The notes beneath the pieces are model-generated. The model did no database searches, had not been told where the DNA came from, and was given only the letters and a program-made list of their open reading frames with translations. DNA of 64,000 bases from Candidatus Flemingiibacterium sp. GTDB taxonomy: Bacteria; Bacillota; Clostridia; Oscillospirales; CAG-272. The first letter of the stretch is position 1, and every line of letters starts with the position of its first letter. This document shows positions 1-64,000 of the stretch, one piece after another. Made by a program: the position numbers and the translations under genes. The DNA lies in NCBI GenBank assembly GCA_045578725.1, contig JAZNKS010000052.1:8640-72639 (forward strand). The letters run 5' to 3'.

Positions 1-629
1 CGATCTTCCAGCAGCTTTTTGTTAAAGACAACCGCCTGCGTGCGGGTATATCCCATCATGTTGCTGAAGTCGGGCATGGCAAAGAGCGTATCACCGAACA
101 GGGTTGCTTCTTCGATGAAAAATCTGTGCCACCAATCGTCATCAAGATGCAGGCTTTCGATATCATAGAGATTCAGACCGCTGGTCCCGATGATACTGCC
201 GCGCAGCGGAAGATAAGCGGCATCGTAGACTTCTTCGGCCGCCATGACCACGGTATTCAGCGTGTTGATCAGATCGCTGTAGCCTTTCTTGTCAACCTCG
301 AAGGTAATTTCAAAGCGTTCCTCTGCCTGTCTGGCACGGTTGAAAATGGCGTCATCAATCCGTTCGCCGGTCTGATCCTCATAGTCAAGAATATGGAAAG
401 TACCGTCCCAAAGCACGTCCTCACAGTTAAGGATCGTAAATGTTTTTCCGCCGTAAGCAGAGGTCTCATGCGGATACCGGGCATCGGGATTCACTTCTGC
501 GATCGGCTCGGTATCGGGGGCGGAGGTGGAGGAAGGATCGCTGCCTTGGGTATCGTTCGTTCCCGTTTGGCCGCAAGCGGAAAGCAAAACGAGCATGGCT
601 GCGAGTAATGCTGTAATCGTTCGTTTCAT
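1..629 (-). CDS. Extracellular solute-binding lipoprotein (ABC-transporter SBP-like). Only the 5' part is present; the gene runs off the left edge.
   Basis: Not in the ORF track. My minus-strand translation from the ATG at 629..627 reads MKRTITALLAAMLVLLSACGQTGTNDTQGSDPSSTSAPDTEP..., a signal peptide with lipobox L-S-A-C. The frame stays open to position 1. An AAGGAG RBS lies 9 nt upstream. Confidence 0.7.
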   Translation of the reverse strand, partial: MKRTITALLAAMLVLLSACGQTGTNDTQGSDPSSTSAPDTEPIAEVNPDARYPHETSAYGGKTFTILNCEDVLWDGTFHILDYEDQTGERIDDAIFNRARQAEERFEITFEVDKKGYSDLINTLNTVVMAAEEVYDAAYLPLRGSIIGTSGLNLYDIESLHLDDDWWHRFFIEEATLFGDTLFAMPDFSNMMGYTRTQAVVFNKKLLED

Positions 630-750
630 GATTGATTGCTCCTTTTTTTAGTATGGTACTATTATTATACCATTATTTTTTGAAAAATGTATTGCTATAA
701 GATAGTGAAATATGGTATAATCATACTATAAACAAGCAGGGAGGATTTTC

Positions 751-1593
751 ATGGAACACTTGTATATTACGGATTTCGGAGTTGAACATTGTGATTCGGA
801 CAAGGAGGCGATCAAGCATCCGTTCCGGCATCACGTTATCCATTTTGTGTTCGCCGGAAATGGCTATATTAACGGGAAAATGGTATCGGCCGGCGAGTGT
901 TTTCTCTGCCGCGGCGGCGAGAAATCCATCTATGCTCCGGATCCGTCCGACCCGTGGTATTATGGATGGATCGGCGGCAACGGAATGATGTTTGAGCAGC
1001 TCTTAAGTGACATGGGATTCTCGGAGAAATCCAACGTTTGTACCATACGAAAAAGCTCGCTTGTGGAGATGCTGATTCGGTTAGGGACTTCGTCCAAGGA
1101 GCAGGAGTACCGGTGCGGATTGTTTTACGCCATTGCCGGTCTGCAGATCCATACAAGAGAAAATTCCGTGATGCATATCCCGGAACAGCACATCCGGGAT
1201 GCGGTGCAGCATATCGAATCGGTTTCCGGAAATACCACTCCGGAGGAAGTAGCACGGGTTCTGCATCTGTCCCGCGCCTATCTTCGCAATCTGTTTCATA
1301 CCGCCTACGGTATCTCACTGCAGAAATATATCATCCGGTATCGGATGCGGCGGGCCTCCGAGCTTTTGGCCGAAACCGATCTGCCGATCGGAGCCATCAG
1401 CGCGCAGGTGGGTTATCAGGATCCGCTGATGTTTTCCAAAATGTTCAAGCGGTACCGGAAAATGTCGCCGACCCGTTATCGAAGTCTGACGATTTCCTTC
1501 ACGCAGGCGGTTATCGATGCACGGATTCACGATCCGCGGTACCGCGGTGAAGATATTGAATATCTGTACGAAAATTTTGAGGACGAAAAGTAA
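751..1593 (+). CDS. AraC-family transcriptional regulator
   Basis: 280-aa ORF with a C-terminal AraC-type double HTH (...LSRAYLRNLFHTAYGISLQKYIIRYRMRRASELLAETDLPIGAISAQVGYQDPLMFSKMFKRY...). Divergent from the SBP gene. Confidence 0.85.
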   Translation: MEHLYITDFGVEHCDSDKEAIKHPFRHHVIHFVFAGNGYINGKMVSAGECFLCRGGEKSIYAPDPSDPWYYGWIGGNGMMFEQLLSDMGFSEKSNVCTIRKSSLVEMLIRLGTSSKEQEYRCGLFYAIAGLQIHTRENSVMHIPEQHIRDAVQHIESVSGNTTPEEVARVLHLSRAYLRNLFHTAYGISLQKYIIRYRMRRASELLAETDLPIGAISAQVGYQDPLMFSKMFKRYRKMSPTRYRSLTISFTQAVIDARIHDPRYRGEDIEYLYENFEDEK

Positions 1594-1648
1594 CAGCCGC
1601 CGCAAGTGTCGATTCCAAAGACGGCTGTAATCTATGAGCGGGCAGACG

Positions 1649-1684
1649 AAAAAAGGGGCTGTTGCATTTAGATGCAACAGCCCC
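1649..1684 (-). terminator. Rho-independent terminator of gdhA
   Basis: Stem GGGGCTGTTGCAT (1655-1667) pairs with ATGCAACAGCCCC (1672-1684) around a 4-nt loop. On the minus strand it is followed by a U-run (plus-strand A-run at 1649-1654). Confidence 0.75.
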
Positions 1685-1700
1685 AGCGCGTTTGGGCCCT

Positions 1701-1739
1701 GCGCTGTTGCAAGTTTTCAACTTGCAACAGCGCCTTTTT
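1701..1739 (+). terminator. Rho-independent terminator of the AraC gene
   Basis: Stem GCGCTGTTGCAAGTT (1701-1715) pairs with AACTTGCAACAGCGC (1719-1733), followed by CTTTTT. Confidence 0.7.
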
Positions 1740-1758
1740 GTTGTGGAATGTAAGAGAA

Positions 1759-3114
1759 TCAGTATGCGATACCCTGAGCCTTCATGGCATCGGCAACCTT
1801 CAGGAAGCCTGCGATGTTCGCACCGGCAACCAGGTCGCCTTCCATGCCGTAATCCTTGGCAGCCTTGACGGAGCTGTCATAGATGTTCTTCATGATCTGC
1901 TTCAGCTTGGCATCAACCTCTTCGGCGGTCCAGCTGTAACGCATGGAGTTCTGGCTCATTTCCAGACCGGATACGGCAACGCCGCCTGCGTTAACGGCCT
2001 TGGAAGGAGCAACAACCACGCCGTTTGCCTTCAGGTAAGCAACAGCCTCGTTGGTGGTAGGCATATTGGAAACTTCGACGTAGTACTTCAGGCCGTTTGC
2101 AACCATTGCCTTGGCATCATCGAGGTTAACCTCGTTCTGGGTTGCGCAGGGCATGATAACGTCAACCTTTTCGCCCCACGGCTTCTTGCCTGCGAAGAAG
2201 GGAACGCCGAACTTGTCTGCGTAATCCTGAACCTTGTTGCGGCAGGAAGCGCGCATTTCGGTCATGAACGCGATCTTTTCGGGGGTGTTTACGCCGTCCT
2301 TATCGTAGATGTAGCCGTCGGGACCGGAGATGGTAACAACCTTACCGCCGAGCTCGGTGAGCTTCTGAACCGTACCCCAGGCAACATTGCCGAAGCCGGA
2401 TACAGCGAAGGTCTTGCCTTCGATCTTTTCGCCGAAGGAAGCGAGCATATTCTCAACATAGTAAACAGCGCCGTAGCCGGTAGCTTCCGGACGGATCAGG
2501 GAGCCGCCGTAGGAGAAGCCCTTGCCGGTGAGAACGCCGGTGAACTCGTTGCGCAGTCTCTTGTACTGGCCGAACAGATAGCCAACCTCGCGTGCACCTA
2601 CGCCGATATCGCCAGCGGGAACGTCGGTGTCAGCGCCGATGTGCTTGGCCAGCTCGGTCATGAAGCTCTGGCAGAAGCGCATAACTTCGCCGTCGGACTT
2701 GCCGGTGGGATCGAAGTCTGCACCGCCCTTACCGCCGCCCATGGGAAGGCCGGTCAGGGAGTTCTTGAAGGTCTGCTCAAAGCCGAGGAACTTCATGATG
2801 GAAGCGTTAACGGAGGGATGGAAGCGCAGACCGCCCTTGTAGGGACCGATTGCAGAGTTGAACTGTACACGGTAGCCGCGGTTTACCTGAACCTTGCCGT
2901 TGTCATCAACCCAGCTTACGCGGAACTGAATCTGACGCTCGGGCTCAACCATGCGCTCGAATACGCCGGCCTCAATCAGGTCAGGGCGCTTTTCGGCGAC
3001 GGGCTCCAGAGATTCGAGAACCTCCTCGACGGTCTGGTGAAATTCGGTTTCACCGGGGTTGCGCTTGCAGACATTTTCGTAAACGCTTGCAAGATAGCTG
3101 TTTTTCAGTGCCAT
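1759..3114 (-). CDS. gdhA: NADP-specific glutamate dehydrogenase
   Basis: 451 aa. Shows Glu/Leu/Phe/Val dehydrogenase signatures: ...GPYKGGLRFHPSVN..., ...GLPMGGGKGGADFDP..., and the Rossmann segment FAVSGFGNVAWG. Confidence 0.95.
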   Translation of the reverse strand: MALKNSYLASVYENVCKRNPGETEFHQTVEEVLESLEPVAEKRPDLIEAGVFERMVEPERQIQFRVSWVDDNGKVQVNRGYRVQFNSAIGPYKGGLRFHPSVNASIMKFLGFEQTFKNSLTGLPMGGGKGGADFDPTGKSDGEVMRFCQSFMTELAKHIGADTDVPAGDIGVGAREVGYLFGQYKRLRNEFTGVLTGKGFSYGGSLIRPEATGYGAVYYVENMLASFGEKIEGKTFAVSGFGNVAWGTVQKLTELGGKVVTISGPDGYIYDKDGVNTPEKIAFMTEMRASCRNKVQDYADKFGVPFFAGKKPWGEKVDVIMPCATQNEVNLDDAKAMVANGLKYYVEVSNMPTTNEAVAYLKANGVVVAPSKAVNAGGVAVSGLEMSQNSMRYSWTAEEVDAKLKQIMKNIYDSSVKAAKDYGMEGDLVAGANIAGFLKVADAMKAQGIAY

Positions 3115-3374
3115 TGGTATGTACCTCTTTTTATTTGGATTTTGCCGGATTCAGCCGGGCGGCTTTATCACGGTAATAGGATTGTGTAATTATTATACAC
3201 CATTTCCAACGATTTTGCAATAATCTTTGAAAAATTCTTTATGTAAAAATATAGACTAAAAGGAAAATGCATTTTAGAAGTTTTTCATAAACTGAAGCGG
3301 CTTTTCGCAGGATGGCATAATTTTTCCTGCAAATTCATAGAGATGAAGGGAGAAAACGGGAAGGGGGCGGCAGC

Positions 3375-4823
3375 TTGCGGAACATGGGGCGTTTCTTATT
3401 CAGCGGTGTGATTCTGGCGGCGACCGCCTTTATCCTTCGTGCGCTGGGAGTCGGATTCAATGCCTTCCTGTCGCGTGAACTCGGAACGGATGGTATGGGT
3501 TTGTTTACGCTGATTATGAGCCTGTACGGTCTTGCGGTGACGGTAGCTTCCTCCGGCGTGAATCTGGCTTCCGCCCGGATGTGCACCGAGGCTCTGTCCC
3601 ATCCGGGTGGGGAAGACCTTCTGGCAGCATCGCTGAAGCGATGTCTGCTTTATGCCCTTGTATGCGGAGGCGGCGCGGCAATCCTTCTGTTTGCGGGTGC
3701 CGAAATGATTGCTGTGCATTGGCTGGGGGACGGGCGGTGTACGCTTGCCCTGCGTCTGCTGGCGCTGAGTCTGCCGTTTATTGCCGGCTCCAACGTGCTG
3801 AACGGCTATTTCACGGCGGTCCGGAGAGCATACAAAAGCGCGGCAGCACAGATTTTCGAGCAGCTGCTGAAAATGGCCGTGACCGCGTGGCTGCTGCTTC
3901 ATGCGATCCCGGAAAAGAGCGGCGCGGCGGTGGAATATGCCTGTGCGGCAATTGTCGGAGGCGGTGCGCTGGCCGAGATCGGCTCCTTTCTTCTGACGGC
4001 GCTTCTGTACCGGATCGAACGGGCAAAAAGAAAGCCCGGCATTCTTCATGCCGGGCAGGGGATACTGCTTACGAAAAAGCTGCTTGGAATTGCCGTGCCG
4101 GTCGCGGCGGCGGCCTATATCCGCTCCGGCCTTTCCACGCTGGAGCATATTCTCATTCCGCGCGGACTCCGGAAGAATCCTCTGACCGCCGATACGGCGC
4201 TGGCCGCTTACGGCATGCTGTGCGGCATGGCGATGCCGGTGATCTTTTTCCCGACAGCGGTTCTTTATTCCTTCACCGGCCTGCTGATTCCCGAATTCAC
4301 GGAGGCTCATGCACGGGGGGAGAAAAAGCGGATCGGCCGCATGATAACCCGGGCAGTATGGGGAACGCTGATCTTTTCCGGCATCTGCATGGCGGTGATG
4401 ACGGCATTTGGCGAGAAGATCGGGATTCTCCTCTATGACAGCGTCGAGGCGGGAAGGTATATTGCGATCATGGCGCCGCTGGTGCCGGTGATGTATCTGG
4501 ATCACGCGGTGGATGCGATGCTGAAGGGGCTGAACGAGCAGCTCTATTCGATGAAGGTGAACATTTTTGATGCGGCACTCTGCACGCTGATGGTCTGGCA
4601 GCTCTGCCCGCGGATCGGAATCTGGGGCTATATCATCACAGTTTATCTGTCGGAGGCAATCAATGCGCTGCTGAGTCTGCACAGGCTCTGGCGGGTGGTC
4701 CGATGCGAAGGAGATCGGCCGCAGAAGAAGGCTATACCGCGAGATGCTTCTCGACCATCTCAACCACACATTCCAGCACCGCCGCCGATTCCTCGGGGGA
4801 AGCGGCACGCTCGGCATACTTGA
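3375..4823 (+). CDS. MOP-superfamily polysaccharide/lipid-II flippase, SpoVB-like
   Basis: Multi-TM ORF. The N-terminus (MGRFLFSGVILAATAFILRALGVGFNAFLSRELGTDGMGLF...) fits the SpoVB/MurJ pattern. The listed start is TTG 3375; ATG 3384 is equally possible. The last ~45 codons are low-complexity and overlap the convergent gene. Confidence 0.7.
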   Translation: MRNMGRFLFSGVILAATAFILRALGVGFNAFLSRELGTDGMGLFTLIMSLYGLAVTVASSGVNLASARMCTEALSHPGGEDLLAASLKRCLLYALVCGGGAAILLFAGAEMIAVHWLGDGRCTLALRLLALSLPFIAGSNVLNGYFTAVRRAYKSAAAQIFEQLLKMAVTAWLLLHAIPEKSGAAVEYACAAIVGGGALAEIGSFLLTALLYRIERAKRKPGILHAGQGILLTKKLLGIAVPVAAAAYIRSGLSTLEHILIPRGLRKNPLTADTALAAYGMLCGMAMPVIFFPTAVLYSFTGLLIPEFTEAHARGEKKRIGRMITRAVWGTLIFSGICMAVMTAFGEKIGILLYDSVEAGRYIAIMAPLVPVMYLDHAVDAMLKGLNEQLYSMKVNIFDAALCTLMVWQLCPRIGIWGYIITVYLSEAINALLSLHRLWRVVRCEGDRPQKKAIPRDASRPSQPHIPAPPPIPRGKRHARHT

Positions 4824-6180
4824 TCCGCTCGATCAGGTCGGTGATGGCGTGGATGGAGTCGAACTGCATACCGCCTGCGATCTTTCTTGACAGCTGGCGT
4901 GGGGTATCCGATTCCTTCAGATTCAGATTCATCCGCCCGAGCAGCTCGATCATGACCAGATACGAATAGGTCAGCTTCTCGCTGTCGGTGCGGCGAAGGG
5001 CCAGCTCGCTCCGGAAATCGCGGGCGGTGAAGCGCTTGTGCTCCAAAGCACGGCTCCGCGCGCCGGAGGGAACCCTTCCGAGCTTTTCGGTGGTGTCGCG
5101 GTAGTTGATGTCAATTCCCTGACGGGCATAGTCAATGTCGCCGGAACCCATGAACATCGCCATGAAATCATCCAGCAGGCGGCGGAGCCAGGCAAAGAAG
5201 CGCCGGAATTCCACCGTGCGGCCGAAGACGATGAAGACAATCAGCGAAATTCCGATCAGGATAAAGCCGAGGATGCTGAGATCCGCGAAGGAGCCGTCGG
5301 TGATGGCGGCAAAATCGCCGGAAACATTCTGCTGGAGAGTGTGCCGGTCGGCGGAATTCATGCCGACGATGTGATAGAGAATCAGATAGAAGAGCAGCTC
5401 CAGTATCAGCCAGGCACCGTTTACGAAGATATACAGAATGCCTCCGAAGGCGGCCGCGATCACCAGCGCCAGAAGAATCATCCGGATGTTGTAATACCGG
5501 GCCGAGGGGGTGATTTTCGTAACGGCGACACCGTTGTAGATCCGCATGATGTAGGACTGATTCATGATGAGGACGGCACAGATCATATAGAGAATGAAGA
5601 AAATGCCGACAAAGACCGGGCGGAGCCAGACGAAAATCATGAAGGAGATGCCGAGGGCAGTCAGCACAGCCCGGAGCGACATCAGCCGCGTGTACGGATA
5701 AAACTGTGTGACGGCACCGGCCACCGCCGGCAGAAAGAGCACCATGCTGTACAGGACGGGGACAAGCGAATCGGCATCCTGCCCGGCGATGAAGCCGCCG
5801 CGGATCCGGTCGATGATCCCGCCCAGAGCCTGGCAGAGAAGATACAGTACGGGAAGGAGCGGGAGAAGATATTTGACTTTGAAATAGCGGGTGAAGCCTT
5901 CATAGGAAAAATCGTCCCGCTTTTTCTGGCCGATGGCGGCAAGGAAGACCGCCTGCAGGAGCCATCCGGCAAAAAAGGTGAAAAGGGGCAGTAAGAATCC
6001 GGCAGCCGGTGATCCGAAGCAGGATACGGCGATCGGGTAGGCGAGCATTTCCACGATCATGGCGATGCCGAAGGCCGCCAGAACATGGCAGAGCGGCTCA
6101 ATCGAGAGCGCTCCTGCTGTCCGTCCGAGCTGTCCGGCAAAGCCGAGGATGCTCTGCAGGCGCTGTGTGAATGTATTCAT
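4732..6180 (-). CDS. Polytopic membrane protein with a C-terminal DUF4129-like domain (third gene of the MoxR operon)
   Basis: 482 aa. Many hydrophobic helices are followed by a soluble tail containing ...LKESDTPRQLSRKI... (DUF4129-type motif). It lies directly downstream of the DUF58 gene. Confidence 0.65.
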   Translation of the reverse strand: MNTFTQRLQSILGFAGQLGRTAGALSIEPLCHVLAAFGIAMIVEMLAYPIAVSCFGSPAAGFLLPLFTFFAGWLLQAVFLAAIGQKKRDDFSYEGFTRYFKVKYLLPLLPVLYLLCQALGGIIDRIRGGFIAGQDADSLVPVLYSMVLFLPAVAGAVTQFYPYTRLMSLRAVLTALGISFMIFVWLRPVFVGIFFILYMICAVLIMNQSYIMRIYNGVAVTKITPSARYYNIRMILLALVIAAAFGGILYIFVNGAWLILELLFYLILYHIVGMNSADRHTLQQNVSGDFAAITDGSFADLSILGFILIGISLIVFIVFGRTVEFRRFFAWLRRLLDDFMAMFMGSGDIDYARQGIDINYRDTTEKLGRVPSGARSRALEHKRFTARDFRSELALRRTDSEKLTYSYLVMIELLGRMNLNLKESDTPRQLSRKIAGGMQFDSIHAITDLIERIKYAERAASPEESAAVLECVVEMVEKHLAV

Positions 6181-6194
6181 AAGCGTTCCCCCGT

Positions 6195-7412
6195 TCAGAT
6201 TCCGACCTTGTAGGAATCGAAATAGGTCCTGAAGAAGACCTTGGCCCCGGCCGGCACCGTCTGGATTCCGCGGTTGGAGGTTGTGGCGTAGAAAATGACC
6301 TCGATGCCCCGGCTGGCCATCTGCTCCCGGAAGACCATCATTCGCTCGTCCAGGACGGAGGTGATCAGCACGATATTGCCGTTTTCGGCGAACTTGTGCG
6401 GATTTTCAAGGATGAAATCCAGCAGCTTTTCAATCGGCATGGAGAAGCGCATCGGAAACCTTGCCAACATCTGCATCGCTTCAAGCAATCCCTGCTTGCC
6501 GCAGAACGGCTCCGTGACGAGAATCTTCTGCCCGGTCTCGCTTTCGTCGGCCTTGCAGTCCGGTGCAAGGGCGGCCGGATCGGTGTTGGCGATCAGTCGG
6601 ACGGGGATGTTATCGGACAGAAACCGCTCCAGAAGCGAGGCGGCAACGGTGATGTTGTATTCGATGAATTCCGGATTGGACGGGACTTCGCTGTCCCGTT
6701 CGATCATCTGCGAGCAGCAGTTGAGGATGATATTGGACTGGATTTTCTGGACATACTCCTCCACATTGACCATCAGATGGCCGTGTGCGGCCGTGAGCTT
6801 CCAGTTGATTTTGTTCATCGGATCCAGCGGCGTATAATCTCTGGCGCCGCTCCGGAGCATAGGATCGGTGAGAAGGCTCTGATTGGTGACAATATCACCG
6901 GAAAAGTAGCGGGTGGAGGTGAAATCGCGCTCCAGATCCACCGCACGGGGAAGAACCGTTACGGTGGAGGATTTGCCCTCGGGCATGGTCACATTCTGTG
7001 AGATCATGTTGAAGCCGATCAGGTCGCCGGCGACAATCAGCACCTGATCCAGGCTGTAAACGCCCCTCTTTTTGCAGGAGATGCGCCAGCGGCGGCTGAT
7101 TTTCTGTCGTCCCTTCATGACGAACATACTCTCGATCGCACCGGTGTAATGATCGCTTCTCTTTTGGCCCTCGGCGGTGATCAGATGGAAGGCGAGGCCT
7201 TCCGGGAGAGCGGTGGTGACCTTGATATAGGGCAGAGGGAGCGCTTTTTCGTTGATCAGCTCCTCATACAGATAGACATCGTCACCGACGGTGGCCTCGG
7301 TTTTATCAAGCCGTGCCCGGTAGACGAGCTGATCGAAGGTGTATTTTTCAAAGAGCTTTTTCTGCACAAAATAAGCGATGAGCAGAACCAGCGCGGCGGC
7401 AATATACAGCAT
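6195..7412 (-). CDS. DUF58 domain protein (vWA-like fold; MoxR partner)
   Basis: 405 aa with an N-terminal TM helix. Its position between the MoxR ATPase and the DUF4129 protein is the standard MoxR-DUF58 arrangement. Confidence 0.7.
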   Translation of the reverse strand: MLYIAAALVLLIAYFVQKKLFEKYTFDQLVYRARLDKTEATVGDDVYLYEELINEKALPLPYIKVTTALPEGLAFHLITAEGQKRSDHYTGAIESMFVMKGRQKISRRWRISCKKRGVYSLDQVLIVAGDLIGFNMISQNVTMPEGKSSTVTVLPRAVDLERDFTSTRYFSGDIVTNQSLLTDPMLRSGARDYTPLDPMNKINWKLTAAHGHLMVNVEEYVQKIQSNIILNCCSQMIERDSEVPSNPEFIEYNITVAASLLERFLSDNIPVRLIANTDPAALAPDCKADESETGQKILVTEPFCGKQGLLEAMQMLARFPMRFSMPIEKLLDFILENPHKFAENGNIVLITSVLDERMMVFREQMASRGIEVIFYATTSNRGIQTVPAGAKVFFRTYFDSYKVGI

Positions 7413-7423
7413 GGCGGCCTCGC

Positions 7424-8380
7424 TTATCCGATCGGTGCGGGAACGGTATCCAGAATGTAATCGATGATCGTTTCGTTGGCGTTGGTGATGCGGGCCTGGC
7501 TCTGGGAGCGGGAGAGAATCCGGTGGGCCAATACCGGTACTGCTACCGCCTTTACATCATCGGGCAGGACAAAATCACGGCCGTTCATGGCAGCCCATGC
7601 CTTGGCGGTGCGCATCAGAGCAAGCGTTCCGCGGGGCGATACGCCGAGCCGCACCCGATCCGATTCGCGGGTGGCGACGGCGATGCGGACGATATATTCG
7701 CCGACCGTTTCGCTGACATGAACCTGTTTTACTTCCGCACGGGCACCGGCGATATCGGCGCCTGTACAGATGGGAGGCAGAGCCGGGAGCGGACTTTCGC
7801 CCGCATAGCCGGTCAGGATGGCCTTTTCTGCCTCAAAGCCCGGATAGCCGAGCGAGAGCTTCATGAGGAAACGGTCGATCTGGGCCTCCGGAAGCGGGAA
7901 GGTTCCCTGCGATTCGATGGGATTCTCCGTGGCGATGACGAAGAACGGCTCCTCCAGCATATAGGTTACGCCGTCCACGGTGACCTGCCGCTCCTCCATA
8001 GCCTCAAGAAGCGCCGACTGGGTGCGGGGTGTGGTGCGGTTGATTTCATCCGCAATGACGATATTGGAGAAGATCGGTCCGCGCCGGAAGATGAATTCGG
8101 TTGTCTTCTGATCGAAGAAATTGATGCCGGTGATGTCGCTGGGGAGAAGATCGGGCGTGAACTGGATGCGCTTCACATCTCCTGAGATGGAGCGGGCCAG
8201 GGCGCGGGCCAGGCTGGTTTTGCCGGTGCCGGGGATATCGTCCAGCAGAACATGACCGCCGGCAAGGAAGGCGGCGATGACAAGACGGATCCGGTCGCTT
8301 TTGCCGTAGATCACGCGGCTGATGTTGCTTTCAAGCTGTTGGGCGAGCTGCTCACATTTCATGGGGGAGTCCTCCTGCAT
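7424..8380 (-). CDS. MoxR-family AAA+ ATPase
   Basis: 318 aa. Walker A GHVLLDDIPGTGKTSLARALA, Walker B VIADEINRTTPRTQSALLEAMEE. Typical MoxR length. Confidence 0.92.
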   Translation of the reverse strand: MQEDSPMKCEQLAQQLESNISRVIYGKSDRIRLVIAAFLAGGHVLLDDIPGTGKTSLARALARSISGDVKRIQFTPDLLPSDITGINFFDQKTTEFIFRRGPIFSNIVIADEINRTTPRTQSALLEAMEERQVTVDGVTYMLEEPFFVIATENPIESQGTFPLPEAQIDRFLMKLSLGYPGFEAEKAILTGYAGESPLPALPPICTGADIAGARAEVKQVHVSETVGEYIVRIAVATRESDRVRLGVSPRGTLALMRTAKAWAAMNGRDFVLPDDVKAVAVPVLAHRILSRSQSQARITNANETIIDYILDTVPAPIG

Positions 8381-8774
8381 ATATTCTGTTTTTATTATAA
8401 CACGCAGTCAGATGATTGTCAAGTGCAATTTTGAAATTTGGTGCAGAAAACATGACGGCAAAGCGGGATCTTTTGCGGAATTTTTCATTATAATCGATTT
8501 TTCACTTGCAATATAAAAGAAAATCGTGTATAATGGGGATACAGCGATTCACCGACCGCTGTAAATAATCTTTGAAAGGAGTTGGTTATCAAATGACGAA
8601 TACAAAGGTGATTGGTGTATAACCCCGGGTTGACTTTCTCCTTCTGAGATGCAATCCGCGCGTTATACACGCCGGGGGCGACCGGTTCACCGATCCCCCC
8701 GAGCATTAAAAAATACCGGTTTTCCGCTGTGTCTTCCGACGGAACCGGATGTGTATAACGAGAGGAGAGCAAAG

Positions 8775-9065
8775 ATGGCGTATAAGAACGCAAGAGATAT
8801 TCTGCCTTGCGAACTCATCGAGGAAATCCAGAAATACATCGACGGCGACCTGGTTTATATCCCGACGAAGTCGGATAAAACCGGCTGGGGTCTCCGAAGC
8901 GGCGCAAAGCAGAAATATGCCGAGCGCAACCATGCGATCCGTGAGCAGTACCATAGAGATGTTTCTGTGGAAGAGCTTGCCCGTTTGTATTTTCTCTCGA
9001 TCGACAGTATCAAGAAGATTGTCTACGGCGCACCGCAGTCGGATGCGCGCAAGAAAGCACAGTAA
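8775..9065 (+). CDS. CD3324-family small DNA-binding-like protein
   Basis: I prefer the ATG at 8775, which follows GAGAGGAGAG. The product MAYKNARDILPCELIEEIQKYIDGDLVYIPTK...VEELARLYFLSIDSIKKIV matches the CD3324/Mor-like pattern. The ORF track's upstream extension (from 8649) looks non-coding. Confidence 0.7.
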   Translation: MAYKNARDILPCELIEEIQKYIDGDLVYIPTKSDKTGWGLRSGAKQKYAERNHAIREQYHRDVSVEELARLYFLSIDSIKKIVYGAPQSDARKKAQ

Positions 9066-9072
9066 TCAAAAC

Positions 9073-9108
9073 GGGATGCCTGCCGCCATGGCGGGCATCC
9101 TGTTTTTT
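9073..9108 (+). terminator. Rho-independent terminator
   Basis: Stem GGATGCCTGC (9073-9082) pairs with GCGGGCATCC (9090-9099), with one G-U pair, followed by T7. Confidence 0.8.
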
Positions 9109-9140
9109 TGGCGATTTGACGAGATTTTTTCGGAATATGC

Positions 9141-9169
9141 TTGACCTTGGCGCCAAAATCATGTATAAT
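9141..9169 (+). promoter_or_regulatory. Sigma-A-type promoter for the M23 peptidase gene
   Basis: TTGACC (9141-9146), a 17-nt spacer, then TATAAT (9164-9169). Confidence 0.6.
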
Positions 9170-9203
9170 GTATATATGATGATTATTAAGGAAGGTATTA
9201 TGC

Positions 9204-10844
9204 ATGAATTCAACCGCAATGAAAACCGTTCTGAAGGTTGCCGCCTGCGTAATTGCGCTGTTTATTCCATCTTATATAGCGATTGCCAGCTTTGTCATGG
9301 CACAGAATGCGCCGGTCAGCGAAAAAAGCGTATCCCGGCTTGAAATTACCGATGTGGCGGGCAGCTATTATTCTCTGGATGCCGCAAAGGAAGAGGATGC
9401 CGCTGTGATTGCCGATTTCGTTGCGATCAACGATCGGGCCAAGAAGCAGTCCTCGCTTCCCGAGCCGCTGGTCGGAACCGATTATTTTGAGTTCAAGTAT
9501 CACAATTACGGCCGGATTTCGACCTACCGGTACTATTTTTCGACCAATCCCAACGAAGCGTATTTTGTCGATCATAACGGCGATGCCTATCAGATTGCCG
9601 AGGCGGATGCCGCTTCGTTCCTGTCCACAACCTGGGCGCGCTGTCTTTACAATACAACCAGCTTCCCGACGATGACCATTTCCGGCGAAACGGTGGTCCC
9701 CGCCGAAGCCGAATGGGCGTATCAGACCTACGGCGGTGAGTATGTTCCGCTTGAGGATATCCCGTCCGGCGGTGCAACCGAAAAGGTTTACCCGATGAAG
9801 GGCGCATTTGCCATGAGCTTTGACGATCAGCCGGATTTCCTGACGCTGACCATCAGCGATAACGGAACGATCATCTACAGCGATGTGTACGAAAACATTG
9901 CCAATGCCCAGCTGGAGGGCAAGACCATTGAGGTTGTTGCCGAAGCCAGCTGGTACGAATCGGAGGAGCAGACCTGCTACGGCACAGCGACCTACCGCTT
10001 CAAGGCCAAGATCCTGCTTCCCGCCGTCTTCTATCTCGGCGAAACGACGATTGATCCCGGCGAATTCGTGGTCATCTCGGCCAAGAATGTTGACGATCCC
10101 TCGGCGATCACCTTCACAAGCGATCCCGATATCGGCTACACACCCACTTTCTTTGCGGACGGGGATTATGTCCGTGCGCTGGTTCCGATCCGGTACGATT
10201 TCACCGGCACGGGCGTGAAGTTCACCTGCTCGTACGGCGAAGTAACCCAGGAAATGAATCTGGATATCGCACCCAAGACCTTCAAGAGCGTGGGCCTTGA
10301 TATCCGCTATGATATTGTCAGCCAGACCCGTACCGAAGCGACGCTGGCGGCCTTTGCCGAGGCGGCCCGCACGATCACGGCAACCGCCGAGCCGACCCGG
10401 ATGTGGGAAGGCGCCTTCCTGGAAGGCATGAAAGGCGGCACGCTCAACTGCGGCTTCGGTGTCTACCGCACGATCCGGGCGACCGGTGAAACCTATCGTC
10501 ATGAGGGTGTGGATTATGTCTTTGGCAAGGGCGGTTCGGATGTCTTCGCAGTCAATCACGGCAAGGTTGCTTATGTGGGTTATCTGGATCTGACCGGTTA
10601 CCTGATTGTCATCGATCACGGCCTCGGACTCAAGAGCTGGTATGCCCATCTGGGCTCGACGATGGTCAATGTCGGCGACACGGTGGAAAAGGGACAGGTC
10701 ATCGGCCTTGTCGGCTCCACCGGATTCACCAAGCAGCCGGCTCTCCACATGGGAATGTCGGTATACGATGTTCCGATCTGCCCGTACGATCTCTGGGAGG
10801 ATGAAAAGGTTCCCGGATCCGGCGGCGTGATCATGACGGAATGA
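9204..10844 (+). CDS. Membrane-anchored M23 (LytM-type) metallopeptidase-domain protein
   Basis: 546 aa with an N-terminal TM helix. C-terminal LytM domain: HEGVDYVF (HxxxD), SWYAHLGS, and ...TGFTKQPALHMGMSV in place of the usual PHLHFEV. Confidence 0.85.
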   Translation: MNSTAMKTVLKVAACVIALFIPSYIAIASFVMAQNAPVSEKSVSRLEITDVAGSYYSLDAAKEEDAAVIADFVAINDRAKKQSSLPEPLVGTDYFEFKYHNYGRISTYRYYFSTNPNEAYFVDHNGDAYQIAEADAASFLSTTWARCLYNTTSFPTMTISGETVVPAEAEWAYQTYGGEYVPLEDIPSGGATEKVYPMKGAFAMSFDDQPDFLTLTISDNGTIIYSDVYENIANAQLEGKTIEVVAEASWYESEEQTCYGTATYRFKAKILLPAVFYLGETTIDPGEFVVISAKNVDDPSAITFTSDPDIGYTPTFFADGDYVRALVPIRYDFTGTGVKFTCSYGEVTQEMNLDIAPKTFKSVGLDIRYDIVSQTRTEATLAAFAEAARTITATAEPTRMWEGAFLEGMKGGTLNCGFGVYRTIRATGETYRHEGVDYVFGKGGSDVFAVNHGKVAYVGYLDLTGYLIVIDHGLGLKSWYAHLGSTMVNVGDTVEKGQVIGLVGSTGFTKQPALHMGMSVYDVPICPYDLWEDEKVPGSGGVIMTE

Positions 10845-11242
10845 GGAAAATCAGACACCTGCTTTTCCTGCCGATCCTGCTTTGTATCCTCACAATGGTG
10901 TCCTGCAGCAGCGGGGAAAATCAGCCATCTGCCGAAACCGGCTTTCCGAACGGACAGGTTCAGCGGGAAATGCTGTACTACAGGGGGCAGGTTTGGGGTC
11001 TGGATTTCTATGGCACGGAAAAGCCGACCTCTCTGCCGGACGGATTTACGCTTGTCGGCGTGACCTGCGGTGAGAATCCGGAAGCGGTTCCCGCCAAGGA
11101 GCTTCACACCGCGCACATCCCCGAAAATGTGGAGGTCTATGCCAGCACCGATGATACCGCCTGCATTTATCTGAAGGATTACTGGGGCGAGGGGACATTC
11201 GGAAGGTTTGTTGTGATTGATGTTTCGTCGTACACCGAATGA
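10841..11242 (+). CDS. Small lipoprotein of unknown function
   Basis: 133 aa. MRKIRHLLFLPILLCILTMVSCSSGE carries a lipobox. The start overlaps the M23 stop (ATGA), which suggests translational coupling. Confidence 0.7.
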   Translation: MRKIRHLLFLPILLCILTMVSCSSGENQPSAETGFPNGQVQREMLYYRGQVWGLDFYGTEKPTSLPDGFTLVGVTCGENPEAVPAKELHTAHIPENVEVYASTDDTACIYLKDYWGEGTFGRFVVIDVSSYTE

Positions 11243-11307
11243 ACCAAATAATAACAGCGGCCGCTCGCCATTCCACCGGCGAGCGGCTGAATTTATAGGA
11301 GGAACCC

Positions 11308-11787
11308 ATGCTTCGCATTCTATTCGTCTGCCACGGCAATATCTGCCGCAGCCCGATGGCGGAATTTATCATGAAGGATCTTGTAAAGAAAAAAGGGCTG
11401 GCCGGGCAGTTTGCGATTGCATCCTGCGCGACCAGCACGGAAGAAATATGGAACGGTATCGGCAATCCGGTCTATCCGCCCGCCCGCGAGGAGCTGGCTG
11501 CGCACGGCCTCGGATGTGAGGGCAAGCGGGCCGTCCAGCTGAGCCGGAGCGATTACGGGGCGTGGGATCTGCTTGTCGGGATGGACAGCGCGAATATCCG
11601 CAATATGCACCGGATGCTCGGCGGCGATCCCGAGGGGAAGATTCACAAGCTGATGGATTACACCGGGCGCGGCGGCGATGTCAGCGATCCGTGGTACAGC
11701 GGCCGATTCGATGTCGCGTACCGGGATATTTTCGAGGGCTGCACGGCGCTGCTGGAAACGCTTCTTCGGGACGGAACGGTCGGTTAA
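11308..11787 (+). CDS. Low-molecular-weight protein-tyrosine phosphatase
   Basis: 159 aa. N-terminal P-loop ILFVCHGNICRSPMAEF (CX5R-S) and the DPWY aspartate loop. Confidence 0.92.
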   Translation: MLRILFVCHGNICRSPMAEFIMKDLVKKKGLAGQFAIASCATSTEEIWNGIGNPVYPPAREELAAHGLGCEGKRAVQLSRSDYGAWDLLVGMDSANIRNMHRMLGGDPEGKIHKLMDYTGRGGDVSDPWYSGRFDVAYRDIFEGCTALLETLLRDGTVG

Positions 11788-12572
11788 TTCCGGGCAAGAC
11801 CGAATTTCTGCTCCGGAGTCAGCCGCTCTTTCGTGGTGATGACGGGGCTGACGGCGGTGGGCGTGATGGCATCCCACACATCCCTCGGCTTCAGATACCC
11901 AAGGGCCGCCGCTTGAAAGGCTTCCCGGAAGGCATCGGTGTCTGCTGCCGGGAGGGATCCTGACGGAAAGAGGACAAAGTACGCGATATCCTGCCTTGCC
12001 GGATCGAAGCCGCAGAACACGCGCCCGCCGGATCCGGCGAGTGGAGGCAGGCGGTTCAGAACCGTCAGGGAATCGGACAGAAGGTTCCACCGCGCCAGCG
12101 AATCGATGGCCTCGATTTTAACGGTATGACGATGTTCGCAGGGAGGCTCTTCCGGAATCACTTGGCTGAAATCCCATTGTCCGCGCGGCGTATGATTCCA
12201 GCCGTAGAGGCGCATTTCCTCGGGTGTGTACAGCCGGGGATAGGAAATTGCCTGTCCCAAGCGTTCGGCAAGCGCATGAAAAACGGAATAGATCTTTTCA
12301 TAAAAATCCTCTCCCATGGCGGGGGAGGATTTTTGCTTATGAATATACACGCTCAGGATTTCCTCCCGAACAAAAACGGCGGGGATTGTATCACGCCGGA
12401 GCGGTTCGGGGCGTGGCTCTGGCAGGACAAGCTGTGTAGAGGCCTGCAGATAACAGGCTCTGGCACCAAGCCCGAGCGAGCTTTCAAGTTCGGTAAGAAA
12501 GTCCTTGGCGAGGGGCGTGTGATCGGCACGCCCGGTTCGCAGAACCTCCTCAATCGGAGTGCGTGTCAGCAT
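11784..12572 (-). CDS. Hypothetical protein
   Basis: 262-aa ORF with ordinary-looking amino-acid composition. Convergent with the LMW-PTP gene (4-nt overlap). No motif recognised. Confidence 0.55.
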   Translation of the reverse strand: MLTRTPIEEVLRTGRADHTPLAKDFLTELESSLGLGARACYLQASTQLVLPEPRPEPLRRDTIPAVFVREEILSVYIHKQKSSPAMGEDFYEKIYSVFHALAERLGQAISYPRLYTPEEMRLYGWNHTPRGQWDFSQVIPEEPPCEHRHTVKIEAIDSLARWNLLSDSLTVLNRLPPLAGSGGRVFCGFDPARQDIAYFVLFPSGSLPAADTDAFREAFQAAALGYLKPRDVWDAITPTAVSPVITTKERLTPEQKFGLARN

Positions 12573-12581
12573 CAGAAACCC

Positions 12582-13649
12582 TTAAAAGCGGACAGCGGTA
12601 CCGGTTTTGCTGGATTCAAAGGCGGCCTCGATAACACGGAGAACGCGCAGAACCTCGGCGGGCTTGACAATCAGCTCCTCGGTGCCGTCGAGCACGCCGG
12701 CGATGTTTTTGTATACGCTGGACCAGCTGCCACTCGGCATCACGGACGGTGCCTCCAGCTCCTCAAACTCGCGGACCTTGTGGAGCTCCTGATGACGGTA
12801 AATCACCTTGTTGTCGATGAAGGCGGGCGATTCGAACGGTTCGGTATAGTCTTCCTTGATGCGGCGGACATGAGCGGTCGGATCATTCATGGTCTGCATC
12901 GTCATTGCACCCTTATCGCCGAGCACATACCAGCGGGGCAGAACCTGGGGCGAATAGGTTGTGACCTCCATCTGTGCGACGAGGCCGCTCTCGAAGGTGA
13001 TGATGACCTTGCTGTAGTCATCCACTTCCTCGGACCAGAGGCGGATGACATTGGCGGAAACGGTCTTGATCGGCTCCTTGATGAGCCAGAGAAGCTGGTC
13101 GAGCATATGGACGCCCCAGTCAAGGAGCATTCCGCCGCCGTGATCCTCCATGCCGCGCCAGCCGTACATCATGCCGTTTCCGTTGGCGGAATGAATGCGC
13201 GATTCGATCAGGAACGGCTTGCCGACCGCATCCTCGGCGATGGCCTGCTTGATCTTCATGAAGTCGGGGTCAAAGCGGCGATTCTGATGGACGGTGAAAA
13301 GCTTGCCGGCCTTCTCGGCGGTGTCAATCATTTTCTGAAGCTCGGCGCTCGACATGGCGGCGGGCTTTTCGACCATGACATTATAGCCGGCCTCCAGTGC
13401 GCGGCAGGCCATCTCGCAGTGATAGTTGTTGGCGGTTGCGACCAGAACCAGATCGAATTCGTGCGAGGCGAGGAATTCATCCAGATTATCATAGGCCTTC
13501 AGACCGTTTTTGACGGCATTTTCAAGCCGTACGGGGTCAATATCATATGCGGCGACGGCTTCAAAGGGAACGTCCTCTGCCGCGATGGAGCGGAGGTGAT
13601 GGCCCATGGCCATACCGCCGAAGCCGATGATTCCGAGTTTGTGTGTCAT
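12582..13649 (-). CDS. Gfo/Idh/MocA-family NAD(P)-dependent oxidoreductase
   Basis: I prefer the ATG at 13649, which follows GAAAGGA. The product starts MTHKLGIIGFGGMAMGHH (Rossmann) and has a family-typical central EKP motif (VMVEKPAAMS). Confidence 0.88.
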   Translation of the reverse strand: MTHKLGIIGFGGMAMGHHLRSIAAEDVPFEAVAAYDIDPVRLENAVKNGLKAYDNLDEFLASHEFDLVLVATANNYHCEMACRALEAGYNVMVEKPAAMSSAELQKMIDTAEKAGKLFTVHQNRRFDPDFMKIKQAIAEDAVGKPFLIESRIHSANGNGMMYGWRGMEDHGGGMLLDWGVHMLDQLLWLIKEPIKTVSANVIRLWSEEVDDYSKVIITFESGLVAQMEVTTYSPQVLPRWYVLGDKGAMTMQTMNDPTAHVRRIKEDYTEPFESPAFIDNKVIYRHQELHKVREFEELEAPSVMPSGSWSSVYKNIAGVLDGTEELIVKPAEVLRVLRVIEAAFESSKTGTAVRF

Positions 13650-13807
13650 AATACGATCATCCTTTCTTTTTGCGCATCGGTGCGCTGTTATTGCTATTAT
13701 AGCATCCGCAGGCGTGCTTGTCAAGACAGCTGTAAAAATATATTCCCAAACCGGTTGACAAATCGGAAAAAGTATGATACAATATCGGAGTGAAAACGTT
13801 TTCTTAA

Positions 13808-14701
13808 ATGAAAGGACAACTCATGAATTATCTTCTTCTTGCCATTTCCATCGGCGCCTGCGTTCTGCAGAACGCCCTTTTGAACCGCGAAAGCAAGCAC
13901 GGAATGAAAACGCAGAAAAGCGTATATTTCTTCAATATGCTTCTCTTTGCCTTCGGATTCCTGCTTTTTCTTCTGACGGCGATCGGTCAGCCGATCTCCC
14001 TCTATACGCTCGGCTTCGGCGTATTCTTCGGTGCGGTTACCATCGTGCAGAACATCTGCAATCTGATGGCGCTGGCCCGCGGCCCGATGCACATCACCTT
14101 GCTTCTGACCACCTCCTCGCTTGTCATTCCGTCCCTGTCCGGCATCTTCATTGACGGCGACAAGCCGAGCCCGCTGAAAATCACGGTTATCGCCGTGCTG
14201 ATCGTTTTCATCTATCTGTCGATCGACCGGCGCGGCAATACCGATTTCAAGCCGCATTGGTTCCCCTGCGCGCTGACGGCCTTCCTGTGTCAGGCTGCGG
14301 TCGGCATCATGCAGAAAATCCATCAGGCCTCGGCACACCATGCGGAAACCTCGGGTTTTCTGGCCGCGGCCTTCTTCTGTTCCTTCCTCTTTGCCGCGGT
14401 GATGACCCTTCTCGCCAGCCGGAACGAAAAGGCAGCCGGGATCAAGGGCGAAGCCTTTCCGAAAGGGCGGATGCTGATCGCGCTGATCTGTGGTCTGACA
14501 ACCTATCTGATGAACGATCTCAATCTCAAGCTGTCGGGCCTGATTCCGAGCCAGATCTTCTTCCCGCTGGTCAATGGAGCCTCCCTGCTTCTGAATACGC
14601 TGACGGCTGTACTTCTTTTCCGCGAAAAGCTGACCGTGCGCCAGCGTATCGGCCTGGCCGGCGGCATTGCCGCGCTGATTCTGCTTTGCATCCTGCCTTG
14701 A
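13808..14701 (+). CDS. DMT/EamA-like permease (about 10 TM helices)
   Basis: 297 aa, hydrophobic throughout. Sits between the oxidoreductase and the LacI regulator. The alternative start MNYLLL at 13823 is possible. Confidence 0.6.
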   Translation: MKGQLMNYLLLAISIGACVLQNALLNRESKHGMKTQKSVYFFNMLLFAFGFLLFLLTAIGQPISLYTLGFGVFFGAVTIVQNICNLMALARGPMHITLLLTTSSLVIPSLSGIFIDGDKPSPLKITVIAVLIVFIYLSIDRRGNTDFKPHWFPCALTAFLCQAAVGIMQKIHQASAHHAETSGFLAAAFFCSFLFAAVMTLLASRNEKAAGIKGEAFPKGRMLIALICGLTTYLMNDLNLKLSGLIPSQIFFPLVNGASLLLNTLTAVLLFREKLTVRQRIGLAGGIAALILLCILP

Positions 14702-14759
14702 CAAGCGGATGCATCTGTGGTATAATGAGGGAAATCAACCTTAGAAAGCAGGGATTTCC

Positions 14760-15788
14760 ATGCCCAGAGTAACGATAACCGAGGTTGCCCGCGCGGCCGG
14801 CGTTTCAGTTGCCACTGCCAGCAAGGCGCTCAATCACACCGGAAGCATCAGCGCGGATACCATCAGCCGCATTACCCAGGCGGCCGATCGGCTGGGATAC
14901 CGTCCGAACCGGGCCGCACAGCTGCTGGCCGGAAAGAATAAGAAGATCGGCATCCTCATTCCCGAATTCCCGGAGGAGGTTGTATCCCTCTACCGGCGCG
15001 GGCTGGAAGAAGCAATGGCTTCCTATGAGGAGTACGGCTTTCAGCACAAGCTTGTCAGCTATAAGCACGATTATGACCGCAAGAGCTTTCCGCAGGCGCT
15101 GGAGCAGCTTTGCGGCGAATGCAATGGTCTGATATTTATGAGCGGCTATCGGGAATCCATGTATCACCGCGAGCTGGAACAGGTGGATATTCCGAAAATC
15201 TCTCTTCACAGCATGGTGGATCCCTCGCTCTGTCCCACGGTGTCCATCGATGCCGTCGGTGTCGGCCGGATGGCGGCGGATTTTCTCAGCCTGTGTATGC
15301 GGGGAAAGAAGGCGGCCGTGATTGCAGGCGCTCATGCCGGTGTCCACCGTTACAATATTGAAGGCTTCCGATCGGCGGCCGCAGAGCGAGGCCTTGAAAT
15401 TCTGGCGATCGAAGAATGCTACGATTCGCTGGAGCGGGCATACACCGTCACCGAGCAGATCCTTTCACAGGGCGAACCGGATGGGATCTTTGTTTCCACC
15501 TATGCGGCGCCTGCGGTTTGCGACTGCCTGAAGGCGCACGGAAAGGCGGGGCAGATCCGCGTCATCGGCGTGGATATCTACCGCGAATCGGCGGCTTGTC
15601 TTACGGACGGATCGCTGACGGCCTGCATCTGCCAGAATCAGCCTCTGCAGGCGAAGCTGGCGGTGGAAATGCTGATCTCGGTTCTGCGCGGCGAACGCAG
15701 GCCGACGGAGAGCCGGTTTGTCAAGCCGGAACTGGTCCTTCGAAGCAATCTGCGGCATTATACAACCGATATTATTCAGGATGAATAA
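14760..15788 (+). CDS. LacI-family transcriptional regulator
   Basis: 342 aa. N-terminal HTH VTITEVARAAGVSVATASKALNHTGSISADTISRITQAADRLGYRPNRAAQLL, followed by a periplasmic-binding-protein-like domain. Confidence 0.92.
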   Translation: MPRVTITEVARAAGVSVATASKALNHTGSISADTISRITQAADRLGYRPNRAAQLLAGKNKKIGILIPEFPEEVVSLYRRGLEEAMASYEEYGFQHKLVSYKHDYDRKSFPQALEQLCGECNGLIFMSGYRESMYHRELEQVDIPKISLHSMVDPSLCPTVSIDAVGVGRMAADFLSLCMRGKKAAVIAGAHAGVHRYNIEGFRSAAAERGLEILAIEECYDSLERAYTVTEQILSQGEPDGIFVSTYAAPAVCDCLKAHGKAGQIRVIGVDIYRESAACLTDGSLTACICQNQPLQAKLAVEMLISVLRGERRPTESRFVKPELVLRSNLRHYTTDIIQDE

Positions 15789-15791
15789 AGG

Positions 15792-15819
15792 AAATCCCGG
15801 ATCGTTCGATCCGGGATTT
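15792..15819. terminator. Bidirectional terminator hairpin between convergent genes
   Basis: AAATCCCGGATC (15792-15803) pairs with GATCCGGGATTT (15808-15819). A/T runs lie on both sides. Confidence 0.75.
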
Positions 15820-15822
15820 TCT

Positions 15823-17073
15823 CTATGCCTTAATATAAGAATCCTGCCGCAGCTCCAGAAAGTCATCCAGAAGATCGGCGAGGGCGGCGCTGTGATAATC
15901 GGGCGCGGCTGTGAAGCGGATGCCATCGCCGAGCTCCATCCGATGGCCGCCGGCATCGTCAAAGGAGATGCCAAGGCCGCGCAGACTCTGCACACGGTGG
16001 AATTGCCCGAGGGCCTCCCCCCATCCAAGCCCCGGCTGTTCGCTTTGGATGCGGCGGACGGCGGCGCGGATTTCCAGTGCCTTTTCCAGCGTCATCGTGT
16101 CGCAGATGCCGGAGGCGATCCGGGTGATCTTTTCGGTGTCGGTATACCGGAAGGCGGGGAGCGTGTTCTCGCCGCATCCGGAGCCAAGAGTGCGCTCTAA
16201 AATCGCGCGCTGTCCCTCGTTCAGCCGGGCATCGGTGTGAAATTCCGCACGGTCGAAGGCGGACATGGCGTGCTTGTTGTAGAGAATGCCGATAACGCTC
16301 CGGATATGCGCGGCTGTCTGCGGATCCAGATCCAGCGTACCGTCAGCCAGAAGGGTATCGCACATCGAGCGGGAGGTGCAGGCGCGAAGCTTTTCCAGCA
16401 CCTCGCTCCGGTGACGGGTGGCCATCAGCGAAAGCAGAATCATGGTGTCGCTGTTGTCGGGGAGGGAAGCGGCGAGATAATCCCCGAAGGAGGGGCGGGT
16501 GGTTTCGCAGTAATGGTAAAGACGGGTATCAAGCTGGCGCTCCGTGCAGATCAGATGGCTCATGAAATCCATGAAGTATTCCATCTCACGGCCGATCGGG
16601 GAATTGTCGCAGGCCGGTTTATCCAGTGTCCGCTCTTCAAACAGGCCGAGAAGATAGGTCTTGATCCGATCGAAGCAGTCCGTCACCAGCGAATCCTTCT
16701 CGGTGTTGATCCAATAGGTCAGCTCCGGCATGGAGGAATAAATGAAGCTGCGGCTGAAAACAAAGCGCTCCAGGTATTCCTTCAGCGAGCGGATGCCGCG
16801 TGTGCCGCGCTCGGAATACATGGCGATCCGGATGTGGCCGCTCTCCAACAGGGAAAAAAGCAGGCTGCGGTGCCCGGCGGCGGGGAGATTGGCATCCGGC
16901 AGAACCGCGAAAAAGCCGTCGATCAGCTGGGGACAGGTGAGTGCCAGCGGCTCCTCATGAAAGATCAGGCTCTCATACAGCGCGGCCGAGGCGTGCCAGT
17001 AATGGGCGGGAACGGAGCTGTTATGCCCGCGCCCGGGATTGAATTTTATCGAATCAAAGACATCCGTTACCAT
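15823..17073 (-). CDS. Hypothetical protein (416 aa), third gene of the NUDIX operon
   Basis: I prefer the ATG at 17073, which follows AAAGGAG (MVTDVFDSIKFNPGRGHNSS...). The listed ORF start at 17547 adds a Pro/Arg/Ser-rich low-complexity extension that overlaps the NUDIX gene in another frame. Confidence 0.65.
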   Translation of the reverse strand: MVTDVFDSIKFNPGRGHNSSVPAHYWHASAALYESLIFHEEPLALTCPQLIDGFFAVLPDANLPAAGHRSLLFSLLESGHIRIAMYSERGTRGIRSLKEYLERFVFSRSFIYSSMPELTYWINTEKDSLVTDCFDRIKTYLLGLFEERTLDKPACDNSPIGREMEYFMDFMSHLICTERQLDTRLYHYCETTRPSFGDYLAASLPDNSDTMILLSLMATRHRSEVLEKLRACTSRSMCDTLLADGTLDLDPQTAAHIRSVIGILYNKHAMSAFDRAEFHTDARLNEGQRAILERTLGSGCGENTLPAFRYTDTEKITRIASGICDTMTLEKALEIRAAVRRIQSEQPGLGWGEALGQFHRVQSLRGLGISFDDAGGHRMELGDGIRFTAAPDYHSAALADLLDDFLELRQDSYIKA

Positions 17074-17728
17074 GGAAAGCTCCTTTTTGCCGGCAGGCGA
17101 TCTGATATTGATAGAGGGCACTCTGGGTGAAGCCGTCGATGATTTCACCGTGCAGGATGGCAGATTCGGCTTCCTCTGTCGTGAAAAGGCGGAATCCGAG
17201 GATTCCCTCCTCCTCCTGCGGTCTGCCGATCGCGTTAATATGGGCGATGGCGATATCGACGATGCCGCCGCTCTGCCCGCTGTCGGCGATGGTGCGGCCG
17301 AGAAACTCCACCGAATCGGTTTCGGCACCGATTTCTTCGGCCATCTCGCGGCGGATCTGCTCCTCGGGTGCGGTATCCGGATCCAGAAAGCCGCGGGGCA
17401 GCTCCCAAAGGAAGGCTTCACTCCGCACGGCATGGCGAACATGGCGGAGGAGGATGATTTTTTCCTCGTAAATCGGCAGGCAGACCACTCCGGCCCGCTT
17501 CTGGCGTGGCAGGATGCGGGAGTAGGTATACCTCCCCCCGCCGTCATCGATCAGATCAGCAACGAGATCGATCCACCTGCTGCGGAAGACAACGCCGAGC
17601 GGGGTATCCTCCGAGTCGTATTCTTCGAGAATGGCCGGATCGGTGATGATATGGAATTTTTCGAGGGGGGCGAATTCTTCGGGGCGCTCCTTCATCAGCG
17701 CCAGATACTTCCGTATGCGTGGTTTCAT
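17054..17728 (-). CDS. NUDIX hydrolase (ADP-ribose pyrophosphatase-like)
   Basis: 224 aa. Nudix box GFLDPDTAPEEQIRREMAEEIGA has correct G-to-RE spacing and an REx2EExGU core, with T in place of the first E. Confidence 0.88.
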   Translation of the reverse strand: MKPRIRKYLALMKERPEEFAPLEKFHIITDPAILEEYDSEDTPLGVVFRSRWIDLVADLIDDGGGRYTYSRILPRQKRAGVVCLPIYEEKIILLRHVRHAVRSEAFLWELPRGFLDPDTAPEEQIRREMAEEIGAETDSVEFLGRTIADSGQSGGIVDIAIAHINAIGRPQEEEGILGFRLFTTEEAESAILHGEIIDGFTQSALYQYQIACRQKGAFHGNGCL

Positions 17729-19113
17729 TTGCAGTATTCCTTTCTGAAGCGTGTCAGATAGTCACCGATGGCTTTGTCTGCGCGGATGGGATTGTCTGCC
17801 TGCCACTTTTCCAGCCGATCGGCAAGGTTCAGCACACAGGCGCGGGGGAGCGGGATTCCCGAGCGGGCGGCTTCCAGAAGCCGGAGCGCGATGCCCGGAA
17901 GATAATGGGGAGAATCGGAGAATGCAAGCTTTGAAAGAATGTGGAACAAGGGGGCATAATCCTGCGGATACGAGGTTTTCACGGCCTTTGAAAGCAGGAC
18001 ATTCAGCAGCCCGGCGGTCACTTCGGTGCAGACGGGGACGGTCCAGCCGAGATAATCGAAGATCATACCCCAGCTGAAATCCAGCTTCCAGCCGTCCTGC
18101 GTACCGATAAAGATGCGGGCGCGCTCCAGAGCGGCGACGGAGCGAAGGGCATCCTCGCCGAGCATGGCAATCAAATGGCGGGGGAACTCCCGGCCGGGAA
18201 GCAGAGCGATCTGCGTAATCCGGGCGCGGATTGCGGAATCGCTTCGGATGTCATCGAGAATTGCCAGAATCTCCCGGTCCTCCTCGCCTGCGGGAACGGT
18301 GCCGTCATAGATCCCGAATTCGGTCGGATAGCGTCCGCATTGGAAAAGCTCGGGAAAGGGGGCACGGACTGTATAGGCCCGCTCGGTTTCTTCGAAAAAA
18401 ACAGCAGGCAGATAATGCAGATGCTCACCGACCAGCCGGCCGATCCGGGGAATCGACATCGCTTCCAGGACCATTTGATGGTAGATGGCGGGAGATAGGA
18501 TTGGGAGTGTGACATCACGCGGTCCCGGCAGGGGGTCGGCGGTGGATTCATAGGAGCCGAGGCGGCGGAGGATGCTTTCATGCTCGTCGGGATCGTTTAG
18601 CGGCGTATCGACAGAGGCCATAATCAGCAGATAGGCATACCGCAGGCAGAGGGTCGGGGGATTCGCCGGCGGAAGGGCAACCGCGGAGGGAAGCGGCGGG
18701 ATATATTGAAGACAGAGATGGTAGAGCTCATTTGCCAGCCGCTCGGCATTGGTACCGGTGATCCCAGCACGATGGAGCAGAAGGGCATCCAGATTTTCGA
18801 TCAGCTGCAGGCGTGAGGAGGGATAGGTGAGTGTATCGCCGGCAGGATCCTTCAGATCGCTGGAATCCGGAAGATCATCGATATCATTTCTGAGCGCATC
18901 CCGCCAGCTTTTGGATTTGATTTCCGGGAGAAAGTCGGCACGGTCAAAGCGGCGGATGTTGGGGCTTCGGTCATTGTCAATATAGATGGAACGGACAACT
19001 ACCGATTTCGACCCCTGATAGGCGAAAGTACCTTTGAGCAGATAACGAATGTAATTGGTGTCATCGATTTCATAATAATGGCCGATGGCATCACGAAGAC
19101 TCTGAAAGGGCAT
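17725..19113 (-). CDS. Hypothetical protein (462 aa), first gene of the NUDIX operon
   Basis: I prefer the ATG at 19113, which follows CCAAGGAGG (MPFQSLRDAIGHYYEIDDTNYIRYLL...). The listed extension to 19755 is antisense to the neighbouring gene and reads as junk. No motif recognised. Confidence 0.65.
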   Translation of the reverse strand: MPFQSLRDAIGHYYEIDDTNYIRYLLKGTFAYQGSKSVVVRSIYIDNDRSPNIRRFDRADFLPEIKSKSWRDALRNDIDDLPDSSDLKDPAGDTLTYPSSRLQLIENLDALLLHRAGITGTNAERLANELYHLCLQYIPPLPSAVALPPANPPTLCLRYAYLLIMASVDTPLNDPDEHESILRRLGSYESTADPLPGPRDVTLPILSPAIYHQMVLEAMSIPRIGRLVGEHLHYLPAVFFEETERAYTVRAPFPELFQCGRYPTEFGIYDGTVPAGEEDREILAILDDIRSDSAIRARITQIALLPGREFPRHLIAMLGEDALRSVAALERARIFIGTQDGWKLDFSWGMIFDYLGWTVPVCTEVTAGLLNVLLSKAVKTSYPQDYAPLFHILSKLAFSDSPHYLPGIALRLLEAARSGIPLPRACVLNLADRLEKWQADNPIRADKAIGDYLTRFRKEYCK

Positions 19114-19143
19114 GATGCGCCTCCTTGGTTGGTTTCTGGAAAT

Positions 19144-19172
19144 AGTATAGCATATTTTTTTGCGGTGTGCAA
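19144..19172 (-). promoter_or_regulatory. Sigma-A-type promoter of the NUDIX operon
   Basis: On the minus strand: TTGCAC (19172-19167), a 17-nt spacer, then TATACT (19149-19144), about 30 nt upstream of the ATG. Confidence 0.6.
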
Positions 19173-19302
19173 GAGCTTGGAAAAAGAACGTGTCATTTCG
19201 GAAAAACTCTGTGTCACAGATACTTTTATTCCGCGTCAGGGGTGTGATATAATAATGGCACCGGAATGAAAACCGGAAAAAACCAACAAAGGAGAATCCA
19301 AA

Positions 19303-21024
19303 ATGAAACTGAAGAAAAAGTACATCCGCCTGATCGCCTTTATCGGCGCACTGGTCCTGCTCGTCGGCACTCTGCCGATCACGGCCTCGGCCTACACCGC
19401 ATCCAATGTCCCAAACTACCTGTTCGATTATCGCTACTATGCCGATACCTATCCGGATCTGAAGGCCGCGTTCGGCTACAATGCCGCAAGGCTGTACGAT
19501 CATTGGCTGAACTACGGGTGTCGGGAAGGACGTTCTCCCTCGCCTGTGTATGAGCCGAAGCATTACCGTGCGAACAACCCGGATCTGAAGGCCGCGTTCG
19601 GCGAGAACTGGAAGGCTCTGTACGATCATTTCTGCCGGTGCGGCGTGAATGAGTTCCGGAATTCCAGTCCCGCCTATAACGGCAAATACTACCGCGATTC
19701 CTACGCGGATCTTCGCCGTGCCTTCGGCGATAACAGCCTGCAGTACATCATCCATTATATGAATAACGGCCGCTCGGAAAATCGCAAGGCCAACGGCACC
19801 TCCGTACAGACCACCGTATCCGTTCCCTCCGAAACCACCCGCTCTGCCTATGTCAATACCTCCAGCAAGTCCCTCAATCTCCGTGCATCGGCCAGCACCT
19901 CGGCCAAAGTTATCGCCAGTATGCCCAAGGGAGCATCCGTCACCGTTATCGGTGACAAGGTCGGCGATTTCTATAAGGTGAACTACAAGGGCACAATTGG
20001 CTACGCATCGGCTTCCTACATTAAGTTCACCTCTTCCTCGCAGAGCGCTTCGCCCGCTCCGGCTGAAACCACCCGCGCGGCGTATGTCAACACCTCCAGC
20101 GCTTCCCTCAATCTCCGCGCATCGGCCAGCACTTCGGCCAAAGTTATCGCCAGTATGCCCAAGGGCGCAGCTATCACCGTCATCGGCGATAAGATCGGCG
20201 ATTTCTATAAGGTGAACTACAAGGGCACAATCGGCTATGCATCCGCCGGCTACATCAAGTTCGGAAGCGCTCCCTCCTCTTCGCTGGTGAATCTGATCAC
20301 TGTCCCCTCGACCTCCGGCACAAAGCTGATCAGTGATTCAGAGCTTGCCAACGCGCTTTTCACCTACGGAATCGCCGCAAACAGCAACGCTTACAAGGCG
20401 CTGACGATGATCAACACAAAGTACGGTGACAAGCTGGCCTCCAATAAGAGCGGCGTCAACATCTTCTTCTTTGAAGGCGCCGGAAGCTCCACTTCGGCAT
20501 CGTCCCGGTCGGGCGCGCTCGTTGTAGTGGTCAAAAACGGCAGGATCGTCTATTTGAGCAAGAACGGAAGCACAATCCCGGATTATCCCTTCACCCCCTC
20601 CAAGAATGGCGGCACCGATATGCCGACCACCCAATCCGGTGTCTACAATTTCACCACCACCAACCACAAGAGCACCTATGCCGCGCTGAATATTACCGGT
20701 GCCAAGGTTGTCCGCTTCCGCTCCACGGGCAGCTATTATGAGAGCACATCGGGTGCGATCAACATTCACAAGCGCAGCTCCTCCGGAATCGCTCCCTCGA
20801 ACAAATCCTGGGTCAACTCGGCCGGCTGTCTGCTGGTCGGCAAGTATGATACCAATGAGTATCTGAACTTCATCAAGGCGGTCGGCATCGTATCGTCCGG
20901 CGCAACCTCTGTTGGCAAGAAGACTGCCAATGTCAGCGGTAAGGTTGTCATCGACCGAAGCCTGGCCGGCAATTATCTGACGGCAATCGGCTACACCTCC
21001 GGCGCCATCTCGAAGATCGGCTGA
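19303..21024 (+). CDS. Secreted multi-domain protein: three ~40-aa N-terminal repeats, two SH3b domains and a C-terminal YkuD-like (tentative) domain
   Basis: Signal peptide MKLKKKYIRLIAFIGALVLLVGTLPITASA. Three repeats of the type Y..NPDLKAAFG...LYDH....G..EGR. Two near-identical SH3b units. C-terminal ...INIHKRSSSGIAPSNKSWVNSAGCLLVG resembles the H...S-x-GC motif of L,D-transpeptidase folds. Confidence 0.75.
   Translation: MKLKKKYIRLIAFIGALVLLVGTLPITASAYTASNVPNYLFDYRYYADTYPDLKAAFGYNAARLYDHWLNYGCREGRSPSPVYEPKHYRANNPDLKAAFGENWKALYDHFCRCGVNEFRNSSPAYNGKYYRDSYADLRRAFGDNSLQYIIHYMNNGRSENRKANGTSVQTTVSVPSETTRSAYVNTSSKSLNLRASASTSAKVIASMPKGASVTVIGDKVGDFYKVNYKGTIGYASASYIKFTSSSQSASPAPAETTRAAYVNTSSASLNLRASASTSAKVIASMPKGAAITVIGDKIGDFYKVNYKGTIGYASAGYIKFGSAPSSSLVNLITVPSTSGTKLISDSELANALFTYGIAANSNAYKALTMINTKYGDKLASNKSGVNIFFFEGAGSSTSASSRSGALVVVVKNGRIVYLSKNGSTIPDYPFTPSKNGGTDMPTTQSGVYNFTTTNHKSTYAALNITGAKVVRFRSTGSYYESTSGAINIHKRSSSGIAPSNKSWVNSAGCLLVGKYDTNEYLNFIKAVGIVSSGATSVGKKTANVSGKVVIDRSLAGNYLTAIGYTSGAISKIG
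19831..20263 (+). repeat. Tandem duplication with a 234-bp period, encoding the two SH3b domains
   Basis: GAAACCACCCGC... at 19831 recurs at 20065. About 200 bp align with scattered, mostly third-position differences. Confidence 0.9.
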
Positions 21025-21076
21025 CAAAGTCCGCCCTCCCATCCGTTTTCGGATGAGAGGGCGAGTTTTTCTTTAT

Positions 21077-22183
21077 TCAGGCCTGCAGGAGCTTGGAAAA
21101 TACGATTCCGGCGGCGGCAAGCGTATGGATCCCGGGATCGGTCCGGGCCGGGAGGATCCGGATCGGCGAGGCGGAAAGAGTCCGGCCTTCCAGCTTTTTT
21201 TTCAGCCTTCCGGCAAGCAGCGGGAAGCCTTCGATGATATCGCCGGCCAGATAGAGGGTATCGATACGGATTATATTGCAGAGATTGACGATCGCAGCGC
21301 TCAGATATTCCGCTTCCCGATCGATCAGCGTCTCATCGCCGGCGGCGATGACTTCTTTCCAATTCGCATATCGGCCGCCGTCATCAGCGAGAAGACTCGG
21401 AATGGCGGCATAGGCTTCCAGACAGCCGCGATGACCGCATTCACAGAGCTTGCCGTCAAAGCGAATGGAGGTATGGCCCAGCTCGCAGGTGAAGTGACCG
21501 GCACTGGTCAGCAGCTGACCGCCGGATATGACCCCGGAGCCGATTCCATTATCAACCAGAAGAAGGAGAAAATCGCGGCTATCACCGCTTTCCCGGTGAT
21601 AGAGAGCCAGCGCAGAAGCATCGTTTTCCAGATAGACGGGCACATGGAGGGCTTCTGTGAGCGCGGCGGTGATATCGGTATCCTGCCAGCCCTCAAAATG
21701 CGGCGGATTCAGAATCCGGCCGGCGTCGCTGTCCAGCGGACCGGGGGCGCTGATACCGATGCCGGCGATGGCCGGAATTCCGTTTTCCTCTGACAGAGAG
21801 CGGATTTCATCCGCCAGATGGGGGAGATGGGAACGATCGGGCAGGCTGAGCATCCGACCACCGATCCGCTGGCCGGCAAAATCCGAGATGCCGATTTCAC
21901 AACCCGTCCGGTTCAGAAAGACACCGACGGCATAGCAGGCCTGTCCGTTGACCGTGAGCGGGATGGGCTGACGGCCGCGCTGGCCGCTTGGCGGTGTCGG
22001 TTCTCTTTCGATCAGCCAACCCTCCCGGATCAGCTCCTCCGTGATGAGTGAGGAGGCTGCTCTTGTCAGGCCGGTTGCGCGGGCAAGCTCCGCACGCGAC
22101 ATGGGCTGGCGGCGAAGCAGGCGCAGAATTTTTGCACGGTTGTATTTTTTTGTATATTCGGCGTTATGTGCGGTCTGATCCAT
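21077..22183 (-). CDS. ROK-family transcriptional regulator
   Basis: 368 aa. N-terminal wHTH (ILRLLRRQPMSRAELARATGLTRAASSLITEEL) and ROK zinc motif LCECGHRGCLEAY. Confidence 0.9.
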   Translation of the reverse strand: MDQTAHNAEYTKKYNRAKILRLLRRQPMSRAELARATGLTRAASSLITEELIREGWLIEREPTPPSGQRGRQPIPLTVNGQACYAVGVFLNRTGCEIGISDFAGQRIGGRMLSLPDRSHLPHLADEIRSLSEENGIPAIAGIGISAPGPLDSDAGRILNPPHFEGWQDTDITAALTEALHVPVYLENDASALALYHRESGDSRDFLLLLVDNGIGSGVISGGQLLTSAGHFTCELGHTSIRFDGKLCECGHRGCLEAYAAIPSLLADDGGRYANWKEVIAAGDETLIDREAEYLSAAIVNLCNIIRIDTLYLAGDIIEGFPLLAGRLKKKLEGRTLSASPIRILPARTDPGIHTLAAAGIVFSKLLQA

Positions 22184-22290
22184 GATGGCTCCTTTGCGCT
22201 GTTTGTTCTTTTATCATTATACCTTATAAATGCCGCGGTGTCAAGATCGGATAAATGTTAAATCAATTTACAAGAAATTCGCCAACTGCC

Positions 22291-22319
22291 TTGACAAAAG
22301 CCGCTGACTTTGCTATAAT
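22291..22319 (+). promoter_or_regulatory. Consensus sigma-A promoter for the HAD/DHS-like/PfkB operon
   Basis: TTGACA (22291-22296), a 17-nt spacer, then TGcTATAAT (22311-22319). Confidence 0.75.
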
Positions 22320-22348
22320 AGAAGAAAACCATCGGAAGGGATGATAGG

Positions 22349-23125
22349 ATGTATATTTTACACGGGCATGAGCCGTTTGGCGGATTGGAGGCAGCGGTGT
22401 TTGATTTTGACGGAACGCTGTCCAAGCTCCGGGCCGGCTGGGAGAATGTGATGGAACCGCTGATGTGCGAGCTGATTCCGGGCGAGCCGGAGGAGGTTTG
22501 CGCACTGGTAAAAAAATATATCGATGAATCCACCGGAATCCAGACGATTCATCAGATGCGCTGGCTGGCGGATGAAATCCGGCGGCGGGGCGGAAAAGAG
22601 GTGTTGGATCCGTGGGATTACAAGGCCGAATACAACCGGCGGCTGATGCTGGAGGTGCAGCGGCGGCGTGATGCCGCGGCAAGCGGTACGGAGCCGGTCA
22701 GCCGGTATACGGTGAAGGGCGGCGAGGCCTTTCTGGCGGCGCTGAAGGAGCGCGGCGTCAGGCTGTACGCGGCCAGCGGTACGGACGATCCGGATGTGAA
22801 GGCAGAGGCGGCCATTCTGGGCTTTGACCGCTATTTTGATGAGATTGCCGGTGCGCGCAGGGACTCGGACGAATGCTCCAAGGAGGGCGTTCTCCGGCGG
22901 CTGGTAAAGCCGGGAACACGGCTTCTGGTGGTCGGCGACGGCAGGGTCGAGATCGCGCTCGGCCGGGAAGCCGGTGCGCTGACGCTGGGGATTGCCAGCA
23001 ATGACAACATCGGTGACGATTCCGATGCTTTGAATCAACAGAAATACAGACGGCTGGAAGCGGCAGGCGCTCATGCAATAGTCGCCGATTTCAGTGATAA
23101 GGAGGCGCTTCTCTCATGGATCTGA
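22349..23125 (+). CDS. HAD-superfamily hydrolase (phosphatase-like)
   Basis: 258 aa. Motif I AAVFDFDGTLS and motif IV LLVVGDGRVE. Confidence 0.85.
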   Translation: MYILHGHEPFGGLEAAVFDFDGTLSKLRAGWENVMEPLMCELIPGEPEEVCALVKKYIDESTGIQTIHQMRWLADEIRRRGGKEVLDPWDYKAEYNRRLMLEVQRRRDAAASGTEPVSRYTVKGGEAFLAALKERGVRLYAASGTDDPDVKAEAAILGFDRYFDEIAGARRDSDECSKEGVLRRLVKPGTRLLVVGDGRVEIALGREAGALTLGIASNDNIGDDSDALNQQKYRRLEAAGAHAIVADFSDKEALLSWI

Positions 23126-24105
23126 ACAAGGAAATGCCCCGCCGGAAGCGGGAGCTGGATTTTTCCGGGCTGACCCTCTATTCGGCGGTCAACCGGCACA
23201 ATCTGGTAACAGCGGAGAATCTGCTGACACCCGGCGAGCCGATCGACGAATACATGGCCGAGGGCTTTGATACGCTGGTGGACCGGATTGTAAAGGCGCG
23301 CCGGAACAGCCGCCCGGTTATCGTGAGCATCGGCGCGCACGTCATCAAATGCGGTCTGTCCCGCTATCTGATTGCGCTGGCGAAAAAGGGTTTTATCACC
23401 CATCTGGCCGGCAACGGTGCCTGCTCCATCCACGATTTTGAGCTTGCTTATCTCGGCGGCACATCGGAGCACGTTCCCACAGCAATCGAAGACGGCTCCT
23501 TCGGTATGTGGCAGGAAACGCTGCTCCGGATGAATGAGGCGCTGCATACGGGCGCGGCCAACGGCTGGGGCTACGGTGAGGCGCTCGCGGAATATGCGGA
23601 AGCGCATCCCGAGCTGTTCCCTCATCGCGAGGACGCGGTCTTCTGGAATCTCTATAAGCTGGATATTCCCGCGACCTATCACATCGCGCTGGGAACGGAT
23701 ATCATCCACCAGTCGCCGACCTGCGATATGGCGGACATCGGCCGGTGCAGCGGCATCGATTTCAAGCGGTTCTGCTATTCGGTATCCGAGCTTGATGGCG
23801 GCGTGTATCTGAATTTCGGATCGGCCGTGGTCGGTCCGGAGGTATTCTTAAAGGCTTTGTCCATCGCACGGAACCTCGGTTATCCGACCTTTGATATTAC
23901 TACCGCCAACTTCGATCTGCGGGATCTGGGGGATTTCCGTTCCAAGATCGGTTATGACGATCCCAACTATTACTACCGTCCGCGCAAAAATATTGTCAAC
24001 CGGCCGGTATCCTGCGGCGGATGGGGCTGGCATTTTGTCGGCGATCATGCGAAGACAATTCCGACCCTGTACAAAAAACTGACGGAGAAGATGGGAAATG
24101 TTTGA
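23116..24105 (+). CDS. Deoxyhypusine-synthase-like (DHS-like NAD-binding fold) protein, tentative
   Basis: 329 aa. ...RPVIVSIGAHVIKCGLSRYLIALAKKGFITHLAGNGACSIHDFELAYLGGTSE... resembles the core of bacterial DHS-family proteins by eye. Overlaps both neighbours (by 10 nt and 8 nt). Confidence 0.4.
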   Translation: MDLNKEMPRRKRELDFSGLTLYSAVNRHNLVTAENLLTPGEPIDEYMAEGFDTLVDRIVKARRNSRPVIVSIGAHVIKCGLSRYLIALAKKGFITHLAGNGACSIHDFELAYLGGTSEHVPTAIEDGSFGMWQETLLRMNEALHTGAANGWGYGEALAEYAEAHPELFPHREDAVFWNLYKLDIPATYHIALGTDIIHQSPTCDMADIGRCSGIDFKRFCYSVSELDGGVYLNFGSAVVGPEVFLKALSIARNLGYPTFDITTANFDLRDLGDFRSKIGYDDPNYYYRPRKNIVNRPVSCGGWGWHFVGDHAKTIPTLYKKLTEKMGNV

Positions 24106-25102
24106 TTTTGAACGGCTGAACGATCTGACCATCGGTGTCATCGGCGATTTTGCGCTGGACATCTATTGGTATGCGGATATGACGAAAAGCGAGCTGTCGC
24201 GCGAAACGCCCCACTATCCGCTCCCCGTTGTCCGCGAGAAGATATCCCTCGGTGCCGCCGGCAATGTGGCGGCCAATCTGGCGGCTCTGAAGCCTTCACG
24301 GCTCGCGGTCTGCGGCGTATGCGGCGATGATTGGCGCGGTACTCTGATGCGGGAGCAGTTTGCTTCTCTCGGAGCGGATACCTCCGGCCTTTTTTGCGAG
24401 GCGGGCCGCATGACCAATGCCTACTGCAAGCCGATGCGCATGGGCATTTCCGAAGTGATTTACGAGGATCCCCGGCTTGATTTTGCCGCTTCGGCGGCTC
24501 CTGAAAAGAAAACCGAGGCGAAAATTCTGGCCTGGCTGGATATGGCGGAGAAAACGCTGGATGCGCTCTGTGTCTGTGATCAGTTTGCCTGCGGCATTCT
24601 GACACCGGCGATTGTGGAGCGGATCCGGACGCTCGGCATCCGGGTCTATGTGGACAGCCGGAGCCGGATAGCCGTTTTCGGCTGTCCGGGAACCGTGCTG
24701 AAGCCGAATGAGGTGGAATGTGCGCAGGCGCTGAAAAAGCTGGGACTGGCTGTGGATGAAGATCCCGCCGTCAATGCGGATCGGCTCGGCGAGGCGACCG
24801 GCTCGGATATTCTGCTGACCCTTGGCGAAAAGGGATGCCTGTGGCGCGATGCCGCGAGCCGACACAGCACGGCGATCCCGGCGATTGCGGCTGAGGGGCC
24901 GATTGACATCTGCGGTGCCGGCGACACCTTTATTTCCGCCTTTGCTTCCTTTCACGCTTCGGGAGCATCGCCCGAGGAGGCGGCATCCTTTGCCGCCTGT
25001 GCATCTCACATCACAATCCGTCAGATCGGAACCACGGGAACAGCCTCGCGTGAGGATATTTTTTCGGTTTGGAATGCGTCCGACTCTACGGAAAGAAGAT
25101 AA
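24098..25102 (+). CDS. PfkB-family carbohydrate kinase (RfaE/HldA domain-I-like)
   Basis: 334 aa. N-terminus IGVIGDFALDIYWY...ISLGAAGNVAANL and C-terminal DICGAGDTFISAF. Confidence 0.85.
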   Translation: MFDFERLNDLTIGVIGDFALDIYWYADMTKSELSRETPHYPLPVVREKISLGAAGNVAANLAALKPSRLAVCGVCGDDWRGTLMREQFASLGADTSGLFCEAGRMTNAYCKPMRMGISEVIYEDPRLDFAASAAPEKKTEAKILAWLDMAEKTLDALCVCDQFACGILTPAIVERIRTLGIRVYVDSRSRIAVFGCPGTVLKPNEVECAQALKKLGLAVDEDPAVNADRLGEATGSDILLTLGEKGCLWRDAASRHSTAIPAIAAEGPIDICGAGDTFISAFASFHASGASPEEAASFAACASHITIRQIGTTGTASREDIFSVWNASDSTERR

Positions 25103-25141
25103 ATATCCCTCCGATGCGAGGTTTACTATCGGATTCGTAGG

Positions 25142-25170
25142 TTTACAATTCCGGAAAAATGTGATAAAAT
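25142..25170 (+). promoter_or_regulatory. Internal promoter ahead of the HTH-PfkB gene
   Basis: TTTACA (25142-25147), a 17-nt spacer, then TGaTAAAAT (25162-25170). Confidence 0.55.
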
Positions 25171-25201
25171 AGTAGCAGATCCTGAAATGAGGAGGAATTG
25201 T

Positions 25202-26425
25202 ATGAACGCGGCCCGTATGGGAACCACGATTGCCAAGCTCCGCAAAAAGCTCGGTCTGACCCAGCGTCAGCTGGCCGAGCAGCTGAATGTCAGCGATAAG
25301 GCGGTCAGCAAATGGGAGTGCGGCGGCGGGTATCCCGAAATTACCATTCTGCCGGCCATGTCCGAGCTGTTCGGCGTTTCGGTGGACTACCTTCTGAAGG
25401 GGGACACGCAGGGCATTGCCATTGCGGGCAATATTCTGGTGGATATTGTCAATCTGATCGATACCTATCCTCAGAAAAGTATGCTGGCCAATATCCAGCA
25501 GACGGTCACGGCAGTGGGCGGATGTGTGCCCAATACGATCATTGATATTGCCAAAATCGATCCGGATCTCTTTCTGACGGCGCTCGGAAAGGTCGGAAAC
25601 GATGAAAACGGCCGGTATGTGCTGTCGCAGATGCGAAAGTACGGCATTGATGTGACACAGGTGCGGATCGATGAAACGATGCCGACCGCTTCCAGTAATG
25701 TCATGACCGAAATCTCCAGCGGCGACCGGACCTTCTTCTATGCCGGGGGTGCCAACCGCAGCTTCTCGCCGGACGATATTGATGTGGAGTCTCTGGACTG
25801 CCGGATGTTCCATATCGGCTACATCCTTCTGCTGGATGCGATGGATGCGTATGATGCCGAGTATGGCACCAAAATGGCAGGCCTTCTGAAGCGCGTGTCG
25901 GAGCGGGGTATCAAAACCTCGATTGATGTGGTCAGCGAGGAGGGGAACCGTTTCCGCGAAAAGGTGATTCCCGCGCTGAAATACTGCGACTATGCGATTC
26001 TCAATGAGATTGAGAGCTGTCGTGTGACAGGCCTTTCGCCCCGCCATCCCGACGGACGGATTCATATGGAGAATATCCGCTCGACGATGGAGGAATTTCT
26101 CCGCCTCGGCGTGCGGGAAAAGGTAATTGTCCACTGTGTGGAATGCGGCTTCCTTCTCGATCGGAGCGGCGAATTCATTGTAGTTCCCTCGCTGGAGCTT
26201 CCGCCGGATTACATCAAGGGAAGTGTCGGCGCGGGCGATTCCTATGCGGCCGCCTGTCTGTACGGTATCTACAACGGCTGTGATAACCGTTGGCTGCTGG
26301 AATTTGCTTCCGCTGCCGCGGCCTGCAATCTGTCCGCATCCGATTCGATCAGCGGTATGCGCTCCCGCAGCGAGATCGAAAAGCTGTGCGAGCTTTATCC
26401 GCGCAAGAAAACAGAAAATATTTGA
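25202..26425 (+). CDS. Fusion protein: XRE/Cro-type HTH domain plus PfkB carbohydrate-kinase domain
   Basis: I prefer the ATG at 25202, which follows GAGGAGG. The N-terminal ~65 aa (IAKLRKKLGLTQRQLAEQLNVSDKAVSKWECGGGYPEITILPAMSELFGVSVDYLL) form the HTH. The remainder is ribokinase-like and ends ...GSVGAGDSYAAACLYG. Confidence 0.85.
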   Translation: MNAARMGTTIAKLRKKLGLTQRQLAEQLNVSDKAVSKWECGGGYPEITILPAMSELFGVSVDYLLKGDTQGIAIAGNILVDIVNLIDTYPQKSMLANIQQTVTAVGGCVPNTIIDIAKIDPDLFLTALGKVGNDENGRYVLSQMRKYGIDVTQVRIDETMPTASSNVMTEISSGDRTFFYAGGANRSFSPDDIDVESLDCRMFHIGYILLLDAMDAYDAEYGTKMAGLLKRVSERGIKTSIDVVSEEGNRFREKVIPALKYCDYAILNEIESCRVTGLSPRHPDGRIHMENIRSTMEEFLRLGVREKVIVHCVECGFLLDRSGEFIVVPSLELPPDYIKGSVGAGDSYAAACLYGIYNGCDNRWLLEFASAAAACNLSASDSISGMRSRSEIEKLCELYPRKKTENI

Positions 26426-26441
26426 TTCTGGAGGAAATAAA

Positions 26442-27278
26442 ATGTTAGTCAATCTGAACGATGTTCTTCGTCCGGCCCGCGAAATGGGCTATGCTGTGGG
26501 CCTGTTCAACACTACCGATACCGATATGCTTCAGGCAGCCATTGAGGCGGCCGAGGAGCTTCGCTCGCCGATTATCATCGGCACAGCGGAGGTTCTTCTC
26601 CCGTCCGGTGAGCTGCAGCTGATCGCACCGTCGATCTTACACAAGGCAAGACAGGCTTCGGTGCCGGTTGTTGTCCACTACGATCACGGCCTTACCTTTG
26701 AGCGCTGCATGGAAGCCCTCAAGCTCGGCTTCTCCAGCGTTATGTATGACGGCTCGGCCAAGGATTACGAAACGAATATCGCCGAAACCCGCGAGATCGT
26801 GAAGATCGCGCACGCTTTCGGTGCATCCGTTGAAGGTGAAATCGGCCATGTCGGCAATGCAGACAGCGAGGACAATGCGGATACCGACGGCTACACGACC
26901 TGCGCGGAGGCACTCACCTATCTGAAGGATACCGGCGTGGATGCGCTTGCCATCGCCATCGGAACCGCGCACGGCGCATACAAAAAGAAACCGAAGCTGG
27001 ATTTTGATCGTCTGAGCCAAATCCGCGGCGCAGTAGATGTTCCGCTGGTGCTTCACGGCGGCTCCGGTTTGAGTGATGATGATTTCCGCACGGCGGTCAA
27101 GCGAGGCATTGCCAAGGTGAACATTTTCACCGATCTCTGCCTGGCCGGTAATCGCGCCATGGCGGAAGGCCTTGCCGCAAACGAAGCCTATCTGACGATC
27201 CGCGACCGTAAGGTGGAGGCCATCAAGGCGGCGGTTATGGAAAAGATGCGCCTGTTCGGCTCCGAGGGACGCGCATAA
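26442..27278 (+). CDS. Class II ketose-bisphosphate aldolase (FBA/tagatose-bisphosphate aldolase family)
   Basis: I prefer the ATG at 26442, which follows GGAGGAAA. MLVNLNDVLRPAREMGYAVGLFN..., VVVHYDHG, GEIGHVG, AIGTAHG and VLHGGSG are class II aldolase signatures. Confidence 0.88.
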   Translation: MLVNLNDVLRPAREMGYAVGLFNTTDTDMLQAAIEAAEELRSPIIIGTAEVLLPSGELQLIAPSILHKARQASVPVVVHYDHGLTFERCMEALKLGFSSVMYDGSAKDYETNIAETREIVKIAHAFGASVEGEIGHVGNADSEDNADTDGYTTCAEALTYLKDTGVDALAIAIGTAHGAYKKKPKLDFDRLSQIRGAVDVPLVLHGGSGLSDDDFRTAVKRGIAKVNIFTDLCLAGNRAMAEGLAANEAYLTIRDRKVEAIKAAVMEKMRLFGSEGRA

Positions 27279-27285
27279 TCAGGAC

Positions 27286-27337
27286 TTGCAAAAATCGGCT
27301 GTATGTGATATAATAAATCCATACAGCTGATTTTTTT
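27286..27337 (+). terminator. Terminator hairpin of the aldolase operon, interleaved with the promoter of the HD gene
   Basis: Stem TCGGCTGTATG (27295-27305) pairs with CATACAGCTGA (27320-27330), followed by T7. TTGCAA (27286-27291) lies 17 nt before TGaTATAAT (27306-27314), and that -10 element is in the hairpin loop. Confidence 0.7.
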
Positions 27338-27349
27338 GAGGTCCTGCCA

Positions 27350-27916
27350 ATGAAACCAAGAGAGCTGATCACCTTTCTGTCGGTGATCGAAAAACTGAAA
27401 TGCAATACCCGCCATTCCTGGACATCCTCCGGGCGCAGGGAAAGCGTGGCCGAGCATTCGTGGCGGCTGGCCGTGATGGCTATGCTTTGCGCCGATGAGT
27501 ATCCGGAGCTGGACATCAACCGTGTGATCCGGATGTGTCTTGTACATGATTTCGGCGAGGCGATCACCGGCGATATTCCATCCTTCTATAAAAACGGCGC
27601 CGATGAGGAAAAAGAGAGCCGGGCGATTGAGGAGCTGCTTTTGATGCTTCCCGATCCGTATACCGGCGAGCTTCGAGCGCTGTTTGATGAAATGGAGGCA
27701 CTTGCGACACCGGAGTCGAAGCTTTTCAAGGCGCTTGATAACATGGAGGCGGTTCTGTCCCATAATGAGGCGAATCTGTCCACCTGGCTTCCGCTGGAAT
27801 TCACCGAAAATCTGGTGTATGGGGAGAAAAATGCGGCCTGGTCGGAGTGGACACGTCTTCTGCGGGAGCAGATGCGTGCCGATTCGGAGGAAAAAATCCG
27901 CCGGGAAGGGAAATAA
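27350..27916 (+). CDS. HD-domain phosphohydrolase (YfbR-type 5'-nucleotidase-like)
   Basis: 188 aa. ...ESVAEHSWRLAVMAML... and ...LVHDFGEAITGDIP... give the H...HD...D pattern. Confidence 0.85.
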   Translation: MKPRELITFLSVIEKLKCNTRHSWTSSGRRESVAEHSWRLAVMAMLCADEYPELDINRVIRMCLVHDFGEAITGDIPSFYKNGADEEKESRAIEELLLMLPDPYTGELRALFDEMEALATPESKLFKALDNMEAVLSHNEANLSTWLPLEFTENLVYGEKNAAWSEWTRLLREQMRADSEEKIRREGK

Positions 27917-27966
27917 CAGCAAAAAATCCGCCGTCCGGTAGGACAGCGGATTTTTTTGTGTCGGGA

Positions 27967-29913
27967 TTATTCAACAACCTCGATGATATCGTGGAGGTCG
28001 ACGCGGCCAACCTCTACATAGGCGCGGCCGTCGCGGTATTCAAAGGGAAGCTCACGGTTGTCAGGACGGAGGATCAGCGCCTTCGGAGCCTTGTCAAGCG
28101 CGATGGAGAGCTTGATGTCAACGATCGGAGGGATGAAGTCCTCGGTACCGGTGGAAATGCTTCCGTGATTGCCGTTGGCATTGACCAGCTGGATGAAGAG
28201 CTTGCCGTCCTTCTTCAGATTGACGATTTCCAGCATACCGAGCGCGGATTCAATCTTGGTGGCAGGCGTATAGAGCTTGTCGCAGATGGTACGGATCAGA
28301 TCGCGGTGCGTGCACTGAACGCAGTCATAGTACTGACCGCCGAGATCGGCCGCCAGCGCGGTGACGGTACCTTTACCGAAGGGAATGATGACAGCGGCAG
28401 ATTCGTTTGCTGCACGGGGGGCGCCACCCATCTTGGCCACAACCTCGCCCTGTGCGGTGACATTGTGGGCATCGCGGAGCATACCGAATGCCTCGCCGTC
28501 AACGGTGTACCACATCCATGCCTCCTCGCGCTTTTCACTGTCAAGCGTGAGCGGAACGCCGGCTTTGGCGAATACATCGCAGACCTTGCGGCCGGCCAGC
28601 AGCAGATTGCCGCCGTTCTTTGCGTAGTCAAGAAGCTCGGCGATCATTTCCGGCTCCAGGCCCTCGAACAGTTCGGGGATGGCGATCAGCTTGTAATCGC
28701 TGCAATGGCCCTTCAGCGTATGCTCGCAGGCGATTTCGGTGGAATGACCGGTGTCGCAGAGAACGCAGGTCAGACCGGCGGCGCGGTTCATGCCGCAGCG
28801 GCTGAACAGGTTGCCGGATTCACGGTAGCGGTCGAAGGTGGAGAGCAGAACAACGGCCTCGTGCTCGGGATTGCCGTGTACGCAGTAATCCTGACGGGCG
28901 CGGACATAGTCGGCGACCGGCTTCATGCGGCGGATCTGATCAATACGGGGCGAGCCGTCGGGATACTGGGTGATGTAGTTCTGGAAGCCGCCGCCGACAG
29001 CCAGTACGGTTGCCGCTTCCTGCATGATCTGAATCGGATGCTTGGGAAGACCGCCGGGCTTGCCGTTCTGCATGGCGCGGAAGTTCCAGGCCATGAGATC
29101 CCATGTGCGGCCCTGCTGTGCGAGCGAACGGCCGGCATAGCGGGCGATATTGAAGGCATTCCAGGGCGAGAAGTCGCCGGACAGAAAGTCAACGCCGGCA
29201 CAGACTTCCTCGGGCATATGGTCCGAAAAGGCCCAGTTGGATGCGATCTGGAAGTTCGGGTACTTGGCATGAACCGTATCGGTGTAATGGCGGACATAGC
29301 GGCGGAAGAGCTCGCGGTTGAAGTCGCGGTATTCCACATAGTAAGGATCCTCACGCTTGACGGGAAGCTGACCGTTCAGCGAAATGCCGGTTTCCTTTTC
29401 GAAAGCCGCGATGGTGTCGGGATGATAGTCAAGGCAGGTGCCCCAGCATTCGCCATCGATCCAGATGCCGTCCACACCGTACTTGCCGGCCAGCTCCATC
29501 ATCTGCGGAATGAGCAGATTGTCGGCATAGCCGCCCATCGTGCGGGTTACGCTCTCGGAACGGGTACCGTCCGCATTGACAACGGCATCCTCCGGATGTT
29601 CCTTGCAGTAGCGGTTGTCGATGACACCGGAATAGTGCATATAGAGGGCAACGCCTTCCTCACGGGTAACGCGGCGCCACATGGCAAGCGGGTCGCCGAT
29701 GATTTCGGGCATGGCGTTTTCGCACGCGGTGGGATAGGAAGCCCAGCCGGGATGACCCTTGCAGTCGATCTGCAGAAAGTCGGGCCGGATGAGCTGGCAG
29801 ATTTCGCGGATCTCTTCCTCCTTCAGTGTCGCACCGACTGCCGGACGGCCCGGGTAGGGGCTGGCATGAAAGTCGAAGTGAAGGCCGAATACACTCTCGG
29901 AACGTTTTTTCAT
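27967..29913 (-). CDS. TIM-barrel glycoside-hydrolase-like protein (GH29/GH42-related; family uncertain) with a C-terminal GATase1-like/trimerisation-like domain
   Basis: I prefer the ATG at 29913, which follows GGAGGA (MKKRSESVFGLHFDFHASP...). ...AGKYGVDGIWIDGECWG... is typical of fucosidase-like barrels. The listed N-terminal extension is unnecessary. Confidence 0.55.
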   Translation of the reverse strand: MKKRSESVFGLHFDFHASPYPGRPAVGATLKEEEIREICQLIRPDFLQIDCKGHPGWASYPTACENAMPEIIGDPLAMWRRVTREEGVALYMHYSGVIDNRYCKEHPEDAVVNADGTRSESVTRTMGGYADNLLIPQMMELAGKYGVDGIWIDGECWGTCLDYHPDTIAAFEKETGISLNGQLPVKREDPYYVEYRDFNRELFRRYVRHYTDTVHAKYPNFQIASNWAFSDHMPEEVCAGVDFLSGDFSPWNAFNIARYAGRSLAQQGRTWDLMAWNFRAMQNGKPGGLPKHPIQIMQEAATVLAVGGGFQNYITQYPDGSPRIDQIRRMKPVADYVRARQDYCVHGNPEHEAVVLLSTFDRYRESGNLFSRCGMNRAAGLTCVLCDTGHSTEIACEHTLKGHCSDYKLIAIPELFEGLEPEMIAELLDYAKNGGNLLLAGRKVCDVFAKAGVPLTLDSEKREEAWMWYTVDGEAFGMLRDAHNVTAQGEVVAKMGGAPRAANESAAVIIPFGKGTVTALAADLGGQYYDCVQCTHRDLIRTICDKLYTPATKIESALGMLEIVNLKKDGKLFIQLVNANGNHGSISTGTEDFIPPIVDIKLSIALDKAPKALILRPDNRELPFEYRDGRAYVEVGRVDLHDIIEVVE

Positions 29914-29971
29914 GATGGTATCCTCCGTTGACGGAAAATTTGAGGGAGCGGCTGTTTCTGCCGCTGATTTC

Positions 29972-30000
29972 ATTATAACATGGTTGCATCCGGAAGTCAA
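29972..30000 (-). promoter_or_regulatory. Sigma-A promoter for the glycosidase-like gene
   Basis: On the minus strand: TTGACT (30000-29995), a 17-nt spacer, then TGtTATAAT (29980-29972). Confidence 0.7.
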
Positions 30001-30032
30001 GAAAAGAATTTTTTATTTTTTTCAAAAAGGTA

Positions 30033-30061
30033 TTGACAATTCCTGCAGGGCGTGGTATAAT
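30033..30061 (+). promoter_or_regulatory. Perfect-consensus sigma-A promoter with an extended -10
   Basis: TTGACA (30033-30038), a 17-nt spacer, then TGgTATAAT (30053-30061). An A/T-rich UP-like tract lies upstream (30004-30030). Confidence 0.8.
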
Positions 30062-30067
30062 ATATAA

Positions 30068-30172
30068 CACGCCACAAGAGACGGCGTACAATTTCAGACC
30101 TTTGTTTTTATAAGTGAGCATTTTTCGACGGGAGATTTATGCCCATTTATAAAAACAAAGGTCTCTTTTTTC
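30068..30172 (+). ncRNA. Candidate ~105-nt small RNA, or 5' attenuator, of unknown class
   Basis: The predicted TSS is ~7 nt after the -10 element. 5' hairpin ACGCC/GGCGT (30070-30088). Then an 18-bp perfect stem AGACCTTTGTTTTTATAA (30096-30113) / TTATAAAAACAAAGGTCT (30147-30164), followed by CTTTTTT (30165-30171). The ends are predicted, not measured. Confidence 0.45.
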
Positions 30173-30406
30173 CGTTCCTTGACAATTTCATACCGCAAAT
30201 CCTGCCCGGCAGGCAGAACGACACGCACAGCAGCCTCATATTTTTCAAATACATGATTTTGAATGCTGTTTGGCACCGCCGCACGCGGTGCGGACATTCC
30301 GATGTCCATTTTTCGCAAATCCCTACAACTGAATACCTTATGTCAAAACGTGTCGTGACCCGCCGGGCGGGCAAAAAAACAACTATAAATTAAGGAGGAA
30401 AATCTT

Positions 30407-31867
30407 ATGCTGAATCAACTGATGCATGAGCAGAACCGCACGCGGACCGAAAACGGCGCCCTTGCCTGGCATTCCACGGGCGGATGCTGCCTTGATTTCT
30501 TTGCGGCTGCCGGCGCTGTCCGCGGTGCGGAGGATGAGCGGGTGCTGAATCTGTTTCTCCGTGCCTATGCGGAGAATCCCGACGATGCGATGAAGATCCT
30601 GTTTTATGCCCGGGATGTACGGGGCGGGCTTGGCGAGCGGCGGATTTTCCGCCTGATTCTGAGCCGGATGGCCTTTACGCATCCCGAAAGTGCGGCAAGA
30701 AATCTGGCTCACATTCCCGAGTACGGGCGGTGGGACGATATGCTGGCCGTGCTGGATACCCCCTGCGAAGCGGAGGCGGCCCGACTGATCGGCCGTCAGC
30801 TGGAGCGGGACAGACAGGCGATGGCTGCAGGAAAATCCGTATCCCTTTTAGCCAAGTGGCTGCCCTCGCTGAACACTTCGTCCTCGGCTACACGGGAGCA
30901 GGCCGGAAAGCTCCGCCGATTACTCGGCATGAACGAGCGGGAATACCGGCGGTGCCTGTCCTCGCTCCGAGCGGCATCAAAAGTGCTGGAGTGCGATCTC
31001 TCGCGCGGCGATTATGGCTTTACCTACGAAAAGCTGCCCTCCAAGGCGCTTCTTCAGTACCGGCGCGCCTTTCTTCGTCATGATAAGAAGCGCTATCGGA
31101 AGTATCTGGAGGATGTGCTCGCCGGCCGGGCTAAGGGAAAGGCCGCGGCGCTTTATCCCTATGAGTTGGTGCAGAGATGCATCGATGAGCGGGTACAGAC
31201 CGATGACGAAATCCATGCGCTGGATGCCGCATGGCGATCCCTGCCCGACTTCACCGACGGGCGGAATGCGCTGGCGGTGGTGGACGGCTCCGGCTCCATG
31301 TACTGGGGCGAAGGATCGCCGCGTCCGATTGATGTAGCGCTCTCGCTTGGACTCTATTTCGCCGAGCGGAACCGGGGGCACTTCCGCAATCATTTCATCA
31401 CCTTCTCCGAGTCGCCCCGGCTGGTGAAGGTGCAGGGCCGCAATCTGCGCGATCGGGTGCAGTACTGCATGAGCTACAACGAGGTTGCCAACACCGATCT
31501 CTACAATGTGTTCATGCTGATTCTGGTCACCGCAATCAAAAATCACCTGCCGCAGGAGGAGCTGCCCGAGCTGCTGTATATCCTGTCGGATATGGAATTC
31601 GACCGCGGTGTCACTCCGGATAAAACGGTTTATCAGGATGCAAAGGAAAAATTTGAGGAATACGGCTACCGTCTGCCGACGGTGGTATATTGGAATATCG
31701 CCAGCCGGAACGAGCAGTATCCGGTTATGGCAGACGAGAACGGAACGGCGCTGGTTTCCGGCGCCAGCCCGTCGGTCTTTTCCCTGATGATGGAACAGAA
31801 TATCACGCCGGATGCGCTGATGCGGCAGGTACTGGACAGCGACCGGTACCGCGCGATCTGCGCCTGA
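30407..31867 (+). CDS. DUF2828-like protein: helical N-terminal domain plus C-terminal vWA domain with intact MIDAS
   Basis: 486 aa. TAAGGAGG RBS lies 8 nt upstream. N-terminus MLNQLMHEQNRTRTENGALAWHSTGGCCLDFF...ILFYARDVRGGLGERR fits the DUF2828 pattern from memory. MIDAS residues: VVDGSGSM, ANTD, LSDMEFD. Confidence 0.75.
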   Translation: MLNQLMHEQNRTRTENGALAWHSTGGCCLDFFAAAGAVRGAEDERVLNLFLRAYAENPDDAMKILFYARDVRGGLGERRIFRLILSRMAFTHPESAARNLAHIPEYGRWDDMLAVLDTPCEAEAARLIGRQLERDRQAMAAGKSVSLLAKWLPSLNTSSSATREQAGKLRRLLGMNEREYRRCLSSLRAASKVLECDLSRGDYGFTYEKLPSKALLQYRRAFLRHDKKRYRKYLEDVLAGRAKGKAAALYPYELVQRCIDERVQTDDEIHALDAAWRSLPDFTDGRNALAVVDGSGSMYWGEGSPRPIDVALSLGLYFAERNRGHFRNHFITFSESPRLVKVQGRNLRDRVQYCMSYNEVANTDLYNVFMLILVTAIKNHLPQEELPELLYILSDMEFDRGVTPDKTVYQDAKEKFEEYGYRLPTVVYWNIASRNEQYPVMADENGTALVSGASPSVFSLMMEQNITPDALMRQVLDSDRYRAICA

Positions 31868-31884
31868 AGGAAAGGAGAATTGGC

Positions 31885-32586
31885 TTGACTTATGTAATGT
31901 CTGACCTCCACGGTCAGTATGAAAAATACGCGGCGATGCTGAAGACGATCCGCTTTTCGGATTCGGATGAGCTGTATGTGCTCGGCGATGTGGTGGATCG
32001 CGGCCCGTCGCCGATGAAGATTCTGACGGATATGAGTATGCGGCCCAATGTGTACCCGATCATGGGCAACCATGATTCGATCGCTCTGCAGATTCTTTCC
32101 CGGCTTCAGGTGGAGATTACCGAGGAGAATTACGCCACCCAGATCAATGCCGGGCTGATGCAGGCGATGCTTGCCTGGCAAATGGAGGGCGGCAATGAAA
32201 CGATCACCGATTTCCGCCGCCTTTCGCCGGACGATCGGGACTTTATCCTCGATTATCTCTCCGATTTTGCTCCCTATGAGGAATTAAAGGTGAAGGGAGA
32301 GCGCTTTCTGTTGGTTCACGGGGGGCTTGACAGCTTCGATCCCGCCCGCCCGATCGAGGATTATGCGCTCCATGAGCTGACCGATGCACGTGCCGATTAC
32401 ACCCGCCGCTATTTTGAGGATCGCTGGTTGGTGACCGGGCACACGCCGACCGCCTATATCGGCAGGGAATGGGCGGGGCGGATCTACCGTGGGAACGGGC
32501 ATATTGCCGTTGACAGCGGGGCCTGCTTCGGAAAGCCGCTCGGATGTATCCGTCTGGAGGATTTCCGGGAGTTTTATGCGGAATAA
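31885..32586 (+). CDS. PPP-family metallophosphoesterase (Ser/Thr-phosphatase / ApaH-like)
   Basis: Motifs MSDLHGQ, GDVVDRGP, GNHD, HGG and GHTP. I favour TTG 31885, which is 6 nt after AAAGGAGA. ATG 31897 is the alternative start. Confidence 0.85.
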   Translation: MTYVMSDLHGQYEKYAAMLKTIRFSDSDELYVLGDVVDRGPSPMKILTDMSMRPNVYPIMGNHDSIALQILSRLQVEITEENYATQINAGLMQAMLAWQMEGGNETITDFRRLSPDDRDFILDYLSDFAPYEELKVKGERFLLVHGGLDSFDPARPIEDYALHELTDARADYTRRYFEDRWLVTGHTPTAYIGREWAGRIYRGNGHIAVDSGACFGKPLGCIRLEDFREFYAE

Positions 32587-32591
32587 ACGAA

Positions 32592-32632
32592 CCGGGCTGT
32601 GTACGCGGAATGTACACAGCCCGGATTTTTTT
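32592..32632. terminator. Strong bidirectional terminator
   Basis: CCGGGCTGTGTAC (32592-32604) pairs with GTACACAGCCCGG (32612-32624), followed by ATTTTTTT. It lies between the phosphatase (+) and the GH38 gene (-). Confidence 0.85.
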
Positions 32633-32643
32633 ATGGATGGGAA

Positions 32644-35124
32644 TCAGCCGAGAAGACCTTCGATCAGGTCGGTTTCGGTGGCCTTGCCGCCGCTGATGCG
32701 GATGGATTTGATTTCGTATGCGCCGAAGCTGCCGCTCCATGCGGTGCCCTCACAGACGAGGGAAGCCGATGCGGCCTTTTCGGTCGGGTTGAACAGACGG
32801 ATGATGACACCGTTTTTGTCCTCAGCCTGCTTGTAAGCGGTGATCTGAACCACATCGCTGTCCATGCGCAGGGGGGAGATCGGAAGCGTTCCGACGCCGG
32901 TGGGGTAGAAGGAGTAGATCATCGGCTGGACGTTGAATTCCTGTGCCGTGCGGCCTGCCTTGTCAAGGATTGCCTCGCGTGCGCCGAACTCAAAGCCGTA
33001 GCTGAAGTCGCGCTCACCCTGCTCGATGTAGGGCATGGAGCGATCCTGCGGCATGGTTTCGCGGCCGCTGATCGGATGGGCGGTGTAGGAGGGCGAACGG
33101 AGGAGGGTCAGATGCAGCAGACCGGCCTCGCCTTCGAAGGATGAGCCGTAGGTGCCGGCATTGACGGCGAGGATGGCATTGGTATCGGAACAGAGGGCGA
33201 GATACTTCTGGGAAACATTCTCGCGGCCGTCATCAAAGAGTTCTTCGCGGCCGTATGCCTCCTCACCGATGCAGACGGATTTGCCGAAGGTGGAGGGAAC
33301 CAGCATCTTGACCATCTTCTGCTTCTCGTTCCATACGATGCGGACATCACAGCGCATGGTGCCGTCATTGGAGAGCACATACTTCACGATGGCGCGGGAG
33401 GTGCGGTAACCGAAGATCGCTTCCACGATGGTGCGGACAGCGCCGCTCTCGATGACACGGACGGCTTCCAGCGTGTCGGGCGTGTGGCAGAAATCGGCGG
33501 CATCCGCGCGGCTCAGCAGCTCAAAGCGGCCGATAATATTCCGCCATGCGGTGTCCTCCATGAACCACGGGTCATAGTTATCCTCATAAACCTCGAGGGC
33601 GAAGGCGCCTTCCTTGACATAGGATACGCCGCCCTTGGTGATGACATCGACAAGACCGGTGGACTTGCTGATTTCAATGTGCGTGCCGTTGGCATCGAAG
33701 AGGAAATGGGTATCGTTTTCGGCCATTTCCGGCTTCGGCTTGGCGGGAATGATATCGAAGGCGCAGTCGAAGCGGTTGAGCTTCATCGGCTCCAGCTTGG
33801 CGCGGAAGACCACGCGCTTGCGCCAGTCAAGCGGAAGCGTAGAGGCCTCCTTCTCGCACTGGGAGGGAATGATCTCGCCCTTTTCATTGTACAGACGGGG
33901 CTGGGAGAATTCGATGTTCCAGTTCTGGTCCCACAGCATGAACTCGGAGACCCAATCGCCCTCGATTTCGTACGGATAGGGATTGTAGGCGAAGACCGGA
34001 ATCTTATCGGGATCGGCCTTGGGCTGACCGGCGGCCAGCGCAAAGAAGGCACGTGCTTTGACGCGGGAGAGGATCTCCTGCGCGTGGTCGAGCATACGGA
34101 TGCCCATTTCCTCGGCGGCCTGAATGGACGAGCCGGGGAGAATATCGTGGAACTGTACGGTGAGAATATCGTACATGGCGGCGGCCAGCTCCTCGGTCGG
34201 ATACTGGATCAGGCCGGCGGCGGAGGCATGGCTGCACATGGATTCGGTGAGGAAGTAGATGTTCTCGGTCTGGCGGTACTTCTGCTTGATGCGGACCTGG
34301 CTGGTATAGCATCCGGGCGACCAGGGATTCAGGCTCTTGTCGATGACAGGCAGAGAGTGCTTGGCTTTGACCTCGGCGACATGGTCGTCGGGATTGGAAT
34401 GGATGAGCTCAACGCCCTGATCCTTGAGTTCAGCCGTCATGGCTGTGATGTCCTCAAGGTCCTGCTTGGACGGTCCGCCGCCGTGGTTGCCGATGCCCCA
34501 CAGGCAGAGGAAGAAATCGTCCTCCTTGCAGAGATCGATATATTCACGAATCTTGGCGCCGGCCTTGCCCTTTCCGGACTGATAGCCGCCGTGAAGACGG
34601 ACAGCGGTAACCTCGCTTCCGTCATAGCCCTTCCAGGTGAATTCGTTGGAGGGGAATTTGAAGAACTGATCTCCTCCGGGCCGCATGAAGAGATAGCCGT
34701 CATAGCCGCTCTTCTTCATGATCTGGACGAGGCCGCGGGTGTGACCGAAGGGGTCAACATTGACAGCGGTGGTCGGAGCAACGCCGAATTTTTCCATGAA
34801 ATAGCGGCGGCCCTCTAAAATCTGACGGACAAAGCCTTCGCCGCTGGGCATATTGCAGTCCGGCTGGAGATGCCAGCCGCCCATGATCTTCCACTTACCG
34901 CGCTTGACAAGATCCTGAATGTGAGCAAACAGGGACGGGTCGTATTCTTCGATCCAGCGGTAAAGAAGGGCTTCGTTGTGGCAGAAAACGAACTGCTCAT
35001 ACTCCTCGCAGAAATCGGCGGCGATGCGGAAGGTCGAGAGGGCCTCGGCGGCGCCTTCTTCCCATTCCCACTGCCACACCGGGTCGAGGTGAGCGTTACA
35101 GACAAGATGAATGCGTTTGGACAT
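32644..35124 (-). CDS. GH38 alpha-mannosidase
   Basis: I prefer the ATG at 35124, which follows GAAGGAGA. MSKRIHLVCNAHLDPVWQWEWEEG..., GGWHLQPDCNMPSGE and NVDPFGHTRG are GH38 N-domain signatures. About 826 aa. Confidence 0.9.
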   Translation of the reverse strand: MSKRIHLVCNAHLDPVWQWEWEEGAAEALSTFRIAADFCEEYEQFVFCHNEALLYRWIEEYDPSLFAHIQDLVKRGKWKIMGGWHLQPDCNMPSGEGFVRQILEGRRYFMEKFGVAPTTAVNVDPFGHTRGLVQIMKKSGYDGYLFMRPGGDQFFKFPSNEFTWKGYDGSEVTAVRLHGGYQSGKGKAGAKIREYIDLCKEDDFFLCLWGIGNHGGGPSKQDLEDITAMTAELKDQGVELIHSNPDDHVAEVKAKHSLPVIDKSLNPWSPGCYTSQVRIKQKYRQTENIYFLTESMCSHASAAGLIQYPTEELAAAMYDILTVQFHDILPGSSIQAAEEMGIRMLDHAQEILSRVKARAFFALAAGQPKADPDKIPVFAYNPYPYEIEGDWVSEFMLWDQNWNIEFSQPRLYNEKGEIIPSQCEKEASTLPLDWRKRVVFRAKLEPMKLNRFDCAFDIIPAKPKPEMAENDTHFLFDANGTHIEISKSTGLVDVITKGGVSYVKEGAFALEVYEDNYDPWFMEDTAWRNIIGRFELLSRADAADFCHTPDTLEAVRVIESGAVRTIVEAIFGYRTSRAIVKYVLSNDGTMRCDVRIVWNEKQKMVKMLVPSTFGKSVCIGEEAYGREELFDDGRENVSQKYLALCSDTNAILAVNAGTYGSSFEGEAGLLHLTLLRSPSYTAHPISGRETMPQDRSMPYIEQGERDFSYGFEFGAREAILDKAGRTAQEFNVQPMIYSFYPTGVGTLPISPLRMDSDVVQITAYKQAEDKNGVIIRLFNPTEKAASASLVCEGTAWSGSFGAYEIKSIRISGGKATETDLIEGLLG

Positions 35125-35250
35125 AATGCATTTCTCCTTCAGAATAATAATATCGCTGTTCACATTGTACCATATCACAGCGCAAAAGTCAACACAAAGG
35201 CGATGAATTTCGGATATTTTCCGTGGATGGCCGATTGACGGACGGTTGAT

Positions 35251-36018
35251 TCAAAGATCGGAGTTTTTCCGGCGGAGCTCGCCCGGTGTCTGGCCAAGTG
35301 TTTTGATCATCTGACGGCGAAGACCGCTCGCTGATGCGTAACCCACAAGCGATGCGACGGTTTCAACGGAATAATCGGTGGTGGTAAGCAGACGGGCGGC
35401 TGTCCGGCACCGGAACTGATTCTTGTATTCGATGGGAGTCAAGCCCGTCTGGCGGCGGAATTGCTGATAAAAGGCGGATTCGCTCATGCGGCAGAGACGG
35501 GCTAATTCCGGGACGCTGATCTCACCGTCCGCTGTGCTGCAGATTATCTGCAGGGCCGGGCTGACGGAATGCTGGGTACGCAGAGAACGAAGCGGCACCA
35601 GATGGGGCGAGATCCGGTCAAACAGCTCATAAAAGGCGGCAAGAGAGCGCAGAGGGGTATCCGGACTGCCGCAGATGTACTGAAATCCGGACTTCCAGGC
35701 ACCGTCCGGATCGGACAGCTTCTGCAGCGCGAAGCCTCCGTCTGCGGCATCGGCGAAGCGAAAGCCAATGGAATAGAATTCGCAGACAGGATCGGGGAAC
35801 CATTCCGAGGAATACGGCTGATTCTTCGGCAGGAAGAAGAGCTCACCGGGGGACACAGTGATATCTTCCGCGGCGGTGATGAACCGGACCCGGCCGCGAA
35901 GCATGAAGCACAGATAATTCTTGATCGCGCCGACCGGGAAACGGTGTTTCCGGTATTCCGTCCGCGATTCCCGCAGGACGGCGAAATGGGACAGATAATA
36001 CGGTTCGAAATCCGGCAT
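35251..36018 (-). CDS. AraC-family transcriptional regulator
   Basis: I prefer the ATG at 36018, which follows GAAGGAGGA. 255 aa with a cupin-like N-terminus and a C-terminal AraC HTH (...ISVPELARLCRMSESAFYQQFRRQTGLTPIEYKNQFR...). The listed 576-aa ORF adds a basic, low-complexity antisense extension. Confidence 0.85.
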   Translation of the reverse strand: MPDFEPYYLSHFAVLRESRTEYRKHRFPVGAIKNYLCFMLRGRVRFITAAEDITVSPGELFFLPKNQPYSSEWFPDPVCEFYSIGFRFADAADGGFALQKLSDPDGAWKSGFQYICGSPDTPLRSLAAFYELFDRISPHLVPLRSLRTQHSVSPALQIICSTADGEISVPELARLCRMSESAFYQQFRRQTGLTPIEYKNQFRCRTAARLLTTTDYSVETVASLVGYASASGLRRQMIKTLGQTPGELRRKNSDL

Positions 36019-36183
36019 GGTGTCCTCCTTCTGCTGTTTTAAGGCTGATTTCAGTATATCATATCGGCTCCGGTTTGTCAAGCGCGGTATGCGGTCTTCT
36101 TTGAGGCTGAATTGGCAAAATGCCTTGCAATTTTCTGCTGTTTGTGATACAATAAATCCGAGCAAACGAAAGGCGGTGCCGCT

Positions 36184-37542
36184 ATGCTGTTTACGCGGGA
36201 CAGAAAATTCTATACCTCGCTGGTGAGTCTGGCAATTCCGATCATGCTTCAGAATCTCATCACCTTTTCGGTCGGCTTTGCCGATAATCTGATGATCGGC
36301 TCCCTTGGCGACAGCGCGGTTTCCGGTGTTTATATGGGCAATCAGATCCAGACGGTTCTGCAGGTCATAAGCGGCGGCATCGAGGCCGGAATCCTCTTGC
36401 TGTCCGCCCAGTACTGGGGACGGCGGGACACGGAGAACATCCGGCGCGTGGCGGCAATCGGCATGAATTTTTCTCTGCTGATCGGCCTTGTCTTTTCGAT
36501 TGTCTGCACGCTGATGCCCCGCCGGGTGCTCTCGCTCTTTACCTCGGAAGCGGCTGTTATTGACAGCGGTGCGGAGTATCTTTCGTTTCTCTGCTATTCC
36601 TATCTCTTTTTCTGCATCACCCAATCCCTGATTGCCGCCATGCGGAGCGTGGAATCTGCGCGGATCGGCACGGCGGTATCCCTTTGCTCGCTTGTGATTG
36701 ATGTGGCGCTGAACTATCTGCTGATCTTCGGCAAATGCGGATTTCCGGCGCTTGGCGTGCGCGGTGCGGCTATTGCCACGCTGATTGCGCGGATTGCGGA
36801 AACGGTCATTATGGTCATCTATGTCCGCTTTATGGATAAGAAGCTGCAATTCCGTTTCACGGCGCTCCTTCATGCGGATCTTCGCCTTCTGAAGGATTTT
36901 ATCCGGTGCGATCTGCCGCTGCTTGGCGGTCAGCTTGTGTGGGGCTGCAATCTGCTCGGCAACGGCGTGATTCTCGGCCATTTTACCGAGAGTGTCATCA
37001 CGGCGGCCAGCCTGGCCAACACGCTGAACAGCCTGATGTATGTGAGCATGAACGGAATGTCCTCGGCGGTGGGAATCTTCATCGGCAAAAAGGTCGGCGC
37101 GGGCGATACCTCGCGTATCCGGGAATACGCCAATACCGTACAGATCCTCTTTCTGGGGCTGGGCCTTCTGACCTCCGGGATGTTCTGGCTGATCCGCGAT
37201 CCGTTCATCTCGCTGTACACAATATCCGATGGCGCGGCCGGCTATGCACGGCAGTTCATCAATGTGCTCCGTTTCACCGGAATCGGCACCTGCTATCAGG
37301 CCAGCTGTCTGTTCGGCTTGGTGAAATCGGGCGGCGATGTCAGCTTTGTCTTCAAAAATGATACCGTATTCGTCTTCTGCGTGGTACTGCCCTCGGCGAT
37401 TCTGACCTCACTTCTGGGCTGTGAGCCGTGGGTGGTCTACCTCTGCCTGAAATCCGATCAGGTGCTCAAATGTATCCCCGCCTTCTTCAAGATCCGGAAA
37501 TACGATTGGATGAAGAATCTGACCCGGCCCGCCGGCTCTTGA
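36184..37542 (+). CDS. MATE-family efflux transporter
   Basis: 452 aa, about 12 TM helices. N-terminus ...SLVSLAIPIMLQNLITFSVGFADNLMIGSLGDSAVSGV... is the typical MATE opening. Confidence 0.88.
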   Translation: MLFTRDRKFYTSLVSLAIPIMLQNLITFSVGFADNLMIGSLGDSAVSGVYMGNQIQTVLQVISGGIEAGILLLSAQYWGRRDTENIRRVAAIGMNFSLLIGLVFSIVCTLMPRRVLSLFTSEAAVIDSGAEYLSFLCYSYLFFCITQSLIAAMRSVESARIGTAVSLCSLVIDVALNYLLIFGKCGFPALGVRGAAIATLIARIAETVIMVIYVRFMDKKLQFRFTALLHADLRLLKDFIRCDLPLLGGQLVWGCNLLGNGVILGHFTESVITAASLANTLNSLMYVSMNGMSSAVGIFIGKKVGAGDTSRIREYANTVQILFLGLGLLTSGMFWLIRDPFISLYTISDGAAGYARQFINVLRFTGIGTCYQASCLFGLVKSGGDVSFVFKNDTVFVFCVVLPSAILTSLLGCEPWVVYLCLKSDQVLKCIPAFFKIRKYDWMKNLTRPAGS

Positions 37543-37594
37543 CAGGAGCGGCCTGCTGTGCTATAATAAGTCAAATTCAACTGCAAGAAAGGGA

Positions 37595-39514
37595 ATGCCC
37601 ATGATCGACTGGAAATCCAACTCCTATGAATTTCTCACGCTCAGAACGGATGCGCCTGCCTATCGCTTTGAGGTGAATCTCGGCACAATCCCGGATTTTC
37701 GCGCCTTTGTCTGCTGTTATCGAAAGGAGCCCTTCTTTATGGATGCCTGCTCGGGCACCGATGCCGGCGCCATTCCGATCGAAACGCAGGCGCTGTTCAT
37801 CCGCCGCTCGAACGGATACAGCCTGCTGCTGCCGCTGGTGGATGAGCCGTTCCGCGCCTCCCTGCGGGCTAATGCAGACGGCGAACTGATTGCCGTGCTG
37901 GAAACCGGCGATCACGGGAGGATCGGATACGAAGCCCGCGCGCTGTATGTTTCGCACGGCGATAATCTCTACACTCTTCTTGGGGAAGCGGGCACGCGGA
38001 TCTGTGATACGCTCAAAACCTGCCGCGTACGCCGCGAAAAGGCTCTGCCTGCGATGATCGATCTCTTTGGCTGGTGCACATGGGACTCCTTCTATGAGCA
38101 CGTTAAGAAGGAAGACATCCCCGTCGGTCTGGAGAGCTTCAAAAAGGGCGGCTTTGTGCCGAAATTCCTGCTTCTTGATGATGGCTGGCAGAGCGTTCGC
38201 CCGGATGGCCGGAACCGGGGCGAGCACAAGCTGACCTCCTTTAAGGCCAACGAAAAATTCGGAGGGCAGCTGTCCGATACGGTTGCGGCGGCCAAGGAAG
38301 GCTATGGAGTCGAGCAGTTCTATGTCTGGCACGCGATGATGGGATATTGGGGCGGCATCGATTTCGATTCGCCCGAGATGAAGCCCTACGGTGTCCGGCT
38401 GAAGGAAACCGAGCTGTCCGAGGCGATGTATGAGGTCAATGAGCCGCGCTCAAAGGCGCAGGAATTTCCGTTCGGCATCGTCGCGCCGGAATCCTTCTTT
38501 GCCTTCTACAACGATTATCACCGCTGGTTAAAGAGCGAGGGAATCGACGGCGTCAAGGTGGATGTCCAGAGCGCCATTGAAGGGCTCGGTCATTCGGACG
38601 GCGGACGTGTTACGATGGCCCGCCGGATGCGGGAGGGGCTGGAGGCCTCGACCCGTCTGAATTTTGACGGCGGTCTGATCAACTGTATGTCCTGCTCAAA
38701 CGATATCATCTATCACACCAAGGCCTCCAATCTGATGCGATCCTCGGCGGATTTCTATCCGAACGAGCCGGATTCCCACGGACGGCATATCTACACCAAC
38801 GCGATTACCTCCCTCTGGATGGGCGAATTCATCACCTGCGACTGGGATATGTTCCAGACAAAGCATGAATTTGCCGCCTTCCATGCGATGGCGCGTGCGG
38901 TATCCGGCGGCCCGGTCTATGTATCGGACCGCGTGGACTGTCATGATTTTTCGATCATCGAAAGGCTGACCACGAAGGACGGCCGGATTCTCCGGGCACT
39001 TGACTGCGGTCGGCCGACTGCGGATTCGCTCTTCATGAATCCGTATGAGGGCGGGCTGTTCAAGATTTTCAATGTCAACACCTTCGGCGGCGTGATCGGC
39101 ATCTTCAATCTGACCGGGGAGGCACAGAACGGAGCGCTCTGTCCGGCCGATATCGACGGCTTTGCGGGGGATGAGGCGATTGCGTACAATCCCGTATCCG
39201 GCGATTGGTACCGTCTGGGAGCGAAGGAAGCCCTGCCGCTTGCGCTGGATGGCCGGGGTTCCGCCGTTTATACGGTTATGCCGATCCGGGATGGCTTTGC
39301 GCCCATCGGCCTTGCCGGAAAATACAACGCCGGCGGTGCGGTACGGGTTTGGCGTGAAATCGAGCCCGGTCTGGTACAGATCGAATGCGCGGGAGAGGGC
39401 GAATTCCGCTTCTTCTGCCAGGATGCCGATACGGTCCTGCTCTTTAACGGCCGAAAGCTTACCCTGTCCGACTGCACATCGGCGGGTGGGAATATCTATA
39501 CAATCCAATACTGA
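37595..39514 (+). CDS. GH36-type raffinose-synthase/Sip1-like glycosidase
   Basis: 639 aa. ...IDLFGWCTWDSFYEHV... and ...KFLLLDDGWQSV... are characteristic. The second ATG (37601) has better spacing from GAAAGGGA. Confidence 0.8.
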   Translation: MPMIDWKSNSYEFLTLRTDAPAYRFEVNLGTIPDFRAFVCCYRKEPFFMDACSGTDAGAIPIETQALFIRRSNGYSLLLPLVDEPFRASLRANADGELIAVLETGDHGRIGYEARALYVSHGDNLYTLLGEAGTRICDTLKTCRVRREKALPAMIDLFGWCTWDSFYEHVKKEDIPVGLESFKKGGFVPKFLLLDDGWQSVRPDGRNRGEHKLTSFKANEKFGGQLSDTVAAAKEGYGVEQFYVWHAMMGYWGGIDFDSPEMKPYGVRLKETELSEAMYEVNEPRSKAQEFPFGIVAPESFFAFYNDYHRWLKSEGIDGVKVDVQSAIEGLGHSDGGRVTMARRMREGLEASTRLNFDGGLINCMSCSNDIIYHTKASNLMRSSADFYPNEPDSHGRHIYTNAITSLWMGEFITCDWDMFQTKHEFAAFHAMARAVSGGPVYVSDRVDCHDFSIIERLTTKDGRILRALDCGRPTADSLFMNPYEGGLFKIFNVNTFGGVIGIFNLTGEAQNGALCPADIDGFAGDEAIAYNPVSGDWYRLGAKEALPLALDGRGSAVYTVMPIRDGFAPIGLAGKYNAGGAVRVWREIEPGLVQIECAGEGEFRFFCQDADTVLLFNGRKLTLSDCTSAGGNIYTIQY

Positions 39515-39535
39515 CAGAACAGAGAGGTTACGAAC

Positions 39536-40195
39536 ATGAAAATTTTATTCCAGGGTGACTCCATTACCGATGCCGGCCGCAACCGCGATCCGCAGGTCGC
39601 CGGCAAGCATCTCGGTACCGGCTATCCGCTTTTAATCGGCTCCGAGCTGATGTGCGACCGGGACGATATCCAGGTCGAAAACCGCGCCATCTCCGGCAGC
39701 CGGATCAGCGATATGTATGGCCGCTGGATCGAGGACACGCTGAACATCGATTTTGATATTCTGAGCATCCTCTGCGGCATCAATGACATCGGCTTTGCGG
39801 TTCGTCTGGGCCGCGGCTCCAATGCCGAGCGCTTTACCTTCATCTATGACCGGATGATTACCGAAGCAAAAGAAGCACGCCCCGACAGTACGCTGGTGCT
39901 CTGCGAGCCCTTTCTGTTCAAGATGGTGCGCGAGGAGGTTCCCGGCAACGAGGATATCGTGGATAACTGGGATATCTGGAACGGCCATATGAACGAGCGC
40001 CGGGCGATTGTCAGAGAGCTTGCCAACAAGCACGGTGCGATTTTCGTGCCCTTCGGCGAAATGTTTGAGGAGGTCTGCCGCACCTCGCCGGCAAAGCGTT
40101 GGTCCTCGGACGGCATCCATACCACTTATGCCGGTCACATGATGATGGCCAGAAAGTGGCTGGAATGTGTCCGCGCGGCCGGAATCCAGCTCTGA
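39536..40195 (+). CDS. SGNH/GDSL-family hydrolase (esterase)
   Basis: 219 aa. Block I MKILFQGDSITDAG, block III GINDI, and a block V-like DGIHTT. Confidence 0.88.
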   Translation: MKILFQGDSITDAGRNRDPQVAGKHLGTGYPLLIGSELMCDRDDIQVENRAISGSRISDMYGRWIEDTLNIDFDILSILCGINDIGFAVRLGRGSNAERFTFIYDRMITEAKEARPDSTLVLCEPFLFKMVREEVPGNEDIVDNWDIWNGHMNERRAIVRELANKHGAIFVPFGEMFEEVCRTSPAKRWSSDGIHTTYAGHMMMARKWLECVRAAGIQL

Positions 40196-40418
40196 TATGG
40201 CAGCGGACTGAAAAATACAGAACAGCCTCCGTCCAAGATGACGGGGGCTGAACTTTTGCGGCGACTCCGCTAAAAATTCGGAATCCACCGAATATTCCGA
40301 AAAAAATCCGGAAAATACGCCATGAAAACAAAAAGTTTACATTTGGATGCAGAATAGCCGCGCGAGATGTGATATAATAGATGCGTTATTGTTTTTATCG
40401 GAAAGAAGGACTTCGATT

Positions 40419-41534
40419 ATGATTATCGGAACTACAAAAGAACTCAAAAACAACGAATTCCGCGTCGGTCTTACGCCGGACAATGCGGCAATGCTGATTT
40501 CCCGCGGCCATCAGGTGCTGGTTGAAACCCACGCAGGCGACGGTGCCAGCTTCCTCGATGAAGAGTACGCGGCGGCCGGTGCCCGTATTGTGCCGACGGC
40601 CAAAGAAGTATACGATGCTGCGGATATGATTGTCAAGGTCAAGGAGCCGGAGGATTGTGAAGTCGGCTATCTCCGCGCAGGACAGATTCTCTATACCTAT
40701 CTGCATCTGGCCCCAAACCGTACTCTGACCGAGCGGCTGATGGAGCTCGGCGTAAAGGCAGTCGCTTATGAAACCATCACCGATTCGGAGGGCAATCTCC
40801 CTTGCCTGCGCCCGATGAGCCAGATTGCCGGACGTCTCAGCATTCAGGAGGGCGCGAAGTATCTGGAGCGAAGCTTTGGCGGACGCGGCCTTCTGCTCGG
40901 CGGCGTTCCGGGCGTGGAGCGCGGTAATGTCGTCATCATCGGCGGCGGTATTGCCGGCACCTATGCGGCCAAGGTTGCGGTCGGCATGGATGCGCAGGTA
41001 ACGCTTTTAGATGTCAACCATAACCGGCTGGCTTATCTTGACGATGTGTTCGGCTCGTCGATCACTACGCTGTACAGCACGGAGGCTAACATCCGCAAAT
41101 CGCTGGCCGAAGCGGATCTGGTCATCGGCTCGGTGCTGATTCCCGGCGCCTCTACACCCAAGCTGGTTCGCCGCGAGCATCTTCGCCTGATGAAGCCGGG
41201 TGCGGTCATCGTCGATATTGCAATCGACCAGGGCGGCTGCTGTGAATCCTCGCATACCACCACCCATGACGATCCGGTCTTCATCGAAGAAGGTGTGGTT
41301 CACTACTGCGTTGGCAATATGCCGGGTGCGGTTCCGCGCACCTCGACGATTGCGCTGACCAACACCACGGTCCGCTATGCCGAAATGATCGCAAGACACG
41401 GCCTGGAAAAGGCCTGCACGATGGATACGGGTCTTGCCAACGGCGTGAACATCTATTGCGGCAGGTGCACCAACCGGAATGTGGCCGACAGCCTCAATCT
41501 GGAATACACCGATATCGCCTCGCTGATCGGTTGA
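40419..41534 (+). CDS. ald: Alanine dehydrogenase
   Basis: I prefer the ATG at 40419, which follows GAAAGAAGGA. MIIGTTKELKNNEFRVGLTP...; Rossmann VVIIGGGIAGTYAAKVAVGMDAQVTLLD. 371 aa. Confidence 0.93.
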   Translation: MIIGTTKELKNNEFRVGLTPDNAAMLISRGHQVLVETHAGDGASFLDEEYAAAGARIVPTAKEVYDAADMIVKVKEPEDCEVGYLRAGQILYTYLHLAPNRTLTERLMELGVKAVAYETITDSEGNLPCLRPMSQIAGRLSIQEGAKYLERSFGGRGLLLGGVPGVERGNVVIIGGGIAGTYAAKVAVGMDAQVTLLDVNHNRLAYLDDVFGSSITTLYSTEANIRKSLAEADLVIGSVLIPGASTPKLVRREHLRLMKPGAVIVDIAIDQGGCCESSHTTTHDDPVFIEEGVVHYCVGNMPGAVPRTSTIALTNTTVRYAEMIARHGLEKACTMDTGLANGVNIYCGRCTNRNVADSLNLEYTDIASLIG

Positions 41535-41545
41535 TACAAAGAGAA

Positions 41546-41575
41546 CCGTCCCTGCCGGAAATCCGGCAGGGACGG
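41546..41575. terminator. Bidirectional terminator
   Basis: CCGTCCCTGCCGG (41546-41558) pairs with CCGGCAGGGACGG (41563-41575) around loop AAAT, followed by a T-rich tail. Confidence 0.85.
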
Positions 41576-41581
41576 CTTTAT

Positions 41582-43060
41582 TTATGGTTGGGGCTGTGCG
41601 GCGGGGGCTTCCTCCAGCCTCCGCGTGAGCATCGTGAGGAGCGACATCAGGAAAGTGACCGTGTCGGCCTCGGGACGGGTATGATTCTCAATCAGATCGC
41701 TGCGGAAGAAATCCGCGCAGAGCCGGACGAAGGCCGGATCCTGGATGAAGATCTCCGAATGGCCGCGCTTCAGATTGAAGTCGGTGATGGCCGGCAGGAT
41801 ATGCACGCAGGAGCCTTCATAGCAGATGATCTGGATCGGATTCTCGCGGCGGAGAAGCTTCTCGGCCTCCGGTGTCAGAAGATGAATCCGGAAGCAGGGA
41901 TTGGTTTTGAGCTGATTGATACAAAAGGACAGAATCTCGATACGCTCCAGAATCGAGTACGAGCGCATGAAGCAGGGATGGTCGGACAGACGGCCGGTGT
42001 TGGCGAAAGCGCGCATACTGCTCTCGGATACCACCAGATGGGTCGGCTTTTTCTTGCGGTAATAGTTGTCGAAGCGATGCTTGTGGATTGCGGTCATGGA
42101 ATCCAGCGCTTCATGGGGAATCGGCAAGCCGGCACTCCGGTAACGGTCCTCAAAGGCCGCACGCACAATATTCTCCCGGATATTGCCAAGGCAGAGATCC
42201 GGCTTGAGCTTATAGATGGCGGTGTTTTCCTCCAGCTTGCGGTAGCGGTTCATCAGATCGCTCAGGCTGTCCGCGCGGACATCCTTGACGCTTTTGATCG
42301 GATTGACGGGATAGCTGGCGATGAAGCGCCGCCATTTTTCGGTGGAGCCGCGGCCGGATGTCAGGATGGCCTGACTGCCGCCGCAGAGCAGCAGCTCATA
42401 TTCGACGGTGGTTTTGCTGTTGGTGCTTTTAATGGTGATGACATTGGCAGAGGCGTCCGGTCCGCCGCTGACGGGCGGAATGGAATAGGCAAGATAGCTG
42501 TCATGGACGAGCAGGGGAAGGATGATTCCCATCGTGTGAACCGCGCGGAAGGATTCGCTGCCGAACTGGATGTAATGCCGTATGCTGGTCTTTTTGGGCG
42601 CGGCAGTGAGCAGACGGACAAAATCAGCGGCGACAGCGGGATAGCAGCAATTCAGAATCGTACATTCCACCCGTGTGCCTGCCAACTGCTCCAGCAGAAA
42701 GCTCAATGATGGAATATCCGTGCGGTTGATGACGGTCAGCGGCGTATATTCCGGATACTGCGCCTTGAGAAGGCGCCACATTTCCTGATAAGCCAGATAA
42801 TTTTCAGATCCGTGCTCACCGATCCAGACGGCACGCTCCAACGCGCGTACCTCTTCTTCCGTCAACGCCAGCTCCTTGCAGGCGATAAGATCGGCGCAGA
42901 CATTGCGTACCGAATGAAGGCCGGACTGATTCTGCAGAATCCGGGTCAGCGTGGTCTTGCTTTTATAGGCGAGCATCCGGGTCAGCGTTGTGACCGTGAT
43001 CTGCCGGCGGTTGAGAATTTTTTCAAGACAGCTTGAAAAGGGAATCATTGCATTTTGCAT
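41582..43060 (-). CDS. Hypothetical protein with an N-terminal HTH-like segment
   Basis: 492 aa. The N-terminus ...RRQITVTTLTRMLAYKSKTTLTRILQNQSG... looks like an HTH. The rest is unrecognised. Confidence 0.6.
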   Translation of the reverse strand: MQNAMIPFSSCLEKILNRRQITVTTLTRMLAYKSKTTLTRILQNQSGLHSVRNVCADLIACKELALTEEEVRALERAVWIGEHGSENYLAYQEMWRLLKAQYPEYTPLTVINRTDIPSLSFLLEQLAGTRVECTILNCCYPAVAADFVRLLTAAPKKTSIRHYIQFGSESFRAVHTMGIILPLLVHDSYLAYSIPPVSGGPDASANVITIKSTNSKTTVEYELLLCGGSQAILTSGRGSTEKWRRFIASYPVNPIKSVKDVRADSLSDLMNRYRKLEENTAIYKLKPDLCLGNIRENIVRAAFEDRYRSAGLPIPHEALDSMTAIHKHRFDNYYRKKKPTHLVVSESSMRAFANTGRLSDHPCFMRSYSILERIEILSFCINQLKTNPCFRIHLLTPEAEKLLRRENPIQIICYEGSCVHILPAITDFNLKRGHSEIFIQDPAFVRLCADFFRSDLIENHTRPEADTVTFLMSLLTMLTRRLEEAPAAQPQP

Positions 43061-43220
43061 GAGTGGGCCTGTTCATTCCTTTCCTTGATAAGTCTTATGT
43101 TATTATATCACATTGGCCGCTTCTTTTCAAGCCCCGAGGCTCGAATCCCGTCAAATAAAACAATTTATTTACATTTTTCGTTCCCCCTTCGCAGAAAAGA
43201 GGGAAAAACAGCTCAGGGGC

Positions 43221-43249
43221 TTTACAAACGGCGGATTCTGTGGTATACT
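43221..43249 (+). promoter_or_regulatory. Promoter of the preQ1-queT unit
   Basis: TTTACA (43221-43226), a 17-nt spacer, then TGgTATACT (43241-43249). Confidence 0.65.
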
Positions 43250-43283
43250 GTTAGTCAACGGAGATGTCCGCTGACAATTGCAT

Positions 43284-43325
43284 CAGTGAGTTCGTGACCA
43301 TCCTCACTCTAAACAAAACTACGGA
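43284..43325 (+). promoter_or_regulatory. preQ1-I riboswitch aptamer
   Basis: CAGUGAG-UUCGUGACCAUC-CUCAC-UCUAAACAAAACUACGG. This gives a short P1 stem, a loop starting UUC, and an A-rich tail ending ACUA, as in the B. subtilis queC and T. tengcongensis preQ1-I aptamers. It lies upstream of a QueT gene. Confidence 0.8.
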
Positions 43326-43329
43326 TTGA

Positions 43330-43365
43330 CTGCATTTGCGAGAATTCGTGGAATGCGGTTTTTTT
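43330..43365 (+). terminator. Riboswitch expression-platform terminator
   Basis: CTGCATT (43330-43336) pairs with AATGCGG (43352-43358), with one G-U pair, followed by T7 (43359-43365), 22 nt before the queT ATG. Confidence 0.65.
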
Positions 43366-43386
43366 ATCCGGAAACGGAAGGAAACT

Positions 43387-43899
43387 ATGAAAAACAAACA
43401 GCAAAAACAAATCCGATTTCTGACCGAGGCCGGCATGATTGCCGCTCTGTATGTGGCGCTGACCGGGCTGTCGGCTCTGCTGGGGCTGTCATCGGGCGCC
43501 ATTCAGCTTCGCCTTTCGGAAGCGCTCTGTGTGCTTCCGGTCTTTACAGCATCGGCTGTTCCCGGCGTAAGTGTCGGGTGCCTGATCGCCAATCTGCTAT
43601 TTGGCGGCAGCATCTACGATATTCTTTTCGGCTCGCTGGCCACGCTGATCGGCGCACTGATTGCCTATTGGATGCGAAAGCACCGCTATCTGGCGTTTTT
43701 GCCGACGGTGCTGTCGAATATGCTGATTATCCCCGCTGTTCTGATCGTTTCCGGCTTCGGCCCGTGGGGGATGTTCTGGTGGTTTTCGCTGACCGTCGGA
43801 ATCGGCGAAATCCTTTCCTGCGGTGTGCTCGGTAATCTGCTGATCCGGTATCTGGACCGGCATCCGGCAACGGCCGCATCGCTGTTCGTGGAGAAGTGA
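43387..43899 (+). CDS. queT: QueT-family queuosine-precursor transporter
   Basis: I prefer the ATG at 43387. MKNKQQKQIRFLTEAGMIAALYVALTGLSALL...RLSEALCVLPVF... fits the QueT pattern. Consistent with the preQ1 riboswitch context. Confidence 0.8.
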   Translation: MKNKQQKQIRFLTEAGMIAALYVALTGLSALLGLSSGAIQLRLSEALCVLPVFTASAVPGVSVGCLIANLLFGGSIYDILFGSLATLIGALIAYWMRKHRYLAFLPTVLSNMLIIPAVLIVSGFGPWGMFWWFSLTVGIGEILSCGVLGNLLIRYLDRHPATAASLFVEK

Positions 43900-43915
43900 A
43901 TCCGACAGCCGGCAA

Positions 43916-44256
43916 TCACGCCAGCTGATCCGTATAAGCGAGGAGTGCAGAGAAGTCGCCCGAAGGATAGGGCGTGAGGCTGCGCTCCTCTTTATTGATC
44001 AGGCAATCGGTGAGCAGGAAGACCTGCATCCCAAGCTCGGCGGCCGCCATATCATCGGTGACATCGTTTCCGACCATCAGACATTCCTCCGGCTTCAGCG
44101 AAAAGCGGTCGAGGATCTCCTGATAATAGCGGGGATCCGGCTTGCAGTAGGAGGAATTTTCATAAGTTGTGAAGAAGGCGAAATCCTCCGGCTCAAGTCC
44201 TGCCCAGCGGATCCGGCTGACGATCGCGATCGGCGGAAAAATCTCCTTGCGGGGCA
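43916..44256 (-). pseudogene. 3' remnant of a HAD-IA hydrolase gene (C-terminal ~112 codons only)
   Basis: My minus-strand translation, stop to stop: LPRKEIFPPIAIVSRIRWAGLEPEDFAFFTTYENSSYCKPDPRYYQEILDRFSLKPEECLMVGNDVTDDMAAAELGMQVFLLTDCLINKEERSLTPYPSGDFSALLAYTDQLA*. There is an in-frame TGA at 44259-44257. Motif I (DxDGT) and a plausible start codon are both missing. Confidence 0.7.
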
Positions 44257-44369
44257 GTCATTCGGACCGCCGGAATCTTACAACAGTATACCACATTTCC
44301 GCATTTTTGTCAAATGCCGTGCCGTGGCGAAAAAATGGAGAATCGGGTTGCTTTTTTGCAGAATCGGGC

Positions 44370-44398
44370 TTTACGCGGGGGAAAATCGGTGCTATAAT
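44370..44398 (+). promoter_or_regulatory. Promoter for the MDR oxidoreductase gene, preceded by three phased AATCGG repeats
   Basis: TTTACG (44370-44375), a 17-nt spacer, then TGcTATAAT (44390-44398). AATCGG occurs at 44341, 44362 and 44384. Confidence 0.6.
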
Positions 44399-44564
44399 AG
44401 ATACAGAAATATTCTGCAATGGCAGGGAGGAAGAAGTCTGAAAAATAAATTTTCAGACCTGATTTTGTGGCTTACATTGCCGTCCCGGCAATGTTTTGCT
44501 TCTCAAACCAGCCCCAAAATCCAAGAAAGGAAGCTTTCGCTTCGCGAAAGCTATGGTCATAACT

Positions 44565-45590
44565 ATGAAAACAAAACAGATCGTCTTTACCAAAGTCAAT
44601 ACCGCCGAGCTGCTTGACGTTGAGATCCGGGAGCCCGGTGCCGGCGAGGTTTTGGTACGGACCGCCTTCAGTACCGTCAGCCCCGGAACGGAGCGTGCCA
44701 ACATCATCGGTGACCCGAATACCGGCGGTGCCAGCAGCCCGCACAGCGCATTCCCGCGCGAGCTTGGCTACAGCTCAGCCGGAATCGTCGAAAAGGTCGG
44801 CGAGGGCGTGACAAGCGTGAAGCCCGGCGACCGCGCGATTGTCTATTGGGGCAAGCATCTGGCGTACAATCTTGTACCGGAAAAGAACGTGGTGAAAATC
44901 GAGGATGATTCGGTTTCGCTGGCGGAGGCATCCTTCAGCTTTATTGCGACCTTCCCGCTTGCCGCCGTCCGCAAATGCCGGGTGGAGCTTGGCGAGTCGG
45001 CGATGGTCATGGGACTTGGCCTGCTGGGACAGCTGGCGATCCGCCTGCTCCGTGCAGCAGGAGCCGCTCCGATTATCGCCGCCGATCCGGTGGCAAACCG
45101 CCGCGAGACCGCACTTGCCGGCGGTGCCGATTATGCGCTGGATCCGCTGGCGGAAGGCTTCGCCGAGCAGGTGAAGAAGCTGACCGGTGGCGGTGTCAAT
45201 GCGGCCATTGAAGTGACAGGGGTCGGCGCGGGCCTGGATGAAACGCTCGACTGCATGGCAAAATTCGGCCGCGTGGCTCTGCTCGGATGTACGCGCGACA
45301 AGAATTTCAGCATCGACTACTACCGTAAGGTTCATTTCCCCGGCATCACACTGATCGGTGCCCACACGATGGCCAGACCGGAGAACGAATCGCATCCCGG
45401 ATGGTTCACGCATACGGATGATATCCGCGCTGTTCTGAAGCTCTGCGCAGGCGGCCGCCTGAATCTGGCGGAGATGATCTGCGAACAGCATTCGCCTGCC
45501 GATTGCGGCGCGGTGTATGACCGGCTGGTGCAGGATCCCGGCCATTTCCCGCTTGTGACCCAGTTTGACTGGAGCCGGATCGAAGGCTGA
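44565..45590 (+). CDS. MDR-superfamily (zinc-type alcohol dehydrogenase-like) oxidoreductase
   Basis: MKTKQIVFTKVNTAELLDVEIREPGAGEVLVRTAFSTVSPGTE...; Rossmann VMGLGLLGQLAIRLL. The start is uncertain (ATG 44553 or 44565). Confidence 0.82.
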   Translation: MKTKQIVFTKVNTAELLDVEIREPGAGEVLVRTAFSTVSPGTERANIIGDPNTGGASSPHSAFPRELGYSSAGIVEKVGEGVTSVKPGDRAIVYWGKHLAYNLVPEKNVVKIEDDSVSLAEASFSFIATFPLAAVRKCRVELGESAMVMGLGLLGQLAIRLLRAAGAAPIIAADPVANRRETALAGGADYALDPLAEGFAEQVKKLTGGGVNAAIEVTGVGAGLDETLDCMAKFGRVALLGCTRDKNFSIDYYRKVHFPGITLIGAHTMARPENESHPGWFTHTDDIRAVLKLCAGGRLNLAEMICEQHSPADCGAVYDRLVQDPGHFPLVTQFDWSRIEG

Positions 45591-45645
45591 AGAAAAAAGG
45601 ACGAATCTTCGTCTCTGCAACTTTAGCGGAGAAATCAATCAAATA

Positions 45646-45798
45646 CGTAGGGCGGGGGCTTGCTCCCGCCGTTCGTTTTCATAATAGGACAAATTATTTT
45701 GTAGGGGCACTCATTGAATGCGCACGGGCGAACAATGTTCGCCCGCTTTTTGATTTGTGAAAGGCTTTCTTTCGGCGGGAGCAAGCCCCCGCCCTACG
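45646..45798. repeat. Nested inverted-repeat element (REP/MITE-like): 26-bp perfect arms around a 101-bp core
   Basis: CGTAGGGCGGGGGCTTGCTCCCGCCG (45646-45671) is the exact reverse complement of 45773-45798. Each arm is itself a GGCGGG/CCCGCC hairpin. The core holds a 9-bp hairpin plus T5 (45725-45751). Confidence 0.85.
45725..45751 (+). terminator. Terminator-like hairpin inside the IR element
   Basis: CGGGCGAAC (45725-45733) pairs with GTTCGCCCG (45737-45745), followed by CTTTTT. Confidence 0.6.
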
Positions 45799-46025
45799 AA
45801 CACTTGTTTTTGCGGATGGTGGGAACGGCATTGCCTCCGGGCTTCTGCCCGATGGTGCGTGGACATCCACGCGCTATGCTTGCCCCAGACGCGAGTGTCG
45901 GGAAAGCGGAAACCTACGCTTCAACCATCGGTTGCGTTGTTTTCGAAAAACAAGTTATTGCGTTGTTATACAGAGTATGGTATAATTAGGATAAAGTTAA
46001 AGAATCTGTGGGAGGGGTAATTACT

Positions 46026-46679
46026 ATGACGATAGGTGAAAGAATAAAAATGTTGCGAAAGCAAAATAATATGACGCAGGAGAACCTTGCAGAACATCTA
46101 TGTGTCTCATATCAAGCAGTCTCTAAATGGGAATGTGGCTTATCAAGTCCTGATCTTTCATTAATTCCTCCACTCACAAAGCTTTTTAATATAAGTGCCG
46201 ATGAATTGCTGGGGATAACGGAAGCTAATGATGATGTTACAAGAAAAAAGTACAATTCTGCCCTACAAAAATATCGAAAAAGCCAAGACCACAGCGTCAG
46301 TTATTGGTGGGCAAAAGAAGCTTGCTTGACTTATCCAAAAGACTTTGAATATTTGGAGTGGCTGGCATTTTCCGAGTATCAACTTGCCTTTGACGAAAAT
46401 CTATCTGAAAATCCAAGCAGTGAGTTTTTTAATGACCTTATTGAAAATTCCTTGCGCCACTATGAATTTATCATTGAGAATTGTGCGGATACCGACATTT
46501 ATTCAAAAGCTGTTTTAGGAAAAATTATGTTATTACGTTTTTCAGAACGAATTGAAGAAGCTGACTGGAGTGCAGAATTTGAATACCCAGATATTAACAT
46601 AAAATCAGCGACTCAAGCATTATCTCTATTTGATGAAGGTCAAATATTATTAAACTATATAGACAACGAAGATATGTGA
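46026..46679 (+). CDS. XRE-family HTH protein with an uncharacterised ~150-aa C-terminal domain, on an AT-rich islet
   Basis: I prefer the ATG at 46026, which is 8 nt after GGGAGGGG. MTIGERIKMLRKQNNMTQENLAEHLCVSYQAVSKWECGLSSPDLSLIPPLTKLFNISADELLGI. Confidence 0.85.
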   Translation: MTIGERIKMLRKQNNMTQENLAEHLCVSYQAVSKWECGLSSPDLSLIPPLTKLFNISADELLGITEANDDVTRKKYNSALQKYRKSQDHSVSYWWAKEACLTYPKDFEYLEWLAFSEYQLAFDENLSENPSSEFFNDLIENSLRHYEFIIENCADTDIYSKAVLGKIMLLRFSERIEEADWSAEFEYPDINIKSATQALSLFDEGQILLNYIDNEDM

Positions 46680-46685
46680 TTTCTC

Positions 46686-46756
46686 GCCCCGCCTCGTGCG
46701 GGGCTTTTCTTTGTTTTCTGCATATCAAAAAGCCACCACGGTTTTCGTGGTGGCTA
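46686..46756. terminator. Two back-to-back terminator hairpins (plus, then minus)
   Basis: GCCCCGC/GCGGGGC plus a T-run (46686-46712) serves the XRE gene. AGCCACCACG/CGTGGTGGCT (46729-46756), preceded by an A5 run, reads as a hairpin plus U-run on the minus strand for the 46807..48108 gene. Confidence 0.7.
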
Positions 46757-46806
46757 AATTCAATTTTACCTCTAATTTTGCAGACTCTCGGATTCGTCCT
46801 TTTTTA

Positions 46807-48108
46807 TTAATCAAACAGCACCCGCTGACGGATTCTTTCCATATCGGCGGCGGGAATCCTGTAGTATTTCAGCAGCGGATGGAGGGTATACCCATCCACT
46901 ATGACCGTCGGATGGGTCAGATAACCGTCGCCGCCGGTAATTTCGGCATACAGGATATCGCCGTCGGCATAAACGCCGTTTTCCTGCCGGGTGATGGTGC
47001 CTGTTGTCCGGGCCGTCAGGAGATCCGCATTTTCGTGAATAAACCACAGACCCTCGGCCAGCCGCATCGTACAGCAGAAATAGGCATCGTACAGCTGGGA
47101 GAACAGCGTGTCCGAGCCGCCGGGCTCCCGGCTGACCACGGTATCGGTGCCGGCACCGCCGTTGGCACGCTGGGCGGTGGCAAGGCCGTTATGATATATC
47201 CTCGCCGCCGTCTGCCGGTATTCCGCCTTGCCCTCGGCGCGGTAAAGCTGACAGGCCAGCATCAGGGAATCCACGATCGCGCACGGCTCCGTCCAGGTAT
47301 CGTACCGGCCCCACCAATTCGCGTTCTGGTAGGTGCAGGTCATGCCGCCGCGCTCGGTATAAAGCGCATAAATATCCCGGGCACCGTCCAGATAACGGGC
47401 ATCGCCGAGCGTTTCATACATCCGCATCATGCCGCGCGCCGCCGCGAGGGTACAATGAGTCTGCACCTTCAGGGCGATCTTGTCAATCGCAAGATAAACG
47501 GCAATCATTTCATCCAGCAGATCACGGATGCGATCATCCTTCAGAAGCCGATAGGCATGGGAGAGGCCGTCGATGCTCATGAAGGCACACCCGATGTCAC
47601 TGGACAGCTGCCAGCCGTTCACCACGCCGGTGGATTCGCCGCTGACATCGCCGCCGGCATCGCCTGCGCGGTCGATGGGATAGGATGCATACCGTCCGGC
47701 GGTGGGCAGATAAAGATACTCGCAGATTGAGCGGATCTGTTCATAGGCTCCGGGATCGCCGAACTGTTCGAAATATTCGCAGAGGCCGCGCAGGAGCCAG
47801 GAATGGCCGGATAATTGCTGTTCATGGATCACATCCCCGGCGGGCGGGCCGAAATACAGCTGCTTGTTGGTATGCGAGCGCATCGCTGTCATCATCGCAT
47901 CCATGCAGGGAAGCCTGCGGCCGCTGATTTTATAATGGGATACAAAGGCGAGCAGGGCGCGACCCTCCTTGTCGCCGTACCAATCGTAATCGGCCGGCGC
48001 GAAGACCTCGCTGATCTGATAATAGGGATCGTCCCGAAGACGGGCAAAATTCAGCTCGGTGCGCTCCCGCAGCTCATCCCGGTCAAAAGGAATCGCGGAT
48101 ACCGTCAT
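46807..48108 (-). CDS. Six-hairpin (alpha/alpha)6 glycosidase-like protein (GH127/DUF1680-like, tentative)
   Basis: 433 aa with a helical-repeat look. ...QQLSGHSWLLRGLCEYF... and ...HCTLAAARGMMRMY... are weakly reminiscent of GH127-type barrels. I have no firm motif match. Confidence 0.35.
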   Translation of the reverse strand: MTVSAIPFDRDELRERTELNFARLRDDPYYQISEVFAPADYDWYGDKEGRALLAFVSHYKISGRRLPCMDAMMTAMRSHTNKQLYFGPPAGDVIHEQQLSGHSWLLRGLCEYFEQFGDPGAYEQIRSICEYLYLPTAGRYASYPIDRAGDAGGDVSGESTGVVNGWQLSSDIGCAFMSIDGLSHAYRLLKDDRIRDLLDEMIAVYLAIDKIALKVQTHCTLAAARGMMRMYETLGDARYLDGARDIYALYTERGGMTCTYQNANWWGRYDTWTEPCAIVDSLMLACQLYRAEGKAEYRQTAARIYHNGLATAQRANGGAGTDTVVSREPGGSDTLFSQLYDAYFCCTMRLAEGLWFIHENADLLTARTTGTITRQENGVYADGDILYAEITGGDGYLTHPTVIVDGYTLHPLLKYYRIPAADMERIRQRVLFD

Positions 48109-48794
48109 TTTACCAGCTCATTGAAGCGGCGGATGCCGTCTTCCATCTCATCGAACTCTTTGGCGGCGAGGAATCCGGAGGAGCCGATGACATACATATC
48201 GGCACCGGCTTCGTTCATGCGGATCAGATTGGCAGGGCTTACATTGCCGTCCACCTCGATGCGGATGTGAGACAGACCGCGCTCATCAAGAAGGCGGCGA
48301 AGGCGGGCGATTTTGCCAATGGTCGATTCGACCAGCTTCTGGCCGGCATAGCCCGGATTGACGGTCATAATCAGCACACCGGCAGCCATTTCCAGAACCT
48401 CCTCAGCCATGCAGAGCGGGGTAGCGGGATTCAGCGCGACGATCGGCTTGCCGCCGGCCGCAAGAATCCGGTCGAAAGTCCGCTGAAGATGGCGGGTGCT
48501 CTCCGCATGAACCGATACCCAGTCGCCCTCTTCAATCGGGAACCAGGCGATTTTGTCCTCCGGATTTTCAATCATCAGATGAATGTCCAGCGGAAGGCTT
48601 GACAGACGGTGAAGATGGCGGCAGTAATCGGTGCCGAGCTGAAAATTGGGGACAAAATGGCCGTCCATTACATCAATGTGCAGGCCGCCGATTCCGCCTT
48701 TTTCAAAGACGGCCAGCGTTTCGCCGAGCTTTGCGGGATCCACGCACATCATCGAGGGCATCATAAGCTTTTCCATATACATACCGTGCTTCAC
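48105..48794 (-). CDS. Ribulose-phosphate 3-epimerase family protein (allulose-6-P epimerase-like)
   Basis: 229 aa. ...PSMMCVDPAKLGETL...GLHIDVMDGHFVPN...LDIHLMI...MTVNPGYAGQ...EVDGNV... are RPE-family signatures. A 4-nt overlap with the downstream gene. Confidence 0.85.
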   Translation of the reverse strand: MKHGMYMEKLMMPSMMCVDPAKLGETLAVFEKGGIGGLHIDVMDGHFVPNFQLGTDYCRHLHRLSSLPLDIHLMIENPEDKIAWFPIEEGDWVSVHAESTRHLQRTFDRILAAGGKPIVALNPATPLCMAEEVLEMAAGVLIMTVNPGYAGQKLVESTIGKIARLRRLLDERGLSHIRIEVDGNVSPANLIRMNEAGADMYVIGSSGFLAAKEFDEMEDGIRRFNELVK

Positions 48795-49045
48795 AGGGAA
48801 GCATCCTTTCAGGATAGATTTGTTGAGATACCATTATTATAACACGGCTGTGAGAAAATGTCAAGAAGACGGAAAGGGACGAAAAAGCCAAAGACATTGC
48901 GGCTCCCACACCACAGAAGCCTGAAGAACAATCGATTGAAACATATCGGAGGAAAGCGGTCAAACGAATTGGGGAAAAAAACACCGGGCATGGGAATCTG
49001 AATCGATAACCGTGTCCGGCTGAGTATTGGAGGAAGGGGGAATCA

Positions 49046-49813
49046 TCACTTTCGCCCCAGCATATGTTTGAGTTTGTTGTATTTATCCTGCCCCAGCAAG
49101 CGGATGAGGATCCGGTTGGGGGTGTGGATCAGGCGGTCGCGGCGCTCGGCCTTCCGCCATGCGTACAGCGATTGGCGGCGGGCTTCATCGAACCAGCTGG
49201 CGGAGAACCAATGGATGGCGGCGGTATTGGCTGTTTTGTTCAGTATTCCACTTGAACCTGACATCGGACAGAATACATCTTTGGGATAAAGGGCAAAGCC
49301 GTCAACAAGCTGATATTGGCCATTTTGCTGCAAACCATGCTTCAGACAAATCTCTGTCATGATAATTACATTTGTTGTCAGATTGGGCGAACCATCTTCG
49401 TTCAGAAAGCTTGCGGTGTCATAATAGCGGAGAAATTCAACAAACAGGGGAAAATCCTTCTCGCAGGCCATAATACCGGTGGGAATATGTACATCATCCT
49501 CAAAGCCGGAGAATGCCCGATGCTCCAAAAAGCGGTCGAGCGATCGAACAACTTCAACATCAGTATCCATATAGATGCCGCCGTATTGAGTCATAGCCCA
49601 CAGCCTTACATAATCGGTAACAAAAGCCCATTTTTTGGCCTCATAAGCCTGACGGACATAGAGTGGTGCCAAAGCCAGATCAAAATTATCCTCGTTCCAC
49701 TCAATGATTTCGTAGCCCCGGCAGTATATCTTCCAGCTTTTGATGCATTTTTTCGCCAGCTTCGGCTTGGGATTGCGCCCAAACCAGCAATAGTGTATTG
49801 TTTTTGGTATCAT
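49046..49813 (-). CDS. GT32-type glycosyltransferase (Gly_transf_sug / OCH1-like)
   Basis: 255 aa. MIPKTIHYCWFGRNPKP... and the GGIYMDTDVEV (DxD) motif. AT-rich relative to the window. Confidence 0.8.
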   Translation of the reverse strand: MIPKTIHYCWFGRNPKPKLAKKCIKSWKIYCRGYEIIEWNEDNFDLALAPLYVRQAYEAKKWAFVTDYVRLWAMTQYGGIYMDTDVEVVRSLDRFLEHRAFSGFEDDVHIPTGIMACEKDFPLFVEFLRYYDTASFLNEDGSPNLTTNVIIMTEICLKHGLQQNGQYQLVDGFALYPKDVFCPMSGSSGILNKTANTAAIHWFSASWFDEARRQSLYAWRKAERRDRLIHTPNRILIRLLGQDKYNKLKHMLGRK

Positions 49814-49820
49814 GATGGCC

Positions 49821-51104
49821 TCACAAGATTTTTAATTCCGGGAGCTTTATATGTCCCCACATATTGTTATTCCAATTTACTTCAAGCTGGTTTTTATTTT
49901 GAATTTCAAAAGAAAATGTAGGCCAAATGGCATCAAGATCTTCGTATCCCCCCAGGTTGTTGACTTCATAGAGAACGAGCAATGCCAGATATTTTCCCGG
50001 AACCAGACCAAGTGGATCCAAACTCAAGCGAAAGAAATTGTTTCCAATATGCAGAGAAGAAAAATTTTGCAGAATGCTTGCTCCTACAGAGATTTCATCC
50101 GGTGTGCGGATTTCCAGCCGTACGGATACATTACGAATATCAGCAGATGAACTCACTGTAAGTTCAAATGGTATTTCTTCATTCATATCATATAGCGGCT
50201 GCTCTTTGCTGCAAAGCCGGAGGTGGGTCATTTTTGCTTTTACATTCGCAGGAAGATGCGGCATTCGCTTCTCCCTCAGATCGTAATCAACTGCCATTGT
50301 CAAGGCTGCGGATTTGACATAATACTGTATCCCTTCCTCCACATCCCCCTCGAACACAACCTTACCCTTGTCCAGCACGACACAGCGGTCGCAGAGCTGG
50401 CGGATGGTGTTCATGTTGTGGCTGACGTAGAGGACGGTGCGGCCTTCCTTCTTGGCGGCATCGCGCATCTTGTCCAGACACTTTTTCTGGAAGGCCATGT
50501 CGCCGACGGCGAGAACCTCGTCCATAATCATAATCTCGGAATCCAGATGCGCGGCCACGGAAAAGGCCAGCTTCACATACATTCCGCTGGAATAGCGCTT
50601 GACCGGGGTATCGATGAATTCCCGCACCTCGGAGAATTCAATGATGTCCTCCATTTTCGCGTCGATCTCCGCTTTGGTCATGCCGAGGATCGCGCCGTTC
50701 AGATAGACATTCTCACGGCCGGTCATGTGCGGATTGAAGCCGGTGCCGACCTCCAGCATCGACGAAATGCGGCCGTAGATGTCAATCTCGCCGGCCGTCG
50801 GTGCGGTAACGCGGGAAAGCAGCTTCAGCATGGTGGATTTGCCGGCACCGTTTCCGCCGATAATGCCCAGCGCTTCGCCCTTGTAGACGGTGAGGTCAAT
50901 ACCGTTTAGCGCCATAAAGGTCTTGCCGACAAGCCGTTTGTCGGTTCCGATGACGGTATTGGGGTCTTCTTTGCCGCGGATTCTGGCCCACAGGCTCTGC
51001 AGATCGGCTGTGAGCGTGCCGCCGCCGATCTGGCCGAGCTTATACATTTTTTTGATGCCGGAGAGCTGAATGGCAACCTCACGGTTATTCGGTTCGTTGT
51101 TCAT
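49821..51104 (-). CDS. Polysaccharide/teichoic-acid ABC exporter ATPase (Wzt/TagH type) with a C-terminal extra domain
   Basis: I prefer the ATG at 51104, which follows GAGGAGG. Walker A GGNGAGKST, signature YSSGM, Walker B IMIMDEVLAVGD. About 160 extra C-terminal residues look like a Wzt_C glycan-binding domain. Confidence 0.88.
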   Translation of the reverse strand: MNNEPNNREVAIQLSGIKKMYKLGQIGGGTLTADLQSLWARIRGKEDPNTVIGTDKRLVGKTFMALNGIDLTVYKGEALGIIGGNGAGKSTMLKLLSRVTAPTAGEIDIYGRISSMLEVGTGFNPHMTGRENVYLNGAILGMTKAEIDAKMEDIIEFSEVREFIDTPVKRYSSGMYVKLAFSVAAHLDSEIMIMDEVLAVGDMAFQKKCLDKMRDAAKKEGRTVLYVSHNMNTIRQLCDRCVVLDKGKVVFEGDVEEGIQYYVKSAALTMAVDYDLREKRMPHLPANVKAKMTHLRLCSKEQPLYDMNEEIPFELTVSSSADIRNVSVRLEIRTPDEISVGASILQNFSSLHIGNNFFRLSLDPLGLVPGKYLALLVLYEVNNLGGYEDLDAIWPTFSFEIQNKNQLEVNWNNNMWGHIKLPELKIL

Positions 51105-51115
51105 TGACAGCCTCC

Positions 51116-51961
51116 TCAGACGGTATCCATAAAGGTTTTTTCCACGCGGTTGAAGATCATGATGCCGACAAACATCACAAGAAGGGTGATGCCCCATGAC
51201 AGCGCGTAGCTTGGCAGGGAAACGGTGCCCTGACCCAGCACGGCATAGCGGAAGAGCTCAACCGGCGCGGTCACGGGATTGACCGCCAGCACGGTTTTCA
51301 TGAAGCCGTCTGAAAGCTGGGACATCGGGTAAACGATCGGTGTCGCATACATCCAGAGCTGGATGCCGAAGGTGACAACGATCGAAAGGTCGCGGTATTT
51401 GGTGGTAAGGCTGGAGATGATGATGCCGCAGCCGAGCGAGAGCAGACCGAGATGGAGCAGCACGACGGGAATCAGCAGCCATGCTGCCCAGTTAGGGGAA
51501 ACGGCGCCGCGGATGAGATACCAGACCAGAAATCCGAGCACCAGAAGCATTTGAACGCCGAACTGGATCACCGATTCCAGTACATTGGCGATGGGCATAG
51601 TGAGGCGGGGAAAATAGACCTTGCCGAATACATTGGAATTGGCGGTAAAGACGGATGCATTCTTGGTGAGTCCGGAGGAAAAATAGAGCCAGATCGCATT
51701 GCTGCACAGATAGAAGAGCATCTGCGGGATGCCCTCGGTGGAGATGCCTGCGATGCCGCCGAACACGAAGGCATAGACCATGCTGCTGATCAGCGGATTG
51801 AGGAAAATCCACGCCGGGCCGAGGATGGTCTGCTTGTAGGTGATGACGAACGAACGCTTGGTGAACAGCAGGATCAGGTCGCGGTACTGCCAGACCTCGC
51901 GCAGATTGAAATCAAAAAGGCGGCGGCGGGATGTGATGTGGGTGTGATGTTGGTTGGACAT
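51116..51961 (-). CDS. ABC-2-type polysaccharide exporter permease (Wzm/TagG type)
   Basis: 281 aa, about 6 TM helices. N-terminus ...LREVWQYRDLILLFTKRSFVITYKQTILGPAWIFLNPL... is typical ABC-2. Confidence 0.88.
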   Translation of the reverse strand: MSNQHHTHITSRRRLFDFNLREVWQYRDLILLFTKRSFVITYKQTILGPAWIFLNPLISSMVYAFVFGGIAGISTEGIPQMLFYLCSNAIWLYFSSGLTKNASVFTANSNVFGKVYFPRLTMPIANVLESVIQFGVQMLLVLGFLVWYLIRGAVSPNWAAWLLIPVVLLHLGLLSLGCGIIISSLTTKYRDLSIVVTFGIQLWMYATPIVYPMSQLSDGFMKTVLAVNPVTAPVELFRYAVLGQGTVSLPSYALSWGITLLVMFVGIMIFNRVEKTFMDTV

Positions 51962-51979
51962 GGTTACCTCAATAGGGCG

Positions 51980-52936
51980 TTATCTTTTCCAAATAATTCT
52001 GTACAATGATGGGGAGGCAAGGAAAGCGAAAGTTGCAACTTTGATTGTCCAAATATCCTTACTGTTTCTTGAATAGATGTGCCAGAATTTGCATGCTTTT
52101 TTGCGTATTTCATACAGATGATAATTGATGTTATCATGATCGCGAATAAGGAAGTATTTTACTCGAAGCATTTCAAAGTATCTAGATAAAACTGCAACTG
52201 CCTCTTCATGCAAATCAAGTTTCAGTAAATATTCAACCCGATCTTCTAAAGCTATAAACCAATCTAATCTGCGAAGATTGTAAGGTTTGTTCATGATACT
52301 TCCAGATGTTTGACGGTAATAGTAGAACTGTTCGTTAATAGAAGATACACACTTGCTTGCTCCTAATAGGTGATGGGCAACAAATTCATCTTCATGAATT
52401 CTCCCTATAGGGAATCGTATGTTATTCCATAAATCTCGACTGAATACTTTATTTACAACTACAATATATTGAATGTTTAGATACCCGCTTTTTTTAAAGT
52501 CACGAAGTATATTGATACCACTGGATACCGAACTTGTCAGCAGAGGATATAAATCCGATATGGGATTGCCTGCTTCATTTACTCTCTCAAAATTACAGAT
52601 AGAAATATCCGCATTGTTGTCTGTCAATGATTCCATCAACCGCTCATACATTTGTGGATGGATGAAATCGTCACTATCAACAAATCCGATATAATCTCCT
52701 TGAGCAATATCCAGCCCTGCATTGCGAGCGCTGGATAATCCCCCGTTTTCTTTATGGATAACGATGATACGTGAATCCTTCTCCGCATATTCATCACAAA
52801 TGCTGGGGCAATTGTCAGGAGAACCGTCATCCACCAAAATCAGTTCAAAATCTGTGTAAGTTTGAGCCAGGATGCTGTCAATACATCTTGGTAAATAAGC
52901 CTCAACATTGTATATCGGTACGATGATACTTAACAT
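51980..52936 (-). CDS. GT2 glycosyltransferase
   Basis: MLSIIVPIYNVEAYLPRCIDSILAQTYTDFELILVDDGSPD...; DSDD motif. AT-rich. Confidence 0.9.
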   Translation of the reverse strand: MLSIIVPIYNVEAYLPRCIDSILAQTYTDFELILVDDGSPDNCPSICDEYAEKDSRIIVIHKENGGLSSARNAGLDIAQGDYIGFVDSDDFIHPQMYERLMESLTDNNADISICNFERVNEAGNPISDLYPLLTSSVSSGINILRDFKKSGYLNIQYIVVVNKVFSRDLWNNIRFPIGRIHEDEFVAHHLLGASKCVSSINEQFYYYRQTSGSIMNKPYNLRRLDWFIALEDRVEYLLKLDLHEEAVAVLSRYFEMLRVKYFLIRDHDNINYHLYEIRKKACKFWHIYSRNSKDIWTIKVATFAFLASPSLYRIIWKR

Positions 52937-53928
52937 TTTTCTCTATCCTTTGATCTGATTGACATGAATTTTCTCTGTAGTAGATTGACATAATAATTGG
53001 CCTGCTTCTTTTTGTCAGCAATCCAACATTCAAAAGAACGCTTTATCTCTGCAATCGGTTTGTGTGGATTATATCGTTCAAAATCCTCCTGCTGCACATC
53101 TCTGCTTTTTGGAAAAAGCCCCTTGTTTGTAATAAAGTAGGCACTGCATCCTGCTGATACATCATTCAGTTTCATGTTTCTTTTTGAAAAATGGATATAG
53201 TTAAATTCATCATACCGGATTTGATTATCCTTCCAGTAGGCTCGGAATATTTTACCGTTTTCCCAAAAAAACACTTGCTTTTCATAATTGTTATTTTGAA
53301 TCAGCTCCTGCGGCACATGAAAATACGAAAGAGTAAACTGAACTTTTCTATATGTAATATCAGCATAATCGCGAGAAAAATAGGTTGAAAAACCATGTCT
53401 ATCAAAAATACTCTGCATTCCCGCAATCTCATCAAATGCGACAATATCGGATGTGGTAAAAGCATCTTTATAGGTCAGCCAGTTATCGAGACTATATCTT
53501 GAATTGTTTTCATCGGTATTTCGATAATAGGTCAAATGCCCAAGTTTATAAATCTTATCATACTTTTCACGCACCGAATCCGGCAAAAACGCACGAATAT
53601 CGCCAAATATCATATCAAGATCGCAATATCCCCAAAAATCATATCCCACTAAATACTCGCTGAATGCCAATCCCCAAACCGGTTTATAATCACAAAGCTT
53701 ATATGGCCGGTCAAGTACTATTGGAAAATCAAAAAGCCCTTGAAGACGGTCACGCATCTCATGAAATGTACAATTGTGCACTCGGAAATTCGGCGGCAAA
53801 TTTTCAACATTGCAGTCTGTAATGAGGAGAAAATCAATGGTAGGATTGCGCTCTATGGATTTGAGAAATACCGGAAAATGTTCGGGAAGTTTCCCGAAAT
53901 AGCACGAGATGGTTAATAAGCTATGCAT
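52930..53928 (-). CDS. DUF6625-like putative glycosyltransferase
   Basis: 332 aa. ...TISCYFGKLPEHFPVFLKSIERNPTIDFLLITD...YKLCDYKPVWG...WGYCDLDMIFG... is a pattern seen in capsule loci. Assigned from memory only. Confidence 0.5.
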   Translation of the reverse strand: MHSLLTISCYFGKLPEHFPVFLKSIERNPTIDFLLITDCNVENLPPNFRVHNCTFHEMRDRLQGLFDFPIVLDRPYKLCDYKPVWGLAFSEYLVGYDFWGYCDLDMIFGDIRAFLPDSVREKYDKIYKLGHLTYYRNTDENNSRYSLDNWLTYKDAFTTSDIVAFDEIAGMQSIFDRHGFSTYFSRDYADITYRKVQFTLSYFHVPQELIQNNNYEKQVFFWENGKIFRAYWKDNQIRYDEFNYIHFSKRNMKLNDVSAGCSAYFITNKGLFPKSRDVQQEDFERYNPHKPIAEIKRSFECWIADKKKQANYYVNLLQRKFMSIRSKDREKC

Positions 53929-53948
53929 AAAACTCCTCTTTGGATAAA

Positions 53949-55112
53949 CTAAATCGAAATTATCTTAAAAAACTTGTGATACTTCTCTTCATTCCCGCAA
54001 ATGGGCTCCATCCCCGCATGGCTGCGCAGATGCTTGCACAGATCGGGATCCGCCATCAGACGGCACAGACCGGCGTAAATCCCATCCGCGCTGTTTTCGA
54101 CGATCCAGCCGGTCTCGCCGTGAGTCAGCTGTTCACGGATGCCGGAAACATCGGTGGCCAGCACCGGGCAGCCGAGGATTTTCGCTTCGACGGTGACGGT
54201 CGGGAAGCCTTCCCAGCCGGACGGAAGCACGAACAGATCGCAGTTCTTCATATATTTGTACGGGTTGTCCGTGATGCCGTCGAGGCAAACGCAGTCTTCA
54301 AGGCCGAGATCGCGGATCTTTTTTTCGATGGCATCCTGCTCGGCACCAGTTCCGAGGATGTGCCAGACAAATGCGAAGCCGTCCGCCTTCAGCCGAGCGA
54401 GGACATCCAGAAAGCGCAGATACTGCTTCTGTTCGGTCATCCGTCCGACCGACAGCATGGTGAATCGGCTGTCCTCATAGAAAAACGGCTCATCGCCTTG
54501 CCGGAGGATGGCTTCCGTATCGTAGAAATTGTAAATAACGTGCGTTTTGCCGGCCAGATGCGGATAGCGGGCCACAAAACGGTTCCTCGCGGCCTCGGCA
54601 ACGCAGATAATGGCATCCATTTTTTCATATTCCGGAATCTGCCGGTCGGTTTCCTCCGGGTGGGCCATGTTAGCCACATCAATGTGATACCATTGGATGT
54701 ATTTATGGGCATGGATGTGCCGGAGCAGAAAGGTGGGCGGTTCGGTTTCCAGATAATTGATCGCCGCATCGAAATGCCGGTCTGCGTAGCGCCTTGCAGC
54801 CAGCTTTTCGGCAAAGCGGCGGTAGCCGACAAGCTTACTGAAAGCCAGCTTTATGCATCCAAGCAGCTTTTGCCCGACAGAGGGGGCGGCCTTGATCTGT
54901 GACAGGGAGGCATAATACTTTTCGGTGTATTCGCGGCTGCAGATGGCGCCGAAGGTCACGCGGGGATCAAACTGCGGCTTCAGCAGGCCTTTTTCGTAGA
55001 GCTCGACGATCTCGACCTCATGCCCGCGCGAAACGAGATCATTGGCAAAGGAAACCAGCACCTTTTCCGCTCCTCCGAAGATCAGCTGGGGGATATAGAT
55101 GAGGAATGTCAT
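53949..55112 (-). CDS. GT4 (GT-B) glycosyltransferase
   Basis: I prefer the ATG at 55112, which overlaps the LicD stop (ATGA). MTFLIYIPQLIFGGAEKVLVSFANDL...; C-terminal ...PSGWEGFPTVTVEAKILGCPVLATD... Confidence 0.88.
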   Translation of the reverse strand: MTFLIYIPQLIFGGAEKVLVSFANDLVSRGHEVEIVELYEKGLLKPQFDPRVTFGAICSREYTEKYYASLSQIKAAPSVGQKLLGCIKLAFSKLVGYRRFAEKLAARRYADRHFDAAINYLETEPPTFLLRHIHAHKYIQWYHIDVANMAHPEETDRQIPEYEKMDAIICVAEAARNRFVARYPHLAGKTHVIYNFYDTEAILRQGDEPFFYEDSRFTMLSVGRMTEQKQYLRFLDVLARLKADGFAFVWHILGTGAEQDAIEKKIRDLGLEDCVCLDGITDNPYKYMKNCDLFVLPSGWEGFPTVTVEAKILGCPVLATDVSGIREQLTHGETGWIVENSADGIYAGLCRLMADPDLCKHLRSHAGMEPICGNEEKYHKFFKIISI

Positions 55113-55957
55113 AGCCCGATGCGCTCCATTACCCAAGGCTCGATCTCATAGCCCTTGACATCGTGCTTGGTGACACGCTTTTCTTCGGGATACGGTTCAT
55201 GCCAATGGGGGCCGTAGCGATGTACAAGGTCGGCTTCCGGATTGCCGATTGTCATGAATTCGGTGTCTTCAAATGGGACCATGATGGGATTTTCATGCCA
55301 GACGCGCTTGGTGACATCGGTTTCGTATCCGGAAACTCCGGTGTAGGGATTGCGCGTAAGCGTGTTGCACATGATTCCGACATCCTGTGTGGTCTTGCCG
55401 TCAAAACGGGTCAGAACGCTGTCCAGCTGCCGGCCCAGCCGTTCTTTGCCGAGCTTTGCATACAGCGCAATTGTGCATTTGCTTTTCCACGAAGTGGGAA
55501 TAACGGCACCGGATAGAACCGCGAGGGCCAGGTTGATGAATTCGATTTGCTTGCGCTGGATGGTTCGGTTGAATTTCTGATCGGGCAACGCGTGCAGAAC
55601 CGTGATATCAACAAAGACCGGACTCCTGCTGCCGTCATGATACCGGATAACCGCACCGTTAATTTGCAGTTTTGACATTTTGCTGTACCATTCCGGTGTG
55701 TTTTCGAATGTCATCATGCGGTACCGGTCGGAATAATCCCGGGCGATGATTTCACACAGAATTTGATAATCCCCGGGGAACATGACAACATCCACATCAT
55801 CGTCCCACGGAATAAATCCGCCATGATTCATGGCACCGAGAAGGGTGCCGGCATACAGATAATATTTCAGCCCGTTTTCGCGGCAGATTTTGTCGATATC
55901 CTTCATGGCGGAGAGCAGCACCTTATGCAGCAGCTCGTTTCCGTATTCGTTGGTCAT
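55109..55957 (-). CDS. LicD-family phosphotransferase (phosphocholine / polyol-phosphate transfer)
   Basis: I prefer the ATG at 55957, which follows AGAGGAGCAGGAG. ...YYLYAGTLLGAMNHGGFIPWDDDVDVVM... is the LicD core. Confidence 0.85.
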   Translation of the reverse strand: MTNEYGNELLHKVLLSAMKDIDKICRENGLKYYLYAGTLLGAMNHGGFIPWDDDVDVVMFPGDYQILCEIIARDYSDRYRMMTFENTPEWYSKMSKLQINGAVIRYHDGSRSPVFVDITVLHALPDQKFNRTIQRKQIEFINLALAVLSGAVIPTSWKSKCTIALYAKLGKERLGRQLDSVLTRFDGKTTQDVGIMCNTLTRNPYTGVSGYETDVTKRVWHENPIMVPFEDTEFMTIGNPEADLVHRYGPHWHEPYPEEKRVTKHDVKGYEIEPWVMERIGL

Positions 55958-56937
55958 GGGGTTCTCCTGCTCCTCTTTATTCTGATAAATGTGCGGTATA
56001 CTGCGAATGGAAGTGAACAAAGCATCCGCATTCGGATTCTATCTGACCGGAATGAGAAGTTGATTTTGCTGAACATCTCTTTATTTTGCTTCAATTCTGC
56101 AATCAAGGCAATTCTTTCCGCCGTATAATCTTCATCTGCCAGCGCGATCTCGGTCAGGGTCCACAGGATGGCTCCGCGATACCGCGCGGCAGCCGCATCG
56201 GTCAGCGCGGGATGATGCTCCCGGATCCATGCAAGATTGTCCCGACAATGGCGGTACCACGCGAACTTTTTTGGTGAAAAGGCGGTTGTGGTGATGCTGG
56301 ATGCTCGATGAATGTAGTGATAGAATACTTCGTTTGTATATACCACCGTTTGGCATTGGTTAAGAAGCTGGAGAACGATTGCCTCATCCTCGTTTATTTC
56401 GCCTACAGGAAAGCGGACCGTATCAAACAGAGAAGACCGGTAAATTTTATCCCAAGCAGACCATGAAGAAGAAAAGTACCGACACATCGCTTCCTCGCAG
56501 CCGCAGGAAACGGTTTCAATCTGTCCCCGAAAGGTGGACTTGATAATTTTCGTTTCTTCGCCGATTAGCTGTTCATCATTGACTCCGCCGACGGCAATCT
56601 GCGCATCATACTCGATTGCAAGGGACAACAGCTTTTCAAACATGATCGCTTCGATCCAGTCATCGCTGTCTATGAAGGCAATCCAGTCGCCGGAGGCAGC
56701 ATCTATGCCCGCATTCCTTGCATCGGACAGTCCACCGTTCGTCTTATGGATTACACGAACGCGGGCGTCTGCCTTTGCATACTCATCGCAAATAGCCGGA
56801 CAACCATCCGGTGAACCGTCATCGACAAGGATGAGCTCAAGGTTTGAATAAGTCTGTGCCAGAATTGAGTCTACACAGCGGCGCAGATACGGTTCTACTT
56901 TGTAAACGGGGACGATGACGGAGATTTTTTCACTCAT
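55954..56937 (-). CDS. GT2 glycosyltransferase
   Basis: MSEKISVIVPVYKVEPYLRRCVDSILAQTYSNLELILVDDGSPDGC...FIDSDDW. Confidence 0.9.
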   Translation of the reverse strand: MSEKISVIVPVYKVEPYLRRCVDSILAQTYSNLELILVDDGSPDGCPAICDEYAKADARVRVIHKTNGGLSDARNAGIDAASGDWIAFIDSDDWIEAIMFEKLLSLAIEYDAQIAVGGVNDEQLIGEETKIIKSTFRGQIETVSCGCEEAMCRYFSSSWSAWDKIYRSSLFDTVRFPVGEINEDEAIVLQLLNQCQTVVYTNEVFYHYIHRASSITTTAFSPKKFAWYRHCRDNLAWIREHHPALTDAAAARYRGAILWTLTEIALADEDYTAERIALIAELKQNKEMFSKINFSFRSDRIRMRMLCSLPFAVYRTFIRIKRSRRTP

Positions 56938-56939
56938 AA

Positions 56940-58088
56940 TTACACCAGAATCTGTTCAAAATCGAAAAGTGCTTGTTCAAAAGAGATCTTTTCCTGTACC
57001 TCGGGGATGGCCTTCCGATACTGCGCAAGCAGCTCAGGATGGGACAGAATGTCGGATAAACCTTGATAGATTCCATCGGTTGAATTTTCGACGATCATTC
57101 CGTATTTACCTCTATCCAACCACTCACCGACACCACTGCAGTCGGTTGCTACCACAGGGGTACCGACGATCAGACTCTCACCTACTACCAATGGATAGGC
57201 TTCATCTCTTGATGTGAGCAGGAACAGATCAGTCTGTTTCAGATAAACATACGGATTGGACTGATAACCAACCAATTCCACATGATCGGAGAGCTGAAAC
57301 TGGTGGATCGTGCTTTGCAGACAATCCTTTAGGGGACCGTCACCGATAATATGGATTCTATAGTTGCTGATTCCAGCATCTGACAGCCGTTTGCAAGCCG
57401 CAAGTAAACGGTCAAATCCCTTTTGCTCGACCAAGCGGCCGATGCAGACAATACGGATGCCGGAAAAGGCCGGAAGTACAAGCGGTTCATTGGATTTTTT
57501 TATGATTTCCTTTACGGGGAGCGGGTTACGAACTACCGTATAAGGATAGTTACTGCCGAATTTCTTCTTGAACTTATCGGCACAAGCTTGTGAAACCGGC
57601 GCAATCAAATCAAATTTCTCATAAATCGCCCTTGCTGTTTCTGCATTTCGGAATTCTTTCAGCTTGGATCCGCGTTCGACAACATCCATATGCACCCAAC
57701 AGATTTTTTTTGCTTTTTTATTTGTGCTTCCCGAAATAACTTTGGCGGCACCGCCGTCCGAGGCGGCAATCTCTACATCATATTTACCTCTGACAAACAG
57801 GCGGTATAGTATCCTCGGCGGAAGATATTCGATCAACCGGATAATCCCACGCACATATCGCTTGAAAAAGAAAGGGATAACTCTGACATTTTCATTAACA
57901 AGTGATTGACAATGACCGCCGTACCAGAAAGTCTGGACAGTGATGTCATATTTTTCAGGGTTAAGATTGTTGACAATATCAAGCGTAACCTTCTCGATGC
58001 CGCCTTTGTTGAAGGCTTCAAGAAGAAACAACACTTTTTTCTTCAAAGGCTTTGTATCAGCTGCTCCCATTCTGTCAGAATCCTCCAT
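56940..58088 (-). CDS. GT4 glycosyltransferase
   Basis: ...KKVLFLLEAFNKGGIEKVTLDIVN...; C-terminal ...TSRDEAYPLVVGESLIVGTPVVATD... A start at ATG 58070 (after GGAGGA) is also possible. Overlaps the upstream gene. Confidence 0.85.
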   Translation of the reverse strand: MEDSDRMGAADTKPLKKKVLFLLEAFNKGGIEKVTLDIVNNLNPEKYDITVQTFWYGGHCQSLVNENVRVIPFFFKRYVRGIIRLIEYLPPRILYRLFVRGKYDVEIAASDGGAAKVISGSTNKKAKKICWVHMDVVERGSKLKEFRNAETARAIYEKFDLIAPVSQACADKFKKKFGSNYPYTVVRNPLPVKEIIKKSNEPLVLPAFSGIRIVCIGRLVEQKGFDRLLAACKRLSDAGISNYRIHIIGDGPLKDCLQSTIHQFQLSDHVELVGYQSNPYVYLKQTDLFLLTSRDEAYPLVVGESLIVGTPVVATDCSGVGEWLDRGKYGMIVENSTDGIYQGLSDILSHPELLAQYRKAIPEVQEKISFEQALFDFEQILV

Positions 58089-59092
58089 TCATCAAATCTC
58101 TCCATGTCAAGGACGGTGTTTTTTGAAAAATCTTCGCGGAGCGCACGGTCTTCGATCAGACGGCAGATCCGCCCGGCCATAGCATCTGTATCGCCCGGGA
58201 CAACGAGATAGCCGTTCACGCCGTCGCGGACGATATCGCTCGGCCCGGTTTCGATGTCAAAGCTGACAATCGGCAGGCTGTGCGATTTCGCTTCCAGCAG
58301 AACCATCGGCAGGCCTTCCATTCCGGATGTGAGGACATACAGGGCCGCCTTGGCATATTCGGCATCCATATCGCTTACCGCTCCGGCAAAAAGGATATGA
58401 TCCTGCAGTCCGGCATCCCGGACCGCTTGCTCCAGCTTCGCCCGTTCGGGGCCGTCACCGCAGATCACCCAGCGCCAATCCGGATGGCGGGCGAACACGG
58501 TCTTCCCGATCGGGACAGCCAGATCGAACCGCTTGATTTTTCCGAGCAGGCCGGCTGACAGGATCGTTTTGGACGCAATGTCATAACGGCCGGCCACGCG
58601 GCGGGCGGGATTGGCGATAACGGTGACGGGGGCGCACCGTGCGATATTGCTTTCGTAATTCTTCCTGTCGCGCTCGGTCAGAACGACCATCGCGCGGCTG
58701 TGGCGGGCGGCGAAGCGGCGCAGATGGGGAAACACCCGCGAATCCCAGTTGTTGAAGAAATTGGAATGCTCCCAGGTGATGACCTTGGCGCGGGTGCCGA
58801 ATGATGCAAGGATTCCGATATAGCCCATGCCGGTATCGACATTGATGATGGTATCGACGGCATTCTCCCGGATGAAGCGGTGGATCTCGCGAATCTGCGC
58901 GGCGGTTTTGGTCGAAGCAAGGACTGTATGGTGCACGTCTTCAGCGAGAGGGAAGGGAATATGGCTGTTATCAAGCCGCAGGCTGAGGACGGACACGCGG
59001 TGGTTTTGTGACAGCGCGGATGCCAGCCAGGCACACATACGCTCGGTGCCGCCGCGCCGTGACAGATCGCCTTCAAGAAACAGAATGTTCAT
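58043..59092 (-). CDS. GT4 glycosyltransferase
   Basis: MNILFLEGDLSRRGGTERMCAWLASAL...; ...TSGMEGLPMVLLEAKSHSLPIVSFD... Confidence 0.88.
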   Translation of the reverse strand: MNILFLEGDLSRRGGTERMCAWLASALSQNHRVSVLSLRLDNSHIPFPLAEDVHHTVLASTKTAAQIREIHRFIRENAVDTIINVDTGMGYIGILASFGTRAKVITWEHSNFFNNWDSRVFPHLRRFAARHSRAMVVLTERDRKNYESNIARCAPVTVIANPARRVAGRYDIASKTILSAGLLGKIKRFDLAVPIGKTVFARHPDWRWVICGDGPERAKLEQAVRDAGLQDHILFAGAVSDMDAEYAKAALYVLTSGMEGLPMVLLEAKSHSLPIVSFDIETGPSDIVRDGVNGYLVVPGDTDAMAGRICRLIEDRALREDFSKNTVLDMERFDEWRILTEWEQLIQSL

Positions 59093-60204
59093 AGATCCTC
59101 CAGCATCTCTTCAACCGCGCGAACGGTCTTTTCCCTGCTGAAATCCCTTCCGCGCACGGCTGCCATTTTGCGGTAGTGTGCAAGCATTTGGGGATCGGAC
59201 AGCATCTGCTTCATGCCCGCATAGATGCCTTCCTCGCTGTTTTCGACCACGATGCCAAACTCGTTGTTCCAGCCGAGCAGCTCGCGCGCGCCGGAGCAGT
59301 CGGTGCTGACAACGGGCGTTCCCACGATCAGCGCCTCGGTGACCGCGGTCGAAAAGCCTTCGCGGCGCGAGGAGCAGACATACAGATCGCACCGTGATAC
59401 ATATTGGTACGGATTGGCCCGGAAGCCGAGCAGGATGAAGGAATTCTCCACCCCGTATTCGCGGATCTTCCGGCGGAGGGCTTCCTCCTCACCGCCGATG
59501 CCGAGGATGTATACCTTATGCGGCAGGCCCTCATCCATCAGCCGCCTGTGGACATTCAGCAGGCGATCAAAGCCCTTGGCGGGCATCAGCTTGGCGACGG
59601 AGCAGATCCGGATCCCTTCCTCAATGAAGGCGGGATCATCGATCGGCTGTCCGGCTTTTTCGATGATCTGACCGGTTTCATTGGTATTATAAAGCACGTC
59701 GATCGGCACCGATACCGCCAGGGATTGCAGAAAGCGATCCTTGACCGATCCGGCCACCGCAATCAGCCTGTCAAAGGTGTTGTACAGCTTCAGAGCTTCG
59801 GTGGGGGAACGGAAGCCGATGGCCGCCTGCTTTGGCGTGTTCAGCTCGATGTGCAGCCACGCGATCTTTTTCTTTTCCGGATCGGGACAGCCGGCGAGGA
59901 TACGCGAGGTCGGCCCCTCCAGATAGGAGATCAGAACATCGTAATCCTCCCGGATCCAGAACCGGTACAGAAGCCGGGGCGAAAACAGCTTCATCAGCGT
60001 GGTTGTGCCGCGGATATGCTTTTTATAGCCCGGTATATAATGAACGTGCGCCTGCAGATACGGCCGGTTGACACCGACATCGAACAGGGTCTGCACGGTC
60101 ACATCGTATTTGGCGGGATCGAGATTGTTGGCGAGATTGACAAGCACCCGCTCTGCGCCGCCGTGCGCCAGATTGGGGATGAGAAAGAGCAGCTTTTTCT
60201 TCAT
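59089..60204 (-). CDS. GT4 glycosyltransferase
   Basis: MKKKLLFLIPNLAHGGAERVLVNLANNL...; ...SSRREGFSTAVTEALIVGTPVVSTD... Confidence 0.88.
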   Translation of the reverse strand: MKKKLLFLIPNLAHGGAERVLVNLANNLDPAKYDVTVQTLFDVGVNRPYLQAHVHYIPGYKKHIRGTTTLMKLFSPRLLYRFWIREDYDVLISYLEGPTSRILAGCPDPEKKKIAWLHIELNTPKQAAIGFRSPTEALKLYNTFDRLIAVAGSVKDRFLQSLAVSVPIDVLYNTNETGQIIEKAGQPIDDPAFIEEGIRICSVAKLMPAKGFDRLLNVHRRLMDEGLPHKVYILGIGGEEEALRRKIREYGVENSFILLGFRANPYQYVSRCDLYVCSSRREGFSTAVTEALIVGTPVVSTDCSGARELLGWNNEFGIVVENSEEGIYAGMKQMLSDPQMLAHYRKMAAVRGRDFSREKTVRAVEEMLEDL

Positions 60205-60213
60205 GGCGGATCC

Positions 60214-61329
60214 TTAAAACAACGTCTGGATGTAGTCGAAGAAATTCATATGTGCATAGCCGTAATCGAACGGCCGGATGACAGCATTTTCATAGATGAA
60301 ATAGCCGAGATAGCCGGCGATGCAGATCATGGTCAGAATCCGGCGCTGGGACGGCTTCCATCGCCGCAGGAGCACGGGAATGGTGATGATCTGGCCGGGA
60401 AGAAAATAATTGGCCAGACGGGCAAAATAGTTCGCGGTTCCGAACAGGCCGACAAACATGATCAGCGCGTTCAGCATGGCCAGATTGAACATCAGGCTAT
60501 CCGTTTTGGTGAAGTACAGGAAGGTTTTCCGCCCGCCCGCGGCCGCAAGCAGCAGAGGCGCAAAGGCAACGATAACGCGGAAAATATTGACACCCTCACC
60601 CACGAAGGAGGTTTCATCGTAGTTGGCACCCATCATATCGGTGATATCAAGAACAACGCCAAGCAGGCTTTCCAGCAGGAAGCCGATGACGATGAAGATG
60701 GCCATGTAGAGAAAGGTTCGCTTAGTCCAGGGCCGGAACATCATCAGCGGCACCAGCAGGTAAACCATCGAATAGGGATGGAACATCGAGGCGAGCAGGA
60801 TAAGGAGCAGGAAGCGGATCCATTTTTTATCCAGCGCCGCCGCAACGGCCAGCAGACAGAAGGCGGTCGCCATGCATTGCTTGATGGCCGCCAGCGTGAA
60901 GGTATAGAAGCCGGTGGTGAACATCAGGAATACGCCGAAGACCATCGAAAGGGAATAGCGCCGGACGAACCAGACATAGGGAATGATCGTCGCGAAGGCA
61001 AAGAAGAGGAGGAAATTCTGCGCTGAAACGCCTAAAGTTTTCAGCAGACTGTTCAGGAAGGTAAAGCCGATGCCTTCGGCGAAGGACGGCAGTTCTTTGG
61101 CGAAGAAGCCATTCAGATCCGGAGTCAGATAGATATAAATATCGCGATAAGTTGCCGTATCATTGCCCCATATGCGAAGACCGCAGAAAAATACCAGAAT
61201 CACCGTCAGCAGGAAGGTGAAAAGAATATCTTTTTTCTGCGATCCTACGGCGGCGAAACGCTTATCCCGGTAATCGACAATCAAGGCGATCAGAAGGGAT
61301 AAGGCAAGAATAATCCATAATTTTGTCAC
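60214..61329 (-). CDS. EpsG-family membrane protein (Wzy-like polysaccharide polymerase)
   Basis: About 11 TM helices. ...FFCGLRIWGNDTATYRDIY... is the EpsG-type opening. I favour GTG 61329, which is 9 nt after GGAGG, because the listed start overlaps the upstream GT2 gene. Confidence 0.7.
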   Translation of the reverse strand: MTKLWIILALSLLIALIVDYRDKRFAAVGSQKKDILFTFLLTVILVFFCGLRIWGNDTATYRDIYIYLTPDLNGFFAKELPSFAEGIGFTFLNSLLKTLGVSAQNFLLFFAFATIIPYVWFVRRYSLSMVFGVFLMFTTGFYTFTLAAIKQCMATAFCLLAVAAALDKKWIRFLLLILLASMFHPYSMVYLLVPLMMFRPWTKRTFLYMAIFIVIGFLLESLLGVVLDITDMMGANYDETSFVGEGVNIFRVIVAFAPLLLAAAGGRKTFLYFTKTDSLMFNLAMLNALIMFVGLFGTANYFARLANYFLPGQIITIPVLLRRWKPSQRRILTMICIAGYLGYFIYENAVIRPFDYGYAHMNFFDYIQTLF

Positions 61330-61373
61330 GCTGTTTTGCCTCCGGATGAGCCCGCCGTGCACAGCGAATTCCG

Positions 61374-62192
61374 TTAACGGGACGGCTTGGCTCCGAGTTT
61401 TTTTCGGTGTAAATAAGAGTATAGCGGTTGGGGCAGCAAGCCCACGATAATCGGACGAAGCATATACAGATACTTCCATTTTGAAAGCTGCAGTGTTTTC
61501 ACTGCGGTTTTTACCATGTATGCTTCGTTCAGACGGTAGCGGAATCTGCGCCGCGCGGCCGCCTCGCGGTCATCGCGCATTTTATAGAGCGGCTCGGACA
61601 GATTTCTGCCCTGATAGCCGCGTGCGTAAATTTTCAGCCAGAGATGCCAGTCCTCCACGCGCAGGAGGCGCTTATCGACGGTATAACCGCCGACCTCGCG
61701 CATGACCTCGGCGCGGATCATACAGGGAGCATGGCAATGTACAGGTCCATGAACCAGCATGGCTTTGTCCGGGTATTCGGTGCAGGTGCTGCGGCTGGCG
61801 AAATCGCCGTTCTCGTCAAAGCGGATCATGGGTGTGCTGACAACGGCGATATGCGGATCCGCATCAAGTGCGTTTCTCTCGGCTTCCAAACGGGTGGGGA
61901 GCGAGATGTCATCACCGTCCATGCGGGCAATATAGCGGCCGGAAGCATGGGAAAGACAGCGGTTCAGGGTGTAATTCAGCCCCATGTTCTGCTCATTGCG
62001 GAGCAGAATAATCTTGCCGGGATAACGCGCCCGGTAAGCTTCGGCGGTGAGATAGGTATCATCCGAAGAGCCGTCATCGCAGAGGATCAGCTCCCAATCG
62101 GAAACGGTTTGGGCAAGGATGGAATCGATCGCTTCCGGCAAGGTGGAAGCGCAGTTGCAGATTCCCATAATGACGGAAATTTCAGCACTCAT
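61374..62192 (-). CDS. GT2 glycosyltransferase
   Basis: MSAEISVIMGICNCASTLPEAIDSILAQTVSDWELILCDDGSSDDT...ARMDGDD. Confidence 0.88.
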   Translation of the reverse strand: MSAEISVIMGICNCASTLPEAIDSILAQTVSDWELILCDDGSSDDTYLTAEAYRARYPGKIILLRNEQNMGLNYTLNRCLSHASGRYIARMDGDDISLPTRLEAERNALDADPHIAVVSTPMIRFDENGDFASRSTCTEYPDKAMLVHGPVHCHAPCMIRAEVMREVGGYTVDKRLLRVEDWHLWLKIYARGYQGRNLSEPLYKMRDDREAAARRRFRYRLNEAYMVKTAVKTLQLSKWKYLYMLRPIIVGLLPQPLYSYLHRKKLGAKPSR

Positions 62193-62700
62193 GGTTGTTC
62201 TCTCTGATAATCATTCGGTTTTCGCCGCAGACTACCGTGGCTCCGTCCGGAACATCCTTTATTACCACACAGCCGGCTCCGATCCGGACATTGCTGCCAA
62301 TGCGGATTCCGCCGATGATTCTTGCGCCGGCACCGATCAGGACATTGTCGCCGATTATGGGTGCACCGCCGTTGCCCTCACCGATTGTAACCTGGTGGAA
62401 GATGGTACAGCCGCGGCCGATGACCGCATTGTGGGATACAATAATGCCATTGAGTCCGTGCGGCAGATGAGGCGGTTCCGCAAAGGCGGCACCGAAGCTG
62501 CGGTGGGTTCCCATGGAAGCATTGTTGAAGGCATCGGCGCGCTTGATATAGAAAAGGCGAAACAGGTCGCCAAGGCGGGAGCCTTTCTGCGGATCAACAA
62601 CGACCGCGCGGTATTTCCAGTATTTTTTGTGATTATAGCGCTGGATCAGGGAGCGCATCCGCTCTTCCGTGCGGGTAAGCTTCACATCGCGGTTCATCAT
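62182..62700 (-). CDS. Hexapeptide-repeat (left-handed beta-helix) O-acetyltransferase, serine-acetyltransferase-like
   Basis: 172 aa. ...GIIVSHNAVIGRGCTIFHQVTIGEGNGGAPIIGDNVLIGAGARIIGGIRIGSNVRIGAGCVVIKDVP... Confidence 0.85.
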   Translation of the reverse strand: MMNRDVKLTRTEERMRSLIQRYNHKKYWKYRAVVVDPQKGSRLGDLFRLFYIKRADAFNNASMGTHRSFGAAFAEPPHLPHGLNGIIVSHNAVIGRGCTIFHQVTIGEGNGGAPIIGDNVLIGAGARIIGGIRIGSNVRIGAGCVVIKDVPDGATVVCGENRMIIRENNHEC

Positions 62701-63815
62701 ATTCCAAGCCCCTTCATCGTTTCTTCAACGACAATTTTCTTATCAAACATTGTTTCCATGAGCGCGCGGCCGGCAAGACCCATTGCGGCGCGCTCGCTCT
62801 GCGGCAGCGTGCAGAATCGCTTCATGGCCGCATAGAGGCTGTCGGGATCCTGCGGCTCGCACAGATAGCCGTTCACGCCGTCATCGACCGCTTCCATACA
62901 GCCGTGGATGCGGCTGGTGATCAGCGGGCGGGCACAGGCGGCACCCTCCAAAAGGACATTGGACATTCCCTCGTGATAACTCGGCAGGACAACGGCGTGG
63001 GCCGCTTCATAATATGGCTTCACGTCGGTCTGATAGCCGTGGAAGCAGAGGATTCCCTCCTTTTGCAGGGCTTCGATCTTCTGTTGATACGATTCCTCAA
63101 ACAGGCCGACCACATCGAGAATCACGCTGTCATACTCCGCTTTCAGCCGTGTCATCGCATCAAACAGCTCATCCACGCCCTTTTCCTTCATGATACGCCC
63201 GACAAACAGAAAGCGGATCGGCGCCGTGTCGGGATAGGGAAGGGGGCGGTACTCATCGGTATCGATGCCGGCTCCCATCAGAAGGCGGGTCTGCTCCGAC
63301 CGGACGGTACCGGCTTCCAGCAGGACATCGCGGTTGCCTTCATTTTCAAAGAAGACGGTCCGGGCTTTCTTTAAGCCGATCCGATACATGGCCAGAACCA
63401 GCCGCTTCAGCATTCCGCCGCCTTCGATGGCCGATCCGAGGCCGGTGATATTGGCCGCGAACGGAATTTTTGCCATGCGGCAGGCAAAGCCGCCGTAGAC
63501 ATTGGGCTTGATGGTATAGCCGATCACCAGATCGGGCTGGATTTTCTTCAGAATCCGGCGATACTGCCGGTACAGGCTGATATCCCGCAGGGGATTCATG
63601 CCCCGGCGCTCCAGCGCGGTTTCGATATAGCGGCAGCCGAGCGCTTCCAGATCCGGGATGAATTCACCGCGCGGCAGGGCGATATACACCTCGTGCCCGC
63701 GCGCGATCAGACCGGACAGCAGGGCCTTGCGGAACTTATAGAGCCCCATATCAAAATTGGCGAGGACGAGGATTCGTTTATTTTTTACGGGCCGGGATTC
63801 CGACATACACACCAC
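62697..63815 (-). CDS. GT4 glycosyltransferase
   Basis: ...KRILVLANFDMGLYKFRKALLSGLIARGHEVYIA...; ...PSYHEGMSNVLLEGAACARPLITSR... The internal ATG at 63806 (MSESRP) is also plausible. Confidence 0.88.
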   Translation of the reverse strand: MVCMSESRPVKNKRILVLANFDMGLYKFRKALLSGLIARGHEVYIALPRGEFIPDLEALGCRYIETALERRGMNPLRDISLYRQYRRILKKIQPDLVIGYTIKPNVYGGFACRMAKIPFAANITGLGSAIEGGGMLKRLVLAMYRIGLKKARTVFFENEGNRDVLLEAGTVRSEQTRLLMGAGIDTDEYRPLPYPDTAPIRFLFVGRIMKEKGVDELFDAMTRLKAEYDSVILDVVGLFEESYQQKIEALQKEGILCFHGYQTDVKPYYEAAHAVVLPSYHEGMSNVLLEGAACARPLITSRIHGCMEAVDDGVNGYLCEPQDPDSLYAAMKRFCTLPQSERAAMGLAGRALMETMFDKKIVVEETMKGLGI

Positions 63816-64000
63816 ACTCCGTGATATCTTTTACAACAACGGCTCCGGCACCGACGGTGCAGCCGCCGCAGACGGAAATATTGTTCCGGATAACCGCGCC
63901 GATTCCCACATGGGTTTCCTCTCCCACCGCCACGGTGCCTCCGAGGGCGGCGGCCGGGGAAATGTGGACAAAATCGCTGAGCCGGTTATCATGCTCCACG
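63778..64000 (-). CDS. NeuD/PglD-type sugar N-acetyltransferase, 3' part only (gene starts beyond the right edge)
   Basis: ...HISPAAALGGTVAVGEETHVGIGAVIRNNISVCGGCTVGAGAVVVKDITECGVYVGIPARKK* shows hexapeptide repeats. The frame is open to the window end. Confidence 0.75.
   Translation of the reverse strand, partial: VEHDNRLSDFVHISPAAALGGTVAVGEETHVGIGAVIRNNISVCGGCTVGAGAVVVKDITECGVYVGIPARKK

What the first reader, a model, noticed from the sequence alone, without database searches (positions are those of the whole stretch)
15823..19172. Tightly coupled three-gene operon: unknown 462-aa protein, NUDIX hydrolase, unknown 416-aa protein
Seen in the sequence. The operon has its own promoter (TTGCAC, 17 nt, TATACT on the minus strand, 19172-19144) and a short leader. 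Gene 1 (17725..19113) ends inside the start of the NUDIX gene, giving an ATGA overlap at 17725-17728. The NUDIX gene (17054..17728) overlaps gene 3 (start 17073) by 20 nt. A bidirectional terminator (15792-15819) closes the unit. Both flanking proteins have good RBSs (CCAAGGAGG and AAAGGAG) and normal-looking composition, but I recognise no catalytic or binding motif in either. Established knowledge. NUDIX enzymes hydrolyse nucleoside-diphosphate-X compounds (ADP-ribose, NAD-derived or capped species), and such activities recur in nucleotide-signalling and phage-defence or counter-defence contexts. Inference. The obligate-looking coupling suggests a three-protein complex or pathway built around an NDP-X substrate, and it may be uncharacterised.
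Basis: partly seen in the sequence, partly recalled or inferred. Interest (0 to 1): 0.6.

Follow-up and report, generated by a model that had tools for sequence, protein, structure and literature searches.

The report
Rare NUDIX module with novel partner
The three overlapping genes are real and form a very rare, unstudied module: an active-looking NUDIX hydrolase always travels with, and is sometimes fused to, a protein of unrecognisable fold, and the module usually sits beside cell-wall or surface-sugar genes rather than phage-defence genes.

Summary
Three minus-strand genes (462-aa g1, 224-aa NUDIX, 416-aa g3) overlap by 4 and 20 nt, with a promoter-like site upstream and a hairpin downstream. 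Neither flanking protein matches Pfam, NCBIfam, PADLOC or PHROGs.

The trio is syntenic elsewhere, but it is very rare: a g3 profile found 20 hits among 1.84 billion representative proteins, and about 1% of sampled Clostridia genomes carry it.

g3 and this NUDIX subfamily are partners in 12 of 13 loci. Gene order is permuted. Some loci fuse a g3-like region, a membrane segment and the NUDIX into one 726-744-aa protein, and others encode a 1101-aa protein ending in g3, followed by the NUDIX. All 12 NUDIX copies keep the catalytic glutamates.

The AlphaFold2 model of g3 (pLDDT 79) has no Foldseek match in PDB or BFVD. g1 is not conserved in sequence; a winged helix is only a lead.

No defence genes lie nearby. 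Secreted peptidoglycan-hydrolase-type genes flank 6 of 13 loci, including this window, and surface-polysaccharide genes flank 3 more.

Best reading (about 0.4): a mobile, cell-envelope-linked hydrolase module acting on an NDP-sugar-like compound. Phage defence remains a weaker rival.

The parts
19144..19172 (-). Promoter-like site of the trio (TTGCAC/TGCACA, 16-17 nt spacer, TG-extended TATACT)
   Evidence: 9 of 12 matches, TG before the -10 hexamer; sequence. Consensus match only. Its position 31 nt upstream of the g1 start is appropriate.
19179..19221 (.). Candidate operator in the divergent intergenic region: two direct repeats GGAAAAA-N5-GTGTCA spaced 21 nt apart, overlapping a 6-1-6 palindrome TCTGTGtCACAGA
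   Evidence: family D1, 76% identity; palindrome read. Short repeats of this kind can arise by chance. Function is inferred only.
17725..19113 (-). g1: 462-aa soluble, mostly helical protein; the lineage-variable third component, with a possible winged helix near residues 293-345
   Evidence: No family hits. No homologue in the 5.8-billion-protein index or in 60 relatives. Only residues 11-76 resemble the L006 counterpart (27% identity, E 2e-5). A leave-one-out HMM does not link it to the other first-gene proteins (E 53). The AF2 model is poor (pLDDT 44).
17054..17728 (-). NUDIX hydrolase of a distinct subfamily nearest to ADP-ribose/ADP-sugar pyrophosphatases, with a family-specific N-terminal extension
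   Evidence: PF00293 9e-12. Best NCBIfam hit NudE, 34.5 bits, far below the cut-off of 169. Best solved relatives are NudE 1vhg, Ndx2 2yvm, and ADPRases. E128/E131/E132 and E174 are invariant in 12 partners.
15823..17073 (-). g3: 416-aa protein of a very rare family and the constant partner of the NUDIX; its N-terminal domain of about 120 aa is the most conserved part (Q49, D52, Y100, S113, P116)
   Evidence: Homologues at 36% and 26% identity. Profile search: 20 hits in 1.84e9 representatives. Alignments A2 and A4. AF2 pLDDT 79, pTM 0.78. No Foldseek match at E<0.001 in PDB or BFVD. No PDB sequence-profile hit.
15792..15819 (.). Hairpin between the convergent g3 and LacI-type regulator genes (terminator-like)
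   Evidence: 12-bp stem, 6 G-C pairs, loop of 4; weak T-run.
19303..21024 (+). Divergently transcribed secreted protein (signal peptide, three ~40-aa repeats, two SH3b domains, C-terminal H...SxGC domain); a recurrent neighbour type of the module
   Evidence: SH3_3 6e-33. Its C-terminal domain is 44% identical to the neighbour of the L005 trio. Its N-terminal repeats are 41% identical to the M23 neighbour of the G698 module. The catalytic assignment of the C-terminal domain is unproven.

Best explanation
This is a rare, horizontally scattered accessory module. Its core is a two-protein unit: a catalytically competent NUDIX pyrophosphatase, nearest to ADP-ribose/ADP-sugar/NDP-sugar hydrolases, and a dedicated partner of unrecognised fold (g3). 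The two most likely act as one physical complex. A lineage-specific third element is attached to this core: here the soluble helical protein g1, elsewhere a membrane hairpin or a ~700-aa extension. Shown: the partnership, the fusions, the retained catalytic residues, the rarity, and the neighbourhoods. Inferred: the unit hydrolyses a nucleotide-diphosphate-linked compound, most plausibly a nucleotide-activated wall or surface-polymer precursor. g3 would bind, present or gate that substrate. The module would thereby adjust cell-envelope glycopolymer or peptidoglycan precursor supply in step with the secreted cell-wall enzyme encoded divergently next to it. g1 may be the local regulatory or specificity subunit, possibly binding DNA in the shared intergenic region.
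For: The partnership holds in 12 of 13 loci, and the gene order is permuted. The order is g1-NUDIX-g3 in the window, L005 and L006; gX-g3-NUDIX in L009, L012/13 and L014/15; and NUDIX-g3-gY in L016. Stop and start codons mostly overlap. Fusions link the proteins directly. In the 726-aa and 744-aa proteins a g3-like region is followed by a hydrophobic membrane segment and then the same NUDIX subfamily. G297 and G635 carry a g3-TM gene followed by a separate NUDIX gene. G698 and G514 carry a 1101-aa protein ending in g3, followed by a NUDIX that is 37% identical to the window's. E128/E131/E132/E174 are invariant in all 12 NUDIX partners. The nearest solved or curated relatives are NudE, ADPRases and NUDT5; weaker hits are YffH/AdpP and NudK. 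Secreted peptidoglycan-hydrolase-type genes are immediate neighbours in 6 of 13 loci. The window and L005 share a homologous C-terminal domain. L006 and G698 have M23 peptidases. G297 has a Hydrolase_2 protein. L016 has a weak NlpC/P60-CHAP-like hit. M23, NlpC/P60 and Hydrolase_2 together make up about 0.26% of genes in six of these genomes. That gives P(>=3 of 13) = 4e-5. Three TM or fusion loci lie in surface-polysaccharide contexts. G1093 lies among Acyl_transf_3, Glf, NTP_transferase, EpsG, GT1 and GT2 genes. L010 lies beside Epimerase_2, an NAD-epimerase and an acetyltransferase. G635 is followed by VanZ, a PHP-motif gene that I identified by eye only, and an Ig-like surface protein. There is a precedent for a Nudix gene inside an envelope-polysaccharide operon: gmm in the colanic acid cluster (PMC5158307).
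Against: No substrate is known. The diagnostic proline of ADP-ribose pyrophosphatases is Ser here, in a conserved DSG motif (the criterion is from my own knowledge). All equivalog scores are far below their cut-offs. g3 has no recognisable catalytic or binding motif and no fold match, so its role is pure inference. Four loci show no envelope neighbour; their surroundings include IS elements, an LRR-dockerin protein, GH127 and an ECF sigma factor. The catalytic nature of the window neighbour's C-terminal domain is unproven. Loci are few and partly related. Sporadic distribution next to transposases, a T4SS coupling protein and RelE-like genes fits a conflict system equally well. Envelope loci are themselves hot spots of variable genes.
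Confidence: 0.42

Rival explanations
1. An uncharacterised anti-phage (abortive-infection-like) system. The variable component (g1, the membrane segment or the long extension) would sense infection or act as effector. The NUDIX-g3 core would deplete or destroy a nucleotide, such as NAD-derived compounds, a signalling nucleotide or a nucleotide pool.
For: The distribution is patchy: 1 of 32 genomes of the genus, about 1% of the class. Transposases sit next to L012 and L014, a T4SS coupling protein near L005, and RelE-like small genes near L006 and L012. A conserved core with a rapidly changing third component is typical of conflict systems. Membrane-anchored variants resemble Abi effectors. There is a weak PADLOC hit to the candidate PDC-S07 (5.6e-7).
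Against: The PADLOC hit covers only the generic Nudix core (residues 77-149). No g1 or g3 homologue and no neighbour in the loci tested matches a defence family apart from a generic HTH. No known defence genes were seen within any of the 13 loci. There are no hits in IMG/VR viral contigs. The recurrent neighbours are wall hydrolases and polysaccharide genes.
Confidence: 0.2
2. A self-immunity or compatibility module for the adjacent secreted cell-wall hydrolase (a bacteriolysin). The cytoplasmic NUDIX-g3 unit would edit or purge nucleotide-linked wall precursors, so that the producer's own wall, or the wall polymer recognised by the hydrolase's binding domains, is not attacked.
For: A signal-peptide hydrolase gene lies beside the module in 6 of 13 loci and is divergently transcribed in 4 of them. 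Catalytic domains are exchanged (H...SxGC domain, M23, Hydrolase_2, CHAP-like) while targeting repeats are shared. Known bacteriolysins such as lysostaphin and zoocin A are encoded next to cytoplasmic immunity enzymes that alter wall precursors (my own knowledge; see also the M23 review PMC9662197, listed but not read).
Against: There is no similarity to FemABX-type immunity proteins. The fusion-type loci have no hydrolase neighbour. The G514 sister locus lacks the M23 gene that G698 has. One neighbour (G297) looks like a spore cortex-lytic enzyme with a GerQ-like partner; the GerQ likeness is by eye only, because Pfam and NCBIfam gave no hit. That is not a weapon. There is no evidence that any of these hydrolases is antibacterial.
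Confidence: 0.12
3. An NrtR-like regulatory device. g1 would be a winged-helix DNA-binding protein that, together with the NUDIX (sensing or clearing ADP-ribose or a related ligand) and g3, controls the divergent promoter pair and thereby expression of the secreted wall enzyme.
For: The predicted helix-helix-helix-hairpin at g1 residues 293-345 looks like a winged helix. The top, non-significant Foldseek hits are rich in winged-helix proteins such as PrfA, MarR/TcaR, SelB and O-methyltransferase N-domains. A motif seen by eye, KKGII-x7-YxLxY, recurs in the first-gene proteins. Direct repeats and a palindrome lie in the 190-bp divergent intergenic region. ADP-ribose-responsive Nudix regulators exist (NrtR, cited in PMC5158307).
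Against: The g1 model is unreliable (pLDDT 44), and every fold hit has E>0.29. An HMM test does not link window g1 to the other first-gene proteins. Unlike NrtR, the NUDIX here keeps all catalytic glutamates. Fusion and TM variants have no DNA-binding part at all, so regulation cannot be the core function.
Confidence: 0.1
4. A toxin-antitoxin-like pair. g3 would make or modify a nucleotide-linked toxic product and the NUDIX would hydrolyse it. g1 or the membrane anchor would modulate the balance.
For: The linkage and fusion of an unknown protein with a hydrolase are obligate. Translational coupling is tight. The contexts are mobile.
Against: Covalent fusion of a toxin to its detoxifier in one polypeptide is unusual. 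No toxin-like motif is visible in g3. At about 400 aa, g3 is far larger than typical toxins. The loci are embedded in biosynthetic operons.
Confidence: 0.06

Closest known systems
ADP-ribose / ADP-sugar pyrophosphatases of the Nudix superfamily (E. coli NudE and NudF, T. thermophilus Ndx2, M. tuberculosis ADPRase, human NUDT5)
   Same: These are the best sequence matches among solved structures and curated models. The match includes the N-terminal strands that precede the Nudix fold. The REUXEE glutamates and a downstream Glu (E174) are kept.
   Different: Scores lie far below every equivalog cut-off (34.5 vs 169 bits for NudE). Position 7 of the Nudix box is Thr, not Glu. The 'SPG' proline is replaced in a conserved DSG motif. 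There is an extra helical extension of about 45 aa. The dedicated g3 partner, or a fusion to it, has no counterpart in these enzymes.
Gmm/WcaH (NudD), the Nudix enzyme inside the E. coli colanic-acid operon, and NudK/YffH NDP-sugar hydrolases
   Same: A Nudix hydrolase encoded inside or beside a cell-envelope glycopolymer locus (G1093, L010 and G635 here; PMC5158307, for gmm). There are weak hits to YffH/AdpP and NudK.
   Different: There is no specific sequence relationship. Those enzymes act alone, whereas here the Nudix is bound to a novel partner and often to a membrane segment. In the window the neighbour is a wall hydrolase, not a polysaccharide operon.
NrtR (Nudix-related transcriptional regulators: ADPRase-like domain plus winged helix)
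   Same: An ADPRase-like Nudix domain is combined with a possible winged-helix protein, next to a divergent promoter region.
   Different: The winged helix is unproven and lies on a separate, non-conserved protein. The catalytic residues are intact, whereas in NrtR they are typically degenerate (my own knowledge). g3 has no NrtR counterpart.
PADLOC candidate PDC-S07 (single-gene Nudix defence candidate)
   Same: It shares the Nudix core (27 bits, residues 77-149 against model positions 5-76 of 135).
   Different: The match is only partial and generic. PDC-S07 is a 135-position single-domain model with no g1 or g3 partners. There is no defence context here.
Bacteriolysin-immunity gene pairs (lysostaphin/Lif, zoocin A/Zif)
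   Same: A secreted peptidoglycan hydrolase gene lies next to, and often divergent from, cytoplasmic genes that could act on wall precursors.
   Different: The immunity proteins there are FemABX-type aminoacyl transferases, and nothing here resembles them. Antibacterial activity of P0017 is untested.

Membership tests
Nudix superfamily (PF00293) | Pfam score above the gathering threshold | tested here: met
   45.6 bits against a cut-off of 21.1, residues 77-187.
Nudix superfamily (PF00293) | Nudix box GX5EX7REUXEEXGU with the catalytic glutamates | tested here: met
   The box reads G113-FLDPD-T-APEEQIR-R127-E128-M-A-E131-E132-I-G-A. Only position 7 departs (Thr for Glu). E128/E131/E132 are invariant in 12 family members.
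ADP-ribose pyrophosphatase / NudE / YffH-AdpP equivalogs | Score above the NCBIfam curated cut-off | tested here: not met
   NudE 34.5 vs 169 bits; TIGR00052 18.9 vs 79.55; ADP-ribose diphosphatase 11.4 vs 248.
ADP-ribose pyrophosphatase / NudE / YffH-AdpP equivalogs | Proline about 15-16 residues after the Nudix box (the specificity marker of ADPRases; criterion from my own knowledge) | tested here: not met
   The position is Ser in a conserved D149-S-G151 motif across the subfamily.
Known anti-phage defence systems (PADLOC-DB v2) | All components match the models of a described system | tested here: not met
   Only the Nudix core hits the candidate PDC-S07. g1, g3 and their homologues have no hit. 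The neighbours tested have none except a generic HTH.
Known anti-phage defence systems (PADLOC-DB v2) | Location in defence islands | tested here: not met
   No known defence gene was seen next to any of the 13 loci. The sample is small.
NrtR-type Nudix regulators | Nudix domain fused to a winged-helix DNA-binding domain | tested here: not met
   The NUDIX protein has no such domain. The winged helix in g1 is only a low-confidence prediction.
g3 family (new, unnamed) | Full-length alignment with the invariant residues Q49, D52, Y100, S113, P116, E163, R235, Y265-N266, E277 | tested here: met
   Alignments A2 and A4; profile E-values from 1e-46 to 1e-207 for the full-length members.
g3 family (new, unnamed) | Adjacency or fusion to the dedicated NUDIX subfamily | tested here: met
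   12 of 13 loci. The exception is G364, where no NUDIX gene follows the g3-TM gene.
L,D-transpeptidase (YkuD) fold, for the neighbour P0017 C-terminal domain | Match to the family profile or a solved structure; His...[ST]-x-G-C motif | tested here: inconclusive
   A motif IH-x17-SAGC is present and conserved in P0015. There is no Pfam, NCBIfam or PDB sequence hit.

The most novel reading that the evidence does not exclude
The NUDIX-g3 unit is a new kind of cell-envelope conflict device. It would be a cytoplasmic or membrane-anchored enzyme pair that hydrolyses or edits nucleotide-activated wall or surface-polymer precursors. That would make the producer immune to the secreted peptidoglycan hydrolase encoded beside it, or would remodel the glycopolymers that such hydrolases and phages use as receptors. 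g3 would be a founding member of a new protein fold that selects the precursor.
Probability: 0.12. Interest if true: 0.8.

Novelty: new variant of a known kind. Interest (0 to 1): 0.55.

Why it matters
Nudix hydrolases are usually treated as stand-alone housecleaning enzymes, and reports of regulation by partner proteins are very few (PMC5158307). Here one subfamily is tied to a dedicated partner with no recognisable fold. The tie shows up as adjacency, permuted gene order and two independent kinds of gene fusion, and the module sits next to cell-wall hydrolases and surface-polysaccharide genes of gut-type Clostridia. If the pair controls a nucleotide-linked envelope precursor, that would be a new control point in Gram-positive wall or glycopolymer metabolism, or a new kind of immunity to wall-degrading enzymes. 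It would also give a function to an orphan protein fold. The family is very rare, so its general importance may be limited. Its value lies mainly in the mechanism and in assigning a new Nudix substrate class.

Tried and rejected
Word-index homology searches for g1 and g3 found only the query. Homologues were reached through the NUDIX neighbours instead.

Six-frame searches of 60 relatives found nothing for g1 or g3.

Pattern scans for g3 in JGI metagenome contigs and IMG/VR found nothing. GTDB genome contigs gave only the Acutalibacteraceae MAG.

Pfam, NCBIfam, PADLOC and PHROGs gave nothing for g1 or g3. The one weak hit, DUF6181 at E 0.012, is below threshold, and I disregarded it.

The g1 AF2 model is too poor to interpret, and its fold hits are not significant.

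I looked for a shared C-terminal winged-helix module in all first-gene proteins. It is visible by eye. A leave-one-out HMM supports it only for L009, L012 and L014, leaves L005 borderline, and does not support it for L006 or the window. I therefore do not claim homology.

I considered that the N-terminal 700 aa of the 1101-aa protein is a fused g1. There is no statistical support.

An empty-site comparison within the genus failed. Only the EamA-LacI pair is syntenic in the nearest genome (54-59% identity) and the rest differs, so island borders cannot be set.

Base composition shows no foreign signature.

Literature searches found no description of this module.

Full report
**Observation.**

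The ORF list and the minus-strand sequence confirm the three genes:
- g1, 17725..19113, 462 aa
- NUDIX, 17054..17728, 224 aa
- g3, 15823..17073, 416 aa

The ATGA overlap at 17725-17728 and the 20-nt overlap at 17054-17073 are exact. AAGGAGG precedes g1 and AAAGGAG precedes g3 at normal spacing. The g3 frame is open back to 17547, but homologues begin M-V-T-D-[VI]-F-D-S, as the 17073 start does.

Such sites are no more frequent in the region than in shuffles, so only their placement speaks for them. GC and GC3 of the three genes (0.64-0.75) lie within the genome's range of 0.66+/-0.08.

**What the proteins are.**

The middle protein is a Nudix hydrolase (PF00293, 45.6 bits). Its closest curated and solved relatives are ADP-compound and ADP-ribose/ADP-sugar pyrophosphatases: NudE 1vhg, Ndx2 2yvm, the M. 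tuberculosis ADPRase, NudF and NUDT5. All equivalog scores are far below their cut-offs, so it is a separate subfamily.

g1 and g3 have no hit in Pfam, NCBIfam, PADLOC or PHROGs. They have none in a word-indexed search of 5.8 billion proteins, and none in 60 related genomes, 31 of them in the same genus.

**Finding relatives through the NUDIX.**

The NUDIX has a handful of homologues at 28-57% identity. On two of their contigs the same architecture appears:
- L005, an Acutalibacteraceae MAG: 431 aa, NUDIX, 390 aa
- L006: 407 aa, NUDIX, at least 409 aa

The third genes are clear g3 homologues (36% identity, E 4e-73; 26%, E 2e-44).

The first genes are not demonstrably homologous. Window g1 matches only the first ~66 residues of the L006 protein (27%, E 2e-5), and nothing in the L005 protein.

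**Size of the g3 family.**

An exhaustive profile search with three g3 sequences against 1.84 billion cluster representatives returned only 20 proteins, and seven further full-length or near full-length members. Six-frame profile searches of genomes found, including the window's own genome:
- 3 of 401 genomes in the order
- 5 of 399 in the class
- 2 of 401 in the phylum

The family is real but very rare, and its distribution is patchy.

**NUDIX and g3 are a unit.**

I examined 13 distinct loci. A NUDIX of the same subfamily is adjacent to or fused with a g3-type protein in 12 of them.

| Arrangement | Loci |
|---|---|
| g1-NUDIX-g3 | window, L005, L006 |
| gX-g3-NUDIX | L009, L012/13, L014/15 |
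| NUDIX-g3-gY | L016 |
| g3-like + TM protein, then a separate NUDIX | G297; G635 (two tandem g3-TM paralogues) |
| One polypeptide: g3-like region, hydrophobic segment, NUDIX (726 and 744 aa) | L010/11, G1093 |
| 1101-aa protein whose last ~400 aa are g3-like, then a 297-aa NUDIX | G698, G514 |
| g3-TM gene with no NUDIX next to it | G364 |

In the fused proteins the NUDIX part is 33% identical to the window's over 167 aa (E 1e-22). The N-terminal part is 34% identical to g3 over 92 aa (E 1e-8). The 297-aa NUDIX of G698 is 37% identical to the window's.

Permuted order with overlapping stop and start codons, plus two independent fusion types, is strong genomic evidence that the two proteins act together, probably as a complex.

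An alignment of 12 NUDIX partners keeps the metal-binding glutamates E128, E131 and E132 and a downstream E174 without exception. Hydrolysis is therefore part of the function. The subfamily differs from ADP-ribose pyrophosphatases in three ways:
- Thr at box position 7
- a conserved DSG where ADPRases have the diagnostic proline
- a helical N-terminal extension of about 45 residues

**g3.**

With an eight-sequence alignment, AlphaFold2 gives a usable model (pLDDT 79, pTM 0.78). It is mostly helical with a small alpha/beta N-terminal domain. Foldseek finds nothing at E<0.001 in the PDB or in BFVD, and the top hits have TM-scores of 0.1-0.2. A sequence profile also finds no solved relative.

The N-terminal ~120 residues are the part shared by all architectures. 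Q49, D52, L75 and Y100 are invariant, and G79, S113 and P116 nearly so. Full-length members add E163, R235, Y265-N266 and E277. I recognise no known motif in these residues.

**g1.**

The first-gene position holds proteins of 284 to 468 aa among the complete copies. A leave-one-out HMM test against all ORFs of the genome gives these results:

| Protein | E-value |
|---|---|
| L012 | 2e-8 |
| L014 | 5e-7 |
| L009 | 5e-4 |
| L005 | 0.13 |
| L006 | 1.8 |
| window g1 | 53 |

The first three are related, L005 is borderline, and L006 and the window protein are not linked.

By eye, all six share a segment like KKGII-x7-YxLxY followed by LSKIDFSD; in the window these read ARIFIGTQDGWKLDFSWGMIFDYL and ILSKLAFSDSP. 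The poor AF2 model (pLDDT 44) predicts a helix-helix-helix-hairpin there. Its non-significant Foldseek hits are mostly winged-helix proteins. This is a lead, not a result.

In other loci the third element is a membrane hairpin or a ~700-aa extension. I could not show that this extension is g1-like.

**Context.**

No locus has a recognisable defence gene. The module is mobile or variable: IS or Tn5-type transposases abut L012, L014 and G635, a T4SS coupling protein lies near L005, and RelE-like small genes (judged by eye) lie near L006 and L012.

The striking regularity is a secreted peptidoglycan-hydrolase-type gene immediately beside the module in 6 of 13 loci:
- **Window:** P0017 has three ~40-aa repeats, two SH3b domains and a C-terminal H...SxGC domain.
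- **L005:** the same C-terminal domain (44% identity), in an operon with the T4SS coupling protein.
- **L006:** an FG-GAP plus M23 protein.
- **G698:** a protein with P0017's N-terminal repeats (41% over 176 aa) joined to an M23 domain.
- **G297:** a CwlJ/SleB-type Hydrolase_2.
- **L016:** a secreted protein with a CHAP/NlpC-P60-like Cys...His pattern (weak, E 2e-3).

M23, NlpC/P60 and Hydrolase_2 genes total 37 in six of these genomes, about 0.26% of genes. The chance of at least 3 such immediate neighbours in 13 loci is about 4e-5.

Three further loci, all of the membrane or fusion type, lie in surface-polysaccharide contexts:
- **G1093:** the 744-aa fusion directly follows Acyl_transf_3, UDP-galactopyranose mutase, a sugar-1-phosphate nucleotidyltransferase, an EpsG polymerase and glycosyltransferases.
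- **L010:** it sits beside Epimerase_2, an NAD-epimerase/dehydratase and an acetyltransferase.
- **G635:** it is followed by VanZ, a gene with a CpsB-like PHP motif (identified by eye only) and an Ig-like surface protein.

In total, 9 of 13 loci point to the cell envelope.

**Interpretation.**

Shown: a conserved NUDIX-g3 unit with retained catalytic residues, a variable third element, rarity, patchiness, and envelope-type neighbourhoods.

Inferred: the unit hydrolyses an NDP-linked compound connected with wall or surface-polymer synthesis. g3 would select or gate the substrate, anchored at the membrane in some lineages. In this window the unit would work in step with the divergent secreted wall enzyme, with g1 possibly acting on the shared intergenic region. 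That region contains two GGAAAAA-N5-GTGTCA repeats 21 nt apart and a TCTGTGtCACAGA palindrome.

A precedent for a Nudix gene inside an envelope-polysaccharide operon is gmm of the colanic acid cluster. Its true substrate is itself debated (PMC5158307).

I put this reading at about 0.4. The rivals are phage defence (0.2), immunity to the neighbouring hydrolase (0.12, a special case of the envelope reading), an NrtR-like regulator (0.1) and a toxin-antitoxin-like pair (0.06).

**Novelty and verdict.**

The Nudix domain is ordinary. Its obligate pairing with a protein of unrecognised fold, the fusion variants and the wall-hydrolase association are, as far as the libraries and papers I searched show, undescribed. 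I class it as a new variant of a known kind: a Nudix hydrolase module. It contains a protein family that may be a new fold.

The inference of a joint NDP-X function is supported for NUDIX and g3. The defence framing is not supported. Interest is moderate. The genomic evidence for a partnership is unusually clean, and the wall-hydrolase link gives testable hypotheses, but the family is rare and no function is yet shown.

Noticed in passing
window 19303-21024 and L005 2276-4039: The C-terminal ~190 aa of the secreted SH3b protein P0017 are 44% identical to the C-terminus of a DUF7910-containing secreted protein. That protein lies in an operon with a T4SS coupling protein on an Acutalibacteraceae MAG. 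The domain carries IH-x17-S-x-G-C, has no Pfam, NCBIfam or PDB sequence match, and may be an unnamed cell-wall enzyme domain of conjugative elements.
   Followed up: partly
window 19179-19221: Two direct repeats (GGAAAAAGAACGTGTCA and GGAAAAACTCTGTGTCA, 21 nt apart) and an overlapping 6-1-6 palindrome TCTGTGtCACAGA lie between the divergent promoters of g1 and P0017. They are a candidate operator.
   Followed up: no
L026 9681-10745 (G698) vs window 19303-19830: The signal peptide and the three ~40-aa F-D-x-x-Y-Y...N-P-D-[LV]...A-F-G repeats of P0017 recur (41% identity) at the front of an M23 peptidase in a different family of Clostridia. This looks like a shuffled wall-targeting module with no Pfam model.
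   Followed up: partly
L025 1567-5768 (G635): Two tandem g3-TM paralogues (484 and 465 aa) precede a single NUDIX gene. An IS66-like transposase fragment lies upstream, and VanZ and capsule-type genes lie downstream.
   Followed up: partly
L028 8801-9655 (G297): A CwlJ/SleB-type Hydrolase_2 gene and a Gln/Pro-rich 125-aa gene that looks like GerQ lie directly upstream of the g3-TM/NUDIX pair. This hints at a spore-cortex connection in that lineage.
   Followed up: no
L007 344-5267: A more distant NUDIX homologue (28% identity) sits in a different operon, with a 630-aa unknown protein, an APH-type kinase and sulfotransferases. This context is unrelated to g3.
   Followed up: no
L012 3437-3775 and L006 1889-2242: Small genes of 112 and 117 aa near two trio loci resemble each other and RelE/Gp49-type toxins by eye. 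This suggests toxin-antitoxin pairs in the same variable regions.
   Followed up: no
window 11784-12572: A 262-aa minus-strand ORF next to the GFO/IDH/MocA oxidoreductase has no Pfam match.
   Followed up: no

What the first reader, a model, noticed from the sequence alone, without database searches (positions are those of the whole stretch)
30033..32632. Self-contained plus-strand module between two minus-strand glycosidase genes: consensus promoter, ~340-nt structured leader, helical+vWA (DUF2828-like) protein, PPP phosphatase
Seen in the sequence. The promoter is TTGACA (30033-38), a 17-nt spacer, then TGgTATAAT (30053-61). The first CDS does not start until 30407. The leader holds an 18-bp perfect hairpin followed by U6 (30096-30171) and a second hairpin followed by U5 (30292-30313). 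CDS1 (486 aa) has a helical-looking N-terminal half and a C-terminal vWA domain with all MIDAS positions intact (VVDGSGSM, ANTD, LSDMEFD). CDS2 starts 17 nt after CDS1 ends and carries DLHG, GDVVDRG and GNHD. A 13-bp GC-rich terminator (32592-32632) closes the unit. Both flanking genes are glycoside hydrolases on the other strand, so this reads as an autonomous unit inserted between them. Established knowledge. A helical-repeat domain followed by vWA/MIDAS is the architecture of Ro60/Rsr (TROVE+vWA), and its bacterial Y-RNA partners (YrlA/YrlB) are encoded next to rsr. vWA proteins paired with phosphatases also recur in predicted conflict systems. Inference. A strongly transcribed structured RNA, a Ro-like-architecture protein and a phosphoesterase could form an uncharacterised RNP, RNA-surveillance or conflict module. 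By eye I could not find a canonical Ro-binding bulged helix or a tRNA-like domain, so the analogy is architectural only.
Basis: partly seen in the sequence, partly recalled or inferred. Interest (0 to 1): 0.72.

Follow-up and report, generated by a model that had tools for sequence, protein, structure and literature searches.

The report
Ro-like protein with its own RNA
This small operon encodes a bacterial look-alike of the human Ro60 autoantigen, a conserved structured RNA just upstream that is probably its partner, and a phosphatase; the same RNA signature precedes nearly every relative of the protein gene and resembles an unexplained RNA class of social amoebae.

Summary
The promoter is perfect (12/12 plus TG). 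A ~340-nt structured leader, two co-oriented genes and a terminator sit between two minus-strand glycosidase genes.

CDS1 belongs to Pfam DUF2828+DUF7788. Its AlphaFold model matches only Ro60/TROVE structures over its full length, although no sequence method links the two.

The leader has two conserved parts. One is a 5' long hairpin with a U-run. The other is a module at 30201-30371: a long closing stem, a 7-bp stem, an invariant ACAGCA, three hairpins and a conserved single-stranded tract. Close relatives carry one or two copies, with compensatory changes.

The signature "7-bp stem, 2-3 nt, ACAGCA" occurs 250 times within 1.2 kb upstream of the gene in 86 of 93 DUF2828 loci, about 65-fold over background. 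Some units score as YrlA-like Y RNAs. Most distant relatives sit in a WYL regulator – RNA array – DUF2828 – RtcB operon.

In the window's clade a PPP phosphatase replaces RtcB. That link is weaker: 6 of 10 loci have it, and the closest phosphatase homologues stand alone.

Best reading: a Ro60/Y-RNA-type ribonucleoprotein locus of an undescribed RNA family. The units also resemble Dictyostelium Class I RNAs; this link is unproven.

The parts
30033..30061 (+). Sigma-70 promoter: TTGACA, 17 nt, TGgTATAAT (extended -10)
   Evidence: Consensus scan gives 12/12 plus TG. The same TTGACA-17-TG.TATAAT promoter heads the homologous RNA regions in L027, L081, L084-L086, L230 and L238.
30069..30087 (+). 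Small 5' hairpin (ACGCC...GGCGU) just after the likely transcription start
   Evidence: Present in the MFE fold. Relatives have one or two small hairpins at the same place. Not analysed further.
30096..30171 (+). Long hairpin with a conserved apical loop (UUUCGACGGGA), followed by U6. It looks like an intrinsic terminator or a processing element.
   Evidence: Inverted repeat I1; fold z -7.4. Conserved in 13 loci with 24 consensus pairs, 9 of which show compensatory changes. The element is separable: in L229 it precedes an unrelated small gene.
30166..30194 (+). U/C-rich tract after the hairpin (UUUUUUCCGUUCCUUGACAAUUUCAUACC). It is conserved in relatives as UUUUGUUCUUUGAcAAcUGAAUA and is complementary to the CDS1 Shine-Dalgarno region.
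   Evidence: Conserved columns 111-128 of alignment A5. The window's MFE fold pairs it with 30392-30403. A function in masking the ribosome-binding site is inferred only.
30201..30371 (+). Y-RNA-like module. P1 closing stem: 30201-30214 with 30357-30371. P2 7-bp stem: 30218-30224 (ACGACAC) with 30350-30356 (GUGUCGU). Invariant ACAGCA: 30227-30232. P3: region 30228-30269. P4: 30273-30291. P5: 30292-30307. Conserved single strand: 30308-30337 (AUUUUUCGCAAAUCCCUACAACUGAAUACC).
   Evidence: Covariance model R1 scores 79.5 bits (E 1e-15) and finds this as the only copy in the 64-kb window; the next best hit is 14 bits. Across 20 copies, 91.9% of cells are paired against 83.6% in shuffles, and 12 of 20 pairs have changes on both sides. 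P1 is present in every copy, with unrelated sequences. The MFE fold of the window alone predicts the same helices. An independent regex scan also finds 30218-30356.
30392..30398 (+). Shine-Dalgarno sequence AAGGAGG of CDS1
   Evidence: Read from the sequence. It lies 8 nt before the ATG at 30407.
30407..31867 (+). CDS1, 486 aa: Ro60-like protein of the DUF2828+DUF7788 family, with an N-terminal helical TROVE-like domain and a C-terminal vWA domain with an intact MIDAS site
   Evidence: Pfam. PHROG 850 'RNA-binding protein', 1.5e-131 over the full length. AlphaFold pLDDT 86.2. The top 13 Foldseek matches are Ro60/TROVE structures. MIDAS residues are invariant. More than 6445 homologues exist. 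Phage homologues are annotated 'Ro-like RNA binding protein'.
31885..32586 (+). CDS2, 233 aa: PPP-family metallophosphoesterase (ApaH / PrpA / lambda-phosphatase-like) with DLHG, GDVVDRG and GNHD
   Evidence: PF00149, 1.1e-15. PHROG 246 'NinI-like Ser/Thr phosphatase', 1.3e-34. Partial NCBIfam matches to ApaH, PrpE and Pnkp, all far below their cut-offs. PDB sequence matches: ApaH 6e-12, lambda phosphatase 1.5e-4. A 233-aa homologue follows the DUF2828 gene in L082/83, L085, L086, L237 and L239.
32592..32632 (+). Intrinsic terminator closing the unit. It is bidirectional in shape, and the T-run is on the plus strand.
   Evidence: Terminator scan: 14 pairs, 9 of them GC, then ATTTTTTTAT. Inverted repeat I3.

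Best explanation
The locus is a compact Ro60/Y-RNA-type ribonucleoprotein operon.

A strong constitutive-looking promoter drives one transcript. That transcript first forms a long hairpin with a U-run, then a ~170-nt structured module, then the mRNA for a Ro60-like protein (DUF2828+DUF7788) and a PPP-family phosphoesterase.

Inferred mechanism:
- The Ro-like protein binds the module through its closing stem and the adjacent ACAGCA element, as Ro60 binds the basal stem of Y RNAs.
- The variable head of the RNA (P3-P5 plus the conserved single strand) gates or tethers substrates or partner enzymes.
- The RNP works in quality control or repair of damaged or misfolded RNA.
- In most relatives the partner enzyme is the RNA ligase RtcB and the RNA heads mimic tRNA parts. 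In this clade RtcB is replaced by a phosphoesterase, which plausibly trims RNA ends (2',3'-cyclic or 3'-phosphates) or removes nucleotide caps.
- The 5' hairpin/U-run, and the tract complementary to the ribosome-binding site, probably set how much transcript and protein is made.

Shown: the fold class of CDS1; conservation and covariation of the RNA; near-universal adjacency of the RNA signature to DUF2828 genes; the RtcB/WYL context of relatives.

Inferred: physical binding; processing into a discrete RNA; the phosphatase's substrate; the regulatory role of the hairpin.
For: Protein:
- The Foldseek top 13 PDB hits are all Ro60/TROVE structures, including X. laevis Ro (1yvr, E 2.9e-8, TMq 0.62), D. 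radiodurans Rsr (2nvo) and Thermus phage phiLo Ro60 (9l5y). They align over about 550 columns, using a model with pLDDT 86.
- The MIDAS site is intact and invariant.
- 710 phage genomes hold homologues. Mycobacteriophage records call it 'Ro-like RNA binding protein', and PHROG 850 is named 'RNA-binding protein'.

RNA:
- The window's leader is homologous to the 650-830-nt upstream regions of the closest relatives (nhmmer, 8e-14 to 7e-10 for six loci, 7.5e-4 for L085).
- Module covariation is described.
- Over 106 distinct model hits, P2 is 99.7% paired and all 7 pairs show changes on both sides.
- 83 of 85 weak model hits lie on the gene strand within 1 kb upstream of a DUF2828 start, against 5% expected (P ~ 7e-104).
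- An independent regex scan finds 250 units upstream in 86 of 93 loci. It finds 33 on the opposite strand overall and 95 in 2.5 Mb of unrelated DNA.
- Units in L033 and L073 hit Rfam YrlA at 39-43 bits. The YrlA basal stem aligns with P2.
- Mycobacteriophage LeBron has three such units, one with T and D arms, right after its Ro-like gene.

Context:
- RtcB (PF01139, 7.6e-64) lies immediately downstream in 38 of 65 informative loci. A WYL/WCX regulator lies upstream on the same strand in 34 of 67.
- This parallels the Salmonella rsr-yrlBA-rtcBA operon (PMC4201824, PMC7790460).
- A 233-aa Metallophos gene follows DUF2828 in 6 of 10 informative loci of the window's clade.
Against: - No sequence method links CDS1 to TROVE/Ro60. 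Pfam shows no PF05731 hit, and both single-sequence and profile searches of the PDB find nothing. The relationship rests on a predicted structure.
- The window's module does not match Rfam YrlA or Y_RNA even at E <= 10. It has no tRNA-like domain and no canonical bulged Ro-binding helix.
- No terminator or promoter separates the module from CDS1, so it may act only as a 5' UTR.
- The phosphatase link is loose. None of 80 more distant loci has the phosphatase. The closest homologue (70% identity) and another one stand alone, with no DUF2828 gene or RNA nearby.
- The window holds no RtcB and no WYL regulator.
- Alignments made with the covariance model lean towards its structure, and the model's E-values are rough.
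- The sample is dominated by gut and rumen Clostridia.
Confidence: 0.7

Rival explanations
1. The leader is purely a cis-regulatory 5' UTR. On this view the long hairpin plus U-run attenuates transcription. The tract after it masks the ribosome-binding site. The structured module is an autoregulatory binding site (for CDS1 or another factor) or a riboswitch-like sensor. No free small RNA exists.
For: - One promoter and no internal terminator or promoter lie between the module and CDS1.
- The hairpin with its U6 looks like an intrinsic terminator, and it is conserved.
- The MFE fold pairs 30166-30181 with the Shine-Dalgarno region.
- The hairpin cassette also precedes an unrelated gene in L229, as a general regulatory element would.
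Against: - In relatives the units occur in tandem arrays of up to 9, as far as ~1 kb from the gene. In phage LeBron they lie downstream of the gene. That is not how cis-regulators behave.
- Some units are YrlA-like, and others contain T-arm, D-arm or anticodon-arm mimics.
- Y RNAs of Salmonella are also co-transcribed with rsr and then processed (PMC4201824).
- The two roles do not exclude each other.
Confidence: 0.17
2. CDS2 is an unrelated housekeeping PPP phosphatase that merely shares the transcript. The functional unit is then only the RNA plus the Ro-like protein.
For: - The closest CDS2 homologue (P0122, 70% identity) and P0237 are stand-alone genes in other contexts, with no module upstream.
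- The family has 1738 members.
- None of 80 more distant DUF2828 loci has it.
- Four informative loci of the clade lack it: L027, L084, L235 and L238.
Against: - A homologue of the same length follows DUF2828 in the same order in six independent loci whose phosphatases are only ~57-60% identical to the window's.
- In the window the genes are 17 nt apart and share one terminator.
- Phosphoesterases are standard parts of RNA-repair gene sets. This last point is from my own knowledge of Burroughs & Aravind 2016, which I could not read here.
Confidence: 0.3
3. The module is an anti-phage or conflict system of the vWA-plus-phosphatase type, in which the vWA protein senses invasion and the phosphatase is an effector or regulator.
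For: - Relatives of the clade sit near mobile-element and conflict genes: resolvase, FtsK, TIR, NADAR-DarT1, and a weak Pfam match to a Card1-type nuclease.
- The family is common in phages.
Against: - Neither protein hits PADLOC.
- The fold match is to Ro60 over the full length, not to vWA sensors alone.
- The dominant partners are RtcB and structured RNAs. That points to RNA repair, which may itself counter ribotoxins.
- The window has no mobile-element genes nearby, no flanking repeats, and host-like GC content.
Confidence: 0.07

Closest known systems
Ro60 (Rsr) with Y RNAs YrlA/YrlB in the Salmonella rsr-yrlBA-rtcBA operon and the M. smegmatis rsr locus (PMC4201824, PMC7790460)
   Same: - A ring-type helical domain plus a vWA/MIDAS domain, at the level of the predicted fold.
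- Structured non-coding RNAs encoded next to the gene on the same strand, each closed by a terminal stem.
- Some units in relatives carry a T arm followed by a D arm and score as YrlA.
- RtcB follows the gene in most relatives.
- A ligand-sensing regulator lies upstream: WYL here, the CARF protein RtcR there.
   Different: - No detectable sequence similarity to TROVE.
- The RNA signature is different: a 7-bp stem plus ACAGCAA, not the bulged Ro-binding helix.
- Units come in arrays of up to 9.
- The window's own RNA has no tRNA-like domain.
- In the window RtcB is replaced by a PPP phosphatase and there is no regulator gene.
Phage 'Ro-like RNA binding protein' (e.g. mycobacteriophage LeBron gp53; PHROG 850)
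   Same: Same protein family: 41% identity over the full length, and a PHROG 850 match at 1.5e-131. LeBron also has ACAGCAA-stem units next to the gene.
   Different: The phage records annotate only the protein. The adjacent RNAs are not annotated. In the phage the units lie downstream of the gene.
Dictyostelium Class I RNAs (Rfam RF01414; PMC7919456, PMC5054030)
   Same: - Small RNAs closed by a 6-7-bp terminal stem that varies by compensatory changes.
- An almost identical motif right after the 5' strand: Dictyostelium CCUUACAGCAA, bacteria nnUACAGCAAu.
- Similar ends: 5' AAG and 3' CUGU in Dictyostelium; 5' AAAG and 3' CUUGU in bacteria.
- The interior is otherwise variable.
- Two units in L033 hit RF01414 at 29 and 21 bits.
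   Different: - Those scores are below Rfam's threshold of 41.5.
- A scan of eight further loci gave no RF01414 hit at E <= 1.
- The window's own module does not hit RF01414.
- The only known Class I partner is an RRM protein.
- Whether dictyostelids encode a DUF2828 protein could not be checked.
[quoted passage not shown]
Calcineurin-type RNA end-healing phosphoesterases (the bacterial Pnkp phosphatase domain, lambda phosphatase) and ApaH
   Same: The same metallophosphoesterase superfamily and the same PPP motifs. Weak matches to ApaH, PrpE, Pnkp and lambda phosphatase.
   Different: All matches are partial and far below the family cut-offs. There is no kinase or ligase domain. The substrate is unknown.

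Membership tests
DUF2828/DUF7788 protein family (Pfam PF11443 + PF25043) | Both Pfam domains score above their gathering thresholds, in N-to-C order | tested here: met
   PF11443 scores 123.8 bits (cut-off 29). PF25043 scores 152.4 bits (cut-off 27.1).
Ro60 / TROVE (Pfam PF05731) | Sequence match to the TROVE domain or to solved Ro60 proteins | tested here: not met
   No PF05731 hit at E <= 0.01. phmmer and a 34-sequence profile against the PDB find no Ro60.
Ro60 / TROVE (Pfam PF05731) | Helical-repeat ring domain followed by a vWA domain (three-dimensional architecture) | tested here: met
   The top 13 Foldseek PDB matches are all Ro60/TROVE (E 2e-8 to 9e-6, TM 0.45-0.63, ~500-580 aligned columns). 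The query is a predicted model with pLDDT 86.
Ro60 / TROVE (Pfam PF05731) | MIDAS motif (DxSxS...T...D) in the vWA domain | tested here: met
   D293-G-S295-G-S297, T363 and D395 are invariant in 34 homologues.
Ro60 / TROVE (Pfam PF05731) | Binds Y RNA and misfolded RNA | not testable with these tools
   Needs RIP-seq or EMSA.
Y RNA / YrlA (Rfam RF00019, RF02553) | Match to the Rfam covariance model | tested here: not met
   The window shows no hit at E <= 10 or at gathering threshold. Units in relatives reach only 24-43 bits against a gathering score of 69.
Y RNA / YrlA (Rfam RF00019, RF02553) | Encoded next to the Ro-type gene on the same strand, and closed by a stem formed by the 5' and 3' ends | tested here: met
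   Window module at 30201-30371, 35 nt before CDS1. 250 units lie upstream in 86 of 93 loci.
Y RNA / YrlA (Rfam RF00019, RF02553) | tRNA-like domain (T and D arms) | tested here: not met
   ARAGORN and the Rfam tRNA model find nothing in the window. The domain is present in some units of relatives.
RtcB RNA-repair operon | An RtcB ligase gene in the operon | tested here: not met
   tblastn with three RtcB proteins from relatives finds nothing in the 64-kb window. RtcB is present in 38 of 65 informative relatives' loci.
PPP-family metallophosphoesterase | GDxHG, GDxxDRG and GNH[DE] motifs, plus a PF00149 match | tested here: met
   DLHG, GDVVDRG and GNHD can be read in the sequence. PF00149 scores 59 bits against a cut-off of 21.5.
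ApaH / PrpE / Pnkp equivalogs (NCBIfam) | Score above the curated equivalog cut-off | tested here: not met
   The best match is PRK00166 at 64 bits against a cut-off of 176. Pnkp scores 19.7 against 750.
Dictyostelium Class I RNA (RF01414) | 6-bp terminal stem, the 11-nt CCUUACAGCAA motif after the 5' strand, 5' AAG and 3' CUGU, length 42-65 nt | tested here: inconclusive
   The window module keeps the stem, ACAGCA and the 3' G, but it is ~140 nt long and does not hit RF01414. Short units of relatives share all four features in slightly shifted form. Two of them score 21-29 bits against a gathering score of 41.5.
Known anti-phage defence systems (PADLOC) | Match to any PADLOC protein model | tested here: not met
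   No family for either protein at E <= 0.1.

The most novel reading that the evidence does not exclude
Two linked claims. First, DUF2828 proteins are a second, very large Ro-like family (more than 6000 protein clusters, 710 phage genomes, also plants and giant viruses). Their cognate RNAs are the 'terminal stem + ACAGCAA' units found here, which carry interchangeable heads (tRNA-arm mimics, YrlA-like domains, or the P3-P5 head of this window). Second, the Class I RNAs of dictyostelid amoebae, thought unique to that lineage and of unknown mechanism for two decades, are eukaryotic members of the same RNA family and work with a DUF2828-type protein.
Probability: 0.3. Interest if true: 0.9.

Novelty: new variant of a known kind. 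Interest (0 to 1): 0.76.

Why it matters
Ro60 and Y RNAs are a classic but still poorly understood RNA-surveillance system, and only about 5% of bacteria have a recognisable Ro60.

If DUF2828 proteins are working Ro analogues with their own RNA family, Ro-type RNPs are far more widespread than thought. That would include gut and rumen Firmicutes and hundreds of phages.

The RNA arrays, with heads that mimic tRNA parts, would be a natural library for asking how such RNAs direct RNA repair by RtcB or end-trimming by phosphoesterases.

The RNA signature is absent from Rfam 15. The only paper the text search linked to it was a 2006 pattern-search study of the Dictyostelium RNAs.

The resemblance to Dictyostelium Class I RNAs gives a concrete, testable candidate mechanism for an RNA class whose function has been open since 2004.

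Tried and rejected
- Rfam over the region at E <= 10 and over the whole window at gathering threshold: only hairpin-shaped chance hits (mir-2001, rli48).
- ARAGORN on the window: no tRNA or tmRNA.
- PADLOC: no hits.
- PDB sequence searches with CDS1 alone and with a 34-sequence profile: no Ro60.
- Two IMG/VR scans with short degenerate patterns gave 62 and 80 loci (L087-L228). nhmmer showed none is related, so I used them only as unrelated background.
- The one metagenome scan, using the hairpin pattern, gave only two loci.
- The idea that the phosphatase always travels with DUF2828: rejected.
- The idea that LeBron gp46 metallophosphoesterase is a CDS2 homologue: rejected (BLASTP E 0.36).
- Search for target-site duplications or terminal inverted repeats around the unit: none. 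GC content is host-like.
- The 84-aa ORF at 30139-30393 inside the leader was set aside because it overlaps covarying RNA helices.
- MAFFT plus RNAalifold alone recovered only P2 and P4. P1 had to be shown per sequence with RNAduplex. P3 was seen by eye and in the window's MFE fold only.
- Burroughs & Aravind 2016 (the Rot/TROVE paper) is not in the held library, so I could not check whether it already lists DUF2828.
- I could not determine whether Dictyostelium encodes a DUF2828 protein.

Full report
**1. Observation**

- The promoter at 30033-30061 is a 12/12 consensus match with an extended -10 TG.
- A divergent 11/12 promoter at 30000-29972 serves the upstream minus-strand gene.
- The 345-nt leader folds far better than shuffles (-117.6 kcal/mol, z -8.2).
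- Its first 111 nt contain a long hairpin (30096-30164) followed by U6 (z -7.4).
- CDS1 (30407-31867) is DUF2828+DUF7788.
- CDS2 (31885-32586, TTG start, 17 nt after the CDS1 stop) is a calcineurin-type phosphoesterase with the three PPP motifs.
- A strong terminator follows at 32592-32632.
- Downstream on the minus strand lies a GH38 alpha-mannosidase. Upstream on the minus strand lies a weakly GHL6/fucosidase-like protein.
- The wider window is a carbohydrate-use region with PfkB kinases, an AraC regulator and a raffinose-synthase/Sip1-family (PF05691) protein.

**2. The protein**

CDS1 has more than 6445 homologues in the large protein collection. The closest is only 61% identical.

No sequence method reaches TROVE/Ro60. 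However, an AlphaFold model built on 34 homologues (pLDDT 86.2, pTM 0.86) has Ro60/TROVE structures as its top 13 PDB neighbours. These include frog and human Ro60, D. radiodurans Rsr, and Ro60 of Thermus phage phiLo. They align over the full length (E 2e-8 to 9e-6, TM up to 0.63). The next hits are isolated vWA domains at E >= 6e-3.

The MIDAS residues are invariant. PHROG 850 ('RNA-binding protein') matches end to end at 1.5e-131. 710 phage genomes carry homologues, and mycobacteriophage records call the protein 'Ro-like RNA binding protein'. So the Ro-likeness of this family is already recognised in phage annotation. The only papers in the held library that mention DUF2828 are incidental gene lists from plants and a mention of DUF2828 proteins in mimivirus-like sequences.

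**3. Gene neighbourhood of relatives**

I examined 80 species-representative genomes with homologues of 47-55% identity. Most are Oscillospiraceae, Lachnospiraceae and other Clostridia.
- None has a CDS2-like phosphatase within 5 kb.
- RtcB (PF01139, 7.6e-64) lies directly downstream on the same strand in 38 of 65 informative loci.
- A ~305-aa WYL/WCX-type regulator lies upstream on the same strand in 34 of 67. Its Pfam hits are weak but consistent.
- tRNA or tRNA-like genes, several with abnormal anticodon loops, sit directly upstream of many of these genes.

This layout is close to the Salmonella rsr-yrlBA-rtcBA RNA-repair operon (PMC4201824, PMC7790460). The window has no RtcB and no WYL gene.

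**4. The window's own clade**

The closest relatives (58-61% identity; L081-L086, L230-L239, L027) come from metagenome contigs.
- Six of ten informative loci have a 233-aa Metallophos gene after DUF2828.
- Several continue with a cytidylyltransferase-like gene and a NADAR-DarT1 gene (PF22397, 5.7e-82).
- Some lie near resolvase, FtsK or TIR genes.
- Others, like the window, are two-gene or one-gene insertions among glycosidase genes (L233, L235, L239).

The phosphatase family itself is large (1738 hits). The window's closest homologue (70% identity), and one other I looked at, stand alone with no DUF2828 gene or RNA nearby. The phosphatase link is therefore real within the clade, but loose.

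**5. The RNA**

*Homology.* The window's leader is homologous to the 650-830-nt upstream regions of these relatives (nhmmer, 8e-14 to 7e-10 for six loci, 7.5e-4 for L085). Two elements are shared.

*Element (a): the 5' cassette.* It consists of the consensus promoter, one or two small hairpins, and the long hairpin with a conserved apical loop (UUUyrACGkGAUAG). After the hairpin come a U-run and a conserved UUGUUCUUUGAcAA tract.
- The hairpin has 24 consensus pairs, 9 with compensatory changes.
- In L229 the cassette precedes an unrelated small gene, so it is separable.
- In the window's MFE fold the tract after the hairpin pairs with the Shine-Dalgarno region.

*Element (b): the module.* The window has one copy; most relatives have two in tandem. 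Its parts, in order:
- A long closing stem, P1. RNAduplex finds a stem in 19 of the 20 copies (9-26 bp; -11.5 to -50 kcal/mol), with unrelated sequences. L238, whose 5' flank was cut short, was not informative.
- A 7-bp stem, P2.
- An invariant ACAGCA.
- An AU-rich P3 hairpin.
- Hairpins P4 and P5.
- A conserved single strand, UUUCGCAcAnnCCCcACAAyUGAAUA.

On 20 copies, 91.9% of cells in P2, P4 and P5 pair, against 83.6 ± 0.9% in shuffles (0 of 500 as high) and 16-56% when partners are slid. Twelve of 20 pairs show changes on both sides, against 4.8 expected. The window's MFE fold independently predicts P1-P5. A covariance model of the core (R1) scores the window at 79.5 bits. No second copy exists in the 64 kb; the next best hit is 14 bits.

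**6. A family-wide RNA signature**

R1 also gave 85 weak hits (18-39 bits) in the RtcB-type loci. All are on the gene strand, and 83 lie within 1 kb upstream of the DUF2828 start. Chance would put 5.2% there (binomial P ~ 7e-104).

*What the units share with the window.* They share the 7-bp closing stem, the 2 nt after it, and ACAGCAA. The consensus is 5' A-AAG-nnn-C-nu-ACAGCAAu ... G-nnn-CUU-GU 3', with a median length of 81 nt. Over 106 distinct sequences P2 is 99.7% paired and every pair shows changes on both sides. That alignment is fitted to the model, so I also ran an independent check.

*Independent regex scan.* I searched for a 7-bp stem, 2-3 nt, then ACAGCA.
- It finds 250 units within 1.2 kb upstream in 86 of 93 loci, up to 9 per locus.
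- It finds 33 on the opposite strand overall.
- It finds 95 in 2.5 Mb of unrelated DNA, about a 65-fold enrichment.

*Interiors of the units.* They vary. Some are plain hairpins. Others contain T-arm (GGUUCGAAUCC), D-arm (AGCUCAAUGGUAGAGC) or anticodon-arm mimics.

*Matches to known RNA families.*
- Units with a T arm followed by a D arm hit Rfam YrlA at 39.3 bits (L033) and 43.4 bits (L073), below the gathering score of 69. The YrlA basal stem aligns on P2.
- In mycobacteriophage LeBron, three units lie right after the Ro-like gene gp53, one of them YrlA-like. Each has a stem, two nucleotides, then (A/G)CAGCAAU.
- Nothing in Rfam 15 matches the signature at threshold.
- A text search for the motif found only a 2006 pattern-search paper on the Dictyostelium RNAs.

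**7. Interpretation**

The simplest account is that DUF2828 proteins are Ro60-like RNA-binding proteins. The adjacent 'stem + ACAGCAA' RNAs would be their Y-RNA-like partners, with the conserved stem and ACAGCA as the protein-binding platform and the head as a variable adaptor.

The window represents a sub-type with three differences:
- The head is a P3-P5 junction with a conserved single strand.
- The closing stem is long.
- The enzyme partner is a PPP phosphoesterase rather than RtcB.

CDS2 resembles ApaH, PrpA, lambda phosphatase and, faintly, the Pnkp phosphatase domain. From my own knowledge, lambda phosphatase and the Pnkp phosphatase domain act on 2',3'-cyclic phosphate RNA ends, and ApaH removes Np4 caps. 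An RNA-end function is therefore plausible, but it is inferred.

Binding, processing of the module into a free RNA, and the regulatory role of the 5' hairpin are also inferred. The main rival is a purely cis-acting leader. It cannot be excluded for the window itself, but it fits the tandem arrays and the downstream placement in phage poorly.

**8. Comparison and novelty**

This works like a Ro60/Y-RNA locus. It fails the sequence-membership tests for TROVE, YrlA and Y_RNA, and it lacks RtcB. I therefore file it as a new variant of a known kind, not as a member of those families. The protein family's Ro-likeness is already noted in phage annotation. The RNA family and its near-universal linkage to the gene appear to be undescribed.

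**9. The Dictyostelium lead**

Two units in L033 hit Rfam's Dictyostelium Class I RNA model at 29.2 and 21 bits, against a gathering score of 41.5. A scan of eight further loci gave no such hit at E <= 1.

Class I RNAs have these features (PMC7919456; PMC5054030):
- They are 42-65 nt long.
- They are closed by a 6-bp stem that varies by compensatory changes.
- They start with AAG and end with CUGU.
- They carry CCUUACAGCAA right after the 5' strand.

The bacterial consensus (AAAG-stem-nuACAGCAAu ... stem-CUUGU) is very close to this. DUF2828 proteins occur in plants and were reported in mimivirus-like sequences. I could not check Dictyostelium itself, so this remains a lead and not a result.

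**10. Caveats**

- The fold assignment rests on a predicted model.
- Covariance-model E-values are rough, and model-made alignments are biased towards the model's structure.
- The strong module set has low effective diversity (3.05 effective sequences).
- The locus sample is dominated by gut and rumen Clostridia.
- The source genome of the window was not among the species representatives scanned.

Noticed in passing
L033 4409-4465 and 4670-4728; consensus of 85 units (alignment A4): Short 'stem + ACAGCAA' units upstream of DUF2828 genes resemble Dictyostelium Class I RNAs (RF01414). They share a terminal 6-7-bp stem, the (C)UUACAGCAA motif after the 5' strand, and AAG...CU(U)GU ends. Scores are 29 and 21 bits, below the gathering score of 41.5.
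   Followed up: partly
L004, L006, L013, L021, L025, L028, L039, L060, L063, L064 and others (gene at ~5001-6460): Recurrent operon in Clostridia: a WYL/WCX regulator, an array of 1-9 small structured RNAs (some tRNA-like or YrlA-like), DUF2828, then RtcB. This is an RNA-repair layout parallel to rsr-yrlBA-rtcBA, but with a WYL regulator instead of the CARF protein RtcR.
   Followed up: partly
L244 (Mycobacterium phage LeBron) 5449-5701: The unannotated 360-nt gap after gp53 ('Ro-like RNA binding protein') holds three units, each with a stem, NN, then (A/G)CAGCAAU. The middle one has a T arm followed by a D arm, like YrlA.
   Followed up: partly
L229 642-775 (minus strand): The promoter + long hairpin + UCUUUGAC cassette occurs alone in front of an unrelated small, apparently membrane-protein gene. 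The cassette is therefore a separable regulatory or processing element.
   Followed up: no
L081 4739-4990, L084, L235, L237 (relatives with two modules): The 3' strand of the first module's closing stem (GAACCGGAAGAAA) can instead pair with a CUUUCGGUUC segment after the second module. That would extend the second stem, which is followed by a U-run just before the ribosome-binding site. This may be an attenuator switch. Seen by eye only.
   Followed up: no
window 30166-30194 and 30392-30403: The U/C-rich tract after the long hairpin is complementary to the CDS1 Shine-Dalgarno region and pairs with it in the MFE fold. A similar CUCUUUG tract is conserved in relatives. The motif ACAAyUGAAUA occurs both here and inside each module.
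   Followed up: no
window 30000-29972 (minus strand): A second near-consensus promoter (TTGACT, 17 nt, TATAAT with TG) points the other way, towards the upstream glycosidase-like gene. The intergenic region therefore holds back-to-back strong promoters.
   Followed up: no
L085 5537-8434, L086 7400-8739, L237 4662-6399, L082 4642-6456: In the window's clade the DUF2828-phosphatase pair is often followed by small unknown ORFs, a cytidylyltransferase-like nucleotidyltransferase and a NADAR-DarT1 family protein. This suggests a larger set of genes for RNA-end or ADP-ribose processing, which the window lacks.
   Followed up: partly
window 30139-30393 (+): An 84-aa ATG ORF lies entirely inside the leader and overlaps the covarying helices. 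It is most likely not a gene.
   Followed up: no
L238 836-2140 and 4571-7473: One relative with a diverged module (39.6 bits) has neither RtcB nor the phosphatase as neighbours. It is flanked by a 434-aa protein with a weak Card1-endonuclease Pfam match and followed by a 598-aa unknown protein and a large AAA/FtsH-like protein.
   Followed up: no

What the first reader, a model, noticed from the sequence alone, without database searches (positions are those of the whole stretch)
30068..30172. Candidate ~105-nt sRNA driven by a perfect promoter and ending in an unusually long, perfect, AU-rich stem
Seen in the sequence. The predicted TSS lies about 7 nt after the -10 element. The RNA would start with a 5-bp hairpin, ACGCC (30070-74) pairing with GGCGU (30084-88). 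It then forms AGACCUUUGUUUUUAUAA (30096-30113) pairing with UUAUAAAAACAAAGGUCU (30147-30164): 18 perfect base pairs, extendable by about 3 more. The 33-nt apical region contains a further GCAU/AUGC stem (30118-21 with 30139-42). The structure ends in CUUUUUU. Ordinary intrinsic terminators in this window have 7-13-bp GC-rich stems, so this one is atypical in length, AU-richness and apical-loop size. Few promoters here match the consensus this closely; among those I examined, only the one at 22291-22319 is comparable. This combination suits either an abundant stand-alone sRNA or a factor-controlled attenuator of the downstream vWA gene.
Basis: seen in the sequence. Interest (0 to 1): 0.6.

Follow-up and report, generated by a model that had tools for sequence, protein, structure and literature searches.

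The report
Conserved terminator-like hairpin before boxA leader
The flagged hairpin is real and evolutionarily conserved: it is a terminator-shaped RNA stem between a promoter and an rRNA-type anti-termination signal (boxA), at the head of a small operon for a Y-RNA-like RNA and a Ro60-like RNA-binding protein, so it most likely gates transcription of that operon rather than acting as a free-standing regulator.

Summary
A consensus promoter (30033-30061) is followed by a 5-bp 5' hairpin, a 21-bp perfect hairpin (30096-30164) and CUUUUUU. The fold has z = -8.75, and this is the only hairpin of 21 bp or more in the 3.3-Mb genome that is followed by a T-run.

It is not a chance feature. Ten other loci encoding the same downstream protein (55-61% identical) have the same layout, with different stem sequences that keep at least 19 contiguous pairs.

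New context:
- The box right after the U-run (GTTCCTTGACAATTTCATA, 30174-30192) is an rRNA-operon-type boxA.
- A diverged "ACAGCAA-handle" Y-RNA-like unit lies at 30215-30360.
- The "vWA gene" has a full Ro60 fold (DUF2828; Foldseek to 1yvr, E = 2.8e-9) and is followed by a phosphoesterase.
- No second promoter is visible.

Best reading: a promoter-proximal intrinsic terminator or pause hairpin releases a ~100-nt leader RNA. Polymerases that read through transcribe boxA, load Nus factors and continue through the structured RNA into the operon.

Novelty: new variant of a known kind.

The parts
30004..30032 (+). A/T-rich UP-like stretch upstream of the -35 (AAGAATTTTTTATTTTTTTCAAAAAGGTA)
   Evidence: Sequence. 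The TTTTCAAAAAnCTATTGACA context is conserved in homologous leaders L019-L023.
30033..30061 (+). Sigma-70-type promoter: TTGACA, 17-nt spacer, TGgTATAAT. Predicted start of transcription at about 30068-30069.
   Evidence: 12/12 match with TG extension. A promoter sits at the same position in all homologous leaders. Not unusual in this genome, which has 314 perfect sites.
30069..30087 (+). Small 5'-terminal hairpin: ACGCC / GGCGU with a 9-nt loop
   Evidence: Fold. Homologues have a small GC hairpin of different sequence at the same place (CAAGC/GCUUG, ACUG/CAGU, CCUCCC/GGGAGG). B. subtilis rrn transcripts also begin with a small hairpin ahead of boxA (PMC13753749).
30096..30164 (+). Long hairpin: 21 contiguous base pairs plus a structured 27-nt apical part carrying the conserved motif ACGGGAG...UAUGCCCAUUU
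   Evidence: Conserved in 10 further DUF2828 loci with at least 19 contiguous pairs and different stem sequences. On alignment A3, 17 of 17 pairs are 100% paired, 4 pairs show changes on both sides, and 0 of 500 shuffles reach the observed covariation.
30165..30172 (+). C + U6 tract directly after the stem; expected termination or pause site at about 30171-30173
   Evidence: Sequence. A run of 4-7 U lies 0-1 nt after the stem in every homologue, whereas its distance to the boxA core varies from 1 to 4 nt.
30174..30192 (+). boxA-type element: GUUCCUUGACAAUUUCAUA (core GUUCCUUGACA, 30174-30184)
   Evidence: Nearly invariant in all homologous leaders as GYUCUUUGAMAAYUGAAUA. GTTCCTTGAAAACTGAACA lies in the three 16S-23S spacers of a complete genome of the same order. 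Own genome's putative rrn leader has GGTCCTTGAAAATTGAACA. Published consensus sequences are GYTCTTTAANA (PMC5725501) and B. subtilis GAUCUUUGAAA, which binds NusB (PMC13753749). Predicted unpaired. NusB is present in the genome.
30215..30360 (+). Diverged 'ACAGCAA-handle' (Y-RNA-like) unit. Closing stem ACGACAC(G) 30218-30225 with (C)GUGUCGU 30349-30356; ACAGCAG box 30227-30233; internal hairpins; ACAACUGAAUA box near the 3' end.
   Evidence: Aligns with the 1-2 units in each homologous leader, with a compensatory closing stem (ACGAUGC/GCAUCGU in relatives versus ACGACAC/GUGUCGU here). Folds with the closing stem, z = -3.4. Same-genus relatives carry arrays of AAAG-N6-ACAGCAA...N6'-CUUGU units upstream of the same gene.
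30407..31867 (+). Ro60-fold protein (DUF2828 + DUF7788/vWA; PHROG 850 'RNA-binding protein')
   Evidence: Pfam and PHROGs, E = 1.5e-131. AlphaFold2 model pLDDT 89.9, pTM 0.90. Foldseek top hits are all Ro60/TROVE: 1yvr (E = 2.8e-9, TM 0.62), 9l5y, 2nvo.
31885..32586 (+). Calcineurin-like metallophosphoesterase (lambda NinI / ApaH / PrpE-like); likely start TTG 31885 (233 aa)
   Evidence: Pfam, NCBIfam and PHROG 246. A 233-aa homologue follows DUF2828 in L020, L023 and L024. Start and SD.
32593..32633 (+). Ordinary GC-rich terminator that ends the two-gene operon: CCGGGCUGUGUAC...GUACACAGCCCGG followed by AU7
   Evidence: Sequence.

Best explanation
The hairpin at 30096-30164 with its U-run is the second element of a conserved leader built like an rRNA operon. 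The order is: promoter, small 5' hairpin, long terminator-type hairpin with U-run, boxA, one structured ACAGCAG (Y-RNA-like) unit, then the genes for a Ro60-fold DUF2828 protein and a phosphoesterase.

Proposed mechanism:
1. RNA polymerase starts at about 30068.
2. The long stem zips up as its 3' arm emerges. At the U-run most polymerases pause or terminate, releasing a 5'- and 3'-protected leader RNA of about 100 nt.
3. Polymerases that pass the site immediately transcribe boxA.
4. BoxA recruits NusB/S10 with NusG and NusA, as in rRNA operons. This makes the complex processive (and a folding chaperone) across the roughly 200 nt of untranslated structured RNA and into the two genes.

The hairpin is therefore a gate, or attenuator, that sets the output of the operon.

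Shown: the structure, its conservation and covariation, the boxA identity by sequence and context, the Ro60 fold, and the absence of a recognisable second promoter.
Inferred: termination or pausing at the U-run, Nus loading, and release of a stable short RNA.
For: - Structure: 21-bp stem, z = -8.75, unique in the genome as a long hairpin plus T-run.
- Conservation: the same layout occurs in 10 other DUF2828 loci at 55-61% protein identity, one of them in the same genus. Their stems differ (AGACCUUUGUUUUUAUAA; GAGACCUUUAUUUUUGUA; AAGACCUGUAUUUUGAAAUGGA; AGAGAGUUCUUUGAAGAG) yet each keeps at least 19 contiguous pairs.
- Formal count: 100% of cells paired, 4 pairs with changes on both sides, 0 of 500 shuffles reach the covariation score, and slid controls collapse to 35-58% paired.
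- Terminator anatomy: the U-run always lies 0-1 nt from the stem, while its spacing to boxA varies by 1-4 nt. In genuine rrn leaders and spacers of the same order, the hairpin before boxA is short and is not abutted by a U-run.
- BoxA; PMC5725501; PMC13753749. NusB is present.
- No -10 element follows the conserved TTGAMA in any homologue, so downstream expression needs read-through.
- Parallels: the same hairpin/U-run/boxA composite heads a long untranslated leader in an integrative mobilizable element and stands upstream of an 18-tRNA array in a phage contig.
- Small covarying 5'-terminal hairpins fit a stable 5' end.
Against: - There are no transcript data.
- A boxA placed after a terminator cannot help polymerase through that terminator, so the logic of the pairing is not explained by known rrn biology.
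- In rrn leaders the helix before boxA (boxB) is not a terminator, so this stem could be only a large boxB-like helix.
- A perfect stem of 19 bp or more is longer than termination needs and is the classic RNase III substrate length.
- The Rho RNA-binding domain was not found in this 95%-complete genome. The usual reason for boxA (anti-Rho) may therefore not apply.
- The conserved apical motif (ACGGGAG..UAUGYCCAUUU) has no role in this model.
Confidence: 0.5

Rival explanations
1. The stem is a structural or processing helix rather than a terminator. It would be an oversized boxB-like helix of an rrn-type antitermination site, and/or an RNase III site (at least 20 bp of perfect duplex) that separates a 5' leader from the downstream Y-like RNA and mRNA, as in rRNA operons and the phage T7 early region. 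Transcription would run through it efficiently.
For: - A hairpin immediately upstream of boxA is the normal rrn layout, including in the same order and in B. subtilis (PMC13753749).
- Selection keeps at least 19 perfect contiguous pairs in every homologue. That is more than a terminator requires and matches the length RNase III needs (established knowledge).
- The downstream genes have no promoter of their own.
Against: - The U-run stays glued to the stem (0-1 nt) even where spacing to boxA changes. A processing helix does not need this.
- Genuine rrn hairpins in the same order are 5-6 bp and lack an abutting U-run.
- The base of the stem is GC-rich (AGACC/GGUCU), as in terminators.
Confidence: 0.25
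2. The RNA of about 100 nt is a functional stand-alone small RNA. It would be a second, stem-type RNA partner (Y-RNA-like: long stem, large conserved loop, 3' oligo-U) or a regulator of the Ro60-fold DUF2828 protein, for example a ligand through which the protein controls read-through.
For: - It is encoded directly upstream of a Ro60-fold protein, as Y RNAs are next to bacterial Ro60 (PMC4201824).
- Both ends are protected by hairpins.
- The apical motif ACGGGAG...UAUGYCCAUUU is conserved in the DUF2828-linked copies but absent from the mobile-element and phage copies.
Against: - The composite hairpin/U-run/boxA also occurs without any DUF2828 gene.
- Array-type DUF2828 loci in the same genus and 31 phage loci lack it, so the protein does not need it.
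- It matches no Y RNA or other Rfam family.
- The stem is perfect and lacks the bulged helix of Ro-binding sites.
- The ACAGCAA units are the RNA consistently linked to this protein.
Confidence: 0.15
3. The apical loop carries a ribosome-binding site (GGGAG) and an AUG (30139). This would start a leader peptide (MPIYKNKGLFF...) that is translated down the 3' arm and controls the hairpin.
For: - GGGAG lies 4 nt before ATG 30139, opening an 84-codon frame.
- Homologues L019 and L264 have 12-13 codon frames from the same ATG that end at the UGA inside boxA.
Against: - The start codon is lost in L020 and L024 (ATA) and in L265 and L266 (GTT).
- L023 and L024, which are near-identical, differ exactly there, in a way that keeps RNA pairing.
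- Frame and stop position differ between homologues.
- The 84-aa product has no family match and is not conserved.
Confidence: 0.03
4. The inverted repeat acts at the DNA level, as an operator, cruciform or recombination site, not as RNA.
For: A perfect palindrome is equally present in DNA. The module looks like an inserted cassette between two convergent or divergent glycosidase genes.
Against: - Operators conserve sequence. Here the arms change freely as long as pairing is kept, including G-U pairs that are mismatches in DNA (UG in 3 of 9 sequences at one pair).
- Arms of about 20 bp separated by 27-47 bp are not operator-like.
- The strand-specific U-run and boxA follow on the transcribed strand only.
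Confidence: 0.04

Closest known systems
rRNA operon leader/spacer antitermination site (boxB hairpin then boxA; NusB/NusE, NusA, NusG complex), E. coli and B. subtilis
   Same: - A promoter, then a hairpin, then a single-stranded boxA matching the consensus (GYTCTTTAANA; B. subtilis GAUCUUUGAAA), ahead of long untranslated structured RNA.
- A small 5'-terminal hairpin as in B. subtilis rrn.
- The same box occurs in rrn spacers of this order (PMC5725501; PMC13753749).
   Different: - The hairpin here is 21 bp or more, perfect, and directly abutted by a U-run, so it looks like a terminator. rrn boxB helices are short and are not terminators.
- The cargo is a Y-like RNA plus two protein genes, not rRNA.
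- Nus binding was not tested.
Promoter-proximal intrinsic terminators (leader attenuators) and the short leader RNAs they release
   Same: A stable hairpin with a GC-rich base followed by a U-run, sitting between the only visible promoter and the genes. The predicted product is about 100 nt.
   Different: - No alternative antiterminator structure or ligand-binding aptamer is conserved.
- The stem is much longer and more AU-rich than the ordinary terminators of this genome, e.g. 32593-32633.
- It is fused to boxA.
Bacterial Ro60 (Rsr) operons with Y RNAs (Salmonella rsr-yrlBA-rtcBA; D. radiodurans Yrn1)
   Same: Small structured RNAs are encoded on the same transcript as, and next to, a Ro60-fold protein (PMC4201824). 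An RNA-end-processing enzyme gene is adjacent.
   Different: - The protein is the DUF2828 branch, not Pfam TROVE.
- The RNA linked to it is the ACAGCAA-handle type, not YrlA.
- The hairpin itself has no Ro-binding bulged helix and no Rfam match.
- Regulation here involves a sigma-70-type promoter with boxA, not sigma-54/RtcR.
BoxA upstream of other non-coding arrays (CRISPR arrays, suhB leader) and phage T7 early region (host promoters, boxA, RNase III site)
   Same: BoxA is used outside rRNA to carry polymerase through untranslated RNA (cited in PMC13753749 and PMC5725501). A phage contig here has hairpin/U-run/boxA upstream of an 18-tRNA array.
   Different: - The order of elements differs: here the hairpin comes before boxA.
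- The Rho RNA-binding domain was not detected in this genome, so the anti-Rho rationale may not hold.

Membership tests
Intrinsic (Rho-independent) terminator | Stable hairpin with a GC-rich base immediately followed by a U-rich tract | tested here: met
   21-bp stem with base AGACC/GGUCU, then C + U6. A U-run of 4-7 lies 0-1 nt after the stem in all 12 homologous copies.
Intrinsic (Rho-independent) terminator | Transcript 3' ends map 7-9 nt after the stem; termination in vitro | not testable with these tools
No transcript data.
rrn-type boxA (NusB/NusE site) | Match to the boxA consensus | tested here: met
   GTTCCTTGACA matches GYTCTTTAANA at 9 of 11 positions (PMC5725501); homologues with GTTCTTTGAMA match at 10 of 11. 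The G at position 8 and the C at position 5 are also found in rrn spacers of the same order (GTTCCTTGAAA). B. subtilis consensus is GAUCUUUGAAA (PMC13753749).
rrn-type boxA (NusB/NusE site) | Located in the transcribed leader after a hairpin, single-stranded, and conserved | tested here: met
   It is the most conserved block of the leader.
rrn-type boxA (NusB/NusE site) | Binds NusB/S10 and confers antitermination | not testable with these tools
   Only the presence of NusB in the genome was shown.
Y RNA / YrlA (Rfam RF00019, RF02553) | Match to the covariance model; a terminal stem formed by the 5' and 3' ends with a bulged Ro-binding helix | tested here: not met
   No Rfam hit at the gathering threshold or at E up to 10 for Y-type families. 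The stem is perfect and local, and 28 nt precede it.
Y RNA / YrlA (Rfam RF00019, RF02553) | Encoded next to a Ro60 orthologue | tested here: met
   The downstream protein has the Ro60 fold.
'ACAGCAA-handle' RNAs beside DUF2828 (uncatalogued; seen in this scan and in same-genus relatives) | Short closing stem whose 5' strand is followed by ACAGCAA, with a variable insert | tested here: not met
   The flagged hairpin has no ACAGCAA box. The separate unit at 30215-30360 does meet the feature (ACGACACGC-ACAGCAG ... CGUGUCGU).

The most novel reading that the evidence does not exclude
The hairpin RNA of about 100 nt is released as a stable small RNA that the Ro60-fold DUF2828 protein (or a partner) recognises through the conserved apical motif ACGGGAG..UAUGYCCAUUU. 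Binding would decide whether polymerase stops at the U-run or goes on to boxA. The ribonucleoprotein would then autoregulate its own RNA and protein supply by protein-dependent antitermination. A terminator fused to boxA would be a previously undescribed two-step elongation switch, reused by phages and mobile elements ahead of non-coding RNA arrays.
Probability: 0.13. Interest if true: 0.75.

Novelty: new variant of a known kind. Interest (0 to 1): 0.55.

Why it matters
Ro60 and its Y RNAs are a long-studied but mechanistically unclear RNA-surveillance system. The DUF2828 branch is common in gut Clostridia and phages and has not been characterised.

This locus is a compact version: one promoter, one Y-like RNA, the protein and a phosphoesterase. 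Its expression appears to be wired like an rRNA operon (boxA) behind a terminator-shaped gate. That gives a short, clonable leader of about 340 nt with which three things can be tested:
1. whether Firmicute boxA works outside rRNA;
2. what a terminator placed directly before boxA does;
3. which RNA the Ro60-like protein binds.

The same hairpin/U-run/boxA composite recurs in a mobilizable element and upstream of a phage tRNA array, so it may be a general entry signal for long non-coding transcripts in Firmicutes.

Tried and rejected
- Pattern scans of genome contigs and metagenome contigs with GACGKGAN{14,24}AARYAAAGGTCT were too degenerate.
- Rfam: only sub-threshold chance hits to long-hairpin families (mir-2001 at 32.7 bits against a cut-off of 74; rli48 at 26.7 against 100). 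Nothing in the relatives' leaders.
- Repeat or mobile element: the hairpin is single-copy in the genome.
- Second promoter: the conserved TTGACA/TTGAAA after the U-run has no -10 element in any homologue. It is the boxA core.
- Sigma-54 site: TGGCAC inside the ACAGCAG unit has the wrong spacing and is not conserved (read).
- Leader peptide from ATG 30139: rejected, because the start codon is lost in 4 homologues and the frames differ.
- Hairpin as a junction relic of two ACAGCAA units (the arms resemble unit ends): dropped once true homologues of the hairpin were found.
- CM R1 over 401 genomes of the order: apart from the G039/G237 element, the top-ranked weak hits I read were not homologues (an AU-rich hairpin, L270; an ordinary terminator, L272) or, for L273, not a hairpin at all; none of the 21 loci has a DUF2828 gene within 1.5 kb.

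Full report
**1. The observation.**
The sequence is as described. TTGACA (30033-38), a 17-nt spacer and TGgTATAAT (30053-61) form a 12/12 promoter match. Then comes a long hairpin whose arms, 30096-30116 and 30144-30164, form 21 contiguous pairs. Its apical part contains GCAU/AUGC, and it is followed by C + U6 (30165-71).

The 105-nt RNA folds at -40.9 kcal/mol, z = -8.75 against dinucleotide shuffles. In the whole 3.33-Mb assembly only about six hairpins have 21 or more contiguous pairs, and this is the only one followed by a T-run. It is single-copy.

One supporting claim is wrong. Consensus promoters are common in this organism: 8 perfect TTGACA-N17-TATAAT sites in the window and 314 in the genome. 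The promoter therefore does not by itself predict unusual abundance.

**2. The surroundings.**
- The gene at 30407-31867 is DUF2828 + DUF7788 and PHROG 850 'RNA-binding protein'.
- An AlphaFold2 model (pLDDT 89.9, pTM 0.90) matches Ro60 structures over its full length: 1yvr (E = 2.8e-9, TM 0.62), phage phiLo Ro60 9l5y, and D. radiodurans Rsr 2nvo. There is no sequence-level PDB hit.
- The next gene (TTG 31885-32586, 233 aa) is a NinI/ApaH/PrpE-like metallophosphoesterase.
- An ordinary GC-rich terminator closes the operon at 32593-32633.
- Both flanking genes are glycosidases on the other strand.

**3. Relatives.**
The protein is a singleton; the nearest homologues are about 60% identical. Two kinds of locus exist.

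(a) Five same-genus species have, directly upstream of the gene, arrays of 3 to more than 10 units of the form AAAG-N6-ACAGCAA ... N6'-CUUGU. Some have tRNA-like inserts, and they are interspersed with tRNA genes. No Rfam family covers them. Other windows of this scan describe the same 'ACAGCAA-handle' RNAs beside DUF2828. I used those notes only as a lead; the units were found here independently.

(b) The closest homologues share the window's leader. These are G012 of the same genus and metagenome contigs L019-L024 and L264-L267. The shared order is: UP-like A/T stretch, consensus promoter, small GC hairpin, long hairpin, U-run, a nearly invariant box GYUCUUUGAMAAYUGAAUA, one or two ACAGCA(A/G) units closed by ACGNNNC/GNNNCGU, then SD and gene.

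The window's own unit is at 30215-30360. Its closing stem is 30218-24 with 30350-56, and the ACAGCAG box is at 30227-33. It folds with the closing stem, z = -3.4.

**4. Is the hairpin selected?**
Yes. Each homologue keeps at least 19 contiguous pairs although the stem sequences differ. On the alignable nine sequences, all 17 modelled pairs are 100% paired. Four pairs carry changes on both sides (UA/AU/GC; AU/GC; UA/GC; GC/AU) and one varies UA/UG. None of 500 shuffles reaches the covariation score, and sliding the partner drops pairing to 35-58%. RNAalifold returns the same helix and leaves the following box unpaired. G-U pairs and free arm sequence argue for an RNA-level constraint rather than a DNA-level one.

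**5. The box after the U-run is boxA.**
- GTTCCTTGACA (30174-84) fits the published consensus GYTCTTTAANA (PMC5725501). It also fits the B. subtilis rrn element GAUCUUUGAAA, which follows a small 5' hairpin and binds NusB (PMC13753749).
- In a complete genome of the same order, TTTTGTTCCTTGAAAACTGAACA occurs exactly three times. Each copy lies in a 16S-23S spacer, after tRNA-Ala and tRNA-Ile and a short hairpin, about 190 nt before the 23S gene. That genome's 16S leader has a hairpin followed by UUGUACUUUGCAAAUUAAACA.
- The window's own genome has a promoter followed by GGTCCTTGAAAATTGAACA at a contig end, which is typical of an rrn break.
- NusB is present. The Rho RNA-binding domain was not found.

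**6. What the hairpin is.**
It occupies the 'boxB' position of an rrn-type site but has terminator anatomy. Its base is GC-rich. The U-run stays 0-1 nt from the stem in all copies, while the spacing from the U-run to the boxA core varies by 1-4 nt. Genuine rrn hairpins of the order are 5-6 bp without an abutting U-run. No -10 element follows the TTGAMA of boxA in any homologue, so the Y-like RNA and both genes depend on read-through.

The composite is not specific to DUF2828:
- A covariance model of it found the same hairpin/U6/boxA with an unrelated stem in two other genomes of the order. There it lies behind a consensus promoter in the long leader of an integrative mobilizable element encoding AAA_25, Mob_Pre and a serine recombinase.
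- Exact U-run + boxA matches in phage contigs are often directly preceded by terminator-like stems of 10-19 bp. One such site stands upstream of an 18-tRNA array.
- It is absent from the array-type DUF2828 loci and from 31 phage DUF2828 loci.

**7. Mechanism.**
Best reading (confidence 0.5): a promoter-proximal terminator or pause gate releases a leader RNA of about 100 nt protected at both ends. BoxA then loads Nus factors on the polymerases that pass, for processive, rRNA-like synthesis of the structured RNA and the operon.

Rivals:
- A non-terminating boxB-like or RNase III helix (0.25).
- A functional Y-like small RNA or autoregulatory ligand of the Ro60-like protein, which would explain the conserved apical motif ACGGGAG..UAUGYCCAUUU (0.15).
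- A DNA-level palindrome (0.04).
- A leader peptide from AUG 30139 (0.03). This is rejected because the start codon is lost in four homologues and the frames differ.

Unexplained: why a terminator should sit immediately before boxA, which cannot act on it.

**8. Comparison and novelty.**
The parts are known kinds: an intrinsic terminator, rrn boxA, and a Ro60-type operon with adjacent small RNAs. New here are their combination, the long covarying terminator-like stem fused to boxA, and the use of this module in front of a Y-like RNA/Ro60-like operon. The papers searched, Rfam and earlier notes of this scan do not describe it. Verdict: new variant of a known kind, interest 0.55.

Noticed in passing
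window 30215-30360: A diverged 'ACAGCAA-handle' (Y-RNA-like) unit lies in the mRNA leader. Its closing stem is ACGACAC/GUGUCGU, followed by ACAGCAG. It is homologous to the 1-2 units in related leaders and related to the arrays upstream of DUF2828 in same-genus species.
   Followed up: partly
L013 5830-6450; L014 310-690; L015 8470-9850; L016 (minus strand) ; L017 (minus strand): Same-genus relatives carry arrays of 3 to more than 10 AAAG-N6-ACAGCAA...N6'-CUUGU units directly upstream of the DUF2828 gene. Some have tRNA-like inserts, and tRNA-Phe/Leu/Val genes are interspersed. No Rfam family matches except tRNA.
   Followed up: partly
L264 2105-2195; L265 2005-2085; L266 2030-2110; L267 1950-2010: An extra conserved element (GCGGACAGUGYGCAU...GCGCGCCCACAGCUGAAACGGCGCAYAGCG) lies between boxA and the first ACAGCAA unit in the more distant homologues. 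It is absent from the window and has no Rfam match.
   Followed up: no
window 30325-30336 and each unit of L019-L266: The motif ACAAYUGAAUA, identical to the 3' half of the extended boxA, recurs near the 3' end of every ACAGCAA unit of this clade, just before the closing strand. Its meaning is unknown.
   Followed up: no
L290 2146-2457 (G039:C10) and L291: An integrative mobilizable element (AAA_25, Mob_Pre relaxase, serine recombinase) has a consensus promoter, about 170 nt of leader, an unrelated long hairpin/U6/boxA (21 contiguous pairs read by eye), and a further 470 nt or so of untranslated leader.
   Followed up: partly
L349 3270-11143; L347 (minus strand) about 2890-2970: Phage contigs carry terminator-like hairpins fused to U-run + boxA. 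In L349 the site stands upstream of an array of 18 tRNA genes. In L347 a 19-bp stem follows a stop codon.
   Followed up: partly
whole genome (G000): Perfect TTGACA-N16-18-TATAAT promoters are very frequent: 314 in the genome, 170 of them with a 17-nt spacer and TG extension, and 8 in this window. The Rho RNA-binding domain (PF07497) was not detected in the 95%-complete assembly.
   Followed up: partly
G000:C30:24800-24953 (contig end): A probable rRNA operon leader: an A/T-rich upstream stretch, a consensus promoter, then GGTCCTTGAAAATTGAACAGC (boxA), with the contig ending shortly after. No 16S start motif was found anywhere in the assembly.
   Followed up: no
window 29972-30000 (minus strand): A divergent 11/12 promoter (TTGACT, 17-nt spacer, TGnTATAAT) for the upstream glycosidase-like gene (27967-29913, minus strand) lies back to back with the leader's promoter.
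   Followed up: no
window 31690-31885: The longest ORF for the phosphoesterase (TTG 31690) overlaps the DUF2828 gene by 178 nt. The likely true start is TTG 31885 (233 aa, SD GAAAGGAG), which matches the 233-aa homologues.
   Followed up: yes
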